The notes beneath the pieces were generated by a model that saw nothing but the letters and a program-made list of their open reading frames with translations, did no database searches and was not told where the DNA came from. 64,000 nucleotides of DNA from Gemmatimonadota bacterium (GTDB lineage Bacteria > Gemmatimonadota > Gemmatimonadetes > Gemmatimonadales > GWC2-71-9), in assembly GCA_039588295.1 (NCBI GenBank), contig JBDHAB010000002.1, positions 143,663 through 207,662 on the forward strand, in the 5' to 3' direction. The position numbers were made by a program, and so were the translations under genes. Each line of letters begins with the position of its first letter. Position 1 is the first letter of the stretch. Positions 1 through 64,000 of the stretch are shown one piece after another.

Positions 1-1
1 G

Positions 2-910
2 TGGGGGGTACGGCGGGGACTCTTCTCCAATGAAGCCGGTCAGGGATCGGCGCCCATCGCCCACGCTGCAGCCAAGACCGACGAGCCCGTGTCCGAGGGC
101 GTCGTCGCGCTACTCGAGCCGTTCATCGACACCCTGGTCATCTGTACGATGACCGGACTCGTCATCATCATGACCGGTGTGTGGGACGATCGCCATCCGA
201 CCGAGATCACGTTGACCGGCGGCGATCTCTCCTACGTGTCGTATAACGACGACGGGTTCCGCGAGCCCGTAGATCCCGTACCCGAGGAGATCCGGTTCGT
301 CGACGGTCGCCACGTCGAGACCAGTGCCGACGTCCCGCTGATTGCATGGCACGAGGTGGAGCTCGAGCGCCTCTACGTGGACGCAGACCAGACCGTTCCG
401 TTCACGGGGGTCGTGCGACCTGCAAGTGGGCGGGTCGACGGTATCGCCGTTTCAGCAGACGGACAGAACTACCCCTCGCTGTACGCGGACGCCGTCGAGA
501 GCGGTGCACCGCTCACGATGGTGGGCTTCCAGCGTGGGCTGCCGGGAGAATGGGGCAAATACATCGTCTTGTTGAGCGTGCTGCTCTTCGCCGTCTCCAC
601 GGCGATCTCGTGGAGCTATTACGGGGACCGGTGCGCCAACTACCTGTTCGGCCCGCTGGCGATTCTCCCCTACAAGGTGGTGTTCGTCGGCATGCACTTC
701 TTCGGTGCCATGGTGTCGCTGAACGTGATCTGGCTGATGGGAGACGTGGCGCTCGGTATCGTGATCCTTCCCAACCTGCTCGCGCTCATCCTGTTGTCAG
801 GGAAGGTGAAGGCGCTGACAGACAGCTACTTCCAGCGCAAGCCGTGGGTCGAGAACTATGAGCTCCGGCAGCGCCACAAGGCGGAAGAGGGGCGGCGACC
901 GTCGGGGTAA
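2..910 (+). CDS. Alanine/glycine:cation symporter (AGCS family), 5' truncated by window edge
   Basis: Frame open from base 2: [60 protein letters not shown] family motifs; extra soluble loop insertion. Confidence 0.93.
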
Positions 911-1002
911 GCCGGGTGTCGAGGTGATGGGTGCGAGTGACAGGGGTGGGTGATCGGGAATGGGCGTAAGCCATGCGCGCCCCCCTCGAAGTTGCCCGTT
1001 CG

Positions 1003-2457
1003 TCATAGCGAGTAGTTCGGAGCTTCCCTGGTAATCACCACATCGTGCGGGTGTGACTCACGGAGACCCGCCGCCGTGATCTGGATGGTCACGGTATCGG
1101 AGCGAAGCTGGTCGATCGTGGCACACCCACAGTACCCCATGCCGCTCCGGATCCCGCCCGCCACCTGGTAGATCACGTCCCCCACCGGCCCTCGGTACGG
1201 CACCCTCCCTTCAATGCCTTCCGGAACGAGCTTCCGTGCCGAGATCTCGCCCTCCTGGAAGTATCGATCGGCCGACCCATCCTGCATCGCACTCAACGAA
1301 CCCATACCGCGGATCGTCTTGAACCGACGGCCCTCGAGCAGGAAGCTCTCGCCGGGACTCTCGTCGGTTCCTGCCAGCATCGATCCCAGCATGACGCTCG
1401 ACGCGCCTGCTGCGAGCGCCTTGACCGCATCCCCCGAGTACTTGACGCCGCCATCCGCGATGAGCGGCACGCCACCCGCCCCTCGAAGGGCGTCGATGAT
1501 CGCGGTGATCTGCGGTACGCCAACTCCCGTCACCACCCGGGTCGTGCAGATCGAGCCGGGTCCAATGCCCACCTTGACCGCATCCACGCCGCGGTCGACC
1601 AGTGCCCGTGCACCCTCTTCGGTGGCCACGTTGCCACCCACGAGCTGCGCTTCCGGATAGGCCTCCCGCACGACCGCAATCGCCTCGAGCACGCCTAGCG
1701 AGTGCCCATGCGCTGAATCGATGACAATCGCGTCCGCACCCGCATCGAGGAGAGCCCCGGCACGCGCTTTGGAATCACTGCCGACCCCGACGGCCGCGGC
1801 CACGCGCAGGCGGCCGTGCTCGTCCTTGTTCGCGTCCGGAAACTGTCGCCGCTTGATGATGTCCTTGACCGTGATGAGCCCCTGGAGAATGCCACGGTCA
1901 TCCACCACCGGGAGCTTCTCGATGCGGTGCTCGCCCAAAATGCGTTCTGCCTCGTCGAGCGTCGTACCGACGGGCGCGGTTATCAGCCGGTCCTTCGTCA
2001 TCGCCTCGTGCACGGGTCGATCGAGGTTGGGCTCGAATTGGAGGTCTCGATTCGTGATGATCCCAACCAGACGGCCGTGTTCATCCACGATCGGCACACC
2101 CGAGATCTTGAACCGACCCATGAGGCCCGCTGCCTCACGAATCGTGCGGTCAGGTCCGAGGGTGATTGGATTGCGGATCATCCCGCTCTCGGACCGCTTC
2201 ACACGATCCACTTCTCCCGCCTGCCGGTCGATCTGCATGTTCTTGTGAATGACGCCGATGCCACCGAACCGCGCCATCGCGATGGCCATGTTGGCTTCCG
2301 TAACCGTGTCCATGGCCGCGGAGATCAGCGGCACATTCAGCGGGATACTCCGTGTGAATCGGCTGCTGACGCTCACACCGCGGGGGTGCACCGTCGCGTG
2401 ACGCGGCACTAAGAGGACATCGTCGAAGGTCAAACCGAAGTCTGAGCGGAGATTCAT
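1003..2457 (-). CDS. guaB: IMP dehydrogenase with CBS pair
   Basis: [19 protein letters not shown], catalytic [37 protein letters not shown]. Confidence 0.98.
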
Positions 2458-2477
2458 CGCAGTGCCTTAGGCTATAT

Positions 2478-2516
2478 GCACAAAGACCCGCCGCGCCTGA
2501 AAGGCGTAGCGGGTCT
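2478..2516 (-). terminator. Intrinsic terminator-like hairpin just upstream of guaB
   Basis: Minus strand AGACCCGC-tacgcctttcaggcgcg-GCGGGTCT followed by TTGTG; stem arms 2484-2491 and 2509-2516. Confidence 0.55.
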
Positions 2517-2574
2517 CGTTTGGGCCCGAACTACCGTTTCCATGAAAGAAGGTAGCCGGCGGCCCTTCCCTCGG

Positions 2575-2967
2575 TCAAGGCGACGGAGGCGTCTCCTCCT
2601 CTTCTTGTGTGGCGGCCGGTGACTCCGGCTCCGACTCGGTGTCGGCGGCGTCCTTCCCACCGGATCCGTTGCCCGCTTCCGGCTGCAGCTCTTCCGCAAC
2701 TACCCGACTGGCGGCAGCCAGTCCGTCCATGAGCTTGCCCGCTGTCTCCATCACCTGTGCCGCCCCTTTGGTGGCGACATCGGTGATACTGACGCTGCCG
2801 AACTTGTCTTCGAGACTCTCGGTGAGCTTCTGTACCGGAGACGGCGCACGGCGGCTTCGATTGTGTTTGGACTCCAAGAACTCGAGATAGTCCAACAGCT
2901 GCCTACCCATTTCATCCGACAGCGCGTCCAGTCTTCCAGTGATCTTCGCGCGTAGGTTCTCGTTCAT
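2575..2967 (-). CDS. Hypothetical protein, DUF2281-like N-terminus, acidic tail
   Basis: ATG 2967 with GGAAG/GAGG upstream; LDALSDEMGRQLLDYLEFLESK. Confidence 0.7.
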   Translation of the reverse strand: MNENLRAKITGRLDALSDEMGRQLLDYLEFLESKHNRSRRAPSPVQKLTESLEDKFGSVSITDVATKGAAQVMETAGKLMDGLAAASRVVAEELQPEAGNGSGGKDAADTESEPESPAATQEEEETPPSP

Positions 2968-2977
2968 CGCTTCCGCC

Positions 2978-4027
2978 TCACGGCTGCCTGACGGCGGCCT
3001 CAACAAGTGTCAGCACCGGATTGCCAAGATAGTGGGAGCGTCCCGTACGGACCCGCCCGACGATCACCAATTCGCTCAGTGCCGGTAGGCGCGAGAGCTG
3101 CTCCACCTGCTCCTCGTTCAGAATCACGTAGACGAATCCTGACTCCGGCAGCGGCCCGCGCGCTAGCATGTATCGGCGTCCCTCCGGGATGTCGCGCCGG
3201 ATCTCGTCGGCATCCTGAATCGCAATGTACTGTACGACCCACTGCACCAACTTGTTTCGAAACTCCTCCGACCGCGCTCGGATTTCGGCCCCGCTCACCC
3301 CCACGAGCACCTCCGGTGTGCCGGATTCCAGATCGCGCTCCCGCACCCATCCTTCCATCTGCACCCGCACCCACTCTCCCGACCGTGCCAGCACACGCAC
3401 TGCGGCGCCGGCGCGAAGGGCACCCGTCGTGTCACCGTCCGGCGTCCGATAGAGCGTCGCGGCCGCCGCTGTCACGGCCCGATCGAGATAGGAACCCCCG
3501 GTCTCGGTCGGCGCTTCCTCTGCCTGGGGGGGCCGGCTCGGGGCGCCGGGTCGGGTACCGGGCGAAGCCCCCACCGGCTCGAGCGATCCTCGAAACATCC
3601 AGCCGCTTCGTTGCACATGCACCCAAGCCGGTCGACGGTCGAGCTCAAAGAGCAGCGCCCCGGAGGCCAGCTGAGCTACGATCCGACCATTGGGCTCAAC
3701 CCGGAGGTTCTCCCCCGCACGAGCGGCGACGGTGAGATCGAAGCCGTCACGCTCCGTCGAATCGAGCGATCGCGCCCACATCCAACCTTCGAGCGTGACA
3801 TGCACCCACCGGCCAAAGACCGAATCGGCCGCGACCTCCGACCCGGCATTGACCGTCGCCAGCCGAGTAGCCCGTCCGGTCGGCTCCCGGCGGAAGTTCT
3901 CGGTGGTGATCACGCGATACCGGTCCTGCGCGACGAGCGGGGTGGGCCCAGCGAACACAACAGCGACCGCAACCAGCACGCAGGCTGGTAGGGCCGCTGG
4001 GACGTGGCTACATTGCCTCATTCTCAT
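2978..4027 (-). CDS. Exported protein with three SH3b-like repeats
   Basis: Signal peptide; repeated WVHVTLEGWMW / WVHVQRSGWMF / WVRVQMEGWVR; Pro-rich linker. Confidence 0.75.
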   Translation of the reverse strand: MRMRQCSHVPAALPACVLVAVAVVFAGPTPLVAQDRYRVITTENFRREPTGRATRLATVNAGSEVAADSVFGRWVHVTLEGWMWARSLDSTERDGFDLTVAARAGENLRVEPNGRIVAQLASGALLFELDRRPAWVHVQRSGWMFRGSLEPVGASPGTRPGAPSRPPQAEEAPTETGGSYLDRAVTAAAATLYRTPDGDTTGALRAGAAVRVLARSGEWVRVQMEGWVRERDLESGTPEVLVGVSGAEIRARSEEFRNKLVQWVVQYIAIQDADEIRRDIPEGRRYMLARGPLPESGFVYVILNEEQVEQLSRLPALSELVIVGRVRTGRSHYLGNPVLTLVEAAVRQP

Positions 4028-4066
4028 TCTCGGTTCTCGAGAGGATTGTAGGAGCGCCTGCGTTTC

Positions 4067-4804
4067 ATGTCAAACTCGCGGTGTCACACTCGAACCGTGG
4101 CTCGTGTGGCCGTCTGCCTCGTGCTGGCTGGATCTCTGCCACCCGCAGCCGACGCGCAGGTCGGACACAGGCCCGACGCGTCTCCGTATCGTGAGATCGC
4201 CGGGAAGTACTCGCTGACCCTGTTCGGAGGCCAGTCCTGGGGTTCCGGAGGCAAGGTCGAGGTCGGTCCCGGTGGCGGCCCCTTGGGGGGTGCGCGTTTC
4301 GACCTGCACCTCGCCGGCCCAGGGGCGATCCAACTCGGCCTCGCACTCGGGAGTTTCGACCGCGTGCTGCTCAACCCCAGTGATACCGTCCCGGAAAACC
4401 GGGTCCTCGGCACGACATCGCAGTCCGTGATTCTCGTCGACGGGGGGCTCAACTTCGTGTTCACCGGTGAGAAGACCTGGCACGGCCTGGCGCCGTACCT
4501 CGGGGCGTCGCTGGGGCTCGCGCTCGGCGGGGACGTTCCGGAGGACACGCTCAGCGGCTTCACCTTCTCGACCAAGTTCATTGTCGGTCCGCAACTCGGC
4601 GTGCGCTGGCATATCACCGATCGTGTGCTGGTCCGGTTCGAGGCTCGTGACGTGATCTGGCGGCTCTCATACCCGGGTGGGTTCTTCGAGCTTCCCGAGG
4701 GAACCTCCGAGGACGTGGAGCCACTGCTCGACCCACGATTCAACAAGCAGACACAGTGGACACATAACCCGATGTTGCTCGCAGCGTTGGGCTGGGTGTT
4801 CTAG
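4067..4804 (+). CDS. Outer-membrane beta-barrel protein
   Basis: Signal peptide (ADA-Q), amphipathic strands (APYLGASLG, VRFEARD), C-terminal Phe. Confidence 0.7.
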   Translation: MSNSRCHTRTVARVAVCLVLAGSLPPAADAQVGHRPDASPYREIAGKYSLTLFGGQSWGSGGKVEVGPGGGPLGGARFDLHLAGPGAIQLGLALGSFDRVLLNPSDTVPENRVLGTTSQSVILVDGGLNFVFTGEKTWHGLAPYLGASLGLALGGDVPEDTLSGFTFSTKFIVGPQLGVRWHITDRVLVRFEARDVIWRLSYPGGFFELPEGTSEDVEPLLDPRFNKQTQWTHNPMLLAALGWVF

Positions 4805-4812
4805 CCGCAGCA

Positions 4813-5508
4813 TTGGAGTTCTTCGCAGGCGGCCTTCGTCGAGGGATCGAGCTCATCCTTGGTGGCGACCCCGATGTGTTCAGCATCACTGCCCTCTCTC
4901 TCAGAGTTGCGACCATCTCCACTATTCTCGCGTGCGGGATCGGCGTTCCCGTCGGCTTCGTCGTGGGAACAACGCGCTTCTGGGGCCGACGCGCAGCGCT
5001 CACGGTGCTCAACACCATGCTGGCCTTCCCCACGGTGGTCGTCGGCGTACTCGTGTGGGGACTGCTGGCCCGACGGGGCCTCTTCGGCGGTGCCGAGTTG
5101 TTGTACACGTGGTGGGCCATCGTGATCGCCGAGGTCCTGCTTGCGGCGCCGATCGCGGCCGCATTGACCGCGGCGGCCGTGCAGGGCATCGACCCACGAG
5201 TACGTCGCACGGCCCTGACGCTCGGCGCGAGTCCGCTGCGCACGCACCTCGCTGTCGCGCGTGCCGCGCGATTCGCACTCCTCACGGCGGTGGTCGTGGC
5301 GTTCGGCCGCGTGCTCGCCGAGGTCGGGGCTGCGATGATCGTCGGCGGCAACATTCGACACTACACCCGCACGCTCACCACCGCGGTCGCACTGGCAACC
5401 TCACAGGGTGACTTCGGCCTGGCGATCGCTCTCGGCCTCGTGCTGCTCGCGCTCGCGCTCACGGTAAACGTGCTGCTACAGCTCTTCCAAGGACGCGGAG
5501 ATGCTTAG
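4813..5508 (+). CDS. tupB: Tungstate/molybdate ABC transporter permease (TupB-like)
   Basis: TTG start; PTVVVG, FGRVLAEVGAAMIVGGNIRHYTRTLTTAVALATSQGDF. Confidence 0.88.
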   Translation: MEFFAGGLRRGIELILGGDPDVFSITALSLRVATISTILACGIGVPVGFVVGTTRFWGRRAALTVLNTMLAFPTVVVGVLVWGLLARRGLFGGAELLYTWWAIVIAEVLLAAPIAAALTAAAVQGIDPRVRRTALTLGASPLRTHLAVARAARFALLTAVVVAFGRVLAEVGAAMIVGGNIRHYTRTLTTAVALATSQGDFGLAIALGLVLLALALTVNVLLQLFQGRGDA

Positions 5509-6496
5509 GGCCGAGTCGCTGGTGCACGCGTACGGCGGCCGTACGGTCCTCTCGATCGAATCACTCTCGCTCGACGGAGGCAGCGCGACTGCCGTCGTCG
5601 GACCGAACGGCTCTGGCAAGAGCACGCTGCTGAGAATCCTGGCGCTCGTCGAGCGGCCCCGTGCTGGCACCATTGCGGTTGACGGACAGCCCATTCGATC
5701 GGCGGCTGATCGTCGACGGGCGCGACGGCGCGTGACCCTGGTCGAGCAGTCACCGTACCTCTTCCCCGGCACCGTGCGGGGCAACGTGCTGTACGCGCTG
5801 TCGCTACACGGGATCACCGGATCGCGGGCGGCAACACGGGCCGATGAGGCGCTCACGCGGCTGCATGTCGATGAGTTCGCCGGTCGGCACGCCCGTGCAC
5901 TCTCCGAGGGCGAGCGGCAGCGTGTTGCCGTCGCTCGGGCCGTGGCGCTCGAGCCAACTGTTCTGCTGCTCGACGAGCCTGCCGGCGCGGCGGATCGCGC
6001 GGCGACCACACAGCTCTATCAGATTCTCGAGGAAGAACGGAACCGCGGGGCCGCCGTGTGTCTCGCTTCGCACAACCTCGAGGATGCGTATCGATGGTCG
6101 AATCGCATCCTTGCCCTGGCAGATGGACGCACCAGTCCCGTCACACCCGAGAATCTGTTTCGCACAGTTCTTCCGGACGGTGTTGGCTCCAAGGTCGCAC
6201 GCGTCGGTCCGCTCGAGGTACATGTCGTCACCGAGCAGTCGGGTGCCGCGACCATTGCCATTCCGGCAGACGAACTCCTGGTAAGCCTCACCCCGTTGCA
6301 CTCCAGCGCTCGGAACGAATTCCCCGGTCAAGTGGTTCGCATCAGCGAGCACGACCCCACGCGAGTGACGCTCACGGTGGATGTGGGTGTGGATCTCGCC
6401 GTCCGGATCACCCGACCTGCATTGAATGATCTCGGTATCGAGCTCGGTACCCGTGTCGTGCTCGCCATCAAGGCCCTGGCGGTGCGAGTCTTCTGA
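5501..6496 (+). CDS. tupC: Tungstate/molybdate ABC ATPase with C-terminal TOBE domain
   Basis: Walker A GPNGSGKST, LSEGERQR, LLLDEP; SSARNEFPG TOBE; overlaps tupB stop. Confidence 0.82.
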   Translation: MLRAESLVHAYGGRTVLSIESLSLDGGSATAVVGPNGSGKSTLLRILALVERPRAGTIAVDGQPIRSAADRRRARRRVTLVEQSPYLFPGTVRGNVLYALSLHGITGSRAATRADEALTRLHVDEFAGRHARALSEGERQRVAVARAVALEPTVLLLDEPAGAADRAATTQLYQILEEERNRGAAVCLASHNLEDAYRWSNRILALADGRTSPVTPENLFRTVLPDGVGSKVARVGPLEVHVVTEQSGAATIAIPADELLVSLTPLHSSARNEFPGQVVRISEHDPTRVTLTVDVGVDLAVRITRPALNDLGIELGTRVVLAIKALAVRVF

Positions 6497-6518
6497 GCCC
6501 TAGGTAGATTGCGACACG

Positions 6519-6953
6519 ATGCCCCTTGTCCGCTTGACACGCGTGGTTCCGTTCAGCGCCGCTCACCGATACTTCCGGCCGGAATGGTCAACGCAACAGA
6601 ACGCCGAAGTCTTCGGGACGTGCTCGAGCGAGCACGGACACGGGCACAGCTATCAGTGCCGCGTGACCGTGATCGGGCCCATGGACCCGGAAACGGGAAT
6701 GGTCATCAATCTCCGCGACCTCGACGAGATCCTGCAAGACGAAGTCAAACAGCGCTTCGATCACCGCTTCATCAACCACGACGTGCCCGAGTTCGCGTTC
6801 GGCGCGCAGATCCCGACCGGTGAGGCGCTTGCGGTGTATATCTGGGAGCAGGTGACCAGACGGCTGCCGGCCGGGGTCCGCCTCGAGTGCGTCCGGGTCC
6901 AGGAAGAACCACACCTGTACGCCGAATACCGTGGAGAGGAGAGCCATCGGTGA
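6519..6953 (+). CDS. 6-pyruvoyl-tetrahydropterin synthase / QueD family (COG0720)
   Basis: FSAAH, CSSEHGHGHSY, GMVIN, DHRFIN, PTGEALA. Confidence 0.9.
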   Translation: MPLVRLTRVVPFSAAHRYFRPEWSTQQNAEVFGTCSSEHGHGHSYQCRVTVIGPMDPETGMVINLRDLDEILQDEVKQRFDHRFINHDVPEFAFGAQIPTGEALAVYIWEQVTRRLPAGVRLECVRVQEEPHLYAEYRGEESHR

Positions 6954-7786
6954 GAAGCGCCGTCACACGTCTTGCGTATGTTCTGCCGCTGGTGTGTCTC
7001 CTGGCCTCCGCAGCCGTGCCCCCAGCCGTTGCCCAAGTCCGTCCGGAACCGCGGCTTATGTTCTCGGTGTTCGGTGGTGTCGCGTATCACGGGAGCTTGT
7101 GGCGTATCGACAAGCAGCCGCTGCTGCTCCCGTTCGGCGTAGTCATGAGGGATACACTCACACTCAGTCGCCGGCTGACAGCTGCTCCGATGGTCGGTCT
7201 GAACGCTACCTACTACAGCTCGGCGAACCTCGGTTTCACCGCCGAGGCCGTGTATCTAGCCCTGCGCACAGACGACAACTGCGTCATGCAGTTCACCAAC
7301 CTCGATTTGCAGAACCGTAACACGCAAGTGTGTAACGACATCACGCAACGGACCCGTACGTCCTCCAACGCCGGGTTCACGCTCGGAGTGGCATATCGCC
7401 TGGCGCCGCGCAGTCCCGTCACTCCGTACGGACGTCTCCAAGCGGGGGCCTCGATCCGAAGTTCGAACGTCATCAACATGGCTGGCCGCTTCAACGAGAC
7501 GGATGCGAACGGCAATCTGCTCACGCAGGAGCGCACGGTGATCCTGGATGAGACGGAGACGAGACTGCACCCACTTCTTATTGCAGCGGTCGGTCTCACC
7601 TTCAGCGTCTCGCCCGGCTACCAGCTCCGGATGGAGGTGCGAGACCATGTGATCGTGTTGCGGCGTCCCACCGGTCCGGCCAACGATCTCGCACGGGCCG
7701 ACGTGGAGAGCTTTCTGGGTCACGCACCCGCCCTCGTGTTCGGCATCGACATCGTCCTCGAGCAGAGGCGGGGCCGACGATACTAA
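6950..7786 (+). CDS. Exported probable beta-barrel protein
   Basis: GTG overlaps previous stop (GTGA); signal peptide AVA-Q; TPYGRLQAG, YQLRMEVRD strands; ends LEQRRGRRY. Confidence 0.65.
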   Translation: MRSAVTRLAYVLPLVCLLASAAVPPAVAQVRPEPRLMFSVFGGVAYHGSLWRIDKQPLLLPFGVVMRDTLTLSRRLTAAPMVGLNATYYSSANLGFTAEAVYLALRTDDNCVMQFTNLDLQNRNTQVCNDITQRTRTSSNAGFTLGVAYRLAPRSPVTPYGRLQAGASIRSSNVINMAGRFNETDANGNLLTQERTVILDETETRLHPLLIAAVGLTFSVSPGYQLRMEVRDHVIVLRRPTGPANDLARADVESFLGHAPALVFGIDIVLEQRRGRRY

Positions 7787-7789
7787 CCC

Positions 7790-8407
7790 GTGCGTAGCGC
7801 CATTCTCGCCGGCGGCAACGCCAGGCGGTTCGCGGGTCGTCTCAAAGGGCTTGAGCGAATCGGTGACGAACGATTGTTGGATCGTGTCGTGCGAGTCGCG
7901 AAGGCCGCGACTCATACGCCACCCCTCCTCATCGCAAACGACCCCGACGCCGCCGCCTGGCGTCCTGATCTGACAGTCGTGAACGATCGAGTTCCCGGCT
8001 GTGGTAGCCTAGGCGGCATCTACACGGCGCTCACAGCGGCACGCGGACCAGTGCTGGTGCTCGCGTGGGACATGCCGTTTCTCAGTGCCGAGCTCCTGAC
8101 AGCTTTGGTGGCGGGCGCAGCTGACTTCGACGCCTATATCCCGGAAAGCAACGGGCCACGCGGTCTGGAGCCACTCTGTGCGGTGTACGCGGAAGCTTGC
8201 ACCGACGCGGTTCGCGCATGCCTCGAGTCACAGCGGTTAGCGGCCAATGCGTTTCACGATGCCATACGACTGGGGATCTTGCCGCTTGCGTCGGTCAGAA
8301 CCTTCGGTGACCCTGCGGTGCAGTTCCTGAACGTCAACCGACCAGAAGATCTCACACATGCACAACAGATCTGGCAGGAACGACAAGCTCTCGATGCCAA
8401 ACGCTGA
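7790..8407 (+). CDS. mobA: Molybdenum cofactor guanylyltransferase
   Basis: AILAGGNARRF..K, GSLGGIYTAL, AWDMPF, EPLCAVY, FLNVNRPEDL. Confidence 0.92.
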   Translation: MRSAILAGGNARRFAGRLKGLERIGDERLLDRVVRVAKAATHTPPLLIANDPDAAAWRPDLTVVNDRVPGCGSLGGIYTALTAARGPVLVLAWDMPFLSAELLTALVAGAADFDAYIPESNGPRGLEPLCAVYAEACTDAVRACLESQRLAANAFHDAIRLGILPLASVRTFGDPAVQFLNVNRPEDLTHAQQIWQERQALDAKR

Positions 8408-9680
8408 GTCACAGACAAGTACTGAGCCCCCGACCGCGCTCGCTCCCGCTGAGGCAGCGACCGCCATCCTCGGTGAGGTTGCCCGGCTCGGCAGCGAGCG
8501 TGTGCCACTGGTGAGTTCGCTGGGGCGGGTACTGTCTCACGACGTCAAGAGCCCGATCGACATACCGCAGTGGGACAACTCGGCGATGGACGGATACGCT
8601 GTGCGTCGCGCGGACATCACGATCACGGGTGACAAGAAGGTCGTGTTGAAAGTGGTGGACTCGATACCGGCAGGCGCGTTTCCCAGCGGACCCATCCACG
8701 CCGGAGAATGCATGCAGATCTTCACCGGCGCACCGGTCCCCAATGGCGCCGATACCGTCGTCCGACAGGAGGACACGACGCGTATCGACGAGCAGCGCGT
8801 GCGCATCAACGACCCGCGGGACGCCGGCCGCAACATCCGCAAACGCGGTGAAGACATTCAAAAGAGTGCGCTCGTGCTCGAGCGAGGGACGGAGATCGGG
8901 CCAGCGCAAATCGGCGTGCTTGCGTCCATCGCCGCCGCCGAGGCTCCCGTCACTCGAATCCCTTTTGTCGCTATCCTGTCCACCGGGGACGAGATTGCAG
9001 ACCTGGACGAGCGCAAGGCGATCCTGAACGGCACCAAGATCGCATCATCCAACTCGTACACCATGGCCGCGATGGCGATAGTAGCCGGTGCGGAGCCGCT
9101 CAGCCTCGGCATTGCCAAAGACAACCCAGATGAGATCCGAGCGCTCCTCACCAGCGCGGGGACTGTCGACCTGCTGGTCACCTCGGGCGGAATGAGCGTC
9201 GGCGAGCACGATCACCTGCGGCAGATCCTCCGGGACGAAGCCACCCAGATGAAGTTCTGGCGCCTCAGGACCCGCCCAGGAGCACCGGTCGGGTTCGGTA
9301 TCCTCAACGGCCGCCCGTGGATCGGTCTTCCCGGCAATCCGGTCAGCACCATGGTCACATTCGAGCTATTCGTCCGTCCGGCGATCCGGAAGCTCAGGGG
9401 ACACCTGAAGCCGTTTCGGCGCACGCGGCTCGTGCGGCTGACGCAGACGATCAAGACCAACGCGCCACTCACACATTTCCTCCGCGTCGTCGTCTCGGAG
9501 GAGAAGGACGGACTCTCGGCCCGACTGACCGGGCCCCAGGGATCCGGCATCCTCAGCTCGATGGCCAAGGCCGACGCACTCATGATCGTGCCGGAAGATC
9601 GGCAGGTGGTGAAGGCCGGGGAGACGCTCCAGGCCATATTGCTCAACGAGACGGAGCATGTGGCAGAAGTGCCGTATTAG
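8394..9680 (+). CDS. moeA: Molybdopterin molybdotransferase (gephyrin-like)
   Basis: DNSAMDGYAV, IFTGAPVPNGADTVVRQE, STGDE, SGGMSVG, GLPGNPVS, QGSG. Confidence 0.95.
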   Translation: MPNAESQTSTEPPTALAPAEAATAILGEVARLGSERVPLVSSLGRVLSHDVKSPIDIPQWDNSAMDGYAVRRADITITGDKKVVLKVVDSIPAGAFPSGPIHAGECMQIFTGAPVPNGADTVVRQEDTTRIDEQRVRINDPRDAGRNIRKRGEDIQKSALVLERGTEIGPAQIGVLASIAAAEAPVTRIPFVAILSTGDEIADLDERKAILNGTKIASSNSYTMAAMAIVAGAEPLSLGIAKDNPDEIRALLTSAGTVDLLVTSGGMSVGEHDHLRQILRDEATQMKFWRLRTRPGAPVGFGILNGRPWIGLPGNPVSTMVTFELFVRPAIRKLRGHLKPFRRTRLVRLTQTIKTNAPLTHFLRVVVSEEKDGLSARLTGPQGSGILSSMAKADALMIVPEDRQVVKAGETLQAILLNETEHVAEVPY

Positions 9681-9718
9681 TGGGAAGAGATACGGAGGAA
9701 GGGAGAAGGGAAGCTACA

Positions 9719-10180
9719 TCATTCCACTGCAACGTACCCGGTGATCACACCGACACCGAGGAGCACCACGACGGCGCCGATCGCCGTGAGCGCGTACACG
9801 TGCCACGTGGGCCCTGGCTCCAACACGGCGCGAGCGGGTTTCTCCGGATCGTAGTACACTCGAACCTTCGACCCAGCAGGGTATCGATCCACTCTCCGAA
9901 CCGCCCCGGCGGAGGAACTCACCGACACCCCGTCACCGAAGAACACCCGGTTCGCAACAAGCGGCTTTCCTCCCACTTCATATCGGTAGGAAACCTCCGC
10001 CTGATACATCGTGCTTCCGTCGGAATCCTCGTCCCGCTGGAGATCCGACACGGCCACCTCACCATCCGTGGAAGGCCACGCTCGGCTCACCTGCGCAAAC
10101 GTCAGTATGCGATAGCCATAGAGCAGAACGCCGAGACCGGTGGCCGCAACCACGGTGCCAAGCAGATTGACGAAGGTCAT
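9719..10180 (-). CDS. DUF3592-like membrane protein
   Basis: TM - WPSTDG...YRYEVGG...VRVYYDPEKPARAVLEPG - TM. Confidence 0.8.
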   Translation of the reverse strand: MTFVNLLGTVVAATGLGVLLYGYRILTFAQVSRAWPSTDGEVAVSDLQRDEDSDGSTMYQAEVSYRYEVGGKPLVANRVFFGDGVSVSSSAGAVRRVDRYPAGSKVRVYYDPEKPARAVLEPGPTWHVYALTAIGAVVVLLGVGVITGYVAVE

Positions 10181-10201
10181 GGAGCTACGATACCCCCTCG
10201 A

Positions 10202-11575
10202 TCACCGCGGCCACGTCCTCGCACATCCGCTGCGTCCGGTCGCTTCACCAAAGTCACTCGTGGGGAGCGTGTCCGCGGCGAGGACGAATCGTCGGTATTC
10301 CGCTGAGCCTGCCTGGCCATAGGCTTGCACAACGAACCGTTCCAGGTCACCACTCGTGAGGCCCCGACGCGGCTCGGCGAAGATCGGCCTGAGCACCGCT
10401 CGTAAGCCGCTCCCACGGCGTCGGCCCAACTGGTCCAGCCGACGTACGAAGAGTGCACCCTTGCTGTAAACGAGTCGCTGTGATCTGGAGTCGCGCGAGT
10501 ACCCGCTGGACGCTTCGGCCAGACCGACGCTTCCGGATGACTCCAAGAATCGCATCTCCGCCTGGAGGTCGGCAAAACAAGCCCGCCGCAATGCCTCCGA
10601 GATCAGGCCCGTCTCATGCGCCGAGACAATACCGACGTATTGCGCGAACCCCTCCGTGAACCAACGCGCATCTGGGGAAACGAGGTCCGCTCGCATCCAC
10701 CAGTGAAACAGCTCGTGCGCCAGCAAGATCGCGCTCGGTGCCAGCACCGCCGACGCTGCTCCGGCGGCGCCGCCCTGCATGAAGGTTCCCGGGATCACCA
10801 CTACGCTTCGACGGCCCGGCGACTCGAACCCGGAGCCGACAAGCGCGACTTCGTAGCGGAGCAGGTCACGGATCTGCGCCGGAGTGACCTGCCCATCGGT
10901 CCCATACACACCCATCTGCACTTGACTGCCACCGATCAGAACCGTCTGCCACCGGAACGGACCTACGCCGAGGTAGTCCACTCGTGGACGCCGGGTCCAC
11001 GGGACCCAGTAGCCCGATCTCCGCGGCTCCCATGGAGTGATCGCCGTCCAGCGCCCGGGCAGCTGGAACGTCACGTACGCGCCGACACCGTCCAGGCTCA
11101 GCACCGGCAGCAGTGACGTCGTCCGGAGCACCGCTACGTCTCTCGAAGCTCTGCTTCTCGCATCAGCCGGCGAATCACGCTCCATTCCCGACGGGAAGTA
11201 CGTAGGATCGATCTGGTATTCGATACTGATTGTCGAGGGATCGCTCGGCAGGGCGATATCGAATGTGAGAGGAGTTCCGCCGCGTCGGTTGACCCGGAGC
11301 GCACGCGCCTGGCTGGTTACGCGCACGGCCTGAACCTGCCTCGAGGTTCCGGGAAGATCGACGAAGAACAGCGTCAGCGAACGGCGATCTGCCAAGGCAC
11401 GCGCGGCGATGCGGCCTTGCACCGATATCTGCCGGGGCGACGACGTATCGTATCGGACGTGCCAGCTCAGTGACTCCGGCTGCTGCAACGCTCGGGCCTG
11501 CTCAGCAGCGGATACCGCAGCCACCAAAGAGGCGGCTGCGAAGAGCAGCGATGCAGTGTTGGGCAGCCGTGTCAC
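10202..11575 (-). CDS. Exported gluzincin metallopeptidase (M61/M1-like)
   Basis: Signal peptide; AHELFHWW...WFTEGFAQY; VYSKGA. Confidence 0.75.
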   Translation of the reverse strand: MTRLPNTASLLFAAASLVAAVSAAEQARALQQPESLSWHVRYDTSSPRQISVQGRIAARALADRRSLTLFFVDLPGTSRQVQAVRVTSQARALRVNRRGGTPLTFDIALPSDPSTISIEYQIDPTYFPSGMERDSPADARSRASRDVAVLRTTSLLPVLSLDGVGAYVTFQLPGRWTAITPWEPRRSGYWVPWTRRPRVDYLGVGPFRWQTVLIGGSQVQMGVYGTDGQVTPAQIRDLLRYEVALVGSGFESPGRRSVVVIPGTFMQGGAAGAASAVLAPSAILLAHELFHWWMRADLVSPDARWFTEGFAQYVGIVSAHETGLISEALRRACFADLQAEMRFLESSGSVGLAEASSGYSRDSRSQRLVYSKGALFVRRLDQLGRRRGSGLRAVLRPIFAEPRRGLTSGDLERFVVQAYGQAGSAEYRRFVLAADTLPTSDFGEATGRSGCARTWPR

Positions 11576-11579
11576 TCCC

Positions 11580-12212
11580 TCACTCCTTTGCGAAATTGAG
11601 CGTGAATGCCCACCACGAGCCGAACGACTCGACGACGCGGAAACCCACCGCTTCGGCGAGCGCGCGGACTTGGCGCCGCGATTGATAATGCGGATCCGGT
11701 AACGCTTCCGTCACCGATAGCATACCGCCGGGCTTCAGTGCTTGATGAATCTCGCGCAGTGCCGCCCCGCGATCCACGATCTCGCCAAGGACGGTGACCA
11801 GGAACGTTCGGTCAAAGGTCTCGCACGGTACCCTCCCGTCCCCGGCCCCGCCGAGCACGGCTTCCACATTCGTCACGCTATGACGATCGAGCTTCTGCTG
11901 GAGCTTGGCCAGCATTCCCGGCTGGAGATCCAGGGCCACGACCCGGCCTGTCGGACCGACGTGCCGTGCGACGGGCACGGTCACGCGCCCGGGACCACAT
12001 CCAACGTCGAGGACGTCCATCCCCGGTGTCACGTGTGCGCGCTCGATGAGCGTGGCACTTCCTGCCACGGCCTCGAAGTACGGGGTTTCTAGGAGAACGG
12101 ACAGCCACACGGGACAGGCTGTGGAGTGGCGGCGTGACACAACGCGCAGTGCGACAACCAGCGAAACCAGCGCGACGAGGACAACCGCGATGACGCCGAG
12201 CGTGGCGTTCAT
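11580..12212 (-). CDS. Class I SAM-dependent methyltransferase, N-terminal TM
   Basis: VLDVGCGPG, LDLQPGML, VTVLGEI, LKPGG. Confidence 0.88.
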   Translation of the reverse strand: MNATLGVIAVVLVALVSLVVALRVVSRRHSTACPVWLSVLLETPYFEAVAGSATLIERAHVTPGMDVLDVGCGPGRVTVPVARHVGPTGRVVALDLQPGMLAKLQQKLDRHSVTNVEAVLGGAGDGRVPCETFDRTFLVTVLGEIVDRGAALREIHQALKPGGMLSVTEALPDPHYQSRRQVRALAEAVGFRVVESFGSWWAFTLNFAKE

Positions 12213-12230
12213 CGACAGGGAACCGCGGAC

Positions 12231-12878
12231 TCACCCAAGAGACTCTCCGTCGTCCTCCGGCCCCGACCCGGATCGCCTGAACAGGCAGTACAGAAAGTCC
12301 TGCACCGCCCCACTCGGGGTGTGATGTCCTTCCACCTGGCTCTCGACCAGCACGAATTCCGAACCGACCAGCTGGCACAGCATCTCGGAACCATAGCGCT
12401 GCACGTCCAGGCCACTGCACCGGGTTGGGCCAGTGGGCCCAAAGGTCGCGATGATCGCGTAGCCGTTGGACGTAAGGGATCGGAGCAACGTGTCGCGGTA
12501 CGCTTGACGCGCTTCATCCTCCAGCAGGAAATGCAGCACGGCGCGGTCGTGCCAGATGTCCCACTGATGTGGCGATACGAACGTGGTAACGTCCGCCGAG
12601 AACCACTCGACTCGCTCTGCGCTCTGCCCGAGACGCTGCTGTACCTGGTGCAACGCGTGCTCAGCGATATCAAGGACCCCGATCTTCGTGTAGCCTGCCG
12701 CCAGCAGCGTGTCTACCAGCGTAGACGTACCTCCACCAACGTCGAGCACGCGCGCCGTAGCGTCGAGGCCTGTAGCCTCGATGAGCTCCAAGGAAAGGCT
12801 CGGACGCTCTTGGTACCAGCTCAACCGGTCCGACGCCTTCTTGGTGTACACCGTTTCCCAATGATCTTTGGGCTTCAT
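12231..12878 (-). CDS. Class I SAM-dependent methyltransferase
   Basis: HWETVY..SWYQ, VLDVGGGTS, IWHDRAVLHFL, GPTRCSGL. Confidence 0.88.
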   Translation of the reverse strand: MKPKDHWETVYTKKASDRLSWYQERPSLSLELIEATGLDATARVLDVGGGTSTLVDTLLAAGYTKIGVLDIAEHALHQVQQRLGQSAERVEWFSADVTTFVSPHQWDIWHDRAVLHFLLEDEARQAYRDTLLRSLTSNGYAIIATFGPTGPTRCSGLDVQRYGSEMLCQLVGSEFVLVESQVEGHHTPSGAVQDFLYCLFRRSGSGPEDDGESLG

Positions 12879-12902
12879 CCGATGCCTCTCAACGGTACGT
12901 GG

Positions 12903-13100
12903 TCACGACTGCGGCATGCGTTGCTCCCGCCAGAGCCAAATCGCCAGGGCAGCGGGCACCAAGACCGCCACGACACTGGGCCACATCGGAACAACAACGT
13001 CGTCGCCGACCATGAGCGAGACGTTGAATACGAGACGGCAGAGATGGGCTAATGCGATCAGTAGCAGGAAGAGCCCACTCAGGAGCGCTGCTGGTTTCAC
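12903..13100 (-). CDS. Small two-TM membrane protein (65 aa)
   Basis: GTG at 13100 with GGAGA RBS; LIALAHLCRL...VPMWPS. Confidence 0.7.
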   Translation of the reverse strand: MKPAALLSGLFLLLIALAHLCRLVFNVSLMVGDDVVVPMWPSVVAVLVPAALAIWLWREQRMPQS

Positions 13101-13173
13101 TGATCTCTCCCCCGTCTCCTCAAAGATCGAGACAGTCGAAAGCGGGAACGCGCCGAGTCGCAGCTTGCGAAGC

Positions 13174-14163
13174 TCACTGGAACCGCTCGGCGTAGCCACT
13201 CGCCTCGAATATCCCCAAGAAGTCCCGCAACTCGACGATGTCCCGCAGCGCTGTGGCCTTGTCACTGGCCCGTTGATGGTAGGCCTCCACGATTCTGTAT
13301 CCGATGAAGTAGCCCAGATCTGCGGGCCGGCCGTCTCCCGGTTGTGCATAGAGCCAATCACCGAAATCCGATCCCGACATCACCATCACGAATTCGTTCC
13401 ATAACTCTGCCTCATGGGCTTGCCCGTACGTATGTGCGCGCGGGTTGATATGCCCACCTGAAACCTGTTCAGCCACGTAGTCGGCGGCGCCCTCTCGCAT
13501 GGCCTGGTGGAGCAGCGTATTTCGCCATCGGCCCAACTGGAAACGGTGCGCCAATTCATGGGCGACGATGTGGGGAAGCCACTCGAATGGCTTCGTGTTG
13601 GCTCGAGCCCATTCGTTCAGCTCCTCGACCGGAGTAGCAGCGTCTCTGGCAAACAGTTCCGCGCCAATGACGAGCCCCGGCGTGACATTGATGCCGCCGG
13701 TGCGGAGCCAACCCACGATGAAGTAGACGTCGGGGAATGACCCACGAGGATAGAGTCGCTTGAACTCACGGAAGCTGTCCAGAATGCGATCGCGGAGTAC
13801 GACCGACGTGTCGATAGCGAGCGTGTTTTCCCGCACGGCGGCATAATATTCGCGCGCATCGAGCACGGCTTCGGCAAACCGCTCCGCATCCTCGAATCGT
13901 GCCTCTTGGAACGCGGCGAGACCGGCCGTGCCACCATTCAGATAGTCCCGTTCGAAGATCTCCGCGGCATCCTCGAACGTGACATCACCGGGGAGCCGGT
14001 CGAAGGCCCGCCAGAACCGGGGGATGTCCTCGGTCACGAGCCTCACCGACTCGACGCTGCCATGACCCGACGGTGCCACCCGGCCCGGGCCGGCACACGC
14101 CGGCACCACGACCGTCAGGAGGAACAGCGCGCGGACTCGCCGATAGCGCATGGGTGAGTCCAT
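13174..14163 (-). CDS. Lipoprotein, DUF2268-like Zn-dependent protease
   Basis: Lipobox VPAC; AHELAH..Q, REGAADY, DLGYFIGYRIVEAY. Confidence 0.8.
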   Translation of the reverse strand: MDSPMRYRRVRALFLLTVVVPACAGPGRVAPSGHGSVESVRLVTEDIPRFWRAFDRLPGDVTFEDAAEIFERDYLNGGTAGLAAFQEARFEDAERFAEAVLDAREYYAAVRENTLAIDTSVVLRDRILDSFREFKRLYPRGSFPDVYFIVGWLRTGGINVTPGLVIGAELFARDAATPVEELNEWARANTKPFEWLPHIVAHELAHRFQLGRWRNTLLHQAMREGAADYVAEQVSGGHINPRAHTYGQAHEAELWNEFVMVMSGSDFGDWLYAQPGDGRPADLGYFIGYRIVEAYHQRASDKATALRDIVELRDFLGIFEASGYAERFQ

Positions 14164-14214
14164 CTACACTCCGCGTCGCTTTGGTTCCCTCTTTGCGCCA
14201 TGCCGAGCAGCCGG

Positions 14215-14631
14215 CTAAGGGCTCACCTTGGGGGACAACACAAAGGTGCCCGACATGTCGGGTCGTAGCTCGCCTTCGACCATCCCGGTGAAGCTCCCCT
14301 CGTGACTCCCGTCTGTCCGCTCGAGTCCGATGAACTGAACGTTCACAAGTCCGCCGTTGGCGATGCGAGACATCTGGAACTTGAGGTCACCCTGCTCCGT
14401 GAGGAAGCATTCCGTCGTGAATCTCGAACCGTCGGGGAGACCGATCGTCAGCCACGTCGTACCGTCGTCTGTGTGCAGCAACACGTCAATCCGCGCGGGC
14501 TCGTCAGAACCGCTGACCGTCATTTCCAGAACGTGGGTCGGTTGTTCCTGCTGAAGCCCGGGGGGCGCCGACAAAGGACCGAAGAGAACAAGCGGTACCG
14601 CCAGCAACGGCAGAACCGGTACATATCTCAT
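14215..14631 (-). CDS. Exported hypothetical protein
   Basis: Signal peptide; ATGA coupling with upstream gene. Confidence 0.6.
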   Translation of the reverse strand: MRYVPVLPLLAVPLVLFGPLSAPPGLQQEQPTHVLEMTVSGSDEPARIDVLLHTDDGTTWLTIGLPDGSRFTTECFLTEQGDLKFQMSRIANGGLVNVQFIGLERTDGSHEGSFTGMVEGELRPDMSGTFVLSPKVSP

Positions 14632-15035
14632 GGTTCAGTCTCCTGTGAGAGTCGCGCCGTCCCTCGCGCGGCGAGGACGGCACCCAATCCAACGGTGATC
14701 GTCGGTATGATGACGTACGTGAGCCCGATGTCCGCCAGGTAGTCGGTCAGGCTCATCTTCATGGGACCACCCAACAGCATCAGCGGCGCGTCGATCAGCA
14801 CACAGATCACGAGCCAGAGCAGCCCGACCATAACGCCTTCCGTCACATAGTCGTGTGACACTCGTCGGAAGTAACTGACTCCCAGTGTCACCGCGGCCAC
14901 GCTCACCGCGACGGGCATGATCGACTCGAAAAGGGGTCGTGAGGACTCACGGAGCGGAAACACGACAAACGCGACAGCAAACGGGATGAGCCAGATGAGG
15001 AAGCCAAGCAGAACCGCTCGGCGTACCGATGTCAT
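14628..15035 (-). CDS. Four-TM membrane protein
   Basis: GFLIWLIPF, LFESIM, DIGLTY; GGAGAG RBS. Confidence 0.75.
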   Translation of the reverse strand: MTSVRRAVLLGFLIWLIPFAVAFVVFPLRESSRPLFESIMPVAVSVAAVTLGVSYFRRVSHDYVTEGVMVGLLWLVICVLIDAPLMLLGGPMKMSLTDYLADIGLTYVIIPTITVGLGAVLAARGTARLSQETEP

Positions 15036-15113
15036 GGTTCTCTCCTCAGATTCCGAGATGGTATTCCAGCGACTCGCAGGTCATCCGACGAGCGTCGGGA
15101 AACCGGCCGCGGC

Positions 15114-15452
15114 CTAGCGGACCTCGGCCGGCGGAGCCATCCCGAACCCGCGTCTGAACTCCCAACCGCTGTCACCCACGACGAACACCAACGTCGAGAC
15201 CGTCTCAGCCGAATCGCCGGCTTCGAGCGGCAACGTCAGCGGACCGTGCAGCAGCGCAACCTCGGGATGCACCCACATGAGTCGCAATGCGGAGGCATCG
15301 GCGGATTCAAACGCCGGCGGCTGTTCGGCCAGGGACATGAGGGTGTCGCGGAGCGCAGATTGCTCTGTCTCGGTTGGCTGCCATTCAGTGCTTGGACGGC
15401 ATGCCGCCGCAAGCGCAACGACAACGACGACGGTCAGCGGACGGAGCTTCAC
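15114..15452 (-). CDS. Small lipoprotein
   Basis: GTG at 15452 with GGAGGT RBS; lipobox LAAAC. Confidence 0.6.
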   Translation of the reverse strand: MKLRPLTVVVVVALAAACRPSTEWQPTETEQSALRDTLMSLAEQPPAFESADASALRLMWVHPEVALLHGPLTLPLEAGDSAETVSTLVFVVGDSGWEFRRGFGMAPPAEVR

Positions 15453-15496
15453 GGATACCTCCCTTCCAAGGAAGCCTACGACCTGGGGCTCGCGCG

Positions 15497-16120
15497 CTAC
15501 CTGGCGCGACGCTCGGATAGATAATGATGCCACAGGATCCGCGCCGCCACCGAGCGCCACGGCTTCCAGGCGACGGCGATGCGCTGCAATCGGTCGTTTG
15601 GGGGATGAGTCCGCAACCGTTTCACTTGCTTCACCGCCCCCGCGAGTGCCAAATCGCCGTCCGGCCACACGTCCGGCCGCCGCAGGGCCATGAGCAGGTA
15701 GATGTCGGCCGTCCACGGTCCGATTCCCCGAACCTCGAGCAACGCTTGTCGTGCCGTGGCGTCGTCGGCACGAGCGATCGTCCGGAGGTTGAGCGCTCCG
15801 GACACGATAAGCCGAGCCAGGTTGAGACAATAGTCCGCCTTCTGACGCGTGATGCCCCAGCGCCGCAGCTCAGTCAACGAGAGGCGAGCCACCCGCTGGG
15901 CCGTCACGCGTCCCACGGCCCGCTGCAGTCGGGTGAAGGCGGCGTCGGCCGATGCCAACGAGACTTGCTGCTCGAAGACGATCCGCAGGAGCGTGGCGAA
16001 GCCGGGTCTCCGTGCCCACATGGGTGGTGGGCCAATCCGCCCCACGACGGCGGCCAAGTCGTCGTCAGCGCAAAGCTCGGTGACCGCCGAGCGCAGAGCG
16101 TCCTGCGTGAGAGTCTGCGT
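15497..16120 (-). CDS. alkA: DNA-3-methyladenine glycosylase II (AlkA family, HhH-GPD); start probably ACG 16120, else TTG 16057
   Basis: EQQVS, HhH VRGIGPWTA, DVWPDGDLAL, WKPWRSVAARILW. Confidence 0.85.
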   Translation of the reverse strand, partial: TQTLTQDALRSAVTELCADDDLAAVVGRIGPPPMWARRPGFATLLRIVFEQQVSLASADAAFTRLQRAVGRVTAQRVARLSLTELRRWGITRQKADYCLNLARLIVSGALNLRTIARADDATARQALLEVRGIGPWTADIYLLMALRRPDVWPDGDLALAGAVKQVKRLRTHPPNDRLQRIAVAWKPWRSVAARILWHHYLSERRAR

Positions 16121-16165
16121 GGTGGGCTCCTGTAGGTCTCGGGGATCGCCTGACGCCTTGCAGCT

Positions 16166-16194
16166 AGGCTACGGGCACCGTGTCGCATCTGCAA
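16166..16194 (-). promoter_or_regulatory. Sigma70-like promoter for alkA-like gene
   Basis: TTGCAG (16194-16189) - 17 nt - TAGCCT (16171-16166). Confidence 0.45.
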
Positions 16195-16274
16195 GTGGAA
16201 CTCAAAGGCAGTTACGGTGTGGCCGCGCCGATCCGCACGGCGAACCGTCCGCTGGACGGAGGGTACGCTCTCGG

Positions 16275-18863
16275 TCAGGCCCCCCCGGAGGGGGAACCAC
16301 GCGAGCGGCGGTACTGCTCTGCCCGGTCCGCCTTCCCCCATGCCTCGTAGAGCGTGACCAGGCGTCCGAGCGCATCCCGCGTATACCGATCCTCGGGTCC
16401 GGGACCGGCATGCAGTGCCGTGTAGCTTTCGAGCAGCAGGCGTTCGGCTTCGGCAAACCGTCCCATCGCCGTGAGGCAGCTACCGAGCGTGGCTTTGGCG
16501 AACGCGGTCCACGCGTGATCGGGACCGAGCGTTTCAGTGTAGATCTGCAGTTTGCGACGCTCGAAGGGCTCAGCCGCGACAGGGTCGCCGATATTCATGT
16601 GGAAGCGGCCAAGGGCGCCATGTGCGGCTCCTACCCGCCAGTGCCCGTCAGGCCAGTGGTCCTCTGCAACTCGAATTCCCTCTTGGAGAACTGCCTGCGT
16701 CTCATCATGCTTCTCCTGCTTATCCAAGACGCTGGCCAGGTTGTTGAGCAGCATGATCACATTCGGAGCGACTCCCCACTGGCGCTCCAACGTTAGGGCC
16801 TCACTGTATAGCCGCTCTGCCCGTGCGAATTCCTCCTTTGTTCTGTAGAGGAACGCCAGATTGTTGAGCGCTGGACCGAGCAGCCGAGCACCCGAATCCC
16901 CGTGGCTCCGCAGCTGTGGGATGGCGGTTTGGTAATGATGCTCGGCCGAATCCAGCTCTCCTTTGGCGCGGAGGACAAACGCCAGATCCACAAGTGCCGA
17001 AACCGTCTGGAAATCCTCTTCGCCCAGCACTCCACGGCGCAGGTCCAACACCTCCCGCATCAGCGTTTCCGCAGAATCCGGATTGCCCAATTCGCGGAGC
17101 GCGAGCGCCAGTCTCTGAAGCGTGACACTCATCTTCATGGGATCGTCGTTCAGCCGTTGGCGCAGCTCGAGCGCCTCAGTGTAGAGCGATTCCGCTGCCT
17201 CGTACCCGCGCCTCAACAACAGCGCCAACGCGAGCTGTTCCAGGCCATCTGCCACCTCGAGGTGCTCGGCGCCGTGAGCCTGTCGCAAGAGGGCGAGCGC
17301 ATCACGACGGAGCTCCACCTCCTCGTCATACAGGCCAAGGTTGTGGTACACTCGTCCCAGTACGTCCATCATTCTCGACCGTATCACCGGCTGTTCTGCC
17401 AGCATATCGTTCACCTGCTCTGTGCCGCGATCGAGCAGGGTCCGCACCCGAACGGTGTCACCAAACCCCTCAACCGGATCCGCCGTCTTGAAGAGATCGA
17501 CCAGCAGGGTCGATACCTGCTCTGTCGTTTCTGCTTCCTGGGCGATCGCTCGGGACTGCGCGGCGGTGGTGACCGCAAACCGCGCCGCGAGCGCTGCCAG
17601 CGCCACGATCATGGCGGCGAACACGGCGCCGGCCGCAACGGCAATCTTGTTCCGCTGGACAAACCGCGATGTGCGGTAGCGTAGCGTGTCCTTCTGGGCG
17701 GTCACCGGTAGGCCGGCTCGATATCGACGGATGTCGTCGGCAAAGTGGGAGACAAGGGCGTAGCGCCGTCCGGGCTCCTTGCGGAGCGCCATCAGAATGA
17801 TCCGGTCGAGATCGCCCGTGAGTTGCCGACCAAGCCGTTGCACGGTGGTGTCGCGATCCTCAGCCACGGAAGCCACCGACATCGACGTTCCTGCAGGATC
17901 GACTTCCACCTCGCGCCTGATCACGTCGCTGGGTGGCGGCGGTTCCTCACCGCAGATAGTGCGCTCCGCGTCGGAGGGCGAGCTGAAGGAAGCGGGATAC
18001 GGGTGATGCCCGGTGAGCAGCCTGTAGAGCAAGATTCCCAGGGCGTACACGTCGCTCGCCGTGGTGATCGCCTCGCCCCGCACTTGCTCCGGACTCGCAT
18101 AGGCCAGGGTCATTGGATGCACGCGCTGGCTAAACGTCGGGCCTCCTTCCAGACGTTCCCGGTCGAGCATTCTCGCAATTCCGAAGTCCAGCAGTTTGAC
18201 GTCGCCCGAGGTCGTGACCAGGATGTTGCCAGGTTTCAGGTCGCGGTGCACAACGAGGTTCTGGTGGGCGTGCTGCACCGCCTCGCACACCCGGAGGAAG
18301 AGCTCCAACCGGCGGTCGACGCCCAGCCGGCGCCGATCACAGTACTCGTCGATCGGCGTGCCTTCGACGTGCTCCATCACGTAGTAGGGCGTACCATCCT
18401 CCGTCACGCCGCCATCCAGTAGTCGCGCGATCCCGGGATGCTCGAGCCGTGCGAGGATCTGCCGCTCGAGAAGAAAGCGGTGTCGGGACTCTTCGGAGTC
18501 CATCCCCAGCGGGAGGAGCTTCAGCGCCGTCTGCATCTCGAACTGCCGGTCGTCCCGCTCGGCCAGGTAGACGACACCCATCCCACCCCGGCCGATCAGC
18601 CGGACGAGCCGGTAGTTGCCGATGTGCCTACCCTCGAAGTTCTCGTCTCCTGAATCGTCGGCGGTCGGCACACCGACGCGACCGGCGAGGCCAGCGAAGT
18701 AGTCACCCGCCGAATCCGCGGAGTCGAGCAGGGACGCGACCTCTCGCATGAGCTCTTCGTCGTCGCGACACACTCGCGCGACGTACCGCGCTCGCTCCTC
18801 TGACGGCTGCTCGAGTGCGGTGGCGAAGATCTTCTCAATCCGCTGCCAACGTTCCGGTGTCAT
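16275..18863 (-). CDS. Membrane Ser/Thr protein kinase with extracytoplasmic TPRs
   Basis: GRGGMGVVY, HRDLKPGN, DFG, YASPE, SDVYALG; one TM; repeated TPR-like units. Confidence 0.95.
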   Translation of the reverse strand: MTPERWQRIEKIFATALEQPSEERARYVARVCRDDEELMREVASLLDSADSAGDYFAGLAGRVGVPTADDSGDENFEGRHIGNYRLVRLIGRGGMGVVYLAERDDRQFEMQTALKLLPLGMDSEESRHRFLLERQILARLEHPGIARLLDGGVTEDGTPYYVMEHVEGTPIDEYCDRRRLGVDRRLELFLRVCEAVQHAHQNLVVHRDLKPGNILVTTSGDVKLLDFGIARMLDRERLEGGPTFSQRVHPMTLAYASPEQVRGEAITTASDVYALGILLYRLLTGHHPYPASFSSPSDAERTICGEEPPPPSDVIRREVEVDPAGTSMSVASVAEDRDTTVQRLGRQLTGDLDRIILMALRKEPGRRYALVSHFADDIRRYRAGLPVTAQKDTLRYRTSRFVQRNKIAVAAGAVFAAMIVALAALAARFAVTTAAQSRAIAQEAETTEQVSTLLVDLFKTADPVEGFGDTVRVRTLLDRGTEQVNDMLAEQPVIRSRMMDVLGRVYHNLGLYDEEVELRRDALALLRQAHGAEHLEVADGLEQLALALLLRRGYEAAESLYTEALELRQRLNDDPMKMSVTLQRLALALRELGNPDSAETLMREVLDLRRGVLGEEDFQTVSALVDLAFVLRAKGELDSAEHHYQTAIPQLRSHGDSGARLLGPALNNLAFLYRTKEEFARAERLYSEALTLERQWGVAPNVIMLLNNLASVLDKQEKHDETQAVLQEGIRVAEDHWPDGHWRVGAAHGALGRFHMNIGDPVAAEPFERRKLQIYTETLGPDHAWTAFAKATLGSCLTAMGRFAEAERLLLESYTALHAGPGPEDRYTRDALGRLVTLYEAWGKADRAEQYRRSRGSPSGGA

Positions 18864-18868
18864 AGCTC

Positions 18869-19438
18869 CTACATGAGCGTCATTTGGATTTCCCGGTGGA
18901 GCCAGGCACTCGCGAGTTTCCAGTCACGCTTCACGGTCGCGGGGGAAACGCGTAGCGTATCCGCCGTTTCGTCGATCGAAAGACCGGCATAGAATCTCGC
19001 CTCGACCACCCGGACCTGTCGTTCCGATACTTCTGCCAATCGATCGAGCGCCTCGTGCAAAGCGATGACTTCATCGGCAACTTCTTGGCTCACCGGATTG
19101 AAATCGTCCAGTGATAACGGGTCCACACCGCCCCCGCGCTTGGCAGCGCGCCGCTGCTCGGCATAGTTGACCAGGACATGGCGCATGGCCCTGGATGCCA
19201 CAGCGAGGAAATGCGCCCGGTCGTTCCAGCGCGCCGTACGCTGATCCACGAGCTTGAGATACGCCTCGTGCACCAGCGCCGTGGTATCGAGCGTGGTGTT
19301 GCCGCTCCAACGTCGCCGCTGTACATGAGCAAGCCGCCGCAATTCGGCATACACCAACTCGAAGACCTCATGGAGCGCTTCGCGATTTCCCTGCTCCGCA
19401 GCGCGAAGCCGCGCCGTGATCTCCTCTGGTGGGCGCAT
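18869..19438 (-). CDS. ECF sigma factor, TIGR02999 type (kinase-associated)
   Basis: VYAELRRLA, TLDTTALVHEAYLKL, AMRHVLV, KRGG, TVKRDW. Confidence 0.92.
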   Translation of the reverse strand: MRPPEEITARLRAAEQGNREALHEVFELVYAELRRLAHVQRRRWSGNTTLDTTALVHEAYLKLVDQRTARWNDRAHFLAVASRAMRHVLVNYAEQRRAAKRGGGVDPLSLDDFNPVSQEVADEVIALHEALDRLAEVSERQVRVVEARFYAGLSIDETADTLRVSPATVKRDWKLASAWLHREIQMTLM

Positions 19439-19706
19439 ACACGAGAAGGTGCAGGCGCTCCTCAATCAGGTCAACAGAATTCGGAGGAGAAACGGCTCAA
19501 GCAGTGAGCGGGGGAATCCAATCGGGAGCGGGAGAGTCGGGATCGAGCGGTTCGTCATCGTTGAAGGACACCGCATGTCTCGGCGAACGGACGCGGCTGC
19601 GACGCAGAGCATCCGTAACCGACCGGCGCACAAAGAGTTGGCGAATGGCCTGCGGTGGCGCAGTAGTTGCGGCGCTGTGATTTGTCCCATTAAGAGGGCC
19701 GTTCAC

Positions 19707-20123
19707 ATGTTCCGCGCATTGATGATCGCGCTACCCGGGTCGCTCCTCATCATGTCCTGCGCCACCGTCGGAGGTCTCCGCAACGAGCCCCTGGACCAAG
19801 GCATCGCCAGGCGGTTCGCCGTTCCCTTCGACTCCGTGATGGCCGTCGTTCCCGATGCCGTGCTCGCCGCAGGGCTGGGGCTCGAAGAATCGGAGTGCTA
19901 CACTGATTCCGTGTGTGTGGTGATCGGCACCGAAGGCATATCGGTGGGTCCATCAGGCAGCATGGGAAGCATGGCGCGGGTGGTCGTGGAGGCCTCGGGA
20001 GAGGCTACCATCGTTCGGGTGCTCAGTCGCCGCCGGATCGCGAGCCAGGTGGCTGCGAAGGAGGACTATTCGCCCGAGATCCTCAGCCAGATTGCCGTGC
20101 GCTTAGGTGTGCCCGTGCCGTAG
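19707..20123 (+). CDS. Lipoprotein, hypothetical
   Basis: ATG 19707 with GAGG RBS; lipobox IMSC; divergent from the ECF gene. Confidence 0.65.
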   Translation: MFRALMIALPGSLLIMSCATVGGLRNEPLDQGIARRFAVPFDSVMAVVPDAVLAAGLGLEESECYTDSVCVVIGTEGISVGPSGSMGSMARVVVEASGEATIVRVLSRRRIASQVAAKEDYSPEILSQIAVRLGVPVP

Positions 20124-20133
20124 CGCCAACACT

Positions 20134-20421
20134 TCACGCGCCCTCGACGAGAACCATCTCTGTCGTCGCGGATGCGTGCCGGAGCACCTTCGCCGGACGA
20201 TAGTCCTCGGAACTCCACCATTCCTTCGCGCGCTGGAGCGTTGGGAACTCCAGCACGACGACCCGGTTCGGCTCTCTGCTCCCTTCGAGCTTCTCGGCTG
20301 CGCCTCCCCGAACGACATACCGTCCGCCATAAGCCGTAACGGTTGGAGCAGCGAGCTTCTTATACTCCTCATACCGAATCGGGTCCTTGATCGTGACGTC
20401 GACTATGACATAGGCTGTCAT
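20134..20421 (-). CDS. DUF1330 family protein
   Basis: YGGRYVVRGG..LEG, VVLEFP, WWSSEDY. Confidence 0.92.
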   Translation of the reverse strand: MTAYVIVDVTIKDPIRYEEYKKLAAPTVTAYGGRYVVRGGAAEKLEGSREPNRVVVLEFPTLQRAKEWWSSEDYRPAKVLRHASATTEMVLVEGA

Positions 20422-20445
20422 CGGATACCATCCTGAAAACGTGGC

Positions 20446-21054
20446 CTAGCTCACGCGTCCTACTTCTCCCGAGCGCACGAGATGCTCGAGCGCGACTGCC
20501 GGACACAGATGATCGTCGATGTAGTCGAGCAAGACAGCCGCCACGCCGCGAACGGCCTTTTCCGTCGCTGCGTCCGTACATCGTCCGGTTTCATCGAACA
20601 CCTGCTGGACGCTTGCCACCGAGACCGGACCGGGCAGGACGAGTGCACCGACGTGCGAGCAGACGCCGCGGAGCTGTTCCAGTGACTTGATGGCTCCGAT
20701 GCGACCCGCCGCGACCCCGAGCAACGCAACGGGCTTGCGAGCCAACCGCGAGGGGAAACCCAGGTTTTCAAGCATAAGCTTGAGCGCACTCGCAAATGAC
20801 CCGTGGTATTCAGGCGTGGCGATTACCACACCCGTCGCGGCGGCGACGATTTGCTGCAGTTTGACGGCGTCAGCGGTCTCCGGCTCGCCTGGAAAGCCCA
20901 GCGTCATATCGGCCGGGTCGATACACGTCACGGGAATGCCTCGCTTGGTCAACTCGTCGTTGACGAGACTCAACGCCTTCGCCGTGTAGTTGCCGGGTCG
21001 TGCCGTCCCAATGATGGTCGCGACGTTGAGTCGGGCGTCTTCGGTCACGTGCAC
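20446..21054 (-). CDS. NADPH-dependent FMN reductase (flavodoxin-like)
   Basis: GTARPGN, ATPEYHGSF..LK, GRIGA. Confidence 0.88.
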   Translation of the reverse strand: MHVTEDARLNVATIIGTARPGNYTAKALSLVNDELTKRGIPVTCIDPADMTLGFPGEPETADAVKLQQIVAAATGVVIATPEYHGSFASALKLMLENLGFPSRLARKPVALLGVAAGRIGAIKSLEQLRGVCSHVGALVLPGPVSVASVQQVFDETGRCTDAATEKAVRGVAAVLLDYIDDHLCPAVALEHLVRSGEVGRVS

Positions 21055-21087
21055 TCCTCGGTAGTGAGAGGCAGATCGCGCGGGATC

Positions 21088-21783
21088 TCAGTCGGACACC
21101 GTAAACCGATGCCACGTTCCATCGCGATAGTAGTACAGCACACCCGCCTTCTCGTAGTAGGACACGATAAACGCATCGGTAGTCAACACCAGGACTTCGG
21201 TCTCCCACGGCGATTTGACCGTGCCAGGGCCGACCCTGGACAGTCCTTCACCGAGACCGAGGTACAGGTCACGGGCTTCGTCAGGTTCGGTCCGGAAGCG
21301 ACGGACCTCGTTTGGGAGTGGCGACAGCACGTCGAGCTCGCTGACTTGCGATCCTCCAGAAGACGAGAGGATCACGAGTCGTCGTCCGGTTTCGTGATTG
21401 TCACCGTCGATGACGACGTCCCGAACCGTGTCACCGTTGAAATCACCGATCACCGCGAACGGTGCTTCGTGCGCCGAGAATTCGTAAAGATCGGACCCGC
21501 ACCCCTGGCAAGGCGCTTCACGCCATAGCCACGGGGGGTAGTCGCTCAGCTGCCGCGGCTCGAAGGCCGCATCGAATCGCTGAAGAGCGGTGGCCATCTC
21601 GTCCGGCAGGACTATGACCGGCCGATCGTCCTGTAACACGAGCGACTGTCCACCGACTGGAGTCGTGGCCCCGATAGCGAGAAATGCGGCGAGGCTCAAC
21701 GCGCGATTCACCCGGGGCCCTAGGAAGGAGCGCTCGCCGCCCAGGACTACTCGAAGCGCGCGGTCGTCAGTCGTTGCGGCCAT
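21088..21783 (-). CDS. Exported hypothetical protein with FG-GAP-like motif
   Basis: GGAGG RBS; signal-like segment; IGDFNGDTVRD. Confidence 0.6.
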   Translation of the reverse strand: MAATTDDRALRVVLGGERSFLGPRVNRALSLAAFLAIGATTPVGGQSLVLQDDRPVIVLPDEMATALQRFDAAFEPRQLSDYPPWLWREAPCQGCGSDLYEFSAHEAPFAVIGDFNGDTVRDVVIDGDNHETGRRLVILSSSGGSQVSELDVLSPLPNEVRRFRTEPDEARDLYLGLGEGLSRVGPGTVKSPWETEVLVLTTDAFIVSYYEKAGVLYYYRDGTWHRFTVSD

Positions 21784-21933
21784 TGGATGTCCTCCGAGCC
21801 CACGGGGTCAGTGCCTCAGTAGGAGTCAGCGTTCTCGAGTCACTCGGTGACCGGCCCTTCTTCGGTGAACAGAGGAAACTTGTCTCCGGCGTTCTGCATT
21901 GCGCCAATGCAGACGTACTGGACCGAGATTCGG

Positions 21934-22305
21934 TCACAAGCCTCGAGCCTGCTCGACTGGTGCGGCCCGACCCCCTCCCACCACCCGAACCACCCGCGCG
22001 ATGACCCACGCAAGGCCCCACGCGAGGACTTCGTAGAGCGAGACCATCACCCCGACACCCGCCAGGCCGCTTAGGATATTGCCCCCCGGGCTCAGCGCGT
22101 CGGCCGTCAGCCCCTCCCTGTAGGCGTCGAATTCCTCGACGTACTCGTCGTAGGTGATGCTGTCGGCGCGCGCTACGTTCGCGCGATCCTCCACAATCAT
22201 CGCGTACCCCAGCACTGCCCCCAGTGTGATTACCAGGATCGTCTTGGCAATGCCACGGTAGGAACGCGGTCCGGGAAATCGAAACGTGAGCGTGGCCTCG
22301 GGCAT
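21934..22305 (-). CDS. Two-TM hypothetical protein
   Basis: ATG 22305 with GGAG RBS; two hydrophobic segments. Confidence 0.55.
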   Translation of the reverse strand: MPEATLTFRFPGPRSYRGIAKTILVITLGAVLGYAMIVEDRANVARADSITYDEYVEEFDAYREGLTADALSPGGNILSGLAGVGVMVSLYEVLAWGLAWVIARVVRVVGGGRAAPVEQARGL

Positions 22306-22561
22306 CAGGGTCTCCAGGGAAGAGGGCCGCGCGAGTGACTCGCGGGTTCGTTCGTTGCTCGTTCGGCGGCACCCCAATAGGACCGCCGCGAATCTCGGGC
22401 CGGTCGATCTACGCGATGGACCCCCGGCCAACACGACGTGGCTTCACCTTCGGCAGCCCCCTCGATCAGCGGTGCCGGTAGGGTCCAAGCGGGCGCAATG
22501 CCTACCTCCTTGTCGTCCGTTGTCAGTCGGCCTCCTGGAACCGTCCGTGGGCCCCAGCGAC

Positions 22562-23068
22562 CTACATCCTGTAGATCCGAAACGTCTTGATGTATCCCTT
22601 CGAGGTCAACTCAATTTCTCGTCCGACGGTGCCCAGCTCGTAGAACAACACGGTCTCGTCATCGTCGTCATCCTGCCGCACGGGCTTTCCGAACACGCTG
22701 ATGACATCGCTCACCCGCCTCAGCGATTCGCCTGAGAGATCGCTGCCCGCGAAGCGGATGACGCCTCGGTAGGGTTGGAACTCGGGGAAGAGCCAGTCGG
22801 GTATGGTGACGACGACGAAGTTGTCAATCGTCTCTCCACCGGGCGTGTCGGTCTCCACCACCAGGCCCAGCTCTCGAAACTCGAAGCAACTCGGCGAGCG
22901 CCAATCGGCATACGCCGGACCAAGAAACGAGAGCCCGCGAAGCGAGTCACCCAGGCCGACTCCGTTGATCGTGTTCGCGTCGAGGTCGAGCTCGAGGGCT
23001 ACCGTACGCTCTCTCACCCACCCTTCGGTTGGATTCGGTGGTTTTCGGAATCGATCGAGGAGCCCCAT
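22562..23068 (-). CDS. Hypothetical protein
   Basis: 168-aa ORF with protein-like composition (MGLLDRFRK start). Confidence 0.65.
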   Translation of the reverse strand: MGLLDRFRKPPNPTEGWVRERTVALELDLDANTINGVGLGDSLRGLSFLGPAYADWRSPSCFEFRELGLVVETDTPGGETIDNFVVVTIPDWLFPEFQPYRGVIRFAGSDLSGESLRRVSDVISVFGKPVRQDDDDDETVLFYELGTVGREIELTSKGYIKTFRIYRM

Positions 23069-23105
23069 GTTCTCGCAGCCGCTCAGCGCCCGGGAGCCGG
23101 CCAGC

Positions 23106-23693
23106 TCATGGCGTCTCGGCGTGGTCTGCCTCAGTACAATTGGGCATCACATCGTATCCAAGGTAGTAGTAGAAGTGCCAACGGCGTGGATCGGTGGGGG
23201 CTTCGCCCGACCAAACGGTGATGTGCAGACCCTCCGTACTCGTGCACATCCGAAGTCGCTCACGCGTTCCGTCGGCGTCGAGATCACCCAACAGGCCACC
23301 ATTCTCAATGTAGAGCCGCTCTGCTCCACCGAAGACGGCGACCAACGGCCCGGGGCCTGTGCGCAGCTCTTCCGACGGAGTGACTCGATACCGGACCGTC
23401 GACTGCCCCGCATGAAGCTCTCCACACGACCCTGGTTCCGGACCGCGTACCGTGACATGACCGACTACGGGCGCCTCCGCACTTCCGACGAGCGGGACGG
23501 AGGCGGTCTCGAGTGTGGTTCCGGAGTCCAGGTCCGCCCTGGGGATGACGAGGCAGTGTACGCCATCCAGATCTCGGACGACCACACCTACGTCAGTTGC
23601 GAACGCGAATTGGGGCGGCTCAGGGGGAGCGCAAGCCAGGGTTAGGAGCACCAAGGCACTCGGGACTGACCGGATGGATGGGGATTGGCTCAT
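23106..23693 (-). CDS. Lipoprotein, hypothetical
   Basis: Lipobox TLAC; DLDADG, CTSTEGLH, WHFYYYLGYDV..C. Confidence 0.7.
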   Translation of the reverse strand: MSQSPSIRSVPSALVLLTLACAPPEPPQFAFATDVGVVVRDLDGVHCLVIPRADLDSGTTLETASVPLVGSAEAPVVGHVTVRGPEPGSCGELHAGQSTVRYRVTPSEELRTGPGPLVAVFGGAERLYIENGGLLGDLDADGTRERLRMCTSTEGLHITVWSGEAPTDPRRWHFYYYLGYDVMPNCTEADHAETP

Positions 23694-23820
23694 GACGGCC
23701 TTTGGGTCACGACAGGACAGAAGAAGGGGTTCACGCTGCGTCAGCCTGTGCAAAGCACTTAACGGTTCGCAGCTCGCCGGCTGGCGTGTCTTTCAACCGT
23801 CGGTGCAGAAACGGCAAGAG

Positions 23821-24240
23821 TCAACTCGCCATCTTGATGGCCGCAAGCTTCACAACGATGCGCAGGTCCTTCTTGTTCCTGACCTCGACACGAACGCCTC
23901 TGCCCTCCACGTACTGTCTCGCGCTGTCTATGGCGTCGAGAAGTGCTTTCGGCAAGTCACTTTGGTGCGCGGCCCGGACGGCCTTCTCACCGAGTACGAA
24001 AGCGACGATGAAGTAGCGTCTGCAGGGGATCATGTAGAGAACGGTTCGCTGCTTCCGCTTCAGGCGCAGTGCCCACCCGGCTTTCTGTCCTGAGAAGCCC
24101 CAGTGTTCGGTCACAGGTTCGTACCGCGAAGAGACATGCGCTCTCAGTTCCTTCCAGAGACCACCGCTACGTCCGAGCGTTTCTGCCAACTCGCGGTCGC
24201 GCGGCGAGTGCGACTTGTCGTCAAACGCGCTCAGGGCCAT
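23821..24240 (-). CDS. DUF3788-like protein
   Basis: W.FSGQKAGWALRLKRKQRTVLY, YVEGRG. Confidence 0.75.
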   Translation of the reverse strand: MALSAFDDKSHSPRDRELAETLGRSGGLWKELRAHVSSRYEPVTEHWGFSGQKAGWALRLKRKQRTVLYMIPCRRYFIVAFVLGEKAVRAAHQSDLPKALLDAIDSARQYVEGRGVRVEVRNKKDLRIVVKLAAIKMAS

Positions 24241-24251
24241 CGACAAACATC

Positions 24252-24629
24252 CTACAGCGCACTTCCCAGGATCAGGGCCGCAGCGACGGCCGTCTTGATC
24301 ACCGGGCAGATCTTGAAGTGCACGATAGCCGTGCGGCCGCCGGTCACTGCCGTCCAGCCCGCGAGCAGCACCAGCATGAGGGCAACGGCACGGTAGATGA
24401 GGATCGCGCCCGGTGCGGTGCGGCTGAGCAACAAGGTTGCCAGTAGACTCAGAACGCCGAGGAACATGAGCGTCATACCCTCGGCGACCCATTCCATCGT
24501 GAGGACACGCCGGTTATCCACACCCAGTGGCTCAAACCCGTTGACAACCGACCGTGTCGGCACGATGTGCGCGAGACCCCAGAGAAGAATGGTGACGGAG
24601 CCGGCGTAGAGAAGGATCGTGGCGGTCAT
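24252..24629 (-). CDS. Four-TM membrane protein
   Basis: WGLAHIVPT, MEWVAEG, FKICP. Confidence 0.75.
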   Translation of the reverse strand: MTATILLYAGSVTILLWGLAHIVPTRSVVNGFEPLGVDNRRVLTMEWVAEGMTLMFLGVLSLLATLLLSRTAPGAILIYRAVALMLVLLAGWTAVTGGRTAIVHFKICPVIKTAVAAALILGSAL

Positions 24630-24681
24630 GAGCGGCCCTCCGGCGACGCGTACGCAGAAGCGCTTCGGGTGTCGGCTTCGG

Positions 24682-24900
24682 CTAGCGCTTCTTCTTCGTC
24701 TTCCGCTTCACGGTCTTGCGCTTGGCAACCTTGCGCCGTTTGGCCTTCTTCTTCACCACGCGTTTCTTGACGGCCTTCTTGCGCTTCTTGGCTGCCTTCT
24801 TACGCTTTCTCTCCGCACCGGGCTGATGGTGCTCGCAGAAGTTGCTGTCCTGGATCGCATCCCAGGGGCACTTGCGCTTCATACACTTGACAGAGCTCAT
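24682..24900 (-). CDS. 72-aa protein: Cys/His Zn-finger-like head plus Lys/Arg-rich histone H1-like tail
   Basis: ATG overlaps upstream stop (TGATG); C-x4-C-x10-C-x-H-H then KRKKAAKKRKKAVKKRVVKKKAKRRK... Confidence 0.65.
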   Translation of the reverse strand: MSSVKCMKRKCPWDAIQDSNFCEHHQPGAERKRKKAAKKRKKAVKKRVVKKKAKRRKVAKRKTVKRKTKKKR

Positions 24901-25451
24901 CAGGAGACCTGCGTAAGCATGGGGGTGACGATATTGAGCACCACCAACACCGAGACAATCACCATTGCGATGAGGAGCACGAACTGCGCCCACGACACAA
25001 GATCCGCCTTCGCCTTATTCACACCGTGGGCGTGCAGGTTGGCGTTCCGCCACATGGTGAGCTGATCACCCACGAACCGGGGCACGCGCTCGTCCAGCTC
25101 CTCCGTGTCCGTGACTTGCAGGAGGGCCCTGATCTGGCCATCGATCTGTTGACCAAGTGGCGGTCCCACAACCTCGCGAATTCGGAGCGCGAACACTGAC
25201 AGGATGACGGCGGCAACCAGAAGTAGCACGCCGGTCACGAGCAGAAGTTTCTCGGACGTCCCGGGGGCAGACGTAACGAGATTGCGAACAAACGCAAACA
25301 CGGCCGCCAAGAAGATCCCGGCGACCGCCACGGTGCCCTGCGCCTTGCTGTCGATATGGCGCCAGGTGTCGGACAGATCGCGGTATTCGTCACGATAGCT
25401 CTGCAGAGCGTCGGTGAGCAGCCGATCTCGGGACGAACCCCGGTCGTTCAT
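24900..25451 (-). CDS. Three-TM membrane protein resembling PycTM/DUF5706 effectors
   Basis: IDSKA then TM1-TM2, soluble helices, NKAKA then TM3; GAGG RBS. Confidence 0.55.
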   Translation of the reverse strand: MNDRGSSRDRLLTDALQSYRDEYRDLSDTWRHIDSKAQGTVAVAGIFLAAVFAFVRNLVTSAPGTSEKLLLVTGVLLLVAAVILSVFALRIREVVGPPLGQQIDGQIRALLQVTDTEELDERVPRFVGDQLTMWRNANLHAHGVNKAKADLVSWAQFVLLIAMVIVSVLVVLNIVTPMLTQVS

Positions 25452-25546
25452 CTCTTCCTCGCGGGCCCGAGGGTCAGAGGAGAAGCACCTTGCAGCACAT
25501 AAGCTGCTCCTTGCAGTCCGTTATCCGCAAGAGTCGATGCGTTGTT

Positions 25547-26155
25547 CTACTGGATCCTCAGCTTCGCCCGGAAGTCACCAGATACGTCGACCCGACGAAA
25601 GACGTCCTGGGTCATCGAGACGTATGACAGGCGCACGGCGGAAAACGAGCCCTCGACGTACCCGTCCTCCATATTCGCGATCCGGAGTCGCAAACTCGAC
25701 TCGACGTCCTGGTGCACGCCAACGTCGTCCGTCAGGCTGAGTTGCATGGCAACACCAAGCTCGGGATCGTTGACATCGCTGAGGTCCATGTCGCGTTCCA
25801 CCAGATCGTACACGCTTGCCAGCTCCATTCTCCACTGAATGGCCCCACTCGGAACGGCGGTGACGATATTCACCTTGGCTGGATCCTGACCCAACGCCAA
25901 GAAGTACCGGTTTGCGTCGGGGAGTCGCATGGCCACAAACTCGACGTGCTCGAACTCGTAGCTTCGACCGTCGACGGCGAAGCGCACATACGTGTCGTTC
26001 CCCAGCTCCGCGCAGCCCAGCGCAATCGCTGTGAAGCACCAGACTGCAGATGTACGAAGGCGAACATCAGCCGCTGAGACCCCACCGACACATAATGTCT
26101 TCAAGCGCACAGGAACCTCCTCGCGATTGCTACGTGACCCTCGGTTCAGACGCAT
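25547..26155 (-). CDS. Probable lipoprotein, hypothetical (start uncertain)
   Basis: ALGC lipobox-like; beta-rich, ends GDFRAKL. Confidence 0.55.
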   Translation of the reverse strand: MRLNRGSRSNREEVPVRLKTLCVGGVSAADVRLRTSAVWCFTAIALGCAELGNDTYVRFAVDGRSYEFEHVEFVAMRLPDANRYFLALGQDPAKVNIVTAVPSGAIQWRMELASVYDLVERDMDLSDVNDPELGVAMQLSLTDDVGVHQDVESSLRLRIANMEDGYVEGSFSAVRLSYVSMTQDVFRRVDVSGDFRAKLRIQ

Positions 26156-26225
26156 GGGATCCGCAGAGATTCCTTCCGGATGAGCAGGCGGCGGCCGGTC
26201 GCGAGGCGTACGAGCAGATCGAGCA

Positions 26226-26618
26226 TCAGCGTGTTGGAGGCACCGAGACTTTGGGAAGCGCCGCGGCTGCGACGAGCGTCAGGCCGCCCACCGCGAGAAG
26301 GATCGCCGTGGGGGGGATGAACCCGAGGAACCACAGTTGGAGCCCGGCGGCTCCAAACGGACAAAATGCGGCGATGACGAGGATCAGTCGTCCCGGAGCG
26401 GTAGGCCGGAACGCCACAACGAGAACAATCAGGCCGACTACGGCCAAATTGAAGGCAAACACGAGCCACAGGGCGGGCACGACTTGCTGGAGATCGGCCT
26501 GCGACTGTGCCGCCAACCCAGTGACGGAGCCGTAGCCCGTGGTATGCAGCGCCGCTGTGGCCAGGAAGCTGGCGCCCGCGACCGCAGTGAGGAGTGTTCC
26601 GATCTGGCGACGGTTCAT
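26226..26618 (-). CDS. Four-TM membrane protein
   Basis: ATG 26618 with GAGGG RBS; ALHTTGY; hydrophobic. Confidence 0.7.
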   Translation of the reverse strand: MNRRQIGTLLTAVAGASFLATAALHTTGYGSVTGLAAQSQADLQQVVPALWLVFAFNLAVVGLIVLVVAFRPTAPGRLILVIAAFCPFGAAGLQLWFLGFIPPTAILLAVGGLTLVAAAALPKVSVPPTR

Positions 26619-26763
26619 GGTATTCCCTCTTCGCGTCGCGGTCGACACGCGCGGGTGTGGTCCAACGGCAGCCCATACACTGCGGGGGTAACTGTTCTGC
26701 GCGCAAGGCGGGGTGTGGTTCCGCGATACGCGTGTGGGCGATGCGATGAACTCTCTGTGCGGA

Positions 26764-27270
26764 CTACTCCTGCTGCGGAACGGGATCGTTCCAGATGTAG
26801 CGGGCGATCTTCCACGCGCCCTCAGGCTGCCGGCGCACGATCATGAGGTAGTTCCCAGCATTGGAGAGAGTTTGCATGACGCCGTCGCTCTCGAACGAAA
26901 ACGTCAGGGATATGGTACCGCGAGCGTAAGCCAAGTCCCCGCTTCCCGAGATCTCCACGGGTTCCATGGTGAACGCCGTCACGCGGGCCGGTGGGACATC
27001 CGGCGGCCAGAACTGGCGCCGAATGGCATCGAGTCCCTCAACGACCGGAGCGCCGTGGTGCGGCATGAGCACCGCGTCGTCCGTGAAGGTCGCCAGGACG
27101 GAGGCGGAATCGTCCGCAAGCCACGCACCGGTGTACGCCTCGCTCAGCTCCCGAATGGCTGCGATATCCCCCGAAGACAGCGGAGCGTCTTCGGTTTCGT
27201 CTTCGGCGCATGCGACAACGGCGGCCAAGAGAGCGACGCCGGTCAGCGTTCGACTTGGAAGCAATCGCAT
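26764..27270 (-). CDS. SnoaL/NTF2-like (DUF4440/YybH) lipoprotein
   Basis: Lipobox VVAC; FTDDAVLMP, GDLAYARG, WKIARYIWN. Confidence 0.85.
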   Translation of the reverse strand: MRLLPSRTLTGVALLAAVVACAEDETEDAPLSSGDIAAIRELSEAYTGAWLADDSASVLATFTDDAVLMPHHGAPVVEGLDAIRRQFWPPDVPPARVTAFTMEPVEISGSGDLAYARGTISLTFSFESDGVMQTLSNAGNYLMIVRRQPEGAWKIARYIWNDPVPQQE

Positions 27271-27326
27271 CAGTGTCTCTCCCGTGCCATGTGACCGTCA
27301 GCGTTAGCGAACTCCATACGGTACTG

Positions 27327-27929
27327 CTACCCGGGCGGCAGCACAACGTCGTTCGCGTGATGCGCTGCCAATGCCCGCGCGTAGCTGCGGATCAGCTCGC
27401 CCTTTGGTGTCGATCGGTCGGCACCCCACACGGTGCCCGGGAAATCCAATGTGCGCTGAATCGCCCAGATGGCGGCGTGCTCACCGGGTGGGAACAGCTG
27501 TGCCGGGCTGCCGACGGCGACCCATCCGATCGGGACCGTAGTGTCCGACGGCACAGTGGTGTTGACGTGAACGACGGCGTTGATCCGGACCTCTGCTTCT
27601 GTCCCAATGCTGGCGCCGTTGAACACCGTGACGCCCGTCGCGAGGAACACGTCGTCTGCCACCGAGCAGCCGCTGAGGTAGGCATGGGGCCCGACCAACA
27701 CCCGCGCTCCCAGGACCGCAGAGTGCTTCGGCGTTCCGCGCACCACGGCATGTTCCATGATCACGCAATCCGGGCCTACTACCACTGGACCGCCGTCAGC
27801 CGTGATCACAGCCCCGAACAGCACGCTGGAATTGGGCCCGACGGTAACATCCCCGCTGAGCGCCGCGTTGGGGGCGACATAGGCCGACTCGTCAACTCGG
27901 GGGCTGGCTCCGCGATGCTCGATGAGCAC
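27327..27929 (-). CDS. Gamma-carbonic-anhydrase-like hexapeptide-repeat protein
   Basis: P.VDESAYVAPNA.LSGDVTVG, hexapeptide repeats, GSPA. Confidence 0.85.
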   Translation of the reverse strand: MLIEHRGASPRVDESAYVAPNAALSGDVTVGPNSSVLFGAVITADGGPVVVGPDCVIMEHAVVRGTPKHSAVLGARVLVGPHAYLSGCSVADDVFLATGVTVFNGASIGTEAEVRINAVVHVNTTVPSDTTVPIGWVAVGSPAQLFPPGEHAAIWAIQRTLDFPGTVWGADRSTPKGELIRSYARALAAHHANDVVLPPG

Positions 27930-27972
27930 GGATCACTCCTTGAATCGAAGACCTATGGGTTGACTCCGGATC

Positions 27973-28446
27973 TCAGCGACCTCGTGCGATTGCGTTCACC
28001 TGTTTCGTGTGGTGCCCGTAATCTCCGATGAGATCGTCGATGGTGCTCCGAATGGTTATGACTTCGCCCTGGTGCCTCACACCGTAGTCACGATTCCACT
28101 CATCGGGGTCCAGCGACTGTAGAAAAAGCGTCAATTCCCGAGTAGAGGCCTCGAGCTCGACAAGCAACGCTTCCCGATTCCTGGACGGGTATTCTCGGAC
28201 GAGAACCGCGTTCACCGTGCTGTAGTTCTCCCCGGGATCGACATCGTAGAACGGGAGTCTTCTCTGCCGTATCTGCCGGCTTCCCTCTATGACGTATCGG
28301 TTCCAGCCGATCAGATGCGCCACCATGTCCCTCGGTGACCAGCCGTTGAGCCTCGCAAGGAAGCATTCGTCACTCAGTGAGGTCATGCTCCGTGCAAGCG
28401 CCGCAACCGCCGCCTGGAGTCGGGCGGTCTGCCTTTCGATTGTCAC
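27973..28446 (-). CDS. DinB/ClbS-like four-helix bundle protein
   Basis: WSPRDMVAHLIGWN ... DYGHH. Confidence 0.8.
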   Translation of the reverse strand: MTIERQTARLQAAVAALARSMTSLSDECFLARLNGWSPRDMVAHLIGWNRYVIEGSRQIRQRRLPFYDVDPGENYSTVNAVLVREYPSRNREALLVELEASTRELTLFLQSLDPDEWNRDYGVRHQGEVITIRSTIDDLIGDYGHHTKQVNAIARGR

Positions 28447-28466
28447 GACACCTTCTCCCTGACGAT

Positions 28467-29315
28467 CTAGTGACGTCGGCTCCAGCCACGGGAGTGCTTC
28501 ACGTGCTTCGGCGCGTCGAACTTCGTGCGGCTCAACACCTCATCCAAGTCCTCGACCTCGAGGAACGGACCGTAGTTGAGGTAATCCGTGCCCGATGGGA
28601 CGGTGAGGGTGCCGTCGGGGAAGATCATGACGTATAGACGGTCGAGCGTCTCGTGGGTGAGCCAGTTGATGGGAAATGCATGAAATGACGTCTCCACCAG
28701 CCGACGCAGCGTGTCGAAATCCGCGTCGGACACCACCAAGGTGTCCCACTCGACTTCGCTCATCGCCCGTGGGAACGCTTGGAACAGGTTGTAGAACAAA
28801 CGGTTGGGGATATGCTCGGCACGCTCATCCAACAAACGCACAATCGCGGGCACATCTCGCAGGTTATGCAGCGTCACGGGAGTGGCGATCTTCACGTCGA
28901 TCGCGGGGAAGTCGGCCAAGATGTCCAGGTCCTGCATGACGCGCGTGAAATGTCCTTCCTTCTTGGTACGGCGCGAGACGGGTTCCGATGCGCCGTCCAG
29001 CGGCAGAGAGATCAGGTCGATCGACGCGCCATATTCGACCAGGAACTCACGCGTCAGCTCGTCACCGGTCGTCGAGATCGCGACCTCCAGACCCACTTCT
29101 TTTGCCACTTCCACGAGTGATCCGATATCCTTGCGCAGCAGTGGGTCGCCTCCGGTGAACACCACGCGCCGTGCGCCGACTGCCGCAATCTTGCGCACAA
29201 TCTCCACAGCAGTCGACGTATCTACGGGGTGCTCGAACCCCTGCGGCCCCCAGCAGTAGGTGCACTCCTGATTGCACTCCGCGGTAACGTGGAAATCGAT
29301 GGTAACGACCGACAC
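28467..29315 (-). CDS. Radical SAM enzyme, viperin-like
   Basis: CNQECTYC, FTGGDP; viperin-like blocks FHVT, YGASIDLI, KIATPVT..N, LFQ, SDADF, YVMIFPDG, FD..H; no SPASM cysteines. Confidence 0.8.
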   Translation of the reverse strand: MSVVTIDFHVTAECNQECTYCWGPQGFEHPVDTSTAVEIVRKIAAVGARRVVFTGGDPLLRKDIGSLVEVAKEVGLEVAISTTGDELTREFLVEYGASIDLISLPLDGASEPVSRRTKKEGHFTRVMQDLDILADFPAIDVKIATPVTLHNLRDVPAIVRLLDERAEHIPNRLFYNLFQAFPRAMSEVEWDTLVVSDADFDTLRRLVETSFHAFPINWLTHETLDRLYVMIFPDGTLTVPSGTDYLNYGPFLEVEDLDEVLSRTKFDAPKHVKHSRGWSRRH

Positions 29316-29325
29316 CAGATCTCCC

Positions 29326-29679
29326 TCAGGCCCGCTCTACTTCCACCGCCTCCATCAGGATCGACCGAATGGTCTCGAGCGGCAGGTCTTCGAGACGCGT
29401 GAACCGGATGCACTCCTTACCCATGTCCAACCCACGCAGGTCATCAGCGTATTTGGCAAACAACCCGGTGTGGATATACAGACACATGTACTTCTTGCGC
29501 GAGGCGAACGCGCACAACGGCCCGCCCTTGTACTCATACGTCGGCATCCTGTACCGCATTGATTCGACCGCGTCGGGCACGACGTCTTGAATCAGGGCAC
29601 GCAACACCGCGAGGGCAGCGTGCGTCGCGGGCTCGAGGCCCTCCAGGTACGCGTCAACTTCGGAATGCAGGGTGATCAT
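29326..29679 (-). CDS. DUF1801 (YdhG-like) protein
   Basis: VDAYL, ESMRYRMPTY, GKECIRF. Confidence 0.85.
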   Translation of the reverse strand: MITLHSEVDAYLEGLEPATHAALAVLRALIQDVVPDAVESMRYRMPTYEYKGGPLCAFASRKKYMCLYIHTGLFAKYADDLRGLDMGKECIRFTRLEDLPLETIRSILMEAVEVERA

Positions 29680-29759
29680 TCGTACGCTCCCGTCAATGGC
29701 GCGTTCGGTCCGGCCTCGCACAGGGCGCAGCGGCCAAGGCGCTCAGATGATCGACTCTG

Positions 29760-30671
29760 CTAAGTGTAAGCCCCTCGGAAACCGAGCCCATGGACTCGAA
29801 GAAACGCGCGTTGCGATTCCTTCATCGCCTCCCGTTCGCCGTACACGGCGACTTGACGCCCCCCCAGCTTCGGCACCCACACGATAAACGGTCCTTCGAA
29901 CTCCCCCTCGTCGGGCTTTGCTGGCCGCCCTGCCTCTGGATCGACCACCACCCACTCGTCGTGGTTCACGAACCAGTCGTACGCCTTGTCGGGATACCGT
30001 GCGGCGACCTGCCAGAACTCCGGACGGCGGCGCCTGGCATAAAGCCAAACGAGAAAAGCAACACCGCCCGTGACGAATGCGATTGGAAACAGCAGCACGG
30101 TGCGAAACCCGCGTGATACCGGCGCCGGCGGGTCCGCCCAAGCTGGGTCAATCAACCGTTCTTGGCGCTCGGCGCAGCGCGCCAGCACCTGAACCTCCGC
30201 ACCCAGGGCAGCGCCCAGCGCCGGCGCAGAGCCGAGTACCACTTCGAGCGTGTCACCAACGTGACACAGCCTGCTGATGGTCTCGTCAGGTTGCCAGCTC
30301 CAATAGAGCATCTCCACCCGCAGTCGACGCTCCGACAGCAACTCAACATCCGCCCAGATATGTGATGTGTCACGGTGAGCGAACGCCCACGCCGAGTCAG
30401 CGCGGACGCTCTTGGGGAGAACGCGGACCAAAGCGTCGAGATAGATGGTCTCGACATCGGTGCGAGTGAAGGGTATCTGCGCGGCTTCCGTCTGAAACTG
30501 AATGGCGACCGGAAGCGCTTCGGTCAGACTATCACACACCTCCGCGGTATCGACCCCGCGCGAAGGAGTGGCGCAGTGCGCAACGGCACGTCGTGGCTCC
30601 TGCGCCGCGAGGGTGGCGAGCCCGATGACGGCAAGGAGCGCGAGCAAGGCCACGAGCGTGGGAGTCAACAC
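29760..30671 (-). CDS. Single-pass membrane protein, hypothetical (start uncertain)
   Basis: N-terminal signal-like segment, TM followed by RRRRP, cytoplasmic tail. Confidence 0.55.
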   Translation of the reverse strand: MLTPTLVALLALLAVIGLATLAAQEPRRAVAHCATPSRGVDTAEVCDSLTEALPVAIQFQTEAAQIPFTRTDVETIYLDALVRVLPKSVRADSAWAFAHRDTSHIWADVELLSERRLRVEMLYWSWQPDETISRLCHVGDTLEVVLGSAPALGAALGAEVQVLARCAERQERLIDPAWADPPAPVSRGFRTVLLFPIAFVTGGVAFLVWLYARRRRPEFWQVAARYPDKAYDWFVNHDEWVVVDPEAGRPAKPDEGEFEGPFIVWVPKLGGRQVAVYGEREAMKESQRAFLRVHGLGFRGAYT

Positions 30672-30706
30672 GCCGCGATCCGCCGCCAGAGACCTCAGAG
30701 CTTCGG

Positions 30707-31186
30707 TCAACGCGCGCGTTGATACGTTCCGACGAGCTGGGTGCTCGCGAGAATGTGACCGGTCATCGCTTGCTCGACGGCGGCCTTGGTGGGCTTCCGT
30801 GGATCCGGAAGCTCCACGTCCAGCGCGTACAACTTGTGGAAGTAGCGGTGACGGCCAATTGGCGGACACGGCCCACCGTAATCCGACCGATTCCAATCGT
30901 TGAGCCCCGGTTTGGCTCCAGGCGGCAAGTCCGCTCCCGACACCCGCGGCGGCAGGTGCGTCACCGACGGAGGCAAATTGTAGAGAACCCAGTGGACCCA
31001 GGTCATCTTCGGGGCCGCCGGATCCGGGGCATCGGGATCGTCCACGATGAGCACCAGGCTTTGCGTTCCCGGCGGCAACCCATCCCACTCCAGCGGCGGC
31101 GAGGCATCCTCTCCATCACAGGTATACCCGCTGGGAATCTCCTGCCCGTCGGCAAAAGCCGGGGACGTCAACGTGAGTTCCATCAT
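30707..31186 (-). CDS. YbhB/YbcL PEBP (Raf kinase inhibitor-like) protein
   Basis: YTCDG, SPPL, DDPDAP, WVHW, YGGPCPP.G.HRY. Confidence 0.95.
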   Translation of the reverse strand: MMELTLTSPAFADGQEIPSGYTCDGEDASPPLEWDGLPPGTQSLVLIVDDPDAPDPAAPKMTWVHWVLYNLPPSVTHLPPRVSGADLPPGAKPGLNDWNRSDYGGPCPPIGRHRYFHKLYALDVELPDPRKPTKAAVEQAMTGHILASTQLVGTYQRAR

Positions 31187-31227
31187 CAGTGCCTCCGCTG
31201 AAGTCAGGGCGTCGGCCCCGGGGACGA

Positions 31228-31923
31228 CTAGTGGAACTTAAAGCCGAGTCCGAACACCAGCAGCGTCTCCCGAACGGCAGTGCGCGTCGTCAGCTTGGAC
31301 CCATCCGTGAACTGAAGGATCGGGCTTCCCACGTCGCCCTGGTTCCCGTAGTGCAGCCGGATCGCGGGAGCAAACGACATGTCGGCGCCGACCCGCAGGT
31401 CGTATCCCGTACCCGCGCTCAGCCCAATGCCGACGCCCGACTCGGCCGGTCCATCGACCGCGGGGCTCCGGAACGCAGAACGACCGAGCCCCGCTTCCAC
31501 AAACCAGCCCGCCGAGCGAATGGGGTACACCTGAGCGGCCACGCCGAGGATAACCGCACCGTCGTTCGTGCCGGGTCGGCGCCACGCGTCGACCGCCATA
31601 CTGAGTAGCAGCCGCGGCCTCAGTGTGTAGCCGGCGCGCAGGAACCCAAGGGTGGCGGCAGCGCCTCCCGCGTATTGACAGGATTCGGCTGTCGGCTCTG
31701 GCTGCCAGGGACCCCCGGTGCCGCCTGCGCAGGAGAACGCCAGCCGACCGTACCCCAGCCCGGCACTCAGCCAGAAGCCCTGTCGTGCATGCCGGACTGG
31801 AATGGCTGTGGAATCCTGCGCTGAGAGAGGTGCTGATGCCCCGGTCATGAGCACCAGGGCCAGCAATGCTGCCTGATGGAGCACGCCACTGATGGAGCGG
31901 ACGTCTTCTCCGAAATGTCGCAT
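31228..31923 (-). CDS. Outer-membrane beta-barrel protein
   Basis: Signal peptide LSA-Q; RQGFWLSAGLGYG, GYDLRVG, ends GFKFH. Confidence 0.7.
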   Translation of the reverse strand: MRHFGEDVRSISGVLHQAALLALVLMTGASAPLSAQDSTAIPVRHARQGFWLSAGLGYGRLAFSCAGGTGGPWQPEPTAESCQYAGGAAATLGFLRAGYTLRPRLLLSMAVDAWRRPGTNDGAVILGVAAQVYPIRSAGWFVEAGLGRSAFRSPAVDGPAESGVGIGLSAGTGYDLRVGADMSFAPAIRLHYGNQGDVGSPILQFTDGSKLTTRTAVRETLLVFGLGFKFH

Positions 31924-31988
31924 CGGTGCGCCACCGTACGGTCCACCCCAAAGCTGCGCAAGACTTCCCAGTCGGGCAAGCCAATATG

Positions 31989-32906
31989 CTACTGATTCGC
32001 CGACTCGAGCGCAGTCTTGATTTCCTCGATATCCACGTCCACAACCCACACATCAAAACTGTCGGATCTCGTGCTCGTGAACGCGATCTTGGTCCCATCC
32101 GGGGACCATCGGGGCGTATCGTCATACGCCGGATGAACCGTGATCTGTATCGGCGTCCCGCCATCCGCCGGCATGATCCACAGATCGCAGTTACGACCCT
32201 CGCAGGCGACGAACGCCAACAACGTGCCGTCCGGCGAGAGGTCCATGTAGCGATAGGGCCGGGCTCTTTCAAACGTAAGCTGCAGAGGTTCCGCTCCGGT
32301 CAGCGACACCTTCCATATCGTCGCTGCCGGTGATTCCACAGCTCTCACCGTCACATAGATGCTGTTCCCGTCGTGCGACCAACAGCCGGGTATGGGATAC
32401 GTATTCTCCTGGCTGAAGACGATCTCCGCGTCGCCCGTTCGAATGTCTAGCACCCACAGGTTCGATCCCTCCTTGAAAGCGATGCGGCTGCCATCCGGCG
32501 ACCAATTGGGGTTCCCGCCTCGATAGACGGGAATGGACTTGGGAACGATACGAATCGGTTGACCGCCGTGAGACGATATGAGCTTGATGCTGTTGCCCGA
32601 GTCTGCATCGAACACGATGTAGTGTCCGTCGAGTGACCAGTTCGGATGCTCTCCAATGAAATGGGTGAACTGCCTGGGCTCACCTCCGTCGGCCGGAACT
32701 TTCCACAGACCAGTCATCTCGGCGCTGTCGCGGCTCACGAATGAGTACACGATGGTCTCTCCGTCGGGGGACCACGCGGGAAACCCCTCCTGCGCCGGAT
32801 GAGAAGTGACTTGGTGCACCGGGTACTGCGCTTGAGTTTCGAGTACGGGAGCGCAGAGGGAAACAATGAAGAGCAGCGCTGCGACGAAGAGTTCATTGGT
32901 GTGCAT
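31989..32906 (-). CDS. Exported TolB-like beta-propeller (PD40 repeats)
   Basis: Repeated PAWSPDG / PNWSPDG / PRWSPDG; signal peptide; GGAGGAG RBS. Confidence 0.9.
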   Translation of the reverse strand: MHTNELFVAALLFIVSLCAPVLETQAQYPVHQVTSHPAQEGFPAWSPDGETIVYSFVSRDSAEMTGLWKVPADGGEPRQFTHFIGEHPNWSLDGHYIVFDADSGNSIKLISSHGGQPIRIVPKSIPVYRGGNPNWSPDGSRIAFKEGSNLWVLDIRTGDAEIVFSQENTYPIPGCWSHDGNSIYVTVRAVESPAATIWKVSLTGAEPLQLTFERARPYRYMDLSPDGTLLAFVACEGRNCDLWIMPADGGTPIQITVHPAYDDTPRWSPDGTKIAFTSTRSDSFDVWVVDVDIEEIKTALESANQ

Positions 32907-32983
32907 GGGGACTCCTCCTGTAACACCATAACGTTACCGTTCCTTCGTCGGTGACGTCCAGCGAGCGCCCGAACGCGGAGCCA

Positions 32984-33000
32984 GTGGCAATCCTTGCCAC
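32984..33000. promoter_or_regulatory. Perfect inverted repeat, candidate operator
   Basis: GTGGCAA-TCC-TTGCCAC in the divergent gap between the TolB-like and radical SAM genes. Confidence 0.4.
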
Positions 33001-33098
33001 GGTTCACATTCGGGTCCAAGTTCGTAGAAGAACGTCAATGCAGGAGAAGCGTGCGGCAGGGCCGATGGCTAGAGTAATCCACGGATGAGGCAATCCGA

Positions 33099-34166
33099 GT
33101 GAACCAGAACCACAGCGACGAGCCCCGTCAGGCCGACATGTATCCGGCTAGGCCACCGATGCGCTTGGGACTCGCCATTACAGAGCACTGCAATCTCCGC
33201 TGTCCACATTGCATCCGTGACGACGTGACGACGGTTCGCTCTCTCGAGACCGAGCTGATAGCCTCAATCGTGGATCAGGCGAAGGCGCTGTACGGCTCCG
33301 TGGTCGTCAGTCTCACCGGGGGAGAACCTCTACTTCATCCCGAGTTCGCAAGGATCGCTGATATCTTCGTGGAGCGCGCCGTTCCGTACCGATTCGTCAG
33401 CAACGGATGGCACGTGAACCGGATCGCGCGGATCGTGCGTCGCTGCGCGCCTCAAGCGGTGCGGCTGAGCCTCTCCGGTGCCACGCCAGAGACCCATGAT
33501 GCCGAACGTGGCGACGGGAGCTTCCATCGGGTACTCCGGAGTCTCGCCGTGCTCACGAGCGAGCAGATTCCTTGCGACCTGTCGATGGTGATCGATCGGC
33601 GCAATCGACACGAACTCGAGGTGGCGGCCGACCTAGCGGAGTCATTGGGATGTCTCAGTATCAGCTTCATTCTGCCCCAACCGACGCCGGGGAGCGCCGA
33701 GCGGGACAGCGATCTGCCTCCAGATGCTTGGTTGCCGACCAAACGTGCGCTGGAGAACCTGGCACAAGAACCCGGACGGCAGTCACGAGTGAGGATCGAC
33801 TACGGTTATCCATTCGACGGCCCCGAGACTCCGTGCGAGACGTTCGCTCTCCAAAGGATCTACGTGGACACGCGTGGGCGGGTTTGCACGTGCTGTCAGC
33901 TGTCGAACTACGGCTTTACGGAGACGGAAACGGTCGCGGACTTACACACCACATCTCTTGCCGAGGCGCATGACCTCTACGTTACGCGGCTCGAGGCATT
34001 GCGCCAAGCACAGCAGCCAGACTCCGCAGCACCACACCTGAGCGATCCGTTTCCGTGTATCCGGTGCGCTCGAGCGAGCGGAAAGCTCGGATGGCTGGCG
34101 GACTTCCCCCAGTCCGCATGGCACGGAGCGGCACGCCAGCCAACCAAGGTCACGCCAGCCGCATGA
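33099..34166 (+). CDS. Radical SAM enzyme with SPASM/Twitch-like C-terminus; candidate peptide maturase
   Basis: CNLRCPHC, TGGEP, SNG; C-terminal PC...GRVCTCC...PCIRC; no N-terminal RRE. Confidence 0.88.
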   Translation: MNQNHSDEPRQADMYPARPPMRLGLAITEHCNLRCPHCIRDDVTTVRSLETELIASIVDQAKALYGSVVVSLTGGEPLLHPEFARIADIFVERAVPYRFVSNGWHVNRIARIVRRCAPQAVRLSLSGATPETHDAERGDGSFHRVLRSLAVLTSEQIPCDLSMVIDRRNRHELEVAADLAESLGCLSISFILPQPTPGSAERDSDLPPDAWLPTKRALENLAQEPGRQSRVRIDYGYPFDGPETPCETFALQRIYVDTRGRVCTCCQLSNYGFTETETVADLHTTSLAEAHDLYVTRLEALRQAQQPDSAAPHLSDPFPCIRCARASGKLGWLADFPQSAWHGAARQPTKVTPAA

Positions 34167-34549
34167 AGCGTTTGCCGCAAATCGCCGTCGGATGTCTTGC
34201 GGCCGTTCGGACCCCGTTCTGGATTCACGGGCCACGTCTGGAGACGCTCTTGACCGGGCCGGCAGATTCCCACCAACGGTCCGGGAGTCCCGGAGTCGCG
34301 ATCAGGGTGTCTCGACTAGCCCTGCGGATGCTGGGCCGGCTCCCGCTGTTGCCCTGGCGGAACACGTGCCTCTATCGAAGCGTCGCCGAGTGCTTGGTGC
34401 TTCGGAGCTACGGAATCGGGTGCCGGTTACAGGTGGGGGTCAAGCGTGCCTCGTCGGCCCCGGACTCGATCGACGCGCATGCGTGGGTCCTGCGAGATGG
34501 TGAGGATCTCGGCAGCGCCTCACACACGCTCCTTCGACCCAGCCCGTGA
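34163..34549 (+). CDS. Lasso-peptide B2-type leader peptidase (transglutaminase-like Cys protease)
   Basis: TCLYRS, LQVGV, AHAWV; ATGA-coupled to the radical SAM gene. Confidence 0.88.
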   Translation: MKRLPQIAVGCLAAVRTPFWIHGPRLETLLTGPADSHQRSGSPGVAIRVSRLALRMLGRLPLLPWRNTCLYRSVAECLVLRSYGIGCRLQVGVKRASSAPDSIDAHAWVLRDGEDLGSASHTLLRPSP

Positions 34550-34589
34550 CGACCTCCGCTAGCACCGCTCACTGAGGAGTGGGTTCGCC

Positions 34590-35105
34590 TCAGTACTCTA
34601 TGCTGGGGCACTCAACGCGGCGAGCGAGCACCGGAGCTGTTCCCGTAGAGGGCTTTCCTTCCACCCGCTCGTCGGTGAAGGACGTGATTTCGCCCCTCAG
34701 ATCCTGGCCCTCGATATGAAGCGTCATACTCACACCGGCCAGTGCTCCGGGGTGACCGATGAACAGCGAATCTCCGGCCACGAACCGCCAGTAGTTGAAC
34801 GGGTGATCCCAGGCCCGACCCTCAGTGATACTGTGCGCCACGAACACGGTGCCGTACTGTTGCACTAAGCTCGGCCAAACCGTCAGCTTCGCGGTGTCGA
34901 GCTTGACGGTGGGTGCACTACCCCAGGCGGCGCGTTGCCGCTCTGCCTCCGGTCCCGGTTCGCCGGACCAGAACTCCAACTCATAGCAGCCCGCGACCTG
35001 TTCCGGAAGCGGCAGGCGATCTCGTTGGGTGTTCGACGCAGAACAGCCTCCGACGGCCGTCCACAGTGCCGACAGCATGAGCGAGGCAGACCTTGCTGCG
35101 TGCAT
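34590..35105 (-). CDS. Lipoprotein, hypothetical
   Basis: Lipobox VGGC; AGCYEL ... ARRVEC. Confidence 0.65.
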   Translation of the reverse strand: MHAARSASLMLSALWTAVGGCSASNTQRDRLPLPEQVAGCYELEFWSGEPGPEAERQRAAWGSAPTVKLDTAKLTVWPSLVQQYGTVFVAHSITEGRAWDHPFNYWRFVAGDSLFIGHPGALAGVSMTLHIEGQDLRGEITSFTDERVEGKPSTGTAPVLARRVECPSIEY

Positions 35106-35118
35106 CCCGAGCCTCTGG

Positions 35119-36246
35119 CTATTCGAGCACGCCCGCGGCCCGGCGCGGCGCGCCCGTGCCGGTGGGTATCTCGACCGTCGCACTTGGATCCGCGGGGTCG
35201 AGCCAGCGAAGGGTGGGCGTGTTCCCGATCCATGCCGTGTACACGATTCGACCGTCCGGCAGCCACGCAGGCTCGCCGTCGGCGCCCGGACGATCGGTGA
35301 GCTGTGTCAGAGCCATGGTGTTCAAGTCCAGGAGGAACAGCTCGGTGTCTCCGGTGCTGTCCGATGCAAACACGACCGATTCGCCGTCCATACTCCATGC
35401 CGGCTCCACCGCTGCCGTGTTGCTGAGGACGAGGACTGTGGGCGTCCCTCCGGGGATCTGTAGGGTGAAGACGTCGGCCGTGCCGTTCGTGGTGGAGACG
35501 AACACCAGCCGGTCTCCCGAGGGACCCCAGCTCGGCGATGCCTCCACCGACCCGCCAGTTCCGAACCCTACCGTGACAGCCTGAGCGTTGCTCCCGTCTG
35601 CCTGCACGGTCCAGAGCTTGAACACTCCGGTTGGGTTCGCGGTGTAGGCGATCTGACCACCACCCGGCGTGAGGGCTGGCTGTATCTCACTGTCGGCGGT
35701 GTCCGTCAGCCGGACAGCCGGGCCACTACCATCCAACGGCACCGAGTAGAGCTCGGCGTTGCCGTCCCGGAAGCTGGTGAAGACGATGGTCCCTCCCGCG
35801 GCCGTCGGGTCCTCATCATCAGCCGCTGCGTCGGTGAGAGATTCGAGACCGTCTCCATCAAGGAACATGCTGTAGATATCACGGTTGCCGTTCAGCAAGA
35901 GATCGAATACCACTCGCGGCGGGAGAGCGATTTCCAACACACGTGTACCCATCACGATGCTACGAGCCTCGATCTGCGCTTCGGCTTGGAGCGTGACGGT
36001 TCCCGCACTCAAGAACGTGACTCGGCCTTCGGAGAGAAACTGCAGCAGGTTGGGTGGTTCTGCGGTCCACTCGATTAGGGAATCGGCGACCGGCTCGCCC
36101 TCGAACACGACGCGCACCTGCGCCGTCGAGCTCCGCTCGATGCGACCGTCGATCTCGATCTCCAGCACAGGAACAGGGCCCGTCGCGTCACAGCTCGTCA
36201 GTGCGGCTGTCAACGCGACAGGCCCGAGAACGCGCCATGGCGACAC
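35119..36246 (-). CDS. Lipoprotein with Ig-like domain and TolB-like propeller
   Basis: Lipobox LTSC; RDGNAELY, SPSWGPSG, EPAWSMDG, EPAWLPDG. Confidence 0.85.
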   Translation of the reverse strand: MSPWRVLGPVALTAALTSCDATGPVPVLEIEIDGRIERSSTAQVRVVFEGEPVADSLIEWTAEPPNLLQFLSEGRVTFLSAGTVTLQAEAQIEARSIVMGTRVLEIALPPRVVFDLLLNGNRDIYSMFLDGDGLESLTDAAADDEDPTAAGGTIVFTSFRDGNAELYSVPLDGSGPAVRLTDTADSEIQPALTPGGGQIAYTANPTGVFKLWTVQADGSNAQAVTVGFGTGGSVEASPSWGPSGDRLVFVSTTNGTADVFTLQIPGGTPTVLVLSNTAAVEPAWSMDGESVVFASDSTGDTELFLLDLNTMALTQLTDRPGADGEPAWLPDGRIVYTAWIGNTPTLRWLDPADPSATVEIPTGTGAPRRAAGVLE

Positions 36247-36260
36247 GAGTGGCCCTCGGC

Positions 36261-38045
36261 TTACCGCCGCCGGTCGGGACGAAGCAACGTGATTCGGCCC
36301 TCCTCATCCACCCCGTAGAGCGGCCCCTGCCACATATCATCGAGGAGCTGCAGCTGGGTGGCATCTGCCACAGGCGCTCCGAGGGCGGGCGGTGCGCAGA
36401 ACGGGCAGGTCCATGTATCCCAGCCTGAGGCGGCAACCGTGTAGCCCATGTCAGCTAGCGCTTTCACGGTCACCTCGCTGAGTGGTATGGGAGTCATGGG
36501 AGCTTCAATGAAGCCCGTCATGAGCTCGTCATTCAGCACCGACTCACGCCAGTGCCCGCACCTTGTCCCAGGACCAAAATCATTCTCGACCGGCACCTTG
36601 TTTCCAACGTAGGTGCCACCACCGTTGCTGTTGAAGGCAGCAATCGCGAGCGGCCCGTTGAAGTAGGGGTCAGTCGTGAGCGGGGGCGGCGGGTCATCCG
36701 CAACCGGGAAGCAATCAGTCAGTAGGCCATTGTCGTCGGACAGCAGTCCCATGCTGATCCACCTAGACGTGCCCATGCCCAGCACGTGCCCCATCTCGTG
36801 CAGGACCACGTCTCCAAACTGATTGTTCGCCTCCATGTTGGCCACGTCTGCGGTGTCGAACGTCATGACTCCATAGATCGGGAGCCCGCCCGTTGTCCGG
36901 ACAAAACAGGGACCCGCACTCCCGAGGATATTCCCGGGACCGTCGATACTGTCGAGCACAGCATTGATCGCCAAGTCATCGACGATCTCATCGATCGGCA
37001 TCCCACACTCGTTGCCGCCCCACGTGAGCAAGACGGGAGATAGATCCCCAGTGATGAGGCTCTCCCAACGAGCCGCGGCACTATTGAAGGCGGCCTCTTG
37101 GCTCGCCGTCATGGGAGTCAGGAAGTGAAGCTCGATCTGAAAGCCCGCAACGAAGGGGTTCACGGTGATGCGCGAGGTCCCGTCGGCCTCTGGGCCGCCG
37201 GTCGACCCGATAATGTCGACCACCCCGTCCGACACAGCCGTGACCACGCCCGTGCTGGGATCAACGCTGGCGATTGACGGATCTGAACTCGTCCACGTGA
37301 CTGTGCCGCCAATGTCCCGATCGACGACATCACGGACCGTCGCGCTCAACGGAATAGTCGCCCCACCGACAGTCGTGAACCCCGAACCCGGGGTCACATC
37401 GACATATCCGTTCTCACCCCACACATCAGCATCGACGAAGACGGTGAATCCGAACGTGGTTACGGAACTGGGCACGTCCCATATCCACGTCTTCGGTGAA
37501 GTGGTGCCGTTCGCCGGAACGTATTCGAGATACTCAAAATACGGCTGGTTTGATCCGGTGAAAGTCCCGGTCCCATCCGCGTTATTCACCGTAACCGTAC
37601 CCGTTCCGCTCGTCACGTTGGGTCCGGTGTGGTGGAACACTCTGACTCCGGTCGTCGTGATCCCCCCGTCCGGACTGCCCAGCCCCTGAGTGATGAGGTT
37701 TGTGACTGTGACGTCGGCTTGGAAGAACTGCGACCCGTCGTAGCTCACACTGCTCGACGTGAGCGTAACATACTGATTCTGGCCACCGAGAATCACCCGT
37801 TGCGGACCCGGTTCGGTCTCACCAGCGACCACTGAACTCGGCCCGCACGAGATCTCACCCGCTGCCACGTGCGCGGTACAGGTTAACGACGCGACGACAT
37901 TCCGGTTGCGGGCAGGTTCAGTGACTTCTTCCTTCGTCACTTCCTCCGGAGAGGTCACGGGTATGTCGTCCATGCACGCCACGACCAAGAACGGCAGCGC
38001 GAGGAAGACGATGAGGCGATTCACGGTCGCTAGGTTGCCGCGCAT
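36261..38045 (-). CDS. Lipoprotein: Ig-like (Big_2) domain plus leishmanolysin-like (M8) Zn metalloprotease
   Basis: ATG 38045 with GGAGGG RBS; lipobox VVAC; VTWTSSDPSIASVD; HEMGHVLG, GHWRE, ELMTG Met-turn. Confidence 0.85.
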   Translation of the reverse strand: MRGNLATVNRLIVFLALPFLVVACMDDIPVTSPEEVTKEEVTEPARNRNVVASLTCTAHVAAGEISCGPSSVVAGETEPGPQRVILGGQNQYVTLTSSSVSYDGSQFFQADVTVTNLITQGLGSPDGGITTTGVRVFHHTGPNVTSGTGTVTVNNADGTGTFTGSNQPYFEYLEYVPANGTTSPKTWIWDVPSSVTTFGFTVFVDADVWGENGYVDVTPGSGFTTVGGATIPLSATVRDVVDRDIGGTVTWTSSDPSIASVDPSTGVVTAVSDGVVDIIGSTGGPEADGTSRITVNPFVAGFQIELHFLTPMTASQEAAFNSAAARWESLITGDLSPVLLTWGGNECGMPIDEIVDDLAINAVLDSIDGPGNILGSAGPCFVRTTGGLPIYGVMTFDTADVANMEANNQFGDVVLHEMGHVLGMGTSRWISMGLLSDDNGLLTDCFPVADDPPPPLTTDPYFNGPLAIAAFNSNGGGTYVGNKVPVENDFGPGTRCGHWRESVLNDELMTGFIEAPMTPIPLSEVTVKALADMGYTVAASGWDTWTCPFCAPPALGAPVADATQLQLLDDMWQGPLYGVDEEGRITLLRPDRRR

Positions 38046-38170
38046 CTTTCGTCCCTCCAGATCAGGCGATCCAGGAGTGTCTTGGAGTCGCAACACCGAC
38101 CCCTCGACGTCACTACGGACGCATCGGGAATCGCAGGTCGGCGCGTTTGCAGAACTCGATTCCAGTTGCC

Positions 38171-38191
38171 AAAAAACAGCCCGGTGGGCCG
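38171..38191 (-). terminator. Intrinsic terminator after the small peptide gene
   Basis: CGGCCC-ACC-GGGCTG-TTTTTT, 12 nt after the TAG. Confidence 0.65.
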
Positions 38192-38203
38192 GATTCGACC
38201 GAC

Positions 38204-38377
38204 CTAGAAGACGCTGCTGCCGCCGCCCGGGTTACCGGTACCGGGGATCGGACTCCCAGTCTGCAGTGTGAGATCGGTGAGCCTCGGCAACTCTCGAAGC
38301 TCCGGCACGACCCATGGCTTTCGACGTCGCCCGCTACCCTGTGTTGCGACCTGTGCCACATCGTCGTCATGCTGCAT
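38204..38377 (-). CDS. RiPP precursor peptide with lasso-type leader (57 aa; not in ORF track)
   Basis: Manual translation MQHDDDVAQVATQGSGRRRKPWVVPELRELPRLTDLTLQTGSPIPGTGNPGGGSSVF; GGAGG RBS; W22xxP25xL27...T37. Confidence 0.8.
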   Translation of the reverse strand: MQHDDDVAQVATQGSGRRRKPWVVPELRELPRLTDLTLQTGSPIPGTGNPGGGSSVF

Positions 38378-38521
38378 GACGAGCCTCCAGCAGGATACTG
38401 AGGCTTACATATGCACCACCGGTCTCTGCGCGTCAAGCGCGTGTCGGGGGCACGCCGCATCTCCTCGATCGCCGCTGCATGCACATGAAGGCCGCCGCCT
38501 CAGGCTCCCACCCACCACGAC

Positions 38522-38577
38522 TTGACACGCGACCCCACTCCACCAATATTCCCCATATGAAAAGAATTTTTCGGATA
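38522..38577 (+). promoter_or_regulatory. Promoter (TTGACA) plus candidate BlaI-family operator 1
   Basis: TTGACA 38522-38527; quasi-palindrome TGAAAAGAATTTTTCGGATA 38558-38577. Confidence 0.55.
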
Positions 38578-38584
38578 CACGCCC

Positions 38585-38965
38585 ATGACTGATCCGGCCA
38601 GCCTGAGCCGTCGCGAGCGGGAGATCATGAACATCGTCTACCAGCTGGGCGAGGCCGGGGCCGCCGAAGTCGCCCGGCGGATGGCGGACGATCCGGGCTA
38701 CGACTCGGTGCGGGTAACGCTCGGCATTTTGGAGAGAAAGGGCCACGTGAAACATCGGAAGGACGGCCGACGAAATGTCTATTATCCGACCGTCCCTCGC
38801 GAACGGGCGACGAAGAATGCCGTCAAAAACCTTCAGAAAACGTTCTTCCGCGGGTCTCCGTCCAAGGCGATCCTGACCATGCTGGACATGTCCTCCGCCC
38901 GACTCACTCAAGCCGAGCTGGACGAGATCGCCCAGTGGATCGAGAAGGAAAGGAAGTTCAAATGA
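38585..38965 (+). CDS. BlaI/MecI/CopY family repressor
   Basis: LSRREREIMNIVY, YDSVRVTLGILERKGHV, TFFRGS. Confidence 0.93.
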   Translation: MTDPASLSRREREIMNIVYQLGEAGAAEVARRMADDPGYDSVRVTLGILERKGHVKHRKDGRRNVYYPTVPRERATKNAVKNLQKTFFRGSPSKAILTMLDMSSARLTQAELDEIAQWIEKERKFK

Positions 38966-40671
38966 TATCGTACCTGGCCGCGTCGATCGCCGCCGACCTC
39001 CTGCTCAAGGCATCCGTCGTCCTGCTGGTCGCGTGGATCGCCACTCGTTCCCTCTGGTGGACCTCGGCCGCTATCCGGCACGCGATCTGGTGCCTGGCCT
39101 TCCTCGCCCTCATGGTTTTGCCGGCGCTCGAGCGGGTACTGCCGTCCTGGGGACTTGACTCGCTGGTGAGCCAACAGACCGTTGCTCCCAGTGAGACCGC
39201 GTCGCCCACCGTACCCGTCGTGGCCGAGGTGGCGGTATCCGCGCAGGTGCCCCCTGCGCCCGCGCCGCCACCGGCTGCGCGGCCTCCAATCGAGGCACTG
39301 CTGTTCGGTGGGCTTCTCCTTTGGATGGGAGGCGCCGCCCTGATCCTCGGGCGGCTCGCGTTGCATGCCCGTCGTGCCTCGCAGCTCACGGCTCGCGGTT
39401 CACCGGCGAGTTCCGAGCTCATGCGCAGTCTCTCGGCAGCTTCCCTCGCGTTGGGCGCCCGTCGACGGATACGCGCCGTCGTGAGTAACGAGATCCCGAT
39501 CCCCGCGTCGTGGGGCATCGTGCGTCCCGTCATCCTGCTGCCCGCCGGCGCCGAGTCGTGGCCCCGGGAGCGACTCCACGCGGTGCTCACCCACGAGATC
39601 GCGCACATCGCGCGGCACGACTACGTCCTCCATCTTCTGGGCGAGTTGGCCCGCGCGTTGTACTGGGTGAACCCGCTCATATGGATCGCCGCACGACGGA
39701 GTGCGATGGAGCGTGAGCGCGCCTGCGACGACGTTGCCGTCCGATCGGGCGTCGAGCGGGATGCCTACGCATCGCGTCTCCTCGAGATCGCGCGTCTGCA
39801 ACTCTCGCCACCGGCCGCTACCGGCGCGCTCGCCATGGCCGAACGCTCTGGCCTGGCCGAACGCGTACGCGGGATTCTCAATCGGACGACGAACCGCTCA
39901 CCCGTGGGCGCCGCTCGGCTCGCGGTCATCGCAGTGGCCGCGGCACTCGTCGCCGTCCCGGTCGCCGCGTTCCAGATCACCCAAGACCGTCCACCTTCAA
40001 TCGCACAGTTGCTCGAGGATCTGAAGAGCGACGACGTCACCGTTGCCCGTCGTGCGGCCTGGTGGCTCGGCGAGCGCGAGGACTGGAGCACCGTGGATGC
40101 GGTGATTGACGCCATTCGTCGAGGCCATCCGGACGTTCAGCTTGCTGCCGCCTGGGCCCTAGGCGAGATCAAGGATCCGCGCGCCATCAACAGCTTGGCC
40201 GAGTTGCTCGACAGCGGCGATCCGCTGCTTCGAGAGATGGCAACGCTGTCGCTCGGCGAAATCGAGAGTCCCGAGGCCGTGCCGACCCTGATAGCCGCGT
40301 ACGAAGCCGACGCCACGCTCGGTACCGCCGTGATCTGGGCGCTGGGCGAGATCGATTCCGATGAGGCGGAGGCAGCGCAGTACCAGACCGCGAAGGAGCT
40401 GGGGCGACCGCTCGGCACGCACGAGCAAGTGTGGATCGGCCCGCTGGACGTGAAATGGGACGCCGAAGTGTCGCAAAGCGCATCGCAACTGATCCGCGCA
40501 CTGCAATCGTCATCCACGGCAGCGACCCGTCGTCTCGCCGCACGCGATCTCGGGCTGCTCGGCGAGTTCAGCGCCGTCGACCCCTTGCTCGACGCCATGC
40601 GCGACCCCGATCCCATGGTGCGCTCGATGGCGGTGTGGGCGTTGGACGAGATCAACCCGTCGAGGAAGTAA
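38962..40671 (+). CDS. M56 (BlaR1/MecR1-like) metallopeptidase with C-terminal HEAT repeats
   Basis: SAAIRHAIW, HEIAHIARHD, YWVNPL, ERACDD; AAWALGEI-type repeats; ATGA-coupled. Confidence 0.92.
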   Translation: MISYLAASIAADLLLKASVVLLVAWIATRSLWWTSAAIRHAIWCLAFLALMVLPALERVLPSWGLDSLVSQQTVAPSETASPTVPVVAEVAVSAQVPPAPAPPPAARPPIEALLFGGLLLWMGGAALILGRLALHARRASQLTARGSPASSELMRSLSAASLALGARRRIRAVVSNEIPIPASWGIVRPVILLPAGAESWPRERLHAVLTHEIAHIARHDYVLHLLGELARALYWVNPLIWIAARRSAMERERACDDVAVRSGVERDAYASRLLEIARLQLSPPAATGALAMAERSGLAERVRGILNRTTNRSPVGAARLAVIAVAAALVAVPVAAFQITQDRPPSIAQLLEDLKSDDVTVARRAAWWLGEREDWSTVDAVIDAIRRGHPDVQLAAAWALGEIKDPRAINSLAELLDSGDPLLREMATLSLGEIESPEAVPTLIAAYEADATLGTAVIWALGEIDSDEAEAAQYQTAKELGRPLGTHEQVWIGPLDVKWDAEVSQSASQLIRALQSSSTAATRRLAARDLGLLGEFSAVDPLLDAMRDPDPMVRSMAVWALDEINPSRK

Positions 40672-40700
40672 CCCGGCAGGCAATGATGACTAAGGGCGCG

Positions 40701-40734
40701 TGCTATGCTCGTAACTGAAAGAATTTTTTCGATA
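40701..40734 (+). promoter_or_regulatory. Extended -10 promoter plus candidate BlaI-family operator 2
   Basis: TGcTATGCT 40701-40709; TGAAAGAATTTTTTCGATA 40716-40734 directly before ATG 40735. Confidence 0.55.
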
Positions 40735-42978
40735 ATGGCCACCTCAGTGTTCCGCCTGGGACTCGCGGTGCTGCTGGTCGTACCCGGGGCTCAGCGCCCC
40801 GCGCCACTTGTGGCACAGGCCATGGAACAAGACACCGTTCCCCCCGTTCCCAACGTCTCAATCACGAGGATCACGGAGCCCATCATTCTCGATGGGGTTT
40901 CCGACGAGCCCGTCTGGCGCACCATCGATCCCCTGCCCCTCACGATGCGCGAGCCGCTTCACCACGGGGAGTTGACCGAGCGCACCGAGATCCGCATTGC
41001 ACACGACGAGTCATACCTCTACGTGTGCGGCCGCTTCTACGACTCGGATCCATCGGGTATTCGCGTCAACTCGATGTACCGCGACCAGTCGCGTGGCGAC
41101 GATATCTTCGGACTCCTCGTCAATCCCTACGACGACAACGACATTGGCCTCGTGTTCTGGACCACGCCGGCGGGCGTGCGTATAGACGTCGAGGTACCGG
41201 CGGACGCTCAAGCCGGCTTCAACGGCAATTGGAACACGTATTGGGACGTCGCCACGCGACAGACCGACGAGGGGTGGTTTGCCGAGATGCGGATTCCCTT
41301 CACGAGCCTGGGGTTCCAGGCGAGTGCGGGGCAGGTCCCGATCGCGTTCACGACGTATCGCTACATCGCGCGCAAGAACGAGCGCCAGATCTTTCCCGAT
41401 ATCGCTCCGGAATACGACTTCTTCCGCGCCTCCCTGGCGTACAGCACCGTACTCGAGGGTATCCAGTCGCACCGACCGGTCTACATCACCCCCTACGTGC
41501 TGGGCGGCGCCGCGCAGAGGAACGAGCTGAACGCCGCCGCCACCGAGTTCCAGATGCAGACCGATGAGGAGGCCGAAGCGGGGCTCGATCTCAAGTACAA
41601 CGTCACGGATAACCTCACGCTCGATCTCACAATCAATACTGACTTCGCCCAGGTCGAAGCGGACGATCAACAGATCAATCTCACCCGGTATCCGCTCTTC
41701 TTTCCCGAAAAACGGCAGTTCTTTCTGGAGCGATCCGGCACTTTCGCGTTCAACACCGGTGGCTCGACACGGTTGTTCCACTCACGGCGCATCGGTCTGG
41801 TAAGTGGCGAGCCGGTCCGCATCTTTGGCGGGGTCCGCCTGGTGGGCCGGGTGGGTCAGTGGGACGTCGGGGTGCTCAACATACAGACCGCCAAGACCGA
41901 CGCCCTGGCATCCGAGAACTTCGGTGTGGCGCGTGTCCGCCGTCGCGTGATCAACGAGAATTCGAACGCGGGAGCGATACTCACCACGCGCATCACCACA
42001 GATGGCGGGTACAACGTGGGTTACGGACTGGACAGCCGAATCCATCTCTTCGGAGACGACTACCTGACGCTACAGTGGGTACAGACGCTGGACGACGGGA
42101 TCATCGATGCCCAGGGCTTCCGGTTCGTGGAATCGGGACTCGCGCGATTCACGTACTACAGAGCCCGCAATCGCGGGTTCACCTACTGGTTTCAGGGTCG
42201 CTACCAAGGTGAGGATTACCTGCCGGGTATGGGATTCATCGGTCGGCAAAACTTCTCCGACTTCTTCTACTCGCTGGCATATTTCCACTATCCGGAAGGC
42301 GAGGGGCCGTTCCGACGAATCGATCCGTTTCAATTGTTCGGATCGGTCGCGCTCAGGAACAACGACGGGTCAGTCGAATCCGCCTTCATCGAGCACGATT
42401 TTGACTTGCAGTGGCGGTCGGGAGCGAGCCTGGGATTGGATCTCGAGCTGTACTACGACGACCTGCGGGACCCGCTCGACTTCCCAAGCGAGTCACGGGT
42501 GCCGATTGGGAGTTACTGGTATCCCCGGTTCGAGTTCGACTACAACATGCCGCCCGGTGATCTGCTGCGCGCGAGCGTCGGCGGGGGCATTCAGAAGTTC
42601 TACGACGGTTGGCGCTGGAATGTGTGGGCGGGACCCCTGTGGAACATCTCTCGCCACTTCGGTCTCAACGCCCAGTACGGATTCGACTACGTGCGTTTCC
42701 CCGATCGCGATCAAGGGTTCGACTCCCACCTGTTGCGGTTGCGCTCCAACTTCGCGCTGAACACCAAGCTCTCGGTGAACGCGTTCGTCCAACTCAGTAA
42801 CACGCGTCACCTCATGGCGGCGAACGTGCGCCTCCGGTACAACTTCCGCGAGGGGAACGATCTCTGGATCGTCTACAGCGAGGGCTGGAACCTCGATCTG
42901 GATCGCGTGAGCCCGACTCTGCCCAGAACGGACAGTCGGACGGTATTAGTCAAGTACACGCATACGCTTGCACGGTAG
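40735..42978 (+). CDS. CBM9-like + DUF5916 outer-membrane protein
   Basis: LDG..DEPVW, EMRIPF.SL, NTDFAQVEAD, FFPEKRQFFLE, FHSRRIG. Confidence 0.88.
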   Translation: MATSVFRLGLAVLLVVPGAQRPAPLVAQAMEQDTVPPVPNVSITRITEPIILDGVSDEPVWRTIDPLPLTMREPLHHGELTERTEIRIAHDESYLYVCGRFYDSDPSGIRVNSMYRDQSRGDDIFGLLVNPYDDNDIGLVFWTTPAGVRIDVEVPADAQAGFNGNWNTYWDVATRQTDEGWFAEMRIPFTSLGFQASAGQVPIAFTTYRYIARKNERQIFPDIAPEYDFFRASLAYSTVLEGIQSHRPVYITPYVLGGAAQRNELNAAATEFQMQTDEEAEAGLDLKYNVTDNLTLDLTINTDFAQVEADDQQINLTRYPLFFPEKRQFFLERSGTFAFNTGGSTRLFHSRRIGLVSGEPVRIFGGVRLVGRVGQWDVGVLNIQTAKTDALASENFGVARVRRRVINENSNAGAILTTRITTDGGYNVGYGLDSRIHLFGDDYLTLQWVQTLDDGIIDAQGFRFVESGLARFTYYRARNRGFTYWFQGRYQGEDYLPGMGFIGRQNFSDFFYSLAYFHYPEGEGPFRRIDPFQLFGSVALRNNDGSVESAFIEHDFDLQWRSGASLGLDLELYYDDLRDPLDFPSESRVPIGSYWYPRFEFDYNMPPGDLLRASVGGGIQKFYDGWRWNVWAGPLWNISRHFGLNAQYGFDYVRFPDRDQGFDSHLLRLRSNFALNTKLSVNAFVQLSNTRHLMAANVRLRYNFREGNDLWIVYSEGWNLDLDRVSPTLPRTDSRTVLVKYTHTLAR

Positions 42979-43057
42979 GTCAGGCGCGTGCCCGTCGAGA
43001 GTTCTTGACCGTCTTCCAACGCGTGGAACACGCGAGGAAGCATGAGTGACGTTCTCT

Positions 43058-44599
43058 CTACGGCCACGTGTTCTCCATCCGTTGAAATGGAGTCACAAGC
43101 CGCTCCGCCGCGTAGGGGCTCAAGTTGTAAGAGAGCGCGTACTGGTCATGTCGCTGCTGGGAATCGAGATTCATGTCGACGGCCTGTTGGTAGCGGACCA
43201 CGGCGTCCTCCCTCCGGCCCAGCAGATCGAGCATGTGCCCCTGCCAGATCAGCGCGACTGCCAGGCGAGACACCGTTTCCTCTTCGCGCGCCACCTCCTC
43301 AAGTCGTTGGAAGGCAAGCAGCGCTTCCTCATACTGTGCCGCGTCGTACAGTGCGAACCCGAGCTTGAGGAAACCCGACTGCTCCTCGATCCGCTGCAAC
43401 CACTCCCGTCTATAAGCTCGAGCCACTTCCTGGTTACCGCGCCTGCCCCAGCCCGCCGCCTTGAGGTGGTAGAGTGGCGAACCCCTCCACGCGGTACGCC
43501 ACCCTTCCAAGTGTTTCTGGTAGGCGGCCATTTGGGCGGCATCGACATCCGGTAGCTCCCGCAGGAACCCCGCGAGAGCCGAGAAGAACTCCTTGGTATC
43601 CTCGTTATAGATGGAGTGTCCGCCGTTCTCGAAGATCCGAACGCGGGCGTTCGGATGGTTGCCAATCAAGACGTCCTTCTTCTCGACACCCCATGTCAAA
43701 TCCCACTCGCCTTCCATGATCAGCGTGGGGATGGGGTTCCGATCGAACGCCCCGGTGAGGTCGACCTTTTGTGCACTCTCGTTCATGATCGGGTTGAAAT
43801 CGTCGTCGTGGACCCATTCATAGAACGCTGTCTGTGCCATCCGCTCGGGCGACGGCTTGAACAGGTGTTGGCGCTTCCAATCACCATTGATGTGGTTGTT
43901 GTAAACGAGCAGCCGGACGTATTTCGCCCGGTCCCATTCAACACGGGTCCGCAGCTCCCGCAGCTGGGTACGAATCTCTCTCATCCGGTCGATCTCACTT
44001 TGGAACATGAAATCGCGCTGCCGGCTCGAGCCCAGATCACTCCACATCCCTGGGCTCGCTCCGACCAGAACGAGACCTGCCACGTTCTGTGGATAGGTCG
44101 TGGTGTAGTACTGTGCGAGAAAGCCTCCGTAGGAGAATCCCAGCAGCACAAACTTCTCGATCCCCAGCGCTTGACGTAGGCCGTCGAGGTCCTCAACGGC
44201 CTGCTCGACCGAGTATCCGTCTCCGTCCGGCTCGTAGTCGGAGAGACCACACCCCCGCTGGTCATAGTAGATGACTCGGGCGAACTCCCTCGCTCTGCCG
44301 AACCAAGGGTGGAATCCGTGGTGCGTACCGCCAGGGCCACCATGCAGCAACACGAGCGGAATCCCGGATCCTTCCTCCTCCACGTAGAGCTCGGCGTCAC
44401 CCAAGCGGACTCGGCGCACATGTAGGTTGAGGCGCTCTTCCCAGCGTGGCGTCGCCGGAATCTCGGTGTACAGTTTCTGATCGAGCCGCACGATGCTGTC
44501 GAACACGGACTCCCGCCCTTGAGCGTGACCCACCGATGTAAGTGCTATCGCCGAAGAAACGAGAAAGAAGGCAAGTGCGAGGCGTGGATATGTGCGCAT
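43058..44599 (-). CDS. Exported alpha/beta hydrolase (proline iminopeptidase-like) with C-terminal TPR
   Basis: GGAGGA RBS; HGGPG, YDQRGCGLS, GFSYGG, GGH. Confidence 0.88.
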   Translation of the reverse strand: MRTYPRLALAFFLVSSAIALTSVGHAQGRESVFDSIVRLDQKLYTEIPATPRWEERLNLHVRRVRLGDAELYVEEEGSGIPLVLLHGGPGGTHHGFHPWFGRAREFARVIYYDQRGCGLSDYEPDGDGYSVEQAVEDLDGLRQALGIEKFVLLGFSYGGFLAQYYTTTYPQNVAGLVLVGASPGMWSDLGSSRQRDFMFQSEIDRMREIRTQLRELRTRVEWDRAKYVRLLVYNNHINGDWKRQHLFKPSPERMAQTAFYEWVHDDDFNPIMNESAQKVDLTGAFDRNPIPTLIMEGEWDLTWGVEKKDVLIGNHPNARVRIFENGGHSIYNEDTKEFFSALAGFLRELPDVDAAQMAAYQKHLEGWRTAWRGSPLYHLKAAGWGRRGNQEVARAYRREWLQRIEEQSGFLKLGFALYDAAQYEEALLAFQRLEEVAREEETVSRLAVALIWQGHMLDLLGRREDAVVRYQQAVDMNLDSQQRHDQYALSYNLSPYAAERLVTPFQRMENTWP

Positions 44600-44681
44600 G
44601 TTACGGTTCCTCCAAATCAAACACCCGACGCTAGGTACAGCATTCATCCTGGGCATGTGATGTTGCCGCGCTATGAACCGG

Positions 44682-45221
44682 TCATGGACCAGCACGATCG
44701 CGAACACCCGTGATGTCAACGATCGTGTCGGCGACCATGAGCGATCCCCTTGCCAGAAGCACCATCACAATAGGTGCAAGAACAAGCGCAATGACGAGAC
44801 CCGACCAGCCAACAGTTCCACCCTGCAGCAACCGACGGAAGAGGTACAGCGAGAATGGGACGTTGATGAGCAGGCCACTGACTACACCCGGGCTGTATCT
44901 CCGAAATCGGATCGTGCTCGCTGCATGGGGGACGAGCGCATTCACGAAGATGGTGGCCTGCGTCAGCAGCATCGCAAACGTCGTGACAGAGTTTTCCGGT
45001 GAGGCGGCCACAAATGCGGCTACAACAATCGTGAGTAGTGTGAGAAGGATGACGGCAACCGTGAACCGGAGCGTGTTCACTTCCGGAACGGTCCCTGGCG
45101 GAAGCTGACGGGTCCACCGCTCCATCAGCGGTGCCTCTTCGGCGTTATGAATCGCGAAGAACACCGGTACGAGCCATACCAGCTGTTGGAGGCTCAAGTC
45201 GTCGAGGACAGGGACAGCCAT
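44682..45221 (-). CDS. HXXEE-domain membrane protein
   Basis: HNAEE, YSPG, multiple TMs. Confidence 0.85.
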   Translation of the reverse strand: MAVPVLDDLSLQQLVWLVPVFFAIHNAEEAPLMERWTRQLPPGTVPEVNTLRFTVAVILLTLLTIVVAAFVAASPENSVTTFAMLLTQATIFVNALVPHAASTIRFRRYSPGVVSGLLINVPFSLYLFRRLLQGGTVGWSGLVIALVLAPIVMVLLARGSLMVADTIVDITGVRDRAGP

Positions 45222-45338
45222 ATGGCTAGTTAGTCCTGGTACCCCGCAACTACACACTTGGGCTCATGACAGGGTGCCGACCGGCGTGCACACGTCTCCT
45301 TCGGCTCGGGAGGATCAGGCACGGATGTTGCCGCGTAC

Positions 45339-46217
45339 CTACGGACCAGGAGATTCCCCGAGGCTGCTACGAATGAACTGACCCCAGCCCTCATTCGTCA
45401 TCTGCTCAATAAACCGTAACCGCAGCTTGCCGCTTCGATACCCCGGCTCGTCCGGGAGGTCGATCTCATAATCGACGATATGCCCGTCCGCCCGGCTCAC
45501 CCATATCGCGCCGCCGCGATCCTCGAGGCCCGGGCCATTCACCTCGTACTTGCGACACGGCACCTCGTACCGGACCTCCTCTCCCACGTAGCGCATCTCG
45601 ACGAGGCCCTTGAACGCGAATCGGAACCCGCCCGGTGACCGAACGACATCAGCAATCCCAATGTTGAAGGGCGCATGGGGATCTACAAGGTGCCGCAACG
45701 ACATGTTGAGACTGGCGAAATCGAAGTCGTAGCTGTGCCACGGCAGGTACTCGATTCGGACCGTATCGGTAGGTCCGAACCAGACCTCCACACTCTGCAG
45801 CGAATCGAGGTATCGGAGCTTGGCAACCGCCGACCGTTCGCCAGCGGACCCCAGCCGCCACGACTCGAACCGCCGTACCGAGAACGTTTCCCAGTCCAAC
45901 TCGGCCGTCACCAATGTTCCGCTCCGACTCCATGGACTCCACTTGAAGGACTCGACATGACCGGTATCCGCAACGAACAGCGACACATTGCTGGCATGGG
46001 TGCCGTCGATATTCGATTTCTCGTAGTGGTAGACAAGACCGGTCTCGATCTTCTGCGCGTCGAATTGAAACCGATCGATGGACCCGCTTGATGATGACTG
46101 GGCCGGGAGCGGCTGGGTCGCCAACAAAAAGAACAGCAGCCGGCAGAACAACGGTCGTCCCGTTGTGATCGTCCGTTGCAGGCGAACCGCGCAGACGGAC
46201 GCCGACGCCCCACGCAC
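45339..46217 (-). CDS. Exported hypothetical protein
   Basis: GTG 46217 with GGAGG RBS; YEKSNIDG, PWHSYDFDFASL. Confidence 0.65.
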   Translation of the reverse strand: MRGASASVCAVRLQRTITTGRPLFCRLLFFLLATQPLPAQSSSSGSIDRFQFDAQKIETGLVYHYEKSNIDGTHASNVSLFVADTGHVESFKWSPWSRSGTLVTAELDWETFSVRRFESWRLGSAGERSAVAKLRYLDSLQSVEVWFGPTDTVRIEYLPWHSYDFDFASLNMSLRHLVDPHAPFNIGIADVVRSPGGFRFAFKGLVEMRYVGEEVRYEVPCRKYEVNGPGLEDRGGAIWVSRADGHIVDYEIDLPDEPGYRSGKLRLRFIEQMTNEGWGQFIRSSLGESPGP

Positions 46218-46267
46218 GTCACCCTCCTGGTAACGACACGTGCGTGTCAACCGGCGGCCGCGGATCC

Positions 46268-46708
46268 TCACGCCCTCTCTCCCTCCGGCTCAAAGGACTC
46301 GTGGCGAGTGCTGATCTTCCAGTACCCGCCATGCCGGACATAGACCGCGGTCCAGACACCCTTCAAATCCGTGCGCACTCCGGCCGTATCCGTCGACGAC
46401 CAGCGAACGGTCGCCGTCAGGGCAGCCACATCGCCGCTAAGGACCTGGACGCGCATCTCGTCCCATACCGCGAGGTGCGTCTCTCGAAGCGCGGCATAGA
46501 ACGCTCGCGCGTCTTCGGCGAATCGTTCGAACGACGGATACAACGACCCATTGCTGGCGACGATCGCATCCGGCTCGTAGTAGCTCAAGGCTTGGGTGGC
46601 GTTCTCCGACTCCAGATGCTGCCACGCCGCCTGTTTTACCGCCTCCGCAATGGCCGAGCGTTGCGCGCTATCGAGCGCGGGTGAGGTTGGGTCATCACGC
46701 TCCGTCAT
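46268..46708 (-). CDS. SnoaL/NTF2-like (DUF4440) protein
   Basis: VWTAVYVR..G.WKI..HES. Confidence 0.8.
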   Translation of the reverse strand: MTERDDPTSPALDSAQRSAIAEAVKQAAWQHLESENATQALSYYEPDAIVASNGSLYPSFERFAEDARAFYAALRETHLAVWDEMRVQVLSGDVAALTATVRWSSTDTAGVRTDLKGVWTAVYVRHGGYWKISTRHESFEPEGERA

Positions 46709-47298
46709 TGGGAACGCTCCGTGCGTCGCGGACGCCTTGGCAGTGGAAGGTAGCGCGGGATGCTCTTGCAGTACGCTTCATAGTCACCGCCGTGCTTGGC
46801 CCGCAGGTGTTCTTCTTCGGTGCGCACCATGATGTGGGCCATGGCGAGGAACAGCGCGACCCATCCGACCGCGTACCAGGAGGGCCACACGAGAGCGAGT
46901 CCGACGATCAGCGGCGCGCCACCCACGACTTGGGGATTGCGCGATACGCGATACGGCCCCAGCTGTTTCAGCACGTCGGTATCTCGCCCGTTTGAGCGGC
47001 TCCACCCAAGGTAGCCCATGGAGTACACCACGAGGAGGAGACCGGTGAAGAGAGAGACGAGTGCGAGGACCTGGACTCCGATACCCCACGGCGGGTCCGC
47101 AGGCCAAAGCCGGAACCAGTTTCGCGGGTTGTAGAGGTACGGGAAAGTGAAGAAGAGACCCCAGATCAAGAGCTGGAGCGCATAGGCGAATAGCGTGAGG
47201 CGCCCCTTCCTCAGGTAGTCACGTCGAACGACGAGCCGGAACACGAGAAACGCCGCGGCGAGCAGGAGTAACGCGGCAACGAGGACGGTCCTGAACAT
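46705..47298 (-). CDS. Isoprenylcysteine carboxyl methyltransferase / PEMT family
   Basis: GPYRVSRNP, EEEHL..HG.DY..Y...PRY. Confidence 0.85.
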   Translation of the reverse strand: MFRTVLVAALLLLAAAFLVFRLVVRRDYLRKGRLTLFAYALQLLIWGLFFTFPYLYNPRNWFRLWPADPPWGIGVQVLALVSLFTGLLLVVYSMGYLGWSRSNGRDTDVLKQLGPYRVSRNPQVVGGAPLIVGLALVWPSWYAVGWVALFLAMAHIMVRTEEEHLRAKHGGDYEAYCKSIPRYLPLPRRPRRTERSQ

Positions 47299-47472
47299 GC
47301 TGGTGAGTCTCCACCTGCCGATCCACACCTAAGGTGCTGGCGTTCTGCCGGCCCTGACAAGCGGAACGGGTTCGCTCGGGAATGGGCTTGGTGCGATGCA
47401 CAATCCAAACGCCCGAAATGGCGATGGGTGCGGTGGCGAACAGCGGGGTGAGCGCGATGAAGGCGTCGGACA

Positions 47473-49701
47473 TCACCGTTCTGCGACGTTCGGCGGCACG
47501 CGCAGGTCGTACGTTCGCACGGCGTGGGCCTCGACTTCCGCGCGCGAGAACCACGCAGGCTTGAAACGCTTGGCCGAGTACAGCTCGGCCTGGTCGAAGT
47601 AGTGCGGCGACGCTGGGTCACCGCTCTGGCCAAACACGAAGATCGAGCGCGCTCGGACGTTCGGCGTGAACTCAACGACCTTGACGAACGAATTGCCATG
47701 GCCGCCGTAGCGGCGCTTGCCACCCTCAGGCCGGCGCGCATGGAAGGTGAAGACGGACCCGAGCCATCCAGGTGCACCCGCAACCGGCAGGCTCGGCAGC
47801 GCGTCGTCGAACGGCACGTGGCCGGCGGCATCCGGTCGCTGAATCCGGTTGACCTCGCCCCACGGTACTTCCCAGGTGCCCCAGTCCATCTCGAGACGCT
47901 CCACCACCTGAGCCAACGCCTCGATCCATTGGTCGGTCTCCGGGACGCGGTCCGGGTTGACGGACTCAGCCCAGAGCACGAAGAGCGTGGTCGGCACCGA
48001 GGCCATGGCCGCTTTGCGATTCCAGCCGCGGAGTGACGCGATCGGGCCGGCGAGCGACGCTGCACGCGTCGGATCATCGTGCTCGACCTCTTCGAACGCC
48101 GCGAACAGGTCGTCCAGCCATTCATCGGCGGCGATCAACCGCGTGTCGAGCACAGCACGGGCGAAGTCCTCCAGCGTCACGTCGCGCAGTTCACGGAGCA
48201 CGCGGCGTGAATTCTGGGCGCGCCGGTTGTCGGTCTCCCCTCCCACCATGTATGCGGGGAAGTCGTCCGCGCCAACGTCGATCCCGTCCGTAGCCATGAA
48301 CGGCGTGGAGTTGGTGTTTTGTAAGTAGCCGCTGGCCGGGTTCAGAAACTGGGGGAGCTCGTCCAGCGGGTGGTAGCCCTGCCACTCGGTGCCCGGGTCG
48401 GTGCCGTCCACCGGCCGAGACCAGTCGTACGCCAAAGACCGGCGCGGGATCGCGTGATTGTAGATGTAGAGGATGTTGCCGTTTTGGTCGGCGTACATCG
48501 TGTTCATGTAGGGGACGTTCAAGAGCGCCGCCGAGGCGTGCCATTCCTCGAGCGAGTGCGCCCGCATCATCCCATACCATTGCTCGAACCAGCCACCTTC
48601 ATCCAGCTTGGCCAGCCGGACGGCCACTGGCCGACCATCGATGAGACCGAGGATCGGCCCGTGATGGGACTTGGTGAACCGATACTCCCGCGGCTCCAGA
48701 CCGCTCGTCGTGCGCACGCTGATCGTCTCGGTCCACGAGGTCAGCTCGCGCCAACCATCTCCGTAGCGATAGGCGACTCCGCCCGCATCGAACTCCTCGA
48801 CGTAGAGATCTCCATGATCGCCGTAGTTGTCCGTGTATGCCCACCCGAGATACGCATTGTTGCCCATGTACGGCAGCATGAACCCGAACCTGGTGAGGCC
48901 CGAGAAGACGAGCCCCTCCTCGCTGTGAAGGTGGACTTCGGTGTACGTGGAGAGTCCGAAGAAGGACACGTGGGGGTTGATGAGCAGCATCGGGTACCCG
49001 CTCGCGGTACGCGAGCCGGCGACCGCCCATTCGTTGGACCCCAACGCACGCTCACCGTTCGGCGAACGGACCTCGCGAGACCAAGCCAAGGACGGGAGCC
49101 CACGCACCGAGCCCCGCGCTCCGGCTTCCTCCCCGTTCGTCCCCACGCGAGCGCGTGTCAGGACCTGCTGGCTGTGACCCCGCCGCAGCCCTGCATAACC
49201 CAGGTATTCGTTGTGATGGTACTTGAAGCGGATCAACGCCAACGTATGCCACGGCTCTACCCGTTCGAGAATGCGACGCTCCGCCTGCGGGTGGGTCTCC
49301 AAGAAATGGTTGAACCCCTCGGCGTACGCATCGTACAGGCGACGCATACGTTCGGGGGAGCGGTCGTATTCCTCAATCGAGCGACGTGAGATCTCGAGCC
49401 CGCGGGCCAGGTAGTCGTCGAGTAGTCCGTCTTCGCCGTAGAGCTCGGCGCCACGGCCGATTGCCCGAACGAAGTTGTCCTCGACCTGCCACCAGTTGTC
49501 TTCCGCTTGCGCGTAGGCGGCACCGAAGACGACACTGGCGTCGGTAGGGCCGTAGATATGCGGCACGCCCCACTCGTCGCGATGGATCGTCACCCGATCG
49601 GCGAGCGTAGGCGGTGTCAGGACCGCCGAGTGCGACTCGCCCGCAGGACCGACGGTCCAAACGGTCAGCAGCAACACGGGCAGCGCGAGTCGCCCGTTCA
49701 T
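47473..49701 (-). CDS. Penicillin acylase family Ntn-hydrolase (S45)
   Basis: RDEWGVPHIYG, YAQAED, G|SNEWAV nucleophile, NPH, GQSGDP.SPHYFDQ. Confidence 0.93.
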   Translation of the reverse strand: MNGRLALPVLLLTVWTVGPAGESHSAVLTPPTLADRVTIHRDEWGVPHIYGPTDASVVFGAAYAQAEDNWWQVEDNFVRAIGRGAELYGEDGLLDDYLARGLEISRRSIEEYDRSPERMRRLYDAYAEGFNHFLETHPQAERRILERVEPWHTLALIRFKYHHNEYLGYAGLRRGHSQQVLTRARVGTNGEEAGARGSVRGLPSLAWSREVRSPNGERALGSNEWAVAGSRTASGYPMLLINPHVSFFGLSTYTEVHLHSEEGLVFSGLTRFGFMLPYMGNNAYLGWAYTDNYGDHGDLYVEEFDAGGVAYRYGDGWRELTSWTETISVRTTSGLEPREYRFTKSHHGPILGLIDGRPVAVRLAKLDEGGWFEQWYGMMRAHSLEEWHASAALLNVPYMNTMYADQNGNILYIYNHAIPRRSLAYDWSRPVDGTDPGTEWQGYHPLDELPQFLNPASGYLQNTNSTPFMATDGIDVGADDFPAYMVGGETDNRRAQNSRRVLRELRDVTLEDFARAVLDTRLIAADEWLDDLFAAFEEVEHDDPTRAASLAGPIASLRGWNRKAAMASVPTTLFVLWAESVNPDRVPETDQWIEALAQVVERLEMDWGTWEVPWGEVNRIQRPDAAGHVPFDDALPSLPVAGAPGWLGSVFTFHARRPEGGKRRYGGHGNSFVKVVEFTPNVRARSIFVFGQSGDPASPHYFDQAELYSAKRFKPAWFSRAEVEAHAVRTYDLRVPPNVAER

Positions 49702-49710
49702 CGCTCTCCC

Positions 49711-50184
49711 CTACTCGGCAACCAGAACCACGTAATTCTCCCCGTGGGCCTTGGCACACTTGGGACACGTGGTGTACCAGAAGTACAGCTTCTTCAGTGA
49801 GCGGTTCCGTTCCGCAAGGAGGGCCTTCATGCTCTTGGCCCACCTCCCCGCATGACTGTAAGGGCCTTCGAAGACCTTGGTGAAGAAGTTGCCGGAGATA
49901 CGTTCCATTCGGGCACCCGGAACATCCTTGGATACGGCGATATAGACGTCGGCGCCCCAGAGCGAGTTTTCGTCGCTCAGCAGCACATGATCGGGATCCA
50001 GTGCGTCCACAGCCTCGATCGCCTGCATGTTCCGTTTCATCACGCGACCAAAGTTGATGGGAATATGAAACACACTACGGACACGGTCCCGTACGAAGAG
50101 CTTGTCTTGCCACGTGACTTCCTTACTGTCCCACGGTGCAGGGTTGAACCGAGGGCAGCAATCGGTCTTAGTCTGTTGTTGCAT
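49711..50184 (-). CDS. Conserved hypothetical protein (GyrI-like fold suspected)
   Basis: CCPRFNP.PWD, KVFEGPY, YTTCPKCAK.HG.NYVV. Confidence 0.7.
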   Translation of the reverse strand: MQQQTKTDCCPRFNPAPWDSKEVTWQDKLFVRDRVRSVFHIPINFGRVMKRNMQAIEAVDALDPDHVLLSDENSLWGADVYIAVSKDVPGARMERISGNFFTKVFEGPYSHAGRWAKSMKALLAERNRSLKKLYFWYTTCPKCAKAHGENYVVLVAE

Positions 50185-50410
50185 GGTTGTGGCCTCCTTC
50201 AGAAGACGTGACCGGCCATCCTCTGGGAAGATGTCGTCCGGACCCTGCCTCCGTCCAGCCGCACGGTTGCCCTTCTACGGCTCTACTATATTATGCAGGC
50301 GATTACGCCCGGTTGCCGGGCGCCTGCTGCAGGATGCACTACGTGGTGCCCCGCCGCTGGCAGCATCACAGATTTGTCCGCCGGTGTTCCTTTTCCTTGA
50401 GGGTATTCTC

Positions 50411-51766
50411 GTGCACCAGGGCCATCTTGGAAGGCGTCTCGCCGTCACGACCTGTTTCACCCTCGGCGTCATTGCGCTCACGACGTGTGTACCGCCGGCA
50501 CCGCCTCCCACCCCCGACCCGATTATCGAGGGCGAGCGCCTCTTCTTCGAGGAGACGTTCGATGGGAACGGGAGGACGTGCGGAACGTGTCATCGGGCGG
50601 AGGACAACTTCGGGCTTACGCCGGCATTCATCGCGACGCTGCCGCTGGACGATCCACTCTTCGTGGCCGAAACCAATCCCGATCTCGCCGAGAATTTCGA
50701 GAACCCGCGTCTCATGCGTGGCTTCGGACTCATTGTCGAGAATCAAGACGGGTTCGACGATCTGGCCAACAACTTCAACATGCGCGGGATCCCGCACACA
50801 TTGGCCCTTCGGACGTCCGTGAACAGCGCGCAGGGGCCGCAGACCGGCTGGTCGGGCGACGGAGCGCCGGGGGATGGCTCATTACGCTCGTTTACGACCG
50901 GCGCGGTGATTCAGCATTTCACGCTCACACTCAACCGTGTACCCGGCGTCGACTTTCGCCTGCCCACGGACGACGAGCTCGACGCCATCGAGGCGTTCAT
51001 GCTCTCTCTGGGACGGCAGGAGGAATTGGCGCTTCCGCTTCCGCTCAAGGGAGTAGTCGCAGCGCGCGGCCAGGAGATCTTTCTCGACAACGGCTCAGGA
51101 AAGTGCAACGCCTGTCACTTCAACGCGGGCGCCAACGGCAATCCCGCGATCTTTGGCGAGGGAGCCGGGAATCTCAACTTCAACACCGGGGTCGAGGATC
51201 TGCCCGACCAGCCGGCTGACCTCACCGGCGAGCTGGTGCCACCAGATGACGGACAGGGTACACCCGGCAACGGTGCCTTCAACACGCCACCGCTCGTGGA
51301 AGCCGCCGACACAGGACCGTTCTTCCACAACAACTCGGTGGAGACCATTGAAGGGTCAGTTGCCTTCTACAACGGCGATGCCTTCAACGACTCTCCCGCG
51401 GGGCAACTCGTCGCCGGTGCGACGGGCAGCGGGATCAATCTCGACGGAACCCAGGTGGTTGCCGTCGCAGCGTTTCTCCGCGTCATCAATGCGCTCGAGA
51501 ACATTCGGGAGACGATCGCCCTGATGGAGCGCAGCATGCAGGCATCACCCGAGCGGGCTCGTGTCTTCCTCGGAAGGGCGCTCGAGGAGACGGGAGACCC
51601 TATCTTCGTGCTGCGAGCCGGCGGTCTCCATCCCGAGGCGGTCGGCCACCTGGAGGTATCACGAGATCTCATCCAGCAGGCGCTGGTCTTGTACTCAAGC
51701 AACCAGGTCGAGGGCGCCATTCGAGCGCAGGAACGCGCGCGGGACGAGTTGGTAGAATTGAGTTAG
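50411..51766 (+). CDS. Diheme cytochrome c, bCcP/MauG superfamily lipoprotein
   Basis: CGTCH and CNACH; FNTPPL...GPFFHN; lipobox-like LTTC. Confidence 0.8.
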   Translation: MHQGHLGRRLAVTTCFTLGVIALTTCVPPAPPPTPDPIIEGERLFFEETFDGNGRTCGTCHRAEDNFGLTPAFIATLPLDDPLFVAETNPDLAENFENPRLMRGFGLIVENQDGFDDLANNFNMRGIPHTLALRTSVNSAQGPQTGWSGDGAPGDGSLRSFTTGAVIQHFTLTLNRVPGVDFRLPTDDELDAIEAFMLSLGRQEELALPLPLKGVVAARGQEIFLDNGSGKCNACHFNAGANGNPAIFGEGAGNLNFNTGVEDLPDQPADLTGELVPPDDGQGTPGNGAFNTPPLVEAADTGPFFHNNSVETIEGSVAFYNGDAFNDSPAGQLVAGATGSGINLDGTQVVAVAAFLRVINALENIRETIALMERSMQASPERARVFLGRALEETGDPIFVLRAGGLHPEAVGHLEVSRDLIQQALVLYSSNQVEGAIRAQERARDELVELS

Positions 51767-51804
51767 GAGCACGGCCGCACATGAGAATCAAGGGAGTCAT
51801 TGCT

Positions 51805-52182
51805 ATGCATAAGCGAATCATCGGTTTCATCGTGCCCATGGTGTTCTTGGCGTCCAGCGCGTCCAGCGCCTTCGCACAGGAACAGACCGAGCGGTACATC
51901 CCCCTCGGGTATTCACCCGGGATCTCCGGTAAGTACTCCTATCTCGGTGAGATCACCGCCGTTAACGCCGCAAATCGAACCATCACGGTACAAAGCGAGG
52001 CGGGGAGCCGGACGATCCGCATCGTGGAGCAAACAAGAATCTGGCTGGACCGATCGCAGCTGCGGCAGACCATCGTCCCGGGAACCTACGGGGATCTCGA
52101 GGTGGGTCTGACCGTCGAGATCAAGTATATGGATTACGAGCGGAAGGACACGGCGAACTGGGTGAAGGTGGCGGTGCGGTAG
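51805..52182 (+). CDS. Small exported protein
   Basis: GGGAG RBS; signal peptide AFA-Q; follows the cytochrome gene. Confidence 0.7.
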   Translation: MHKRIIGFIVPMVFLASSASSAFAQEQTERYIPLGYSPGISGKYSYLGEITAVNAANRTITVQSEAGSRTIRIVEQTRIWLDRSQLRQTIVPGTYGDLEVGLTVEIKYMDYERKDTANWVKVAVR

Positions 52183-52239
52183 CCCGGGCTCTCGCCTTCG
52201 TGCAGCCGGCACGTCGAGGCATGTTGACCGGCACAAAGC

Positions 52240-52647
52240 TCATGATCGGAGCGCAGACAGGCGATCGGCGATGCGATGCCGTGCGCTCATGCTGGCGCCG
52301 AGCCATTCGGGTAGCCGTTTCCACTCGCCGCTCCTGAGCCGCAGACACGTCCTCCCGCCGTCGAGCTTGACCTCGGCGATCTCCGAGAAGGCAACACGTT
52401 CCTTCTTGAAAAGGCCAACCATGCGGACGGCGTCCGATTCTACCACGACGCGGGAGGCTCGGAGATCGATGATCGCGATGAGAGCAAGCACCGCCCCTGC
52501 TGCCAACAGGATGCCGTAGAGGGGGCTGGTGATAGTGGCGAATGCGATCGCAGCAAATCCAGCGAAGAGAAGCAACGCGAGGCCCGTAGCCACGAGCAGC
52601 CACCGTGGAGGTCTATAGTCGGGGCCAACCGGACCGGTAGCCATCAT
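52240..52647 (-). CDS. Membrane protein with bacterial PH-like domain
   Basis: Two TMs then a beta-rich domain (VAFSEIAEV). Confidence 0.6.
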   Translation of the reverse strand: MMATGPVGPDYRPPRWLLVATGLALLLFAGFAAIAFATITSPLYGILLAAGAVLALIAIIDLRASRVVVESDAVRMVGLFKKERVAFSEIAEVKLDGGRTCLRLRSGEWKRLPEWLGASMSARHRIADRLSALRS

Positions 52648-52874
52648 CTCGTACGGCGCCGCGCCCGCCGTCTACCGGCCAGTGCCCACCCGGAGCGCCT
52701 GATGGACCGGCGCTGTATCAGCCCCGGCCTTGGAGCGGATCACGCGATCGATATCAGTCATCGTTACTCAGGCAAAGCGTGCGTCCGGACCAGGGTTCGC
52801 GCAAGCGTGCGAGTGCGGGAGGCTTCATCATGCGCTGCTGCCTCGACAACCATCGGTCCAGTCATACATTTGAC

Positions 52875-54359
52875 ATGACCCAAGAAGACGAGTGGAAGAT
52901 GGACGGATCCCACGTCAGATCACCCAGTCGTTCGGTCGTATCGGACGCCATCAAAGAGCGCGGCCTGTGGTATGCCACTGAGATCTATGCCCGGCTGCCA
53001 CAGAAGCTACGGCAGCGAATCGCGCGATCGCAGATCCGACGGGGGAACCGGTTCAAGGAAGGCGAGGAGTTCTTGCTCCATGCCCTCAAGGTGGTGTCGC
53101 GCAGATGGAGATCGCTGCATCCCAATGCGCGCCGGCGCTTCGTGCAAAACGCGTTCGGATACTACGTGATTCACGGGCCCGAAAAGAACCGGATCGCCGA
53201 CACGCTGTTCGACGGGGAGTACCCGAAAGCCATGGTCGTTAGTCCTACCATGCGGTGCAACCTCAAGTGCCAGGGCTGCTACAGCGCCAACTACGACCGG
53301 CGGGACGCAATCTCCACCGAGCGGTTCCACACGTTGCTCGACGAAGCCAAAGAGCTGGGCATCAACTTCATCGTCGTCAGCGGAGGCGAGCCATACTTGC
53401 GTAAGGACCTGCTCGAGGTCTTTGAAACGCATTCCTCGATGTTCTTCCTGACCTATACCAATGGAACCGTCATCGCCGATCGCGGCTTGGCTCCCAAGCT
53501 CGCCAAGCTTGGCAATGTGATGCCCTGTGTCAGCGTCGAAGGATTCGAGCAGGAGACCGAGGCAAGGCGGGGTGAAGGAGTGTTCGGGAAGATCGTCCGC
53601 GCCATGCGCGAGATGAAAGACGCGGGGGTCATTTTCGGCTTTTCCGCCACTCCCATGCGCCACAACAACGAGTTGTTGCTGACCGATGAGTTCGTCGAGT
53701 TCTACATGAATCTCGGGTGTCTCATCGGATGGTATTTCACGTACATGCCAATCGGGCGCTCGCCCAATGTCGATCTGATGCCGACACCGGCGCAGCGCCT
53801 ACACCGGTACCACCGCATACGGGCCTTGAGAGCCAGGTACGACATCATGGTCGCTGATTTCTGGTGCGACGGCCTGCTAACCGGCGGATGTCTCTCTGGC
53901 GGGCGAAGCTACTTCCATGTGAACGCGTCGGGCGGAGTGGAGCCGTGTGTCTTCAATCAATTCTACGTGGACAGCATTCTCGAGAAGTCGCTCAAGGAGT
54001 GTCTCACCAGCGCCTATATGCGCGACGTGCGGCTCTCGTTGAACGATGTGGAGAACCCGCTGCGGCCCTGCCCCGTGTGCGACAATCCCTGGCTCCAGCG
54101 GCGTTGGGTTGCCGAGCACGGCGCCACGCCGGGCCAGCCGGGGGCGGACGACGTGCTGAAGGGTGAGGTGGCCGCGTTCCTCGATCAGTACGCCACCGAC
54201 CTCAAAGACATCTTCGACCCGATATTCGAGCAGACACGCTCCGGTTGTCCGTGGCCACTCCACCCCGAGCGTGCACCGAACCCGGCAAACACCCCGCCCG
54301 GCGGACGGCCGGAGGTGAGCGCGCCAGAACCGGAGCGGACAATGCTCCCGACCCTCTGA
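52875..54359 (+). CDS. Radical SAM/SPASM-Twitch protein with N-terminal extension
   Basis: CNLKCQGC, SGGEP, TNG; GGCLSGG..YFHVN..GGVEPCVF, RPCPVCD. Confidence 0.9.
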   Translation: MTQEDEWKMDGSHVRSPSRSVVSDAIKERGLWYATEIYARLPQKLRQRIARSQIRRGNRFKEGEEFLLHALKVVSRRWRSLHPNARRRFVQNAFGYYVIHGPEKNRIADTLFDGEYPKAMVVSPTMRCNLKCQGCYSANYDRRDAISTERFHTLLDEAKELGINFIVVSGGEPYLRKDLLEVFETHSSMFFLTYTNGTVIADRGLAPKLAKLGNVMPCVSVEGFEQETEARRGEGVFGKIVRAMREMKDAGVIFGFSATPMRHNNELLLTDEFVEFYMNLGCLIGWYFTYMPIGRSPNVDLMPTPAQRLHRYHRIRALRARYDIMVADFWCDGLLTGGCLSGGRSYFHVNASGGVEPCVFNQFYVDSILEKSLKECLTSAYMRDVRLSLNDVENPLRPCPVCDNPWLQRRWVAEHGATPGQPGADDVLKGEVAAFLDQYATDLKDIFDPIFEQTRSGCPWPLHPERAPNPANTPPGGRPEVSAPEPERTMLPTL

Positions 54360-54410
54360 AGGCGCCCGAAAGCGAGGTCGGCGTTCGTCAGGGGTGCCGT
54401 GGAGGCCGCA

Positions 54411-54980
54411 TCACCGTTCCGAGGGCGCCGGACGAAACTCGAATGATGGTGGCGCCCACGTCTCCGGATCTCCCGTGATGCCGAGCCGATAGTCAACAAC
54501 CTCGAGCCGCAGGGGGATTACCTCGATGAGGACGTAGTCGGCCTCCCGATCAGCATAGTACTGCTCCCACTCCTCTTTCCAGCGGCCAGCTGTTTCGCTT
54601 GGATCGTCAACGATCCGAGCCGTGCCCGAGAGCGAGACGTACCCCGCGGCCCCGGGCGCGAGGTAGTACAGTGCCACGCGTGGATCGTTGCGAATATCGT
54701 CGACTTTTCTCGTCAGGCGATGGGTGCCGAGCCACACGACCATGTCCTCTTCCGGAGCGAACGGGTCCATTGCCCTGACGCGCGGTTGTCCCGTTCGGTC
54801 GAGGGTTATCAGCGCACAGAAGCGCGCTGATTCCATGATCGCACGCGCGGCGGCAACGAGCGTATCGGACGGGAGCGGTTCCTGGTCGCCTTGCGCACGC
54901 AGTTCCTGCCCGGCAAGAGCGTAGCACGCAACGAGGAGCGCAATGCTCGCCGGGCGGCGAGTGAGACGCCGTGTATTCAC
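54411..54980 (-). CDS. Pyridoxamine 5'-phosphate oxidase-like FMN-binding protein, exported
   Basis: ALIT....P.VRAM, TRKVDDIRNDPRV. Confidence 0.82.
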   Translation of the reverse strand: MNTRRLTRRPASIALLVACYALAGQELRAQGDQEPLPSDTLVAAARAIMESARFCALITLDRTGQPRVRAMDPFAPEEDMVVWLGTHRLTRKVDDIRNDPRVALYYLAPGAAGYVSLSGTARIVDDPSETAGRWKEEWEQYYADREADYVLIEVIPLRLEVVDYRLGITGDPETWAPPSFEFRPAPSER

Positions 54981-55189
54981 GACTCCCCCTTTGTGGCAGC
55001 GGGACGGCCACCGTGCCGCCCGCGTGACGACGCCGCGGCCGGACCGCCGGCGCCGCGAATCAGTCGGGTCAATCGCTATCTAGCCTGCCGCTTGGAAGAA
55101 CGCCACCCAGCCTGCGGGAAGGAGCGCCGTCCAGCAGCGTGGTCACTTCGTCTCAGGTTGGGGCGGCGTCCGGTGTGCTCGGGTTCTCG

Positions 55190-55564
55190 TCAGCCCGGGC
55201 GCTCGTGGAACGGACGAATCGAGCTGGGAACGGGGAGCCTCACATCACCGTCCTCGGTCCCCAGGTCGTACACCTCGAGACCGGTCACGGCCTCCTCAGT
55301 ACCCCACACGATGACCCCCACCATGCCGCCGGTCCGAGTCGTGCCGATTGCATCGGCAATCGGCTTGGCGGGACGATCGAAATCGGGCTCGGCGAAGTCG
55401 ACGCTGTCACACCCGCACGGGCACCGCTCAATGACACGCAAGCCTGCTAGGTCGTCGCCAAGCGACGAGAGGCTCGGTGAGGCGGGCGCCCGCTCGAGCG
55501 CGGTGCGAAGGACCGCGATTTCGTCCGGTGTGACCGCCCGGTTGACGTTCGTTCGCTCCGTCAT
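55190..55564 (-). CDS. Hypothetical protein with CxCxC
   Basis: VIERCPCGCDSVDF, GLEVYD. Confidence 0.7.
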   Translation of the reverse strand: MTERTNVNRAVTPDEIAVLRTALERAPASPSLSSLGDDLAGLRVIERCPCGCDSVDFAEPDFDRPAKPIADAIGTTRTGGMVGVIVWGTEEAVTGLEVYDLGTEDGDVRLPVPSSIRPFHERPG

Positions 55565-56103
55565 GGACGTCTCGGGTCTCGAGCCCTTCCACGGTCTAGA
55601 AGATTACGCACCTTGAACGACACCGCCGACAGGTTGTCGCCGACGAACAACCGGTCGTCGTCCTCGTCGATCGCCGTGAGCGGACTTCCGACTGTCAGTA
55701 TTATCTCTCAGGCGGTGACGAAGTTCCGGAGCCGACGACCGAACGCTCGTTCGCAGGTGGCGGCCACCGCACAGCCCCCTGTTTTGTTCGATCGAGCTGG
55801 TTACCCGATTGTAGGCGGAGCCAAACCGACCAGAAAGGGCGTCATTGGGGCACGAACGGTCGGTTTTGGGACATTCGGGGGGTGGTCGGGGCCGTGGGAC
55901 GGCGGTAATCAGGCCGCAGGCACCCACCGCAGCACGGTGTGCCGGACCGTGCGCGACTCGCACGGTTGGAGGATGCCCCGTCGTGGCCGCTCAATGTGCA
56001 CGCCGGACCTCGGTGTGTGGGTTCGCCATCAAGCGGTCAGCAGCCGAGCCTCGATAGCTTCAGGCGCGTATTGGTCCGCAGCCAAGGGCACCAAGCGTGT
56101 TGG

Positions 56104-56670
56104 TCAGTACTCTAGATTCGCCCCGAAATCAGGTGGCTTGCCGTCCCGAATCTCAGCGGCCCACTCATCAAGGCGGGCTGCGCCGCTGTACACCTTCCCG
56201 TCACGTCCTTTCACCTCCACCTGCCAAAAGGCCTTGCAGTCCTCGAGGTACTGCAGCACGGCCTCCCGAGCCCCTGCCTCCAACAACTCGGCGGCCAGGC
56301 GCATGTTGGGTCCGAAGCTGTTCAACTGCGGGGATCCAGGGCAGCGACCAGCGACGCGGAGGTGCTCCTCGGCTTCGGATTGTCGGCCCGAGCGCAGTGC
56401 ACAGAGACCTCGGATGTGGTGCCCGTGATGGAAGGCGTTTCCGTAGTTCCAATCACCCCGGTAGCGCTCTGCTAACTCGAGCAACTCTGATGCGAGGAGG
56501 TCCGCATCCTTCACGTCGCCACCGTCAAGCGCTCGCTCCGCCGCGTCCCGGAGCCCCAAGAATCGCGCGTAGGGCCACCCCGTGACCGCACCAGTTGTGT
56601 ACGCACCGATACCGAGCGCTCGCCTGGTGAAGCGCGCGATGTACATGCCGAAACTGTCGGGTCCGGACAT
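56104..56670 (-). CDS. TPR-like hypothetical protein
   Basis: WNYGNAFH, GSPQLNSFGPNM.LA.ELLE; GAGG RBS. Confidence 0.7.
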   Translation of the reverse strand: MSGPDSFGMYIARFTRRALGIGAYTTGAVTGWPYARFLGLRDAAERALDGGDVKDADLLASELLELAERYRGDWNYGNAFHHGHHIRGLCALRSGRQSEAEEHLRVAGRCPGSPQLNSFGPNMRLAAELLEAGAREAVLQYLEDCKAFWQVEVKGRDGKVYSGAARLDEWAAEIRDGKPPDFGANLEY

Positions 56671-56753
56671 GGTCCACCCTCGGGCAGAGGATTGCAGCTA
56701 CCGGTCGGCACCCACGCTCAACAATAACGCGCGGCGCCTGCTAGCTGCTCCCT

Positions 56754-57488
56754 CTACATGATGTCGGCCGGAATCGCGAAACGATCGTCGTCCAACGTCA
56801 CGTTGACCTCCACGGACTCCACCACGGCCGTTTCCACCTCGTCGGGCAGCCACGAGTACGTGAAGCTGCGCGCGTACATGATGCCACCTACGTCCTCATA
56901 GTCGGTGAACACACGTTGCGGGCGATACTCGGTCCCGTCTACCGTAACCGTGGCGATCACCTTGAGCGGCAAGTAGGTCTCCGCGTCGAGGAAATAGGTC
57001 ATCGGAATGCCCAGCGGCAACGTCACACCGAGCTTGTGGGTGTCGATGCCGTCCACGACCTCACGCCCGAGGTACTCAGGCGGGTATTCGAAGAACGCCG
57101 GAAACACAAATGCGATGTCGAGCTCGAGATCCTTCAGGTAGCTCGCATCGATGAGCTCGGGACCTTGCGGGGTTCCGTCCTCGGCCGGCGGGCGCTCGAG
57201 AAACGCCCCGCGCTCCCCGTCGAATACGAGGACGTAGTTCCCCACGCCTTCGGTCCGCATCAGGTTCGGGCGACGGACTTCGCTCACCACGGGGTAGTCG
57301 TGGTCGGGATACACAGTCGTGATGCGCAATGTCCTCAGCTCGTCGATGCCTTCCGATCCCGCCATGGCTTCGGCCGCTCTCGCGACGATCCGCTCGGCCG
57401 TCGGCTGTTGACACGCCGCCATCGAGACCGTCAGGGCGGCCATGCCCACGAGCAGCCTGAGGTCGCGGGTCTTCTGAACTGACTGCAT
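56754..57488 (-). CDS. Lipoprotein, LolA-like fold suspected
   Basis: GGAG RBS; lipobox MAAC; RPNLMR, YFLDAETYL, FTDY..VGG. Confidence 0.7.
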   Translation of the reverse strand: MQSVQKTRDLRLLVGMAALTVSMAACQQPTAERIVARAAEAMAGSEGIDELRTLRITTVYPDHDYPVVSEVRRPNLMRTEGVGNYVLVFDGERGAFLERPPAEDGTPQGPELIDASYLKDLELDIAFVFPAFFEYPPEYLGREVVDGIDTHKLGVTLPLGIPMTYFLDAETYLPLKVIATVTVDGTEYRPQRVFTDYEDVGGIMYARSFTYSWLPDEVETAVVESVEVNVTLDDDRFAIPADIM

Positions 57489-57663
57489 GATATTCTCCAT
57501 ATTCGGGAACGCTTTCCGGTCAGGCCTAAGCTGAAGTCCGGTCTTCCAACCTCGCAAGTGGGATTCGTCTGCTCGGCAATGATCGTGATTGAGTGTGTGG
57601 CTCTTCTTTGAATCAACGCGCCGGTCAGTGAGAGGCACCTGTCGGCAGGCCGCACCGCCCACA

Positions 57664-58326
57664 CTACCACCGCAATACGAGATCGGCCTCGGGGCGGCAG
57701 TCGAGCTGCTGCTGCTGACGTTCAGCATCGAGCGTTACGCTCAGAAGCGGACTCGGACCATCGACGATGTCGATGGGGCCGAGCGCCATGAGGCTCTGGA
57801 GTTCTTTCGAGGGTGCTGGCGTATCCGGGTGCACGACCGTCACTGCGGTCACCGTGCGCGTTCCATTGGAGTGCGGCTCGGGCATCACCGTCGGGGCATG
57901 CTTCCACGGCAGAACGAAGAGCAGCGGCTCCTCCAGCCTGGTCGAGTTGAGTCCGATTGGGATGGCGGTCCCCTGGGGCACGTAGGGTGGCGCGTAGGGC
58001 CACGTGTCGAACGGGTACTCCGATGATTCCGTCTCGGACACCCGCACCCCCACGCCCAGCGGGTTGGCTAGGTGTGAACGATCGATGCGCTGGCGGAGTC
58101 CGGTCCGCGAAATGGCCGGTTGCTCGGCCGCTCGTGGGTCCTCGAGCCAGATTAGCTCCAGGTAAGCGTTTTCGAAGAACACGCCTACGCTGGCGGTACC
58201 CTGTCCGGTATGCGCACGCGACTCGCTGACAGAGAAGCCGTGCTCCGCGAGCATGGCGGCGACGGGGTCGGCGTGGCCCGCGACAGCCACGAAGACATGA
58301 TCGAGCTCGAAGCGTGGGTCAGCCAC
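57664..58326 (-). CDS. VOC/glyoxalase-like protein
   Basis: ELDHVFV, HTGQGTA...FFENAYLELIW. Confidence 0.82.
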   Translation of the reverse strand: MADPRFELDHVFVAVAGHADPVAAMLAEHGFSVSESRAHTGQGTASVGVFFENAYLELIWLEDPRAAEQPAISRTGLRQRIDRSHLANPLGVGVRVSETESSEYPFDTWPYAPPYVPQGTAIPIGLNSTRLEEPLLFVLPWKHAPTVMPEPHSNGTRTVTAVTVVHPDTPAPSKELQSLMALGPIDIVDGPSPLLSVTLDAERQQQQLDCRPEADLVLRW

Positions 58327-58332
58327 CCTGTC

Positions 58333-58692
58333 TCACGTCTTCGCACTCGGATGGGATCGGCGAAGACCGACCAGCACTATCGCGGGTCCGGTCAGGAGCA
58401 GCGTGCCGACCTTATACCAATCGGGTTCCGAGCCGAGTCGCAGCAAGAGATTGGCAAGTGTAGCGAGCAAGACGACTCCGGCCAGGATGAAACATGCCAG
58501 GCGGCTATGGGTCCCGGAGATCGCGGCGGCCAGTACCCCCCCGACCAGGCCGATTACCCCGAGCGCGGTCAGCGCCAGCACGACCATGATCGGGCCTTCC
58601 TGTACCATGACCGGTCCAACGAGGAACATGCTCGCGAGCGCAAACACGAGGTATCCGGCGACAATCCCTACCGTAGTCCGAAAGATGCTCAC
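58333..58692 (-). CDS. Four-TM membrane protein
   Basis: GAGG RBS; EPDWY motif; hydrophobic. Confidence 0.7.
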   Translation of the reverse strand: MSIFRTTVGIVAGYLVFALASMFLVGPVMVQEGPIMVVLALTALGVIGLVGGVLAAAISGTHSRLACFILAGVVLLATLANLLLRLGSEPDWYKVGTLLLTGPAIVLVGLRRSHPSAKT

Positions 58693-58737
58693 GAGACGTT
58701 CCTCTTTAAGCTGTTCGTTCAGTGGCGATACGGCCTG

Positions 58738-59130
58738 CTACGTTGCCCGCTCCGTCAGTTGGAGCGAGGAGACGATCTGGTTCACCAGGTCGCGGTAGGT
58801 GTTCCGGTCGGTGATGGTGCAGTCCCACGTGATGAACAAATGGTGCGACCCCGCTACGAGCCACCACTTGCGCCAGCACCGATTGTCGCGCTCGTCGTCG
58901 CGGGTGTATCCCCGAAAGTCGCCGCAGCGAATTGCCGACGGCACTGCTCCACGTGCAGCGCCTTCGGCAGCCATCTGCTGCATGTCCTCTATTGGAATGT
59001 CGCGGTCGTCCTTCGTGTAGAAGCTGATCTGCAGGACACCGCTCCTGTCAGGAGGGAGCAGAGCGATGGATGGCGATACGCCGGTTACGGTCCACCCGGT
59101 CGGCACCTCGATGGACCAGGGTCCGGCCAC
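58738..59130 (-). CDS. Hypothetical protein (PsbP/DUF3805-like)
   Basis: WSIEVPTGW, GVLQIS, W..W, FITW, IVSSL. Confidence 0.6.
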   Translation of the reverse strand: MAGPWSIEVPTGWTVTGVSPSIALLPPDRSGVLQISFYTKDDRDIPIEDMQQMAAEGAARGAVPSAIRCGDFRGYTRDDERDNRCWRKWWLVAGSHHLFITWDCTITDRNTYRDLVNQIVSSLQLTERAT

Positions 59131-59141
59131 AGAGCGCTCAC

Positions 59142-59714
59142 TCAGGGAGAGAGCCCTTTCTCCTCACGGATGAACGCGATCAGGTCCTCAACGGTCCTGA
59201 AGCGCTTTGCATCTTCATCAGGAATGATGCAATCGAACTCGTCCTCCAACTTCGCGACGATTTCCGGGATGTCCAACTCCTCATCAAGCTCCAAGTCATC
59301 TCGGAGATTGATGTGTGGTTCCACTTGCTGCCCAGTTTCCTCTCCAATCGTTGCCGTCACGGTATACTCGACCTGTTTGTACCTGTGTGACTTGAGAAGG
59401 TCTAGCTCCTTTTGCGAGAGCGACTTCCCTGATGCGGACACACCCTCCTTCACCAACGCGTAGGTCTTGGTCGTGTCACTATAGGGGATGTAGCCACACC
59501 AGACCACCACACTCTCACCTCCGAGCATGGCAAACTCCACTTGCACGTATCCGGAAGTTCCCTTGTGGGTGAAGTACTTGCCCACATGATGTATTTCAAA
59601 CCGCTCTGCCTTCAGCCACGCATCGAAATCCGAGAGCACCAAACTCGCAGCGTCCAGCGCCTGAACGACAGCCCACGCTTCTTTCTGTTCGTGGTCTTGG
59701 AGCCCTTCCAGCAT
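59142..59714 (-). CDS. Unknown N-terminal domain fused to an ACP-like domain lacking the Ppant serine
   Basis: ATG 59714 with GGAGG RBS; LRDDLELDEELDIPEIVAKLEDEFDCIIPDEDAKRFRTVEDLIAFI. Confidence 0.7.
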   Translation of the reverse strand: MLEGLQDHEQKEAWAVVQALDAASLVLSDFDAWLKAERFEIHHVGKYFTHKGTSGYVQVEFAMLGGESVVVWCGYIPYSDTTKTYALVKEGVSASGKSLSQKELDLLKSHRYKQVEYTVTATIGEETGQQVEPHINLRDDLELDEELDIPEIVAKLEDEFDCIIPDEDAKRFRTVEDLIAFIREEKGLSP

Positions 59715-59806
59715 GCCAGACCTCCGTCCATCCAACGGTCCAGCCAAAGCTGTGCGCACGCCTCCGCTTCCTGCAAGTGAGACTCCTCCGTTCGGACATG
59801 GCGCGT

Positions 59807-61654
59807 CTACCGACTCTCCGGTGCCCCAAGCACCGCCGGCAGCACGAACCGTCGCAGGATGTCCTCCGGCTGCCGCGTCCTGCCGGTGCGGTAGTTGCCG
59901 GACGTGATCACGGCCACGACATCCAGCGACGGGACGACGAAGATGTACTGGCCCCCCATGCCGCGCGCCTCGAGGGTTTCGATGGTGCGATCGCCGACCG
60001 GATACTGGTGATGCCACCAGAGGTAGCCGTACTGGTGGCCGTTGCGATCGAGCGGGGCGAGCCGTCCGTACTTGCCGGTCGATTCGCGCACCCACTCTTC
60101 GGAGATCACGCGGTTGCCTTGCCACACCCCGCCGTTCAGGAAGAGCTGACCGAACTTCGCCATGTCCCGAGGGCGGAGGTGCAAGCCACCGCCCATGTAG
60201 ACGATGCCGGTGGGGTCCAAGAAGAACTTGTAGTGGTCGATGCCCAGCGGCTGGAATAGCGCGCGATGCGCAAACCACTCGACCGGCTCGGCGAGCGCCT
60301 GGTCCAGGATGCCGCCCAGGATGAGCGGGTTGGCGCCGCCGTACAGGGGCTGCGCACCCGGATCGGCGATCATCGGTGCGTCGAGTGCCAGTTTGATCCA
60401 GTCGGGGCGTCGTGTCTGCGACTGGTAGGCGCCCTCCGACGCGACGGAGTTGGGGTCCGAGTCGTTCGCGTCGAGTCCGGACGCCATCCGCAGGAGATCG
60501 CGCACGGTGATTCGTGCCTTGCGGCTGTCCCAGTTGGTGTATTGCCGGTACCGCGGGAAGAAGCTGAGCGCGGAGGCGTCGACACTCTCGATTCGCCGCT
60601 CGTCGATAGCCAGGCCGATGAGCGCGGACGTCACGGTTTTGGAGGCCGAGCGCATGTCGTGCCACGTGTCGCGATCGAAGCCGTAGAAGTATTCCTCCAC
60701 GACCAGCTTCCCTCGCCGCGCCACCAAGACACTGTGCGTGAGCGCCATCTCTTCCTCGACGATGGCGCGGACCATGTCACGGATCGGCTCCACGCTCAGC
60801 CCTTCGCTGGACGGCATGGCCGTCGGCCAGCCGTCGGCCGTTGGTTCCGGCACGTGCTGGACGTATTGGGGTTCCGCTGGAGCACGAGCCGGCAGTACGG
60901 GAGCGTCCGGCAGCTCTGGCACGCGTTCCCGGGGCATGCGGCGGAACGTGAGTGGCACCGAGTCACCGACACCCGTCGCGGCGAGGTGCAGCGCACCCTC
61001 GGTAGTGTCCAGCCGTCCCTCGAACCTGAGCCCCAAGTTCTTCTCGCCGAGGCGGACGGTTCCGTCTCGGCATTCGAGGCCGTATCCCCAGAGCGCAGGG
61101 AGCCGCTGGTCGCGGAAGAAGAAGTAGCCGCCGATACCGCCGGTTCCGTCATCTTCGATGTACAAGTCGAGGGCCACGCTCTTTTCGGTCACGCCGAGCG
61201 GGGTCCAGTCTGTGGCCCACGTCGCAGGGCTCGAGCCAACTTCCCTCGGCAATGCAACCCAAAAGATGTGCGAGGCATACTGCACGAAGCCGCCGATCCG
61301 GGAGTCGTCGTCGGACAGCACGCCGTCGAACGCAATGGGTACGGTGCGCCCCTGAAACCGGAGCCGATCCCCGTCTCGCCACACAGGGCTTTCCTCCGTT
61401 CCCCGATGAGACCGGACGTGCGCCACGAAGTCGCCAGGGGACCGCTCGGTAACGGCGATCCCCACCGTGAATAGCCTCTCGATATCGAGCGTGCTGTGCC
61501 ACGCGCCCAGGAGTTGCTCGGGGCAGTCGTGGCTTCCGAGTGGCCCGTTGTCGTGCGGCGCATTCCGTGTCCAATCGGGCATCGGCGCAAGAAAGAGCGC
61601 GAGTGCCAGCGCCGTAGGACATGCGTGACGGGCGGAGAGGTTTCGGGGTCTCAT
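59807..61654 (-). CDS. Serine hydrolase, beta-lactamase class C-like, with N-terminal extension
   Basis: SASK, ITVRDLLRMASGL, LRPRDMAKFG, YGYLWW, ARGMGGQ. Confidence 0.9.
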   Translation of the reverse strand: MRPRNLSARHACPTALALALFLAPMPDWTRNAPHDNGPLGSHDCPEQLLGAWHSTLDIERLFTVGIAVTERSPGDFVAHVRSHRGTEESPVWRDGDRLRFQGRTVPIAFDGVLSDDDSRIGGFVQYASHIFWVALPREVGSSPATWATDWTPLGVTEKSVALDLYIEDDGTGGIGGYFFFRDQRLPALWGYGLECRDGTVRLGEKNLGLRFEGRLDTTEGALHLAATGVGDSVPLTFRRMPRERVPELPDAPVLPARAPAEPQYVQHVPEPTADGWPTAMPSSEGLSVEPIRDMVRAIVEEEMALTHSVLVARRGKLVVEEYFYGFDRDTWHDMRSASKTVTSALIGLAIDERRIESVDASALSFFPRYRQYTNWDSRKARITVRDLLRMASGLDANDSDPNSVASEGAYQSQTRRPDWIKLALDAPMIADPGAQPLYGGANPLILGGILDQALAEPVEWFAHRALFQPLGIDHYKFFLDPTGIVYMGGGLHLRPRDMAKFGQLFLNGGVWQGNRVISEEWVRESTGKYGRLAPLDRNGHQYGYLWWHHQYPVGDRTIETLEARGMGGQYIFVVPSLDVVAVITSGNYRTGRTRQPEDILRRFVLPAVLGAPESR

Positions 61655-61774
61655 GTGTTCGCCCTACGTAGGGTGGGCGGTGGGGGATTCAGGGGTTGGG
61701 GGCATCCGGTGCGGGGTTGCCTGTCCCCGCGCAGGGGGATACGGTGAGTAAGGTAGAGACGTCGTAGCGTCGTA

Positions 61775-63532
61775 GTGCCTTCAATCTTCTCTCATCGAGC
61801 CAAGCGCCCACGCGTCGGCCGTTCCCGGGCCACGAGTCGGTTCCCAGCCAGGGCTGCTGTGCTCATCCAGTTCGTCGTGGCCGTGGCACTTGCCACACCT
61901 GGTGCCGCACAGACCGTTCGCGGTGAGTTGGTCGAAGAGCAAACCCACACCTCGATGGCCGGCGCCTTTGCCCTGCTGCTCGACACGGCCGGGGTCGAGC
62001 AGGCTCGCGCCATGACCGATGCGCTCGGCCAGTTCACGCTGCGCGCGCCTCGGGAAGGGCGGTATCGGTTACGGGCCGTCGCGGTCGGCCGGGCGAGTTG
62101 GACATCGGACCTCGTCCATCTCGCGGCCGACAGCACGGTTGAGCTCCGCATCGAGATGTCGAGACTCGCGGTAGCGCTGCCCGTGTTGGTAGTCGAGGCC
62201 GATCGGGACTGTCGGGTGCGGCCGGAGGCCGGGTTTGCGGCGGCGCAGCTGTGGGTGGAAGCACGCAAGGCGCTCGAGGCAGTGGTCTGGACCGAGCAGC
62301 GGGGGATGCTGCGCCATCGGACTGCCAAGTACACGCGCCGACTGAACCCGCGGTCGCTTGACGTGCTCGAGCAAGAGATCTCCCGACGCGAAGGCGTGTA
62401 TCAGGGGAGCCCGTTTATCCCCCAATCGCCGACGCACCTCGCGGAATGGGGGTACGTGCAGGAACTGCCGAGCGGCGAGTGGTCGTTTGATGCACCGGAC
62501 GCCAACGTCCTCCTCTCCGACGACTTCGCGGACGTGCACTGCTTTGCCGTTGCCGAACCCGATCCCCGACGTCCCGACCTTGTCGGACTGGCGTTCGAAC
62601 CGGTGCGCCATCGAGAGGTGGCCGACATAGACGGGGTCCTCTGGCTGGACGCCGAGAACGCCGAGCTCCGCCATCTCCAGTTTCGCTACACGGGCATGCC
62701 GGGCGTGTTACGGGAGGTAGACTCGCGACTGATTGGCGGGCGCGTGGACTTCCTGCGGCTCCCGGACGGTCCTTGGGTCGTGGCGCGGTGGTGGATCCGT
62801 ATGCCACAGGTTGGGCTTCGCGCACCGAGGCCGGGACAGTACGGCCGTCAGCCCGTGCTCGTCGGTATCCGAGAACAGGGGGGCTGGGTGGAGGAGGTCC
62901 AGACGCTCCGCGGTCGAGCGTTGTGGCAGGCGCCGACGGCAATGCTGAGAGGCCGCATCACATGGCGCGACGCTCCACTCGAAGGTGCCAACCTCGTGCT
63001 CGTCGGGGCGGAGCGGGCGACTCGGTCGGACGGTGACGGCCGGTTCCAGTTGGACAGTCTCGTTCCCGGCCGCTATGTGCTCGTGCTCGATCACGAAGCC
63101 AGCCCTCCCTCAATTCAGATCCAGCCACCGGCACTCGTCACGGTGGGCGCGATCGACACGATCACGCTCGATCTCCGTCTCCATGGCCCGAAGGACATCC
63201 GGGCCCGCACGTGCCCTCAGTCGGACGCCGACCCGGTGACGGGGATGGTCGCCGGACTCGTGCGCGATGGCACGACCGGGCACTTGCTCCCTGACATGGT
63301 GGTGTCGATCACGTGGCAACGGGTGAGCGGCGCCGGCGAGGTGCTGCGGGTCGAGAACCTCGGAGTTACCGCGACGACCGACGAGCGCGGCTATTACGCG
63401 ATCTGCGGCCTTCCCATCAATGTGCTCCTCCACGTCCAGGCGGAGAGTGAGACGTTCCAGGGGCCGGCGGCGGAAACGCGAATTGGCGCCGAGCTCGTGC
63501 GACGCCAGGACCTGGAACTGACCCCCGGGTGA
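61775..63532 (+). CDS. Exported protein with three carboxypeptidase-regulatory-like domains (start uncertain)
   Basis: TDALGQFTL, SDGDGRFQL..L.PGRY, TDERGYYAICGLP; APDANVLLSD.F. Confidence 0.8.
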   Translation: MPSIFSHRAKRPRVGRSRATSRFPARAAVLIQFVVAVALATPGAAQTVRGELVEEQTHTSMAGAFALLLDTAGVEQARAMTDALGQFTLRAPREGRYRLRAVAVGRASWTSDLVHLAADSTVELRIEMSRLAVALPVLVVEADRDCRVRPEAGFAAAQLWVEARKALEAVVWTEQRGMLRHRTAKYTRRLNPRSLDVLEQEISRREGVYQGSPFIPQSPTHLAEWGYVQELPSGEWSFDAPDANVLLSDDFADVHCFAVAEPDPRRPDLVGLAFEPVRHREVADIDGVLWLDAENAELRHLQFRYTGMPGVLREVDSRLIGGRVDFLRLPDGPWVVARWWIRMPQVGLRAPRPGQYGRQPVLVGIREQGGWVEEVQTLRGRALWQAPTAMLRGRITWRDAPLEGANLVLVGAERATRSDGDGRFQLDSLVPGRYVLVLDHEASPPSIQIQPPALVTVGAIDTITLDLRLHGPKDIRARTCPQSDADPVTGMVAGLVRDGTTGHLLPDMVVSITWQRVSGAGEVLRVENLGVTATTDERGYYAICGLPINVLLHVQAESETFQGPAAETRIGAELVRRQDLELTPG

Positions 63533-63662
63533 CGGTCCCGCTCCAAGCGGCCGTGACGCAGACGCTCTCTCCTGCGACACGTCCCCCGGGTGTCATACCG
63601 AACCCCAACTAGGGGAACGCGCTGCCGCGTGTCGGAGGAGCGGACATACGAAGGCTACTCAT

Positions 63663-63770
63663 CTACTCGTCCCCGTGCGCCGAACGCGGAGCGTTGAAGC
63701 CGCTTTTCACGGAGGCAAGAATGCCGCCGAGTGTTGCGGCGATCACGGCCAAGAGAATCACCTCGATCAT
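63663..63770 (-). CDS. 35-aa single-TM small protein (not in ORF track)
   Basis: GGAGGT RBS; MIEVILLAVIAATLGGILASVKSGFNAPRSAHGDE. Confidence 0.5.
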   Translation of the reverse strand: MIEVILLAVIAATLGGILASVKSGFNAPRSAHGDE

Positions 63771-64000
63771 CGGATTACCTCCAGTCTCGTGGGGGCGTCA
63801 ACCTCACGGTTCTGCGCTTCGGCTGTGGGCGAGTCGTCGATCGGAGGCTGCCCCAGGCGGATCGCGATGGCTCAACGTGCACAATCCTCACCAAGCGCAT
63901 ATCTCAACGACTTCCTTTAGAAGCGAGCGCACCCGTCAGCTCCCAACGCGTGTCAGAAGGCACGAATCACGTTCAATCGCATAGAGAGACAGGCGGTGCC

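Follow-up and report, generated by a model that had tools for sequence, protein, structure and literature searches.

A candidate RRE-dependent peptide-modification system linked to secreted lipoproteins in Gemmatimonadota

Introduction

Lasso peptide systems combine a (Y/W)xxP leader with Thr at position -2, a B2 protease and an RRE with a cyclase and an Asp/Glu acceptor; the locus analyzed here shares the former features, whereas cyclase and acceptor are missing. The known lasso kinases modify a C-terminal Ser. In the split B1/B2 systems of paeninodin and pseudomycoidin, which are lasso peptides that carry a phosphate or a phosphoglycosyl group, a stand-alone RRE, B2, leader, an HPr-kinase homologue and a nucleotidyltransferase are also shared with our locus, but as far as the available portion of the source goes, these systems have a cyclase, a cyclisable core, a C-terminal Ser and a dedicated exporter, none of which is present here, whereas our locus additionally contains a radical SAM enzyme and lipoproteins of two different types (PMC8498205). 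The radical SAM enzyme EpeE is described in the accessible parts of three sources as a Twitch-type epimerase of Val and Ile that uses an enzyme cysteine as hydrogen donor (PMC13012085, PMC8326336, PMC5682303).

The locus lies in a window of 64,000 nucleotides, which means the whole stretch of Gemmatimonadota DNA that was analyzed. Peptide, radical SAM enzyme and B2 are members of a conserved Gemmatimonadota system, and this system is not a lasso system. Based on gene content, co-occurrence, adjacency and fusion, the best explanation, for which we estimate a probability of about 0.5, would be an undescribed RRE-dependent peptide-modification system that serves a secreted lipoprotein family.

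Results

All genes of the original prediction, including the M8/Big_2 and PD40 proteins, were confirmed at their positions:

33159 to 34166, plus strand: radical SAM enzyme, 335 aa, predicted Twitch-type C-terminal domain, frame open from 33099
34163 to 34549, plus strand: predicted lasso B2-type (transglutaminase-like) cysteine peptidase, 128 aa, above the cut-offs of PF13471 and NF033537
34590 to 35105, minus strand: lipoprotein, no Pfam match, no homologue in 79 related loci
35119 to 36246, minus strand: TolB-like beta-propeller lipoprotein of a system-specific subfamily, PD40 repeats
36261 to 38045, minus strand: GGQ-domain lipoprotein with signal and lipobox, N-terminal GGQ domain, Big_2 and M8-like HExxH protease domain
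37401 to 37898, minus strand: GGQ domain, about 160 aa, beta sandwich in the model, Cys pair invariant in an alignment of 54
38167 to 38191, minus strand: terminator-like hairpin with T run between peptide gene and lipoprotein gene
38204 to 38377, minus strand: precursor peptide, 57 aa, four close paralogues in the genome
38264 to 38377, minus strand: predicted leader M1-L38 with W-17, P-14, L-9, P-8, L-6, L-3 and T-2
38207 to 38263, minus strand: predicted core Q39-F57, 19 aa

The 57-aa gene, predicted as precursor-like, encodes a real and conserved peptide: a GGAGG site is located 6 bases upstream, the leader pattern occurs five times in the genome, always within near-identical peptides, and a peptide is present in 72 of 79 loci with the radical SAM enzyme. 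No Pfam or NCBIfam family was matched. The spacing of the leader residues is identical in 75/75 pattern matches, in a search whose pattern itself fixes W/F, P-14, L-6, L-3 and T-2, and by analogy to the Thr(-2) rule of lasso peptides the cut site would be located after L38. The window core shows Ser/Thr at position 2, Ile-x-Gly, a Gly-rich linker and a hydrophobic end, and the absence of Asp/Glu makes it incapable of forming a lasso ring, as predicted; Cys and internal aromatic residues are also missing. Within 71 cores, Ile-x-Gly was found in 61 (28 +/- 3.8 in shuffles) and is absent from 10, and Ser/Thr at position 2 is even better conserved (69/71). Two Cys are present in 15 cores and none in 56, an internal aromatic residue occurs in 10 and is lacking in 61, no core ends with Ser, and the cores span roughly 13 to more than 35 residues. 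The peptide gene is located immediately upstream of the radical SAM enzyme in 52 of 78 matches; in the window a BlaI/BlaR pair is divergent from it. As two hairpins of this type in the region compare with 2.6 expected, the hairpin is a lead only. A possible sixth peptide, located in the window near 61.7-61.8 kb, was rejected as it does not contain the leader pattern, and so was a stop-codon readthrough into the next gene due to random frames (in frame with the enzyme in 17/50 cases and with GGQ genes in 3/15) and mixed stops. A mycofactocin-like C-terminal decarboxylation was also discarded, because cores end with Phe or Pro and not with Tyr.

For the radical SAM enzyme, the ATG at 33159 is a more likely start than the GTG at 33099, based on the 335-aa call in the protein collection and the agreement with homologue starts. 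The designation radical SAM/SPASM-like was correct in its first part (PF04055, 80.9 bits), whereas the Pfam scan revealed no SPASM match. CxxxCxxC and five further cysteines are invariant in an alignment of 31, CCQL is present in 120/120 homologues, and C246, C265, C266, C320 and C323 are compatible with a single-cluster Twitch-type domain. The structure model (pLDDT 84.8) is closest to SuiB, SkfB, BlsE and PqqE (Z 23.0, 21.7, 21.6 and 20.9), with EpeE lower (Z 17.0, 16% identity), and the C-terminal domain had no clear sequence match among the structures listed. The best NCBIfam match, ScmF, reached 98.7 bits (cut-off 400) and MftC 84.4 (cut-off 265), so that the enzyme falls below the cut-offs of both the SynChlorMet and the mycofactocin families. 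The EpeE profile matched only over its N-terminal 80 positions (E 4e-4), and the YydG family is absent from the best 25 NCBIfam matches. In EpeE, the hydrogen-donating Cys probably follows a cluster-ligand Cys. C265 corresponds in the alignment to the cysteine that PqqE has in its G-x4-C motif, so that C266 falls at a position that is said to face the active site (PMC10288494). By analogy C266 may be this inward-facing position; alternatively, it could be a cluster ligand. The fifth invariant cysteine together with the conserved Ile-x-Gly tentatively points to epimerisation, which the original prediction had named among the possible outcomes.

The assignment as B2-type Cys protease was supported by 49.8 bits to PF13471 (cut-off 26), 50.6 bits to NF033537 (cut-off 33) and the invariant residues C69 and H106 in an alignment of 21. 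It is the only clear B2 in the whole genome and is 50-60% identical to B2s inside clusters of the same system. The ATGA overlap with the radical SAM gene at 34163-34166 is present. B2 is the less constant member of the system (24/79 loci), and a close B2 (at least 75 bits) was found in 17 of 28 enzyme-bearing genomes. Since relatives place B2 between RRE and kinase, we consider the gene coupling in the window a local rearrangement. The original prediction also proposed an RRE in trans or none at all. The former is the case, whereas its presence in 39 of 79 loci argues against an unnecessary RRE: another contig, C35, encodes the RRE, the HprK-like kinase and the NTP_transf_5 transferase, the latter two of which had been overlooked in the initial inventory. 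Relatives carry all three within the same cluster as the radical SAM enzyme, and the C35 proteins are 72%, 64% and 58% identical to the in-cis counterparts of loci L087/L088. The RRE scores 123 bits against the family profile and has a weak best NCBIfam match (25.1 bits, cut-off 35), the kinase matches HprK_rel_A (TIGR04352) only weakly (27.9 bits, cut-off 200; E 1e-6), and the transferase exceeds the cut-off of PF14907 (55.2 bits). A PqqD/AsnB cluster on contig C159 was rejected as partner, because its RRE reaches only 47 bits.

The neighborhood analysis, for which an alignment query succeeded and a single-sequence query found nothing, confirmed the expected co-occurrence of peptide, radical SAM enzyme and B2 in related loci. 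Besides peptide and B2, the 79 enzyme loci, many of which end at contig ends, contain GGQ in 47, TolB-like in 44, RRE in 39, kinase in 34 and transferase in 23 cases; for the 25 loci of at least 15 kb, the numbers are peptide 24, GGQ 17, TolB-like 19, RRE 17, kinase 15, B2 10 and transferase 9. Among 401 genomes, the enzyme occurs in 28, the peptide in 26 and both in 25, and in the remaining three enzyme genomes divergent peptides adjoin the enzyme. A kinase at E <= 1e-20 was detected in 24/25 genomes with a close enzyme and in 0/20 without the system. As the genomes are related, these counts are not independent, and identities of the parts correlate only loosely with enzyme identities in pairwise comparison (Spearman 0.15 to 0.62). 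The idea of a radical SAM enzyme in place of the cyclase was supported, with no asparagine-synthetase match in 79 loci to a profile from the four PF00733 proteins of the genome, two of which adjoin the PqqD on C159. The window itself is free of cyclase, PqqD and recognizable exporter, as described before: whole-genome searches with PF00733 and PF05402 gave no match inside it, and the only ABC parts among the 51 window ORFs compared with Pfam are an importer-type permease and a TOBE ATPase at 4.8-6.5 kb. Across the loci no conserved exporter (ABC ATPase in 10/79) and no small-molecule biosynthetic genes among the conserved neighbors were found, and Rfam had no match within 31-40 kb.

The lipoproteins had been regarded as bystanders, but they are the most informative component: a GGQ gene lies within 2.5 kb of 19 of the 20 peptide copies located away from the radical SAM enzyme, and precursor fusions point in the same direction. 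The importance of the "M8 protease", whose start we placed at an ATG preceded by a GGAGG site, is its unannotated N-terminal beta domain. This GGQ domain is common to nine lipoproteins of the source genome and to 25/28 enzyme genomes, spreads over 1410 clusters at 50% identity in the database and matched no Pfam family. Its model (pLDDT 92.5) had no Foldseek match at E <= 0.001; the best structural match is 7dda (Z 8.0, rmsd 3.1, 115 aligned), followed by CBM2- and adaptin-like sandwiches. Near-identical cores occur beside lipoproteins with unrelated C-terminal domains. The radical SAM enzyme is absent from 12 of 37 GGQ-domain genomes; in four of these 12, RRE and kinase (with the transferase in three) adjoin GGQ genes, and a peptide was found in one only. 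The TolB-like lipoprotein reaches 375 bits to its subfamily profile, compared to at most 183 for the other propellers of the genome. The lipoprotein of 174-197 aa (0/79 loci), a second TolB-like gene at 32-33 kb (only distant matches) and BlaI/BlaR (near 3/79 loci only) were rejected as conserved parts.

In one lineage the entire precursor is fused onto a lipoprotein signal peptide. Seven such precursor-GGQ lipoprotein fusions are present in genomes G293 and G102, in neither of which a free peptide copy was found. The fusions of G293 are accompanied by enzyme, TolB-like, RRE, B2 and kinase. With the strict pattern, 24 of 54 database matches are whole-precursor fusions; a metagenome scan with one fused protein as query found nothing. 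All fusions have one common junction and probably arose once. As the fused core precedes a hydrophobic helix, normal lipoprotein processing would leave it cytoplasmic and thereby separate it from the GGQ domain. When this domain was co-folded with 30 residues of the peptide, the result was a weak pass with a score of 0.51, against 0.00 for the best control; the runs gave 0.51/0.65/0.00, contacts agreed to at least 8% and the pLDDT of the partner was 33 or more. This mark was attained by 116/157 solved and 2/215 mismatched pairs, and at scores of at most 0.60 by only 18 solved pairs plus both mismatches. The co-folding lends weak support to a GGQ-peptide partnership.

Discussion

Following the lasso precedent, the stand-alone RRE would bind the WxxP leader. 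The Twitch-type radical SAM enzyme may then abstract a C-alpha hydrogen from the core, most likely at the Ile of Ile-x-Gly, and the spare Cys266 would return a hydrogen to give a D-residue, a step to which we assign somewhat less than even odds. By analogy to paeninodin and pseudomycoidin, it is an even bet that a core Ser/Thr receives a phosphate from the HprK-like kinase and that NTP_transf_5 then attaches a sugar or nucleotide to this phosphate. If present, B2 would cleave after Thr-Leu. With a chance of about one half for these roles taken together, the matured core could work at the cell envelope, where it would pair with or mark the GGQ domain while the TolB-like lipoprotein assists in the periplasm as a dedicated helper, and the purpose would be to export, anchor or assemble lipoproteins with interchangeable adhesin-like or enzyme domains. 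Proximity and fusion to lipoproteins suggest such a role in the cell envelope and not that of an antibiotic. A more specific version, in which the RiPP enzymes form a display system, is rather doubtful: a phospho-glycosylated peptide with a D-residue, either in trans or as modified N-terminus of the signal peptide, would dock on the constant N-terminal domain and direct export, anchoring or assembly of more than 1000 lipoprotein types with interchangeable tips, assisted by the TolB-like helper.

Other parts of this model may stand if the radical SAM enzyme performs oxidative chemistry instead of epimerisation, an alternative that falls only a little short of an even chance. Conceivable outcomes include a Ser/Thr ether or C-C crosslink, a thioether where the core bears Cys, cyclopropylglycine at Ile and backbone cleavage at Gly. 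The crosslinking enzymes SuiB, SkfB and PqqE among the closest folds, the cores with two Cys and the stronger conservation of Ser/Thr at position 2 are in line with it, but most cores have neither Cys nor an internal aromatic residue, yet their enzymes are 51-72% identical to that of the window, and the spare invariant Cys beside a cluster ligand also argues against it.

It is unlikely that the same machinery makes a diffusible signal or antimicrobial, with the TolB-like and GGQ lipoproteins as receptors, immunity or processing proteins. A short precursor encoded on its own, its separate ribosome site, the terminator-like hairpin, the frequent position of the peptide directly 5' of the enzyme, the protease domain on the window GGQ protein and the divergent BlaI/BlaR pair would fit, whereas the lack of a conserved exporter, near-identical cores beside lipoproteins with unrelated C-terminal domains, precursors fused to signal peptides, the rarity of BlaI and the uncharged, Gly-rich core do not. 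Similarly improbable is a peptide that serves as cytoplasmic or membrane scaffold, recruits the RRE-dependent enzymes to another target, be it the lipoprotein, a lipid or, following the example of fosfazinomycin, a small molecule assembled on the peptide, and is later discarded. The topology of the fused form, the dispensability of B2 in several lineages, the variable core length and, in the available part of PMC13622209, a kinase and a nucleotidyltransferase that join a small molecule to a YxxP scaffold peptide favor this idea, but it is at odds with conserved neighbors free of small-molecule biosynthetic genes, the conserved core motifs and the weak pass of GGQ domain and peptide in co-folding. 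An ordinary lasso system with a distant cyclase, or chance juxtaposition, is largely refuted despite four PF00733 proteins (two beside the C159 PqqD) and one clear B2, as 79 loci lack an asparagine-synthetase match, the window core has no Asp/Glu, only 8/71 cores start with G/S/C/A and 19/71 have Asp/Glu at 7-9, and the window B2 resembles those of this system's clusters.

We favor the lipoprotein-serving modification system, which is a candidate for a new RiPP class, occurs in a phylum that is common in soil and sediment and poorly cultured, and offers an entry point to the large unannotated GGQ domain. If true, lasso leader machinery would function without a cyclase, and the enzyme would possibly represent a third independent peptide epimerase family. 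What is surprising is that a RiPP precursor occurs naturally fused with a lipoprotein signal peptide: if this link is functional, peptide-tailoring enzymes would serve cell-envelope biogenesis and modify large proteins via a portable leader. Literature searches, with incomplete coverage, found no paper on this peptide/radical SAM/lipoprotein system. "Gemmatimonad" does not occur in the main texts of PMC7470986, PMC8939145, PMC12710340, PMC10288494 and PMC10036551, one supplement of PMC10288494 and one short supplement of PMC12710340, and its ten mentions in PMC8692599 are all about other clusters.

With regard to known systems, the Cys donor of sactipeptide and ranthipeptide cores and the internal aromatic residue of triceptide/streptide-like cyclophanes are absent from the window core. 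The bioinformatic PqqD/radical SAM and PqqD/kinase cassettes SynChlorMet (TIGR04248-04251) and HPr-rel-A (TIGR04352/04353) provide the best NCBIfam matches, which are far below cut-off, and SynChlorMet has two radical SAM enzymes instead of one; to our knowledge, the definitions of both include no lipoprotein link. Fosfazinomycin shares RRE, kinases and nucleotidyltransferase around a short peptide without a lasso, but, according to the accessible part of the source, requires an asparagine-synthetase-like enzyme and phosphonate genes and does not involve B2, such a radical SAM enzyme or lipoproteins (PMC13622209). EpeE, as far as it is covered by the available sections, is leader-independent, works without RRE, B2, kinase and transferase and yields a secreted membrane-active peptide, whereas the one-cluster Twitch domain, the spare cysteine and the Ile/Val substrate are features that the EpeE/YydG epipeptides may share with our system (PMC13012085, PMC8326336, PMC5682303).

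Genes in the Window

The genes of the original prediction were all confirmed in the window sequence, and the main features lie at these positions:

33159..34166 (+), radical SAM enzyme, start at 33159 probable
34163..34549 (+), B2, lasso-type cysteine peptidase
35119..36246 (-), TolB-like propeller lipoprotein
37401..37898 (-), GGQ domain, the N-terminal beta domain of the 'M8 protease' lipoprotein
38204..38377 (-), 57-aa precursor peptide with predicted leader M1-L38 and predicted core Q39-F57

The enzyme matches PF04055, with ScmF and MftC matches far under the cut-off, and the expected ATGA overlap between enzyme and B2 is present. Both PF13471 and NF033537 were passed by B2. The peptide gene has a ribosome site, and the peptide gave no match to protein families. 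Whole-genome searches for leader-binding PqqD-like proteins (RRE) and for asparagine synthetases returned no match inside the window, as had been noted, and the suggestion that the RRE is supplied in trans proved right: the cluster is split, and RRE, HprK-like kinase and NTP_transf_5 protein (transferase) lie together at C35:25378-28083 of the same genome (G000), with 72%, 64% and 58% identity to their in-cis counterparts of the related loci L087/L088.

The window also contains a second radical SAM gene (28467-29315, -), whose top NCBIfam match is prokaryotic viperin (82.5 bits, cut-off 180), and a third one (52779-54359, +) with a weak SPASM match and no precursor seen among nearby ORFs. Divergent from the peptide gene are a BlaI-like repressor and a BlaR1/M56 peptidase with HEAT repeats (38585-40671, +), and a sigma-70-like promoter is found with this pair at 38522-38550. 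A separate cluster on contig C159 of G000 (~8-19 kb, L055) combines PqqD, HprK-like and NTP_transf_5 genes with two asparagine synthetases and, by eye, three ferritin-like proteins, and is devoid of B2.

Distribution and Parts of the System

An enzyme alignment search of the genome collection revealed 109 relatives, and the best 80 of them gave 79 loci with source titles of Gemmatimonadota or unclassified bacterium. In line with the co-occurrence that had been predicted, the leader pattern is present in 72 of these 79 enzyme loci (best 80 of 109 relatives), and three of the other seven are shorter than 3.2 kb. Among 401 genomes of the phylum, 28 have the enzyme, 26 the peptide and 25 both; in the remaining three enzyme genomes longer divergent peptides adjoin the enzyme and retain Ile-x-Gly near their end. 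The peptide profile, which was derived from loci selected by enzyme, matched in only one of 373 enzyme-less genomes. We estimate the probability that the system is real at about 95%, and it is highly probable that all parts act in one pathway.

The system is composed of eight parts. Neighbour clustering followed by profiles built from the clusters detected, besides peptide and enzyme, the GGQ lipoprotein in 47, the TolB-like lipoprotein in 44, the RRE in 39, the kinase in 34, B2 in 24 and the transferase in 23 of the 79 loci, many of which end at contig breaks. In one frequent arrangement, peptide and enzyme are followed by the GGQ gene, the TolB-like gene, RRE, B2 and kinase, with the transferase in opposite orientation, and in several loci the RRE is directly joined to the kinase. 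The kinase is a steadier partner than B2: it occurs in 24 of 25 genomes with a close enzyme and in none of 20 system-less genomes at E <= 1e-20 (weaker matches in three of them), and close B2 is found in 17 of 28 enzyme genomes. The predicted lack of a lasso cyclase extends to all 79 loci, with zero asparagine-synthetase matches, and an ABC ATPase in 10/79 loci leaves no exporter for the free peptide evident.

In a divergent branch formed by L084, L085 and L086, the enzyme shows 38-40% identity, the cores are longer and have Tyr as their second residue, and the kinase gene lies immediately 3' of the enzyme. A second, weakly matching leader-bearing peptide lies downstream of the enzyme in the Longimicrobium-titled loci L122, L126 and L133 (~11.6-12.7 kb), preceded by an extra kinase in two of the three.

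We found no description of this system in the literature searched; RRE-Finder data sets and bioRxiv supplements may list the family. The same may hold for the 2023 study of Kretsch et al., which reportedly covers RRE-dependent peptidases outside lasso clusters. The pairing of RRE and radical SAM enzyme is already known in bulk, since PMC7470986 classes as false positives ~300 RREs of the lasso type that are encoded next to radical SAM enzymes.

Peptide and GGQ Lipoproteins

The N-terminus of the 'M8 protease' is a 160-residue GGQ domain common to nine lipoproteins of G000. It belongs to no Pfam family, and its model is a confident beta sandwich without a clear match in structural comparison. 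The domain forms 1410 clusters at 50% identity, and of the best 150 proteins 135 have a lipobox-like motif (loose pattern) ahead of it. In 50 of these 150, picked for length, the C-terminal parts include Big, invasin, RCC1, FG-GAP, lamin-tail, cadherin, beta-helix, dockerin, M8 and phosphoesterase domains, and 10/50 have no domain match. Two long proteins (P0243, P0278) carry dockerin domains ahead of the GGQ domain. Overall, GGQ is present in 37/401 genomes, including 25 of the 28 enzyme genomes; in four of the 12 genomes with GGQ genes and without this enzyme, RRE and kinase adjoin them, and a peptide was seen in one. Loci of this kind are L199, L200, L203 and L208, with a transferase in three of four; the L208 peptide is divergent, 66 aa long, and contains two Cys.

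Of the 45 copies of the peptide, 20 are found apart from the enzyme, and 19 of those 20 have a GGQ gene within 2.5 kb, a count from which GGQ places of peptide-less genomes were mostly left out. The seven matches to the peptide in G293 and G102 are without exception N-termini of GGQ lipoproteins, built from leader, core, hydrophobic helix and lipobox; this fused build recurs in 24/54 database matches by a strict pattern and in three more by eye, some maybe identical proteins. A single origin of the fusions is likely, because all share one junction. With ordinary lipoprotein processing, the core of a fused protein would remain on the cytoplasmic side. Stop-codon readthrough was rejected as the source of free peptide copies. 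Further fusions join GGQ to the TolB-like propeller, in four loci, and the enzyme to the propeller lipoprotein, in P0078 and L099. Co-folding of the GGQ domain with peptide residues 28-57 scored 0.51 versus 0.00 for the control, one of three runs being zero, with contact agreement of at least 8% and partner pLDDT of at least 33; passes this low were obtained for 18/157 solved and 2/215 mismatched pairs. The models lend weak support to a contact. We consider the odds of an envelope role tied to the GGQ lipoproteins to be even.

Four close paralogues of the peptide are encoded in G000 on contigs C7, C9, C20 and C57. An integrase-like gene (by eye) shortly follows the C7 copy (L050:12601-13791), and on C20 the genes of two YadA-head + Peptidase_S74 proteins (L052:4136-7540) separate the peptide-GGQ pair from another GGQ gene. 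A ~90-base repeated element, which may be a promoter or leader RNA specific to the lineage, is located 40-120 bases upstream of ~20 genes in G000, many of them for secreted lipoproteins; three copies of the peptide and two GGQ genes are among the ~20 (contigs C9, C20, C25, C40, C43, C44, C57, C74, C88, C93, C99 and others); related loci gave one weak match. At C38 ~1660-1700, ahead of a GGQ gene, a leaderless peptide-core remnant is joined to the start of this element.

Leader, Core and Possible Enzyme Chemistry

W-17, P-14, L-9, P-8, L-6 and L-3 of the leader stand at fixed spacing (Thr counted as -2), in the register of lasso leaders. This register and the Thr(-2) rule predict a cut after L38; the rule and YxxP leader recognition are described in PMC12710340 and PMC10885120. 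In 71 cores, one of them doubtful, Ser/Thr occupies position 2 in 69 and Ile-x-Gly is found in 61, compared to 28 +/- 3.8 in shuffles (maximum 40). Asp/Glu at position 7-9 (19/71), two Cys (15/71) and an internal aromatic residue (10/71) are less frequent, and a C-terminal Ser is found in none of the 71. On this composition, the core was rejected as a lasso, sactipeptide or cyclophane substrate.

Besides CxxxCxxC, the enzyme keeps C246, C265, C266, C320 and C323, with CCQL in 120/120 homologues; four of these five would suffice as ligands of a single auxiliary cluster. In the alignment, C265 corresponds to the cysteine at the end of G-x4-C in PqqE, and the two residues after this ligand face the active site (section 7 of PMC10288494). 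By this alignment, C266 and Q267 would be the active-site-facing pair. In EpeE, the hydrogen-donor Cys reportedly follows a cluster ligand. EpeE is an epimerase of Val and Ile with a cluster in its Twitch domain, and Cys223 serves as its hydrogen donor (PMC13012085, PMC8326336 and PMC5682303). Because of the C266 position and the likeness to EpeE, we tentatively rank epimerisation of the core Ile first, at somewhat less than even odds. The enzyme may, as EpeE does, combine one auxiliary cluster with a spare Cys, but its model is structurally nearer to SuiB, SkfB, BlsE and PqqE than to EpeE, which counts against epimerisation.

Follow-up and report, generated by a model that had tools for sequence, protein, structure and literature searches.

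A conserved Gemmatimonadota peptide with a lasso-type leader is probably the substrate of a radical SAM RiPP system that lacks a cyclase

The stretch of DNA analysed here (the window, 64,000 nucleotides from a Gemmatimonadota bacterium) contains a 57-codon open reading frame that a first-pass annotation had read as a precursor peptide with a lasso-like leader and a core able to form neither a lasso ring nor a thioether. This raises the question of whether the reading frame is a gene and which enzymes would act on its product. We conclude that the peptide most likely supplies the starting material for a Gemmatimonadota peptide product, undescribed so far, that is modified by enzymes. We consider it probable that it is the substrate of a cyclase-less, RRE-dependent radical SAM RiPP system of this phylum, a judgement that concerns the logic of the pathway and not its exact chemistry.

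A conserved family of short peptides

The exact peptide quoted in the earlier annotation was recovered on the minus strand, ending in a TAG stop codon (38206-38204), and the GGAGG ribosome-binding site assigned to it was indeed found 6 nt 5' of the ATG. The features of the gene are as follows.

38388-38384, minus strand: GGAGG ribosome-binding site (sequence; spacing to the ATG 6 nt)
38377-38204, minus strand: precursor peptide gene, 57 aa (open reading frame, family of 338 clusters, coding-type substitution pattern)
38264..38377, minus strand: leader, residues 1-38 (family conservation and lasso register; predicted cleavage site)
38207..38263, minus strand: predicted 19-aa core (Thr/Ser at +2, Ile/Val-x-Gly with Ile44 as core residue 6, terminal motif of the S/T-V-F type)
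38171..38191, minus strand: terminator-like hairpin and U6 (6-bp hairpin at 38191-38177, then T6; particular to this copy)

Purine-rich stretches likewise lie upstream of the starts of four paralogs. The peptide carries no signal peptide. Its comparison with Pfam and NCBIfam models gave no family match, and NCBIfam models run against it together with six homologues gave zero matches.

Scanning the 160 contigs of the source genome for the motif revealed five paralogs (on C2, C7, C9, C20 and C57), in which the N-termini vary and the C-terminal 36 residues are conserved. A weak sixth match, at 61710-61826 of the window, was attributed to chance. In a protein search, 52 of 52 candidates matched, and those named by the source are hypothetical proteins. 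Weak matches (E > 0.001) from a further search were left out of account. A profile built from 34 diverse copies recovered 338 representatives (clusters at 50% identity) at E ≤ 0.001, 131 of them at E ≤ 1e-10. The best 150 of these 338 comprise 130 free peptides, 14 peptides fused to longer proteins and 6 off-pattern members that were left out (two unrelated giant repeat proteins and four near-pattern variants); counts out of 130 given below refer to the free members of this set. By name, 28 of 30 loci from the genome collection belong to Gemmatimonadota, and the other two carry no phylum in their titles.

The annotation had proposed conserved homologues and the dN/dS ratio as a check, and both spoke for the gene: the family includes syntenic copies in the same genus, and synonymous change far exceeds amino-acid change. 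Over the 19-codon block of 62 distinct DNA copies, mean pS was 0.61 and mean pN 0.25, the latter lowered by the choice of the copies by amino-acid pattern. Identity at third codon positions in these copies was 0.43, compared with 0.72 and 0.80 at the other positions. Judged from these comparisons, the reading frame is a real gene of a large conserved family.

The claim of a terminator stood only in part. A 6-bp hairpin followed by T6 does lie 12 nt past the stop codon, but it is not a conserved design feature, as neither the four paralogs nor the syntenic same-genus copies have the U-tract. The fold has a z-score of −1.98, with 9 of 200 shuffles equally good, and 8 terminator-like sites in 18 kb compare with 9.1 ± 3.4 in shuffled sequence, so that the hairpin alone is not beyond chance. 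In family copies followed by a radical SAM gene, the start of that gene often lies 7-35 nt past the precursor stop.

The leader shows a variable N-terminus and then the pattern W(-17) P(-14) L(-12) P(-8) L(-6) T(-2) L(-1). All 130 free members have Leu(-1) and Thr/Ser(+2), and 125/130 have Pro(-8); these residues were not imposed by the search pattern, yet they are favoured by the profile search. Within the core, Ile/Val-x-Gly occurs in 124/130 free members (Ile in 111, Val in 13), with the Ile/Val at core positions 3-9 and at position 6 in 88 of the 124. An S/T-V/C-F/I/V motif lies near the C-terminal end in 108/130.

As had been stated, Asp, Glu, Cys, Trp, Tyr and His are all absent from the core in the window. 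The lack of Asp and Glu is particular to this copy, since 73/130 free cores have one of them somewhere (29/130 at core positions 7-9), and the case against a lasso peptide therefore rests on the missing cyclase described below. Trp, Tyr or His occurs in 11/130 free cores, and Cys is absent from 122/130, the remaining 8 having two. Among the modifications that had been suggested, pyroglutamate formation lost ground because Gln1 is found in just 85/130 free cores and is not conserved, and Asn chemistry because Asn is not conserved across the family. Chemistry at a free terminal Phe was weakened too: the peptide ends in Phe in 85/130 members, its C-terminus is extended in 45/130, and the fused forms continue into a hydrophobic stretch. 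Since the fused cores have no free end at this Phe, chemistry that needs a terminal carboxylate probably plays no central part.

Two kinds of variant core were observed. In the two-Cys cores (for example L058:3429-3563, L062:1967-2101 and L056:635-754), one Cys replaces the Val before the terminal Phe, and a disulfide or thioether variant is possible. A divergent branch (L137:9573-9818, L138 near 10645 and L139:3-308, with a radical SAM enzyme 38-40% identical) has longer cores with Tyr at +2, in which I-x-G and a terminal Phe-containing motif are kept.

Linkage to a radical SAM enzyme and a cluster divided between contigs

Among 301 genomes of the phylum, the peptide was found in 24 and an orthologue of the radical SAM enzyme in 26, with both in 23; the three genomes with only the enzyme carry a 38-40% identical form with a divergent precursor adjoining it. 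The gene that follows 65 distinct precursor copies encodes a radical SAM enzyme in 28 cases (plus one frameshifted), a beta-sandwich lipoprotein in 18, a fused lipoprotein in 7, a TolB-like protein in 3, an RRE in 2 and an unrecognised product in 6. Many loci are short, which makes these neighbour counts lower bounds, and related genomes share genes, so that neither the co-occurrence nor the locus counts are independent. In the window, the partner genes and domains are the following.

33159..34166, plus strand: radical SAM enzyme with a twitch-type C-terminal domain (NCBIfam/Pfam matches, orthologue co-occurrence, alignment, model)
34163..34549, plus strand: lasso-type B2 leader peptidase (NF033537, 50.1 bits against a cut-off of 33; Cys and His motifs intact)
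34590..35105, minus strand: small lipoprotein-like gene with a predicted start (no family match)
35119..36246, minus strand: TolB-like beta-propeller lipoprotein (PD40 repeats)
36261..38045, minus strand: lipoprotein with lipobox Cys, beta-sandwich, Big_2 and M8-type HExxH metallopeptidase (PF01457 and PF02368 over cut-off)
37419..37898, minus strand: family-specific N-terminal beta-sandwich domain of this lipoprotein (alignment of 46; model pLDDT 89)

After the precursor come the beta-sandwich/Big_2/M8 lipoprotein gene, with its putative start at ATG 38045, the TolB-like lipoprotein gene and the 34590..35105 gene. The last of these has 63-75% identical matches beside precursor loci L042/L063 and L069 of the same genus, and a TolB-like match lies within 8 kb (≤8 kb) of 29/65 precursor copies, a few of these matches being possibly unrelated propellers. 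The radical SAM and B2 genes are on the opposite strand and converging, 3.7-5 kb from the precursor; the start of B2 overlaps the stop of the radical SAM gene, and its Cys and His motifs are also kept in the orthologues.

The cluster is split in the source genome (G000), where an RRE, an HprK-like kinase and a PF14907 nucleotidyltransferase lie together on another contig, C35. The RRE is a stand-alone PqqD-family protein (C35, about 25570-25857) that is closest to lasso RRE models (NF033530, 59 against a cut-off of 70), and the Walker A, DD and DxD motifs are intact. Whole cassettes, to which RRE, B2, HprK-like kinase and PF14907 nucleotidyltransferase are added, were found in loci L046, L070, L129, L133, L142 and L143. 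Compared with a second cassette on contig C159, the C35 genes were the better match to the cluster orthologues for the RRE in 38/38 loci, the kinase in 32/32 and the nucleotidyltransferase in 20/27; by this measure the assignment of the nucleotidyltransferase to C35 is weaker than that of the other two. The dispersed genes, as well as the tie to lipoproteins and its in-frame fusions, go beyond the first-pass annotation.

The second RRE/HprK-like kinase/PF14907 cassette (C159:8383-18831; L032, L038-L040) also holds S24-like, ferritin-like and membrane genes and two Asn-synthetase-like genes, and no precursor was identified in it.

The arrangement in the source genome counts against the proposed system, as the cluster extends over two contigs and the radical SAM-B2 pair is inverted relative to the precursor. 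The copy in the window could thus be the orphan of a disintegrating cluster, no longer processed, a reading to which the division between C2 and C35 and a related genome that keeps the peptide gene without the enzymes would lend some weight. In that genome (G001; L003 and L105; same genus, 96% complete), the precursor-lipoprotein pair is present and a search for the radical SAM enzyme, B2 and the nucleotidyltransferase found none, which may reflect either an orphan or an assembly gap. An orphan in the window is nevertheless very unlikely, because all the enzymes are present with intact frames and motifs, and the five paralogs keep the same leader while their N-termini vary.

Two suggestions about individual components were rejected. 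B2 did not prove dispensable, since it occurs elsewhere in 4/5 genomes tested, and neither did the nucleotidyltransferase, homologues of which occur elsewhere in two genomes whose cluster is without one.

Other genes of the window were also noted. A BlaI/CopY-type repressor gene and a gene for a BlaR1-type M56 peptidase with HEAT repeats (38585-40671) are divergent from the precursor, and a sigma-70-like site (38522-38550) and a weak operator-like match (38406-38415) are present. For scoring we used TACA-NN-TGTA, which we take to be the BlaI operator box. Control of the precursor by BlaI was discarded: the near-match lies 38 nt upstream, but the window has 7 matches against 4.15 expected, which is not significant, and blaI is a neighbour in 1/39 precursor loci, the window's own. 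A second radical SAM gene (28467-29315) has the prokaryotic viperin model as its best NCBIfam match (82.5 bits against a cut-off of 180).

Comparison with lasso and other RiPP pathways

If the core starts at Q39, residues W22, P25, L27, P31 and T37 fall at -17, -14, -12, -8 and -2, which bears out the lasso-like register noticed earlier. Lasso leaders have YxxPxL at -17 to -12 and Thr(-2) (PMC10368454; here and below, papers are cited for the passages drawn upon). The leader in the window differs from the lasso consensus in having Trp for Tyr(-17) and Pro for Gly(-8), and its register is family-wide. Both lasso pathways and this system have an RRE (B1) and a B2 leader peptidase. The likeness is closest to the phosphorylated lasso clusters (pseudomycoidin psm, Bradymonas bsf and paeninodin), which share with it the Thr(-2) leader register, a stand-alone RRE, a transglutaminase-like B2, an HprK-like kinase and an NTP_transf_5 protein. 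Unlike them, this system has no macrolactam cyclase, its core in the window has no ring Asp/Glu, a radical SAM enzyme and lipoproteins are its partners, and no ABC exporter was recognised in the loci viewed.

Two Asn-synthetase-like queries for the cyclase found no match in the loci of the 65 precursor copies. Five genomes were searched overall for PF00733: full-length matches were absent from G086 (99% complete) and G315 (97%), both of which have the system and gave short partial matches only, and were found away from the cluster in G156, G098 and G282. We also considered a lasso peptide whose ring is closed by a cyclase from another part of the genome, for instance the product of one of the Asn-synthetase-like genes of C159; with the lasso cyclase model these genes reach 193 and 213 bits against a cut-off of 525. 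The lasso-type leader, RRE, B2, kinase and nucleotidyltransferase all suit such a peptide, and the C159 gene that scores 193 bits is without an N-terminal Cys and adjoins another RRE. This score is far below the cut-off, however, and also below the gene's own asparagine synthase score; in addition, the RRE of C159 is the poorer match in 38/38 loci, the core in the window has no Asp/Glu, no locus gave a cyclase match, and G086 and G315 manage without a full-length PF00733 protein. These observations leave this alternative hardly any probability, and we regard it as largely refuted. With no cyclase in the fetched loci and Cys in only 8/130 free cores, the earlier view that the peptide forms neither a lasso nor a thioether held up.

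Other known systems resemble this one in part. The SynChlorMet, GeoRSP and HPr-rel-A cassettes (TIGR04248-51, TIGR04302-03, TIGR04352-53) likewise have a radical SAM enzyme, a PqqD-type RRE and an HprK-like protein, but every component of the present system scores far under their cut-offs (ScmF 98.7 against 400; HprK_rel_A 36 against 200), B2 and lipoproteins are added, and the precursor fits none of their models. The radical SAM enzyme matches that of mycofactocin at E 8e-24, but with 84.4 bits against a cut-off of 265. The MftA precursor ends in Val-Tyr. The Val-Phe found here shares with it a conserved terminal Val-aromatic pair; the extension of the C-terminus in 45/130 free members and in all fused forms argues against a mycofactocin-like decarboxylation of a free terminal residue. 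Sactipeptides and ranthipeptides need a core Cys as thioether donor, and this core has none. Including the epipeptides and DAG-RiPPs discussed below, the system appears to fall outside the lasso, sacti/ranthipeptide, epipeptide, mycofactocin, SynChlorMet, GeoRSP, HPr-rel-A and DAG-RiPP classes. By analogy, it would work like a phosphorylated-lasso pathway up to leader removal.

In the published literature we found no description of this gene set or layout, although large radical SAM RiPP data sets may list the family; one supplementary file each of PMC10288494 and PMC12710340 gave no match to Gemmatimonadota or to the leader motif, and the large data sets of these papers may likewise list it. 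RRE-Finder reported about 300 lasso-type RREs with a radical SAM enzyme and no cyclase, which it counted as false positives (PMC7470986), and a survey of marine Gemmatimonadota gave automatic lasso calls in 29 genomes, with no detail in the passages drawn upon (PMC11316326). The present system would be a concrete example of lasso-type RREs beside a radical SAM enzyme without a cyclase. It is also a candidate for a new class of RiPP, found in a phylum that is seldom cultured, and its parts (precursor, radical SAM enzyme, RRE, B2, kinase and nucleotidyltransferase) are defined and can be cloned.

Possible chemistry of the core

In the pathway that we propose, binding by the RRE would be followed by the kinase, the nucleotidyltransferase, the radical SAM enzyme acting at I-x-G and, finally, the cut by B2. 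As in lasso pathways, the RRE (C35) would bind the W-x-x-P-x-L leader and present the core to the enzymes, and B2 (34163-34549) would cut after Leu38, with Thr37 as the -2 residue; leader cleavage by B2 has a precedent (PMC10885120). More tentatively, the HprK-like kinase might phosphorylate Thr2 of the core or else the pair of serines ahead of Val-Phe, and the phosphate might then be capped by the nucleotidyltransferase, like the hexose in pseudomycoidin. BsfK phosphorylates core Ser3 with the help of an RRE (PMC10368454), and PsmN is needed for the hexose on phosphoserine in pseudomycoidin (PMC6993621). By analogy with these proteins, phosphorylation of Thr2 is our leading guess beside the epimerisation of Ile44 considered below, and the peptide would offer a simple candidate substrate for the nucleotidyltransferase family PF14907. 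Co-variation between Thr/Ser(+2) and the kinase was tried and rejected, because the Tyr(+2) branch keeps the kinase motifs (two of three intact, one frameshifted late); Thr2 is thus not the sole candidate site. The product would be a linear, Gly-rich, modified 19-mer made together with its partner lipoprotein, and could serve as a ligand or signal co-produced with the lipoprotein, or in the gating of export.

Besides the SAM-binding motif, five C-terminal cysteines of the radical SAM enzyme (Cys226, Cys245, Cys246, Cys300 and Cys303) are invariant in 28/28 aligned sequences, a number that would allow one auxiliary cluster and one spare Cys. The model of the enzyme (pLDDT 90.7) generally matches SPASM/twitch folds: SuiB (Z 25.3, rmsd 3.1, 288 aligned), SkfB (23.8), anSME (22.7) and BlsE (22.6), and lower down EpeE (Z 19.1, rmsd 3.7, 267 aligned, 16% identity) and TigE (18.9). 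The top Foldseek match was BlsE (E 2e-13). This search with a predicted model does not single out epimerases. The C-terminal domain profile gave 0 matches among solved-structure sequences at E ≤ 10, and matches of this domain to the twitch family were weak (4/12 members).

In the epipeptide enzyme EpeE, Cys222 is an auxiliary-cluster ligand. EpeE returns H through Cys223 when it epimerises Val and Ile (PMC13012085, PMC5682303, PMC8326336), and in SPASM/twitch enzymes the two residues after an auxiliary-cluster ligand face the substrate (PMC10288494). If Cys245 is a ligand here, the two residues would be Cys246 and Gln247, and Cys246 would lie at the active site, since the loop after the ligand faces the substrate. 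The enzyme (33159-34166) could then take the alpha-H of Ile44 in I-x-G, and Cys246 could give an H back from the other face to yield D-allo-Ile. We put such an epimerisation of Ile44 by way of the spare Cys246 at somewhat below an even chance. It draws on the likeness to epipeptides, namely a radical SAM enzyme with one putative auxiliary (twitch) cluster, a candidate spare Cys and conserved Ile and Val in a short core. EpeE is nonetheless described as leader-independent, while here an RRE, B2, a kinase and a nucleotidyltransferase belong to the system. Nor is the enzyme orthologous to EpeE (EpeE/YydG, TIGR04078, 24.4 bits against a cut-off of 300), and a conserved Asp matching EpeE Asp210 was not found in the aligned sequences at the spacing that we presume for it.

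The same system could also carry out an oxidative reaction (-2 Da), such as a cyclopropane on Ile/Val, a Thr/Ser C-O ether to an alpha-carbon or a Gly-centred crosslink. Two crosslinking enzymes, SuiB and SkfB, head the fold matches, TigE is matched with Z 18.9, and the conserved core residues are Thr/Ser, Ile/Val and Gly. Motifs of cyclopropylglycine and aliphatic-ether RiPPs are TIGSVS/TVGG and TQQ. We regard oxidation as possible, if rather doubtful: the fifth Cys, invariant and next to the active site, agrees with a redox-neutral return of H, there is one auxiliary cluster at most, and the variable spacing from +2 to I-x-G (core positions 3-9, with 88/124 at 6) is awkward for a fixed ring. 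Less probable still, and in our view improbable, is that the radical SAM enzyme acts on a sugar or nucleotide added by the kinase and nucleotidyltransferase and leaves the peptide backbone untouched. Foldseek ranks BlsE (Z 22.6) first, an enzyme whose substrate is a nucleoside sugar, several twitch enzymes (BtrN, NeoN and SpeY, for example) have sugars as substrates, and nucleotidyltransferase homologues are present even in genomes whose cluster is missing one. Against this, the gene directly after the precursor is that of the radical SAM enzyme (28/65) and not that of the kinase or nucleotidyltransferase, and I-x-G is kept in the divergent branch despite an otherwise different core. The small share of probability left over goes to other chemistry. 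As proposed here, the radical SAM family would act on cores without Cys or, mostly, aromatic residues.

Accompanying lipoproteins and the fused forms

The beta-sandwich domain is common to the lipoproteins that accompany the precursor and to those fused to it. Its best match among solved structures had Z 9.0 (rmsd 2.9 over 115), and Foldseek returned nothing at E ≤ 0.001, the weak leads being CBM2/CBM3-like with no pilin among the matches listed. Lipobox-type signals were found in 9/9 beta-sandwich proteins of the source genome, in which all five precursor copies adjoin a beta-sandwich lipoprotein gene (four upstream of it and one downstream). The domain was detected in 27/301 genomes: 21 belong to the 24 that have the peptide, and the other 6 do not have it. 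When five of these six were searched again with profiles, no radical SAM orthologue and no convincing peptide appeared (one partial match, E 0.002).

In two genomes the peptide and the lipoprotein form a single protein: G315 has a row of four lipoprotein genes and G136 a row of three, about 800-860 codons long (one ends at a contig edge), in which leader and core are followed, without a stop codon, by 9-16 hydrophobic residues, a lipobox-type Cys and the beta-sandwich. Neither genome has a free precursor copy at E ≤ 0.01, and in G315 the whole enzyme set adjoins the fused genes. Six further fused proteins were found outside these two sets. The core precedes the hydrophobic stretch in 14/14 fused members among the best 150; the fused members have no Lys or Arg between the predicted cut and the lipobox Cys, and a conserved internal start codon is absent from the four junctions examined at the DNA level. 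In a midpoint-rooted tree built from 59 beta-sandwich domains, a single branch (support 95/45, present in 94% of bootstrap trees) separates the 19 fused domains from the rest. This grouping, with its long internal branches, suggests that fusion arose once and was kept through many duplications; it looks derived. The RR before Trp22 was also considered as a possible twin-arginine signal and set aside, as the hydrophobic stretch lies ~35 residues later.

The DAG-RiPPs also join a RiPP substrate to a signal peptidase II signal and are modified in the cytoplasm before export (PMC13056109). In DAG-RiPPs the part that is modified lies beyond the lipobox Cys and carries the lipid, whereas in the present fused forms the leader and core come before the hydrophobic stretch and would leave with the signal peptide. 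The same paper calls lasso-type or N-terminally cleaved RiPPs likely incompatible with a signal peptide (PMC13056109), a view that the fused forms contradict, and they would tie RiPP enzymes to lipoprotein biogenesis. A radical SAM enzyme that modifies a protein, through thioethers, has been described (PMC13692751).

It is possible, though we would not count on it, that the modified core is part of, or a stand-in for, the lipoprotein signal peptide, with free copies acting in trans for the adjoining lipoprotein gene. If so, the enzymes would rework the cytoplasmic end of the signal peptide on 800-residue lipoproteins, giving one modified peptide per lipoprotein that either gates export or is released as a signal or ligand. 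In a stricter version, the peptide would be a handle for lipoprotein biogenesis and not a released product, its processing gating or marking export in cis (fused) or in trans (free). The fused members, with the core ahead of the hydrophobic stretch and lipobox Cys and no conserved internal start, are consistent with such a handle, as are the two genomes with fused copies only and the 5/5 source-genome copies that adjoin a beta-sandwich lipoprotein gene. We nevertheless judge this version unlikely, because the domain also occurs in 6/301 genomes without peptide or radical SAM matches, the free lipoproteins carry ordinary signal peptides, and the fusion appears to have one origin and looks derived.

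Two further arrangements of lipoprotein and secreted-protein genes were observed. Tandem secreted-protein genes with a common N-terminal motif lie past precursor-lipoprotein pairs at C20:18135-21539, L045 and L141. In G140 and G295, the two largest genomes with the system, the beta-sandwich domain is greatly expanded (12 and 7 matches), with tandem arrays among the copies.
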